From positions 1 through 10,947 of the forward strand of contig CAYHAA010000034.1 in assembly GCA_964354495.1 (NCBI GenBank): DNA of 10,947 nt, in the 5' to 3' direction. Every line of letters begins with the position of its first letter. Position 1 is the first letter of the stretch. Below the pieces are notes generated by a model. The model saw only the letters and a program-made list of their open reading frames with translations, did no database searches and was not told the origin of the DNA. Both the position numbers and the translations under genes were made by a program. The DNA comes from an uncultured archaeon. GTDB taxonomy: Archaea > Asgardarchaeota > Thorarchaeia > Thorarchaeales > Thorarchaeaceae. Positions 1 to 10,947 of this stretch are shown here, in pieces.

Positions 1-1091
1 TGGACAAGCATGATCGGAGGAACGACCGTGCTGTTCGAGATGAGCGAGGCTGCAGAGAGCTTCTTGTACTGCTCCTCAATTGGCAGGCCTCCCTCAACGA
101 AGGTGTCAAAGAACCCAGTCCCATCTCTTGTGATGTTTGTCACCGGATAGATCCAGATGCCGCCTCTGATGGTCATATTGGTGGAGAAGTTCCCTGCAAA
201 TAGCGGGTTCCTGTAGCCAAGCGTCACGAGTGAGGCGAGATTCCCTCCTGCTGACCTCCCTACAACGAAGACATTGTCCATGTCTGCTCTGTATCGCGAG
301 CTGTTGAGTTCAAGCGCCTTCGTGAAATGACCCACGTTCTCAATCTGGTCTTCAATGTTGTAACTGCCATTGTATGGGAACGAGACGAGTGATGTAAACG
401 TGGAGAAGACGCCGAATGAACCGCCAGGTAGAGTCGAGACATCGAGGAGACCATACTGAATATCGAACACTGCGTAGCCCCTCGATGCGAAGTACTGATT
501 GAAGAGCGGGATGTTCATGCTCCCCTTGTTGCCAAGAACCCATGCGCCGCCATGGATCACTATGATGACCGGGAATGGTCCATCACCCGCCGGACAATAC
601 CAGTCAAAGAAGAACGTGTCCTGCCCATTATTGAGATAGGGGATGTTGTACTCCACGCTGAACATTGTCTCATCAATGGGCATCCCGAACAGACTGTCAA
701 AGACCGAGTAGGCTGCAGGTCTCATCCCTGAGGTATCGAGGTCGGTGTATTGTGTTCCATAGACCGACAGCATCTGGCTCTCCGCCTCGGCAATAGCAAA
801 TGGTATCGATGGATAGGGAATGATTGCACCGATGAAGATGAATGTACAGATCCCAGTCACTATCAACATCCCTCTCCGCTTCCCCATGAATGAGAAACGG
901 ATGATGCTCACTCCGCTTGTCAGGACGAGGAGGAAGAGGAGCGGTGCAACGCTGGGATAGACGAAGGTAACGATCCAGCCTAGTGTTGAGGAGTCAAAGA
1001 AGAGGTAGAGGATGGTGACAAGTCCGAACAGCCCAATACAGACATAGCATAGAAGAAGTATGATATATCGAAGTATCCGCCAGGGTTTCAT
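1..1091 (-). CDS. Membrane-anchored alpha/beta hydrolase (HSL-like esterase/lipase, Abhydrolase_3/BD-FAE type), running off the left edge
   Basis: Hand translation from ATG at 1091 (MKPWRILRYIILLLCYVCIGLFGLV...) is open for 363 codons to the window edge. It has about 3 N-terminal hydrophobic helices, an oxyanion motif HGGAW (540-554), a nucleophile elbow GRSAG (246-260), and ends ...PPIMLVH. An AGGAG SD-like motif lies upstream. It is absent from the ORF track because no stop falls inside the window. Confidence 0.92.
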   Translation of the reverse strand, partial: MKPWRILRYIILLLCYVCIGLFGLVTILYLFFDSSTLGWIVTFVYPSVAPLLFLLVLTSGVSIIRFSFMGKRRGMLIVTGICTFIFIGAIIPYPSIPFAIAEAESQMLSVYGTQYTDLDTSGMRPAAYSVFDSLFGMPIDETMFSVEYNIPYLNNGQDTFFFDWYCPAGDGPFPVIIVIHGGAWVLGNKGSMNIPLFNQYFASRGYAVFDIQYGLLDVSTLPGGSFGVFSTFTSLVSFPYNGSYNIEDQIENVGHFTKALELNSSRYRADMDNVFVVGRSAGGNLASLVTLGYRNPLFAGNFSTNMTIRGGIWIYPVTNITRDGTGFFDTFVEGGLPIEEQYKKLSAASLISNSTVVPPIMLV

Positions 1092-1159
1092 ATCTATCTC
1101 CTATCAGTCGTGCTCGCGGTGTAGGGTCCCTCAATATTAATGCTTATTGTGATGCTCAA

Positions 1160-1204
1160 GAAGGGAAGACATTCAGGTCTGAATATCTCCCGTGCTATGA
1201 CTGT
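1160..1204 (-). repeat. R1: degenerate copy of the ACAD 3' end (putative att-like remnant)
   Basis: Minus frame reads TVIAREIFRPECLPF vs ACAD IVMGREIFGPEYLPY. 28/39 nt identical ungapped (1163-1201 vs 9693-9731). Confidence 0.8.
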
Positions 1205-1404
1205 CTCTTGCCCAACAGGATATGTGCTTCTAAGGTATTGTCTTTCATAGGGGCATGCAAATGCGTAGCAGAATGTGTGAGCTGACGGCTCTATTAACAC
1301 TCTGACTTTTCCAACGTTCTCTCTCTATTTCGATTTCGACTGCATCAATCTTCAGAGCCTGATGACCAAAGCGCAAAACGACTGTCACTCCAACAACATT
1401 CGGA

Positions 1405-2667
1405 CTATTCCAGCGCTATCTGCTCATATTTGGATTCGATGTTTGGATATCGGAATGTGTCGGCCCGAATTTTAACTTCTCCCTCTTCTGTAATCTCAAG
1501 AATCTCGGATCCCTCATGGAGAAGGTTGTGAATAAAATAACTAGTCGTGATTTCTGCCCATTTTCTCAGTTCTTCAGGGTGGGTAACTCTCTTGGGTGCG
1601 GTTCTTGCGAGGCCGACCCAATCATACCACCTTTCTGTCGCTTCAAAATCCCCACCATGGCGATCCGTTGAAGGGTCCCACCTCACCCCACCATATATGA
1701 CCTGAGCTTTGATCCACAACCATTTACCAGCAGACTTTATTGTTATCTTGCCAACAGGAGGATAAAACTCCGCTCTTTCATAAGGTCTTTTTTCCCAATC
1801 ACTGTCTACTTCCGTCTTCAATTGATCTATTAAGAAGTCACTCATATTCTTTACATCGATCTCCGAAGTCTCGACTTGCGCCTGCTGGTAGTCTATGATT
1901 GTTCGAAGGGGATCCTCGGAATCGACAATTGCAATCTCGCAAATCATTCCATTTTGGTCTATTGCAACAAACTCAAACATCAATGTAAATCCTATCTTGC
2001 GGAGTTGCCAACTAAGAAACTCTACTATTAGTGGTTCGATTGCCTCTGCTGGTGATTCCGTTTTAGAACTGATTGTTGGAGAGCCCTCCTTCAAATCAAT
2101 AGAAAAACCATTGTGTCTAGAACCCATTTCCACACGATAACCGAGAAATCTAGGGAATAGCGCTTGGAACTCTCTTCCCAGACGTTCGTATTCACCTGAA
2201 AAGGTGAAATCTTCGTAATCAATCAGGGCCGCATTGGGATTGTCAATAATACTATTTGCGTCCGCAATTAAGGCAATCTTGAATTGGGCCAATAACGCGT
2301 CAGTTTCTGGTCCAATTAGAAGGGCTTTAAGTTCGTAATCATCAATTTGCTCGAAAAGATTGATTATTGATTTGATTAGTTGCGTCCATTTCTTTGTGTT
2401 GAAATTATCCTCTTCAGCTTTTTCTATATATTCACCAAGAACCTCCAATTTACTCTGTATCGATTTTAATGCGTTAAGATTCACTTGACTGCTTTTTCTA
2501 TCAGCAACAGGTAGTTTAGTTAAGTCGGCAATTATCTTTTTCAACAGCTTTCCTAGCCCGTTGAACGCCTCGTGTCTAGCCTGTTTCGCTTCATCCGGAT
2601 GGATTAATTCTGCACGAACTATGTAAGGCAGTTTTTTCTCATGCATACTCAATGGCATCTCATCCAA
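1405..2667 (-). CDS. Hypothetical protein, about 420 aa, no family recognised
   Basis: Long AT-rich ORF. The annotated start is TTG; ATGs at 2658 and 2646 are alternatives. The N-terminus looks helical and the C-terminal half alpha/beta with several Trp. Confidence 0.85.
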   Translation of the reverse strand: MDEMPLSMHEKKLPYIVRAELIHPDEAKQARHEAFNGLGKLLKKIIADLTKLPVADRKSSQVNLNALKSIQSKLEVLGEYIEKAEEDNFNTKKWTQLIKSIINLFEQIDDYELKALLIGPETDALLAQFKIALIADANSIIDNPNAALIDYEDFTFSGEYERLGREFQALFPRFLGYRVEMGSRHNGFSIDLKEGSPTISSKTESPAEAIEPLIVEFLSWQLRKIGFTLMFEFVAIDQNGMICEIAIVDSEDPLRTIIDYQQAQVETSEIDVKNMSDFLIDQLKTEVDSDWEKRPYERAEFYPPVGKITIKSAGKWLWIKAQVIYGGVRWDPSTDRHGGDFEATERWYDWVGLARTAPKRVTHPEELRKWAEITTSYFIHNLLHEGSEILEITEEGEVKIRADTFRYPNIESKYEQIALE

Positions 2668-2758
2668 TTGCGATAAATCTACTCAATGCTGTATTGTTCG
2701 ATACTTCTCTTCACTTGTCTTATAGGCTGTGATTACGACTATGTTTTTCTCTCGTTTT

Positions 2759-5700
2759 CTATGAGGTGGTGCTGTAGGTCATTCTCTTTCTTAGGACAAG
2801 CATCACAACGAGTAATCCAATGAGCCCTCCGGAACTCACGAGGATCATAACCATGATACTCACTGATTGGTCTGTGGTTGATGGTGAAGTAGTTGTTGAC
2901 GTAGTGGATGTGTTTCCACTTCCTGGATAGTCCTGTGCGTCTAGTGGATTGGTTCCAGCTATTGTCTCAGCGCCATCCAGATATGTGTCATTATCGCTAT
3001 CGTCGTCTGTCGGATCTGTGCCTATCTTGACCTCGTAGGCATCGTTCAAATTATCGCAGTCAGTGTCAATACAGAGAATATCGGTTCCATAGAAAATCTC
3101 ATCGAGGTCATCCAACCCATCATAGTCTGTGTCTCCTATCGTCACTCCCAACTGATTGAGAACAGCTCGAATCTCATTGATGTCACCTATTACTGATGCG
3201 TTCAGTGTCTGTAACCACGCTGTGTTCTGAGTTACCAGTGCGGCAACAAGATCTAACTTGGTTGCATTTCCATTCATCTGGTCTATAACACTTAGCAAAA
3301 GACTTGCATTTCCTGCCATGTAGGTGAACAGAGTCTGGATAGCTGTGTGATTACCATCGAGCCATTCAATAACCTGGCTGAGATCAACAGGCTCCATGGA
3401 ATTCACTTGGTCGATGACATTCAATAAGAGGGTTTCATTCCCTGCAGACCAAGTCAGCAGATTCTGTATTAGGGTGCTATTGCCATTCAATGCACTGACA
3501 GTCTGGAAGAGAAGTGTAGCATTTCCATCAAGTTGTGTAAAGAGAGTACCAATGGCAGTATGGTTTCCATCAAGCCATACGATTACCTGCTGAAGCAGTG
3601 TTGCATTATTGTCCAGTTGTTGCATGACTATTTGTAGAAGTGAAGCATTGCCTGCAGACCAAGCCAGCAGATTCTGTATTAGGGTGCTATTGTAGTCAAG
3701 ATTCTCATAGATAGTGTCGTACCACGCTTGTGGTATTGCTGGATATGACATTGGGTCCAAGGGATTTGATCCATAGAGGATCTCATATGCATCTAGGAAA
3801 TTGTCGTTATCAGAGTCAATTCTAAATGGATTGGTCCCATATATCATACTTTCAGTCCAGTCTGGAATAGAATCCATGTCAGTATCAAAAGAGAACACTG
3901 CCACATAGAGGTCATAGTCGCCATCAATCTGTGAATCCAATGCGAATTGTGTTGGGAAGTCAGTGGATGCTGTTGCACCTGTGATATAGATATAGCCATT
4001 CTTGACTTCAATACCAAATCCATAGTCTAGATCATTCCCACCAAAGTATGAACTGGAGATGAGGAATGCTCCATCACCTGACAGAATGGTCAACGCACAA
4101 TCAGGGTTGGCAAACGTTGAATCATATGCATACATCAAAGGAAAATCGTTAGATTCTGTATAGGAGAGAACATGTGCGTATGTGTTGTATATTGCGATAT
4201 CGAATGCCTGGTCATGTCCACTTCCTCCAATGAAGGTGCTGTAAATAAGGGATTTCTCATCTTCGGAGAGCTTTGCAACAAAGACATCCCAACCTCCGTT
4301 GTACACTCCGTCGTACGCATTAGCAGTTGGAAAATTGGATGACTGGGTGCATCCTACTAGGTAGATATGCCCGTTTGAAAGTGCAAGTCCAGTTACATAG
4401 TCATTTCCTGCACCACCAAGGAAAGAACTATAGATTAGCTGCTCACCAGCTATTGACACATTAGCAATGAAGCAATCTGACCCCCCGTTGTAGGTCGAAT
4501 CGTAAGCATTCACAACAGGGAAGTTCGAGGATTCTGTATAGCCAGCTACAATTGCATGGTGATTATTTACAGTGATTGCGTGTCCTCTGTCGAATAAGCT
4601 TCCTCCAAGATATGTGCTATATGAAATACCTGAACTATGGACACACGACACAAATGCATCTGCTCCCCCATTTATTGTAGTATTCATAGCCGTAATGGAG
4701 GTAGGATAGTCTGTAGAATAGGTAAAGCCAGTTATGTACACTAGTCCGGACCCTACTGCAATTGCTTCACTCATATCAAACCCAGAACCGCCTATATATG
4801 TGGAATAATGAAGCGATTGTCCATTCCAAGCCAGGTATCCCACAAAACAATCCCGATTTCCATTGTATGTCGGGTCATAAGCGCTCACATTGGGGAAGTT
4901 AGACGATTCAGTCCATCCTGTGAAATAGACCTCTCCATTGACCACTGACAATCCAGTCCCACTGTCAGCACCATCACCACCAATGAACGTACTGTAGATA
5001 ATTGACTGTCCATTAGCTGCTAGTTTCATAATGAAGCAGTCATCGTTTGTACCATATGTCGAGTTGTAAGCATTTACAACTGGGAAATCGAATGAAGACG
5101 TTTTTCCAGTCACATAGATAAATCCATTCTCGACCTTGATATCATAACCAAAATCATTGCCAGAACCTCCAAGTAATGTTGAGTACGCGAGAACGACAGG
5201 ATCAATCACTAATTCTCTTGAATGGTCATATTCGCCTATATTGAATCCAACAGTATCGAAAGACTCACAAGAGAAGGTGCAATCTATCTCTGGATTTCTT
5301 TCTTGAAATGCTTTCAATTCTGAATCAACTAATCGCTGGTCCCCTTGTTCAATCGTTATTTGATCAACAGCGAAGTTGATACGATCTATACCAACGTATC
5401 TCATTTTGATACAATTGGAATCTGTATCAGGCGATACGATGAATTCATACTTGAGATTGGACTCCTGTATTTTGTAGACTAGGTCAATGCCTAGGTAGAT
5501 CTCACTGTACCTAAGCACTGCACAGTCATTCAGACCAGTTTTCCATTGACTACTATCTGAGCCATAGAAGTAGTTTGTCACAGAACCAGTCGGTTGTTCG
5601 CCTTCTGGTATAACATGGTTACTACCAAGAAACTCAAGAGTGAACAGCTCATTATTGACTAGATAGTATACCACAGAGGCTCCGAAATAAGCTACAACAC

Positions 5701-5995
5701 TCAAACCACGTCTACAAACGAAGTATAGGCCCTCTTCTTGAGATGCTGTGGGTGTGAAAGTCATCACATTGAGATTTTCATCACCATTATACTCAAGTTT
5801 GCTTGGTAAGTCAAGAGTTTCTGGTTCAAGACTGCTTTCGGGACTTGCCTGCAATTCTTTAACCAGAGTAACGTTTTCAGTTATGTTCGAAGAGACTATG
5901 CACAAAGGAGTCCCTATCAACATAAGAAAAATAAATGATAATGTGGCATATTGTTTCATCTGATTATCTCTTCTAAGGGGATTCATTGCTTTCAT
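2759..5995 (-). CDS. Large cell-surface protein: signal peptide, conserved N-terminal domain, 7 SBBP beta-propeller repeats, TSP3-like Ca-binding repeats, helical stalk, S/T linker, C-terminal TM anchor
   Basis: Hydrophobic N-terminus (likely start MKQY at 5959). The N-terminal domain ending LVIDP is typical of SBBP-associated proteins. Seven YST(Y/F)xGG..D repeats, two DxDxDxxxD clusters, a TSTTSTTTSPSTT linker, and a C-terminal TM followed by RKR. Confidence 0.93.
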   Translation of the reverse strand: MKAMNPLRRDNQMKQYATLSFIFLMLIGTPLCIVSSNITENVTLVKELQASPESSLEPETLDLPSKLEYNGDENLNVMTFTPTASQEEGLYFVCRRGLSVVAYFGASVVYYLVNNELFTLEFLGSNHVIPEGEQPTGSVTNYFYGSDSSQWKTGLNDCAVLRYSEIYLGIDLVYKIQESNLKYEFIVSPDTDSNCIKMRYVGIDRINFAVDQITIEQGDQRLVDSELKAFQERNPEIDCTFSCESFDTVGFNIGEYDHSRELVIDPVVLAYSTLLGGSGNDFGYDIKVENGFIYVTGKTSSFDFPVVNAYNSTYGTNDDCFIMKLAANGQSIIYSTFIGGDGADSGTGLSVVNGEVYFTGWTESSNFPNVSAYDPTYNGNRDCFVGYLAWNGQSLHYSTYIGGSGFDMSEAIAVGSGLVYITGFTYSTDYPTSITAMNTTINGGADAFVSCVHSSGISYSTYLGGSLFDRGHAITVNNHHAIVAGYTESSNFPVVNAYDSTYNGGSDCFIANVSIAGEQLIYSSFLGGAGNDYVTGLALSNGHIYLVGCTQSSNFPTANAYDGVYNGGWDVFVAKLSEDEKSLIYSTFIGGSGHDQAFDIAIYNTYAHVLSYTESNDFPLMYAYDSTFANPDCALTILSGDGAFLISSSYFGGNDLDYGFGIEVKNGYIYITGATASTDFPTQFALDSQIDGDYDLYVAVFSFDTDMDSIPDWTESMIYGTNPFRIDSDNDNFLDAYEILYGSNPLDPMSYPAIPQAWYDTIYENLDYNSTLIQNLLAWSAGNASLLQIVMQQLDNNATLLQQVIVWLDGNHTAIGTLFTQLDGNATLLFQTVSALNGNSTLIQNLLTWSAGNETLLLNVIDQVNSMEPVDLSQVIEWLDGNHTAIQTLFTYMAGNASLLLSVIDQMNGNATKLDLVAALVTQNTAWLQTLNASVIGDINEIRAVLNQLGVTIGDTDYDGLDDLDEIFYGTDILCIDTDCDNLNDAYEVKIGTDPTDDDSDNDTYLDGAETIAGTNPLDAQDYPGSGNTSTTSTTTSPSTTDQSVSIMVMILVSSGGLIGLLVVMLVLRKRMTYSTTS
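3227..3691 (-). repeat. In-frame 14-aa tandem repeat (11 units, 10 starting with N-x-S/T); includes a 42-bp near-exact DNA duplication (3441-3482 / 3651-3692)
   Basis: Units such as NSTLIQNLLAWSAG, NASLLQIVMQQLDN, NATLLQQVIVWLDG, NHTAIGTLFTQLDG; one unit is 15 aa. The 42-bp copies are 210 bp apart with 1 mismatch. Confidence 0.9.
3887..5185 (-). repeat. Seven ~63-aa SBBP beta-propeller repeats
   Basis: Repeated YSTxxGGxxxD.....V.....Y.TG.T.S.DFP...AY motif counted 7 times in the translation. Confidence 0.9.
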
Positions 5996-6130
5996 TACAT
6001 CAGTATATCAGCACTGAAGATTCCTTATCAATTGGTAGAAGCTCCCTATTACCTTTGAGATGCTATCAACACTCTTCTTTTGTAATAGCACATTGCCTCA
6101 TTCTCTCTAATGCATGTTTGGTAAAGACAA

Positions 6131-6355
6131 TCACGCTGTAACGACCTCTGCGACTAGTTCTTCATCACGAAGCTTGACCAAATGGTTGAGCTCAAGATCC
6201 CTCTTTGAAAAAGCGATAACCTCAATGCCGCAGATGTGTCCACTGGAACTATAATCAACAATAACCCCTGCTCCTATCTCGATACTCTCTACTACCTCTG
6301 CTCCTCTGAATCTGAAATAAATAGAATCTGTAACCTTATTGTATTCTACTTGCAT
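6131..6355 (-). CDS. DUF2283-family protein (putative antitoxin), no adjacent toxin
   Basis: 74 aa with the pattern YNKVTDSIYFRF...VESIE...GVIVDY...GHICGIEV. GGTGA SD-like motif just upstream. Confidence 0.85.
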   Translation of the reverse strand: MQVEYNKVTDSIYFRFRGAEVVESIEIGAGVIVDYSSSGHICGIEVIAFSKRDLELNHLVKLRDEELVAEVVTA

Positions 6356-6411
6356 TCTTATTCACCAATCATTATCCCCAACATCACCAACTGCCCTTGA
6401 TTGACCATTAT

Positions 6412-6437
6412 CAGATTTGCGCTCATTCGCCAATCTG
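6412..6437. promoter_or_regulatory. Conserved inverted repeat/hairpin in the DUF2283 leader (copy A)
   Basis: CAGATT-t-GCG-ctcatt-CGC-c-AATCTG. The sister copy at 9441-9466 shows a compensatory change. Confidence 0.55.
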
Positions 6438-6524
6438 CTCTCCTATTGTCATACTAGGAAATTGATATTGGTGGCTAAATCCAATTGGAAGAATAGGAAC
6501 ACCTTGTCTCGAATTGATCGTGAG

Positions 6525-6531
6525 AATTATA
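6525..6531 (-). promoter_or_regulatory. Possible TATA box with purine-rich upstream (BRE-like) sequence
   Basis: Minus strand AAGAGATGGAGATATAATTCTC. GATATAATTCTC is also conserved in block B (9545-9551). Confidence 0.3.
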
Positions 6532-6758
6532 TCTCCATCTCTTGTAGATGAGACAGTAGTATCCTGCATGTGCAAAGAATACCTTTGAATATGAAGAGTG
6601 AATCATGAAAGAGATGTGATTCATCTTCTTTCGTATTCAAACCTAGAGTCCCTCCATATCCGTAATTGAACCAGCCAGACTCCATGAACCCTCCAGTTAT
6701 CGAGAAATCACGTACCACCTCACACTAATCAGTCTGTCTGTTTTAGAGAAAGGCTAGG

Positions 6759-6777
6759 GAGAGGATATGAACCTCTC
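6759..6777 (-). terminator. Terminator-like hairpin just after the R2-frame stop
   Basis: GAGAGG-7nt-CCTCTC, 4 nt beyond the TAA (6782-6784) closing the R2 frame, followed by a pyrimidine-rich tract on the minus strand. Confidence 0.45.
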
Positions 6778-6796
6778 TCGATTAGGCTCTCAGAAC

Positions 6797-6862
6797 CTGC
6801 ATCTGCTTCTCTTGGCGATGCGGCGAATGATCTATTCCAAAGATCATACGAGCCATGAGGAT
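6797..6862 (-). repeat. R2: degenerate copy of the ACAD 3' end
   Basis: Minus frame ILMARMIFGIDHSPHRQEKQM vs IVMGREIFGPEYLPYRQEKQM. 41/63 nt ungapped; 6800-6819 matches 9672-9691 at 19/20. The stop position reads CAG instead of TAG. Confidence 0.85.
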
Positions 6863-6866
6863 TGCT

Positions 6867-7295
6867 TCACCTGTTGGCTGCAAACACCTGGTTTCCACGC
6901 ACCGCTCCGTGAAGGACATAGTTGATCAGACCTCCAAAAGCGAGTAGCAAAAGAAAAATAGCTAAATCCGGGCTTGACGCTCTAAAGAGAACTGTGTCGA
7001 GGTCATACTCGGTAGGAGGTATTATGTTGACGAAACTGATGATTCCCCCCGCAAGAGAACTCAGAATGAGTATCAATATCGAAAGATACCTTAGTCTTAT
7101 TGCTCCTTTTTCAGTGAGTCTTGAGTCTTTCGGAAATCCCTGGCCAGTTATTTGTTGATTCGTCTTCAACAGCCAGAGCTGCATTGACGAATACGCGAAA
7201 CCGAACAATGATAAGAACCCTACACCAGCAAGGAACCATGTCACCACAAACAGCTCGACATCACTCAACATGTGTGTAGCCTCCCACGAATCCAT
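6867..7295 (-). CDS. Hypothetical membrane protein (~3 TM helices), 142 aa
   Basis: Three hydrophobic stretches (FVVTWFLAGVGFLSLFGFAY; LSILILILSSLAGGIISFVNII; LAIFLLLLAFGGLINYVL). No family recognised. Confidence 0.75.
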   Translation of the reverse strand: MDSWEATHMLSDVELFVVTWFLAGVGFLSLFGFAYSSMQLWLLKTNQQITGQGFPKDSRLTEKGAIRLRYLSILILILSSLAGGIISFVNIIPPTEYDLDTVLFRASSPDLAIFLLLLAFGGLINYVLHGAVRGNQVFAANR

Positions 7296-7330
7296 CTTGC
7301 ATCAGAATGTGGTGTCTTTTCAATATGCCG

Positions 7331-7361
7331 AAGGAGAGAGCTAAGAAGGTCTCTCATCCTT
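7331..7361 (-). terminator. Terminator-like hairpin just after the R3 stop
   Basis: AAGGA-GAGAG-10nt-CTCTC-a-TCCTT (10 bp with one bulge), 6 nt beyond the TAG at 7368-7370. Confidence 0.5.
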
Positions 7362-7367
7362 TTGGAA

Positions 7368-7436
7368 CTACGTGTGCTTCTCATAGCGATATGGGAGACA
7401 TTCAGGTCCAAAGATCTCTCTCGCTTGGACTATTCT
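7368..7436 (-). repeat. R3: best-preserved copy of the ACAD 3' end, including the stop codon
   Basis: RIVQAREIFGPECLPYRYEKHT* vs RIVMGREIFGPEYLPYRQEKQM*: 16/22 aa and 49/69 nt, ungapped, with the stop at the same position. Confidence 0.92.
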
Positions 7437-7538
7437 CTCTACTGAACGGAATGCTAATATTCTAGGCTTAATCACCGTTGGGCAGCATCCTTGACGTGTC
7501 CAGTGGATGCGTGCTATTGAACTGGGGCGGTCATACGA

Positions 7539-10947: not shown

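What the first reader, a model, noticed from the sequence alone, without database searches (positions are those of the whole stretch)
7331..7436. The remnants look like once-functional gene ends: synonymous bias plus their own terminator hairpins
R3 vs R0: of 23 codons including the stop, 9 are identical, 8 differ synonymously and 6 non-synonymously, and the stop is conserved. R0, R3 and R2 are each followed, within 4-12 nt of the in-frame stop, by a different purine/pyrimidine hairpin (9633-9656, 7331-7361, 6759-6777). Neutral decay of a duplicated fragment would not favour synonymous changes. This suggests each copy served as the translated ACAD C-terminus and terminator, here or in another host, before being displaced.
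Basis: partly seen in the sequence, partly recalled or inferred. Interest (0 to 1): 0.7.

Follow-up and report, generated by a model that had tools for sequence, protein, structure and literature searches.

The report
Displaced acyl-CoA dehydrogenase gene tails
Behind an acyl-CoA dehydrogenase gene of a Thorarchaeota (Asgard) archaeon lies a row of gene blocks, each bounded by a spare copy of that gene's last ~23 codons plus a hairpin; the spare copies look like former working gene ends pushed aside by successive insertions, a layout shared by most relatives.

Summary
Observation confirmed. R3 (7368-7436, minus strand) against the live ACAD tail R0 gives exactly 9 identical, 8 synonymous and 6 non-synonymous codons, with the stop kept (pN/pS 0.23). 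The three hairpins lie where stated.

The window is a whole contig of a Thorarchaeota MAG. It holds four remnants, not three. More lie on two other contigs.

The repeated unit is about 130 nt: ACAD tail, stop, then a purine/pyrimidine hairpin. Co-oriented arrays of this unit follow the ACAD orthologue in 17 of 24 Thorarchaeota loci with at least 3 kb downstream.

- **Coding history:** pooled remnant-versus-live-tail differences fall 175/110/480 on codon positions 1/2/3.
- **Hairpin:** present at 83% of live ends, 52% of remnants and 3.5% of other gene ends.
- **Tail swapping:** tail type switches at least 9 times on the ACAD tree.
- **Possible driver:** no integrase was found. A free-standing LAGLIDADG endonuclease gene, or a fragment of one, sits in the first cassette in 12 of 44 loci, though not in this window.

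Best reading: repeated insertions, each bringing a fresh tail and hairpin and displacing the old one. This resembles the endonuclease 'mORF' C-terminal replacements of fungal mitochondria.

The exact tails ...RYEKHT and ...QMQVLRA were not found in intact orthologues. Terminator function is untested. Earlier notes of this scan describe similar arrays in other genomes.

The parts
9669..10910 (-). Acyl-CoA dehydrogenase (ACAD) gene, 413 aa, the anchor of the array
   Evidence: Pfam Acyl-CoA_dh_N/M/1; translation; orthologues 78-94% identical in Thorarchaeota MAGs
9620..9745 (-). R0: live tail unit. Last ~23 codons (9672-9739), TAG stop (9669-9671), hairpin 9633-9656 and T-rich run.
   Evidence: Contigs of related strains break at 9619/9620 and 9751, that is at the unit's borders
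8607..9619 (-). Cassette 1: DUF2283 (9178-9384), PBECR3-like nuclease (8819-9178), DUF2283 (8637-8831); looks like a toxin-antitoxin module
   Evidence: Pfam
8562..8606 (-). Only the first ~45 nt of the unit (IIMAQELFRPDYL), then the end of the ADH cassette.
   Evidence: D6; E 2.8e-6. A related-strain contig breaks at 8562
7539..8527 (+). Cassette 2: Zn alcohol dehydrogenase gene, frameshifted here. The same cassette, 80-82% identical and flanked by units, is in L004 and L040.
   Evidence: A related contig has one more A behind 8153
7363..7438 (-). R3: the remnant of the finding. 22 in-frame codons plus TAG (7368-7370).
   Evidence: (E 7e-14)
7331..7361 (-). Purine/pyrimidine hairpin of R3 (AAGGAtGAGAG ... 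CTCTCTCCTT)
   Evidence: -11.6 kcal/mol
6867..7295 (-). Cassette 3: 142-aa predicted membrane protein, no Pfam family
6793..6867 (-). R2: remnant whose stop has become CAG (6797-6799). The frame runs on to TAA at 6781-6783.
   Evidence: (E 6e-12)
6759..6777 (-). Hairpin of R2 (GAGAGG-loop-CCTCTC), the commonest type in the family
   Evidence: 4 of the 9 such motifs in the genome lie in the array regions
1216..6758 (-). Cassette 4: DUF2283 (6131-6355), 1078-aa DUF7948/SBBP/TSP3 surface-type protein (2759-5995), 420-aa unknown protein (1405-2667)
   Evidence: Pfam. 6192-6597 is about 80% identical to 9221-9617 in cassette 1
1140..1209 (-). R1: outermost remnant in the window (TVIAREIFRPECLPF...). 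Tail end and hairpin lost.
   Evidence: (E 1.4e-8)
3..1091 (-). Alpha/beta hydrolase gene beyond R1; it runs off the contig
   Evidence: Pfam BD-FAE/Abhydrolase_3

Best explanation
R3 with its hairpin is one of a series of displaced copies of the 'tail unit' of the acyl-CoA dehydrogenase gene. The unit is about 130 nt: the last ~23 codons, the stop, a purine/pyrimidine hairpin and a T/C-rich run.

The ACAD 3' end is a hotspot for DNA insertion in Thorarchaeota. Each incoming segment carries its own ACAD tail and hairpin, which joins the resident gene body and keeps the gene whole. The resident tail ends up behind the new cargo as an untranslated remnant. Repetition gives the row ACAD-R0-cargo-R4'-cargo-R3-cargo-R2-cargo-R1.

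Because every unit comes from a working ACAD end, of this lineage or of a donor, the units differ mainly at synonymous sites and keep stop and hairpin until they decay.

Shown here: the repeats, their co-orientation, the coding-type divergence, the unit-specific hairpin, the spread of the layout across the phylum, the repeated swapping of tails, and the absence of a recognisable integrase.

Inferred: how the DNA goes in. My preferred mechanism (about 45% within this explanation) starts with a double-strand break made by a free-standing LAGLIDADG homing endonuclease. Its gene sits convergently right behind the ACAD terminator in a quarter of relatives. Repair copies a donor's tail, hairpin and cargo, and a remnant unit serves as the right-hand homology.

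Once two units exist, ordinary homologous (Campbell-type) recombination between units could add, delete and exchange cassettes without any dedicated enzyme.

The hairpin most likely ends or stabilises the ACAD transcript. This is inferred from its position and the T-run.
For: - Copies and frame.
- Exact codon counts, pN/pS 0.23.
- Pooled codon-position bias 175/110/480 (chi-square 301), with frame and stop kept in most remnants.
- Hairpin in 83% of live ends, 52% of remnants and 3.5% of 2666 other gene ends, with 39 different stem sequences. Lower MFE than control flanks (p 5e-8).
- Arrays in 17 of 24 loci with at least 3 kb downstream, and every unit on the ACAD strand.
- Further units in the same genome on C8 and C42.
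- The ADH cassette is flanked by units at different array positions in three genomes.
- Tail class A/B changes at least 9 times on the tree of ACAD bodies, at least 7 forced by well-supported branches. Sister pairs such as P0003/P0004 and P0021/P0041 have near-identical bodies but different tails.
- Remnants in lineages with class B live tails (L040, L070) are class A, as expected for displaced older tails.
- LAGLIDADG gene or fragment in 12 of 44 loci, always the first cassette, always convergent, 56-351 nt after the unit.
- It is a LAGLIDADG protein by Pfam PF14528 over the cut-off, by both motifs with their acidic residues invariant, and by fold (PI-SceI, I-SceI, I-DmoI).
- In L010 the live tail and the remnant behind the endonuclease gene encode the same peptide from codon 2 to the last codon (IVMGREIFGPECLPYRQEKQM) while differing at about a dozen nucleotides.
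- No integrase or transposase among 68 cargo ORFs or the C8/C42 cargo.
- No PF00589 match in this genome or in 4 of 5 other Thorarchaeota genomes.
- Contigs of related strains break at the unit borders.
- Published precedent for the same architecture in fungal mitochondria: PMC3630166.
Against: - The window itself has no endonuclease gene, and most cassettes show no trace of one.
- The four LAGLIDADG paralogues of this genome lie elsewhere. Two of them sit convergent to other genes with no detectable remnant of that gene's tail.
- Remnants do not decay steadily with distance from ACAD (scores).
- Remnants in different lineages are closer to one consensus (...CAAGAGAAACAGATGTAGTTTCA) than live tails are to each other. 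This also fits horizontal spread of cassettes, gene conversion, or a DNA-level constraint such as a recombination site.
- The exact tails of R3 and R2 are not found in intact orthologues.
- In the syntenic pair L164/L165 the tail classes differ without any cassette, so tail swapping does not always accompany insertion.
- Nothing shows that the remnants were ever translated, or that the hairpins terminate transcription.
Confidence: 0.7

Rival explanations
1. Integron-like site-specific capture. The ~130-nt unit, or its hairpin, is an attachment site used by an unrecognised recombinase encoded elsewhere. Cassettes are cut out as circles and put in at the ACAD end. The coding-like sequence is simply the part of the site that must rebuild the gene.
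For: - The 5' border of the unit is fairly constant: model positions 1-12 in about 45 remnants.
- Near-empty unit-unit pairs are spaced 135-157 nt.
- The tail end is conserved at nucleotide level, third codon positions included, and the hairpin is conserved by structure.
- The ADH cassette sits at different array positions in three genomes.
- Related-strain contigs break at the unit borders.
Against: - No PF00589 tyrosine recombinase in this genome or in 4 of 5 other array-bearing genomes.
- No recombinase family among the cargo.
- Cargo genes lie on both strands, unlike integron cassettes.
- The 5' borders are ragged by up to 12 nt, and some by 24-40 nt.
- Similar arrays with much more ragged borders occur behind other genes of this genome: a ChsH2-like gene and SHMT. 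This argues against one dedicated site.
Confidence: 0.15
2. Local duplication with gene conversion. The remnants are copies of the resident tail made at each insertion (long target duplication, or Campbell-type entry of a circular fragment) and never served another host. Their coding-like pattern comes from the live copy's evolution and from repeated conversion by it.
For: - Units within a genome share lineage-specific features. Examples are Arg=CGC in R0, R2, R3 and C8 117.9 kb; GNE in three L006 remnants; QEKQK in L017/L018.
- There is no steady decay along the arrays.
- Within-locus remnant pairs still show a third-position excess, 0.17/0.13/0.36.
Against: - Live tails in L006, L040, L070 and L017 differ as a block from all remnants behind them.
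- Tail class changes between near-identical ACAD bodies.
- R3 differs from R0 by 29%, about twice the whole-gene distance to the nearest species.
Confidence: 0.12
3. The hairpins are not terminators but the functional core of the unit. They could be a nuclease or recombinase recognition structure on single-stranded DNA (attC-like or HUH-type), or an RNA element, and the gene tail is carried along with them.
For: - The hairpin type is 45 times enriched at units over other gene ends, so it is not the genome's general terminator.
- Hairpins without a recognisable tail flank a MaoC gene in C8 (107383, 108430).
- Stems vary while the structure is kept.
Against: - It sits where a terminator would, 3-12 nt after the stop and before a T/C-rich run, at live ACAD ends in every lineage, including loci without arrays such as L011, L020, L025 and L164/L165.
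- No HUH or IS200-type gene was seen in the arrays.
- No Rfam family matched.
- RNAalifold gave no consensus on the MAFFT alignment, so formal covariation was not obtained.
Confidence: 0.15

Closest known systems
Mobile endonuclease ORFs (mORFs) of fungal mitochondria that replace a gene's C-terminus. Examples: atp6 of Allomyces macrogynus; atp6, atp9, cox2 and nad3 of Glomus sp. (Beaudet et al. 2013, PMC3630166, which cites Paquin et al. 1994).
   Same: The order is gene core, inserted foreign C-terminal piece, LAGLIDADG (or GIY-YIG) ORF, native C*-terminal remnant. Inserted and native tails differ mostly synonymously. The native tail is left untranslated downstream. Loci L093, L010, L090 and L092 show exactly this order.
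   Different: - It lies on an archaeal chromosome, not an organelle.
- The endonuclease gene is antisense to the host gene, behind a terminator-like hairpin, not in frame with it.
- The process has repeated up to 7 or more times, giving arrays.
- Most cassettes carry ordinary accessory genes and no endonuclease.
- The window itself has none.
Tandem genomic islands / additive flexible islands at one attachment site, such as tRNA or gene 3' ends with integrase-less members (for example the tycheposon islands of Prochlorococcus, bioRxiv 10.1101/2020.12.28.424599; listed, not read)
   Same: Cargo blocks are separated by co-oriented partial copies of the target gene's 3' end. The target gene is kept whole. 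The content is highly variable between relatives.
   Different: No integrase was found in the arrays or, for most genomes, anywhere. The target is a protein-gene tail of about 70 nt plus hairpin. Cassettes are as short as about 0-500 bp.
Chromosomal integrons, including archaeal ones (Ghaly et al. 2022, PMC9668308; listed, not read)
   Same: A one-sided array of short gene cassettes, each ending in a structured repeat, growing from a fixed point.
   Different: There is no IntI. The repeat is a copy of a gene tail rather than an attC. Cassette genes lie on both strands. No common promoter logic is evident.
Orphan C-terminal modules behind polymorphic toxin genes (rhs, cdiA); from my own knowledge
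   Same: Displaced alternative C-terminal coding pieces are stacked behind a full-length gene.
   Different: The pieces here are 23 codons of a conserved metabolic enzyme, nearly identical in protein sequence. They carry no toxin or immunity logic.

Membership tests
mORF-type homing-endonuclease insertion with C-terminal replacement | Order: gene core, inserted tail, endonuclease ORF, native tail remnant | tested here: inconclusive
   Met in relatives: L093 (unit 1904, endonuclease gene 2046-3644, unit 3815), L010, L090, L092. Not met in the window, where the first cassette holds DUF2283/PBECR3 genes.
mORF-type homing-endonuclease insertion with C-terminal replacement | The ORF encodes a LAGLIDADG or GIY-YIG endonuclease with catalytic residues | tested here: met
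   PF14528 at 24-36 bits against a cut-off of 22.5. Both LAGLIDADG motifs keep invariant D residues. AlphaFold model pLDDT 75. Top Foldseek hits are PI-SceI, TliVMA, I-SceI and I-DmoI, probability 1.00. The WhiA-like non-catalytic state is not excluded by experiment.
mORF-type homing-endonuclease insertion with C-terminal replacement | The endonuclease cuts the endonuclease-free allele at or near the insertion point | not testable with these tools
   Needs a cleavage assay. There is only indirect support: constant position and orientation in 12 of 12 loci.
mORF-type homing-endonuclease insertion with C-terminal replacement | Inserted and native tails diverge mainly at synonymous sites, and the tail phylogeny disagrees with the gene core | tested here: met
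   Codon-position bias 175/110/480. At least 9 tail-class changes on the core tree.
Integron | IntI-type tyrosine recombinase next to the array | tested here: not met
   No PF00589 match in G000 or in 4 of 5 other genomes, while 14 of 14 control genomes matched. Upstream of ACAD lie ordinary conserved genes.
Integron | Cassettes co-oriented, each ending in an attC hairpin site | tested here: not met
   Cargo lies on both strands. The repeat is a gene-tail copy plus a short perfect hairpin.
Integrase-borne tandem islands at a gene 3' end | Direct repeats of the target's 3' end flank each element | tested here: met
Integrase-borne tandem islands at a gene 3' end | At least some elements carry an integrase (tyrosine or serine) | tested here: not met
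   No such family appeared among the 25 commonest of the 79 Pfam families matched by 68 cargo ORFs (the rest were not listed), nor in about 40 further proteins. Serine recombinase families were not searched genome-wide.
Hairpin-plus-T-run transcription terminator | Stable stem followed by a T-rich run just after the stop | tested here: met
Hairpin-plus-T-run transcription terminator | Transcripts end there | not testable with these tools
   No RNA run holds the stretch.

The most novel reading that the evidence does not exclude
Thorarchaeota, and perhaps Asgard archaea at large, have an integrase-free gene-capture system. The tail-plus-hairpin unit of a conserved gene acts as a portable homology handle. 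Free-standing LAGLIDADG endonucleases seed the first duplication by cutting the tail and forcing repair from a donor. After that, cassettes of ordinary accessory genes are gained, lost and traded between lineages at that handle.
Probability: 0.3. Interest if true: 0.8.

Novelty: new variant of a known kind. Interest (0 to 1): 0.62.

Why it matters
How Asgard archaea take up the many foreign genes seen in their genomes is poorly understood. Most of these genomes show no integrase at all.

A phylum-wide, one-sided cassette array anchored on a metabolic gene's tail gives a concrete and testable route for gene gain. In a quarter of lineages a homing-endonuclease gene sits at the growing end.

It also extends the 'C-terminal replacement' trick of organelle homing endonucleases to cellular chromosomes. 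For annotators, short in-frame 'pseudogene' tails with good hairpins mark insertion history rather than gene decay.

In practice the units mark cassette borders, which makes it possible to compare the accessory gene pools of uncultured lineages.

Tried and rejected
- **Tyrosine integrase:** none in the own genome or in 4 of 5 relatives.
- **Aloposons** (PMC8813620): these are tRNA-targeting elements with giant genes and do not resemble this array.
- **tRNA or tmRNA target:** none in the window.
- **Rfam:** only a sub-threshold MicX match at 9620-9722, 23.7 bits against a gathering score of 75. I take it as chance.
- **RNAalifold:** I used per-sequence stem statistics instead.
- **Exact variant tails** (...RYEKHT...QMQVLRA): not found in 60 orthologue cluster representatives nor in about 50 loci.
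- **Remnants of neighbour-gene tails** next to the LAGLIDADG paralogues on C33 and C3: none found.
- **Sequencing runs:** no RNA holder was listed. The best DNA holders share only 5-13% of the words. The contigs laid are from related strains at 85-97% identity. They show breakpoints but no expression data, and parts without cover are not evidence.
- **Divergence jump at the unit border** among live genes: unit distances correlate less with body distances (r 0.55 against 0.90 for the preceding 300 nt), but 64 nt is too short to be decisive.
- **Recent swap in L164/L165:** these are 15% apart overall, and only the last ~5 codons and the hairpin differ in class, so they do not give a clean junction.
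- **Same array or not:** whether the C8 and C42 units belong to the same array as the window could not be settled, because of contig breaks.

Full report
**What the window is.** The 10,947-base window is a whole contig (C34) of a 3.3-Mb, 51-contig metagenome-assembled genome. Its acyl-CoA dehydrogenase (ACAD) is 78-94% identical to proteins of Thorarchaeota MAGs. ACAD lies on the minus strand at 9669-10910 (413 aa; Pfam Acyl-CoA_dh_N/M/1) and ends ...RIVMGREIFGPEYLPYRQEKQM*.

**Checking the observation.** There are 20 differences, falling 3/4/13 on codon positions 1/2/3, and pN/pS is 0.23.

The hairpins are at the stated coordinates, 3-12 nt after the stops.

The repeat search and a profile search found a fourth remnant in the window. 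R4' at 8562-8606 keeps the first 45 nt only. R1 at 1140-1209 has lost its tail end and hairpin. All copies are on the ACAD strand, with E-values 1e-8 to 7e-19 against the whole genome. R2's original stop is now CAG, so 'QVLRA' is read-through rather than a tail variant.

Further copies lie on contig C8 (117.9, 108.5, 98.3 and 87.8 kb) and on C42. I could not tell whether these contigs continue the same array.

**The unit and its spread.** In 27 Thorarchaeota loci from genomes and 29 from metagenomes, the same ~76-nt ACAD tail recurs downstream of the ACAD orthologue. Every copy is on the ACAD strand, and up to 8 lie within 8 kb (L004, L109). Of 24 non-redundant loci with at least 3 kb downstream, 17 have two or more units.

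After the stop come 10-15 nt and then a hairpin whose 5' arm is purine-rich. Typical forms are GAGAGAGG-loop-CCTCTCTC and AGGGAGC-loop-GCTCCCT. A T/C-rich run follows. Two units can lie 135-157 nt apart with almost nothing between them, which puts the whole unit at about 130 nt.

Contigs of related strains laid on the window break at 9619/9620, 9751 and 8562, that is at unit borders. One skips 131 nt covering exactly R0.

**Is the coding signature real?** Pooled over all remnants, differences from the live tail of the same locus fall 175/110/480 on codon positions 1/2/3 (rates 0.18/0.11/0.48; chi-square 301). Live tails compared with each other give 0.20/0.09/0.58, and remnants between loci give 0.19/0.16/0.46. 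These comparisons are not independent, but the effect is very large.

Most remnants still translate to IVMAREIFGPDYLPYRQEKQM* with the stop in place. A few carry in-frame stops or frameshifts (L001 6898, L005 14446, L015 11307, L009 12552), as expected of untranslated DNA.

So the variation among remnants was laid down largely under protein-level selection. Some synonymous bias would arise even if a remnant decayed neutrally, because the live partner evolves under selection. Gene conversion from the live tail could add more.

**Are the hairpins special?** A perfect stem of at least 7 bp with a 5' arm at least 75% purine lies within 50 nt of the stop at:
- 83% of live ACAD ends;
- 52% of remnants;
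- 3.5% of 2666 other gene ends of this genome (odds ratio 45, p 4e-42).

There are 39 different stem sequences among them. Folding energies are also lower than for control flanks. The exact GAGAGG...CCTCTC motif occurs 9 times in 3.3 Mb, and 4 of those are in the array regions.

The hairpin is therefore part of the unit and is not the genome's general terminator. RNAalifold could not align the stems and no RNA data exist, so its function as a terminator is inferred only from its position.

**Are tails really replaced?** Among 60 orthologue cluster representatives, tails fall into two classes. Class A is ...RQEKQx* and class B is ...RQK[GQRS]Q..[DE]*.

On a tree built from the ACAD bodies without the tail, the class changes at least 9 times, and at least 7 changes are forced by well-supported branches. 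Sister pairs with almost identical bodies carry different classes: P0003/P0004, P0021/P0041 and P0012/P0034.

Lineages with class B live tails (L040, L070) have class A remnants behind them. This is what displacement predicts.

The exact tails of R3 (...RYEKHT) and R2 were not found in any intact orthologue. Their odd residues are best read as decay. R3's other features (IVQARE, GPEC) do occur in live tails.

**What puts the DNA in?**

*No recombinase found.* There is no tyrosine recombinase (PF00589) in this genome or in 4 of 5 other array-bearing genomes, while all 14 control genomes gave matches. Sixty-eight cargo ORFs from arrays, and the cargo on C8, C42 and the window, are ordinary accessory genes. 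They include dehydrogenases, flavodoxins, GNAT, ArsR, peptidases, beta-helix and beta-propeller surface proteins, glycosyltransferases, transporters and DUF2283/DUF4258-type toxin-antitoxin genes. They lie on both strands, and no integrase or transposase showed up among the families listed.

*One recurrent gene.* A 560-1070-aa protein has a C-terminal domain that is a two-motif LAGLIDADG endonuclease. Pfam PF14528 scores over the cut-off, the acidic residues are invariant, and the fold's nearest matches are PI-SceI, I-SceI and I-DmoI. It or a fragment is present in 12 of 44 loci. It is always the first cassette and always convergent with ACAD, and it starts 56-351 nt after the unit (111 nt or less in 11 of the 12). 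It is never deeper in an array.

*The layout in relatives.* L093 and L010 show the clean order ACAD body, live tail plus hairpin, endonuclease gene, remnant. In L010 the live tail and that remnant encode the same peptide from codon 2 to the last codon (IVMGREIFGPECLPYRQEKQM) while differing at about a dozen nucleotides. This is the architecture of the endonuclease 'mORFs' of fungal mitochondria. There an inserted foreign C-terminus replaces the native one, which stays downstream, and the two differ synonymously (PMC3630166).

*My reading.* In at least part of the family the insertion is seeded by such an endonuclease. Once two units exist, a remnant gives the right-hand homology for copying any DNA lying between units, or for Campbell-type entry and loss of circles.

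*Weak points.* The window's genome has four paralogues of this gene, none at ACAD. Two of them face other genes without a remnant. Most cassettes hold no trace of an endonuclease.

**Rival readings.**
- An unknown site-specific recombinase is favoured by the fairly constant 5' border and by the nucleotide-level conservation of the tail end, third positions included. Against it are the lack of any candidate enzyme and the ragged borders.
- Purely local duplication with gene conversion fits the within-genome likeness of units: Arg=CGC in R0, R2, R3 and C8 117.9 kb; GNE in L006; QEKQK in L017/L018. It also fits the lack of steady decay along arrays. It does not fit live tails that differ as a block from all their remnants, nor the tail swaps on the tree.
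- These rivals change the mechanism. They do not change the conclusion that the remnants derive from working ACAD ends.

**Generality.** The same genome has at least two more such places:
- A ChsH2-like OB-fold gene (C10 32220-33032) has at least 8 co-oriented copies of its last 48-160 nt downstream. All of them end at the stop and have ragged 5' borders.
- The serine hydroxymethyltransferase gene (C3 115151-116488) has an in-frame copy of its last ~40 codons 5.4 kb downstream. A LAGLIDADG paralogue lies 1.6 kb beyond it.

Earlier notes of this scan describe a rebuilt 23S rRNA end in this genome and tail-bounded, integrase-less cassette arrays in other archaea and bacteria. I did not test them.

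**Verdict.** The thing itself is larger than the finding: a phylum-wide, one-sided array of cassettes bounded by ACAD tail-plus-hairpin units.

It is a new variant of known kinds (C-terminal replacement by homing-endonuclease elements; tandem islands at a gene's 3' end). I found no description of it for Asgard archaea in the papers searched.

Noticed in passing
G000 contig C10, 2015-33032 (locus L166 covers 20001-34000): A second tail-remnant array. A ChsH2-like Zn-ribbon/OB-fold gene (C10 32220-33032, minus strand) is followed by at least 8 co-oriented copies of its last 48-160 nt (22555, 20769, 18760, 9950, 7551, 4963, 4243, 2015). All end at the stop codon and have ragged 5' borders.
   Followed up: partly
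G000 contig C3, 115151-126993 (locus L167): The serine hydroxymethyltransferase gene has an in-frame copy of its last ~40 codons (81% nt, 87% aa) 5.4 kb downstream at 121867-121988. A 1144-aa LAGLIDADG paralogue lies 1.6 kb further on, convergent with a GNAT gene.
   Followed up: partly
window 7539-8527 (+): The Zn alcohol dehydrogenase cassette gene is split into two frames. A related-strain contig has one extra A behind 8153, so the window copy probably carries a 1-nt deletion. Intact 340-aa copies exist in L004 and L040.
   Followed up: partly
window 6192-6597 and 9221-9617: Two ~400-nt copies (78-81% identical) of a DUF2283 gene with its upstream region. Each lies directly behind a unit (R2 and R0). 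A third DUF2283 plus DUF4258 pair lies on C8 (L082 15752-16206), also directly upstream of a unit.
   Followed up: partly
whole genome G000 and genomes of L010, L004, L008, L023: No match to the phage-integrase/Xer family PF00589 at E <= 0.01 in five of six Thorarchaeota genomes, one of them 97.7% complete, while all 14 control genomes matched. This is striking if true of the lineage.
   Followed up: no
L090 13608-16298 and L092 13565-16177 (minus strand): An ~890-aa protein with weak HerA/FtsK/AAA_22-type P-loop matches lies just upstream of, and co-oriented with, the LAGLIDADG gene inside the same cassette. It may be a two-gene mobile module.
   Followed up: no
protein P0033 (437 aa, Thorarchaeota ACAD orthologue): One orthologue ends not in the usual tail but in a Cys-rich stretch...CPSCSKKVDTEKPFCPHCGKKV. 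The ACAD tail may here be replaced by, or read through into, a zinc-ribbon-like piece.
   Followed up: no
G000 contig C4, 14756-14887 and 16779-16910: A ~130-nt copy of the 5' start of a gene (16787-18046) lies 2 kb upstream of it, flanking another gene. It may be the mirror image, a 5'-end remnant.
   Followed up: no
G000 contig C8, 107383-107399 and 108430-108448: Two unit-type GAGAGG...CCTCTC hairpins flank a MaoC-dehydratase gene. The second keeps only the last ~15 nt of the ACAD tail (gagaaacagatgtag), and the first keeps none. They look like heavily 5'-truncated units.
   Followed up: partly
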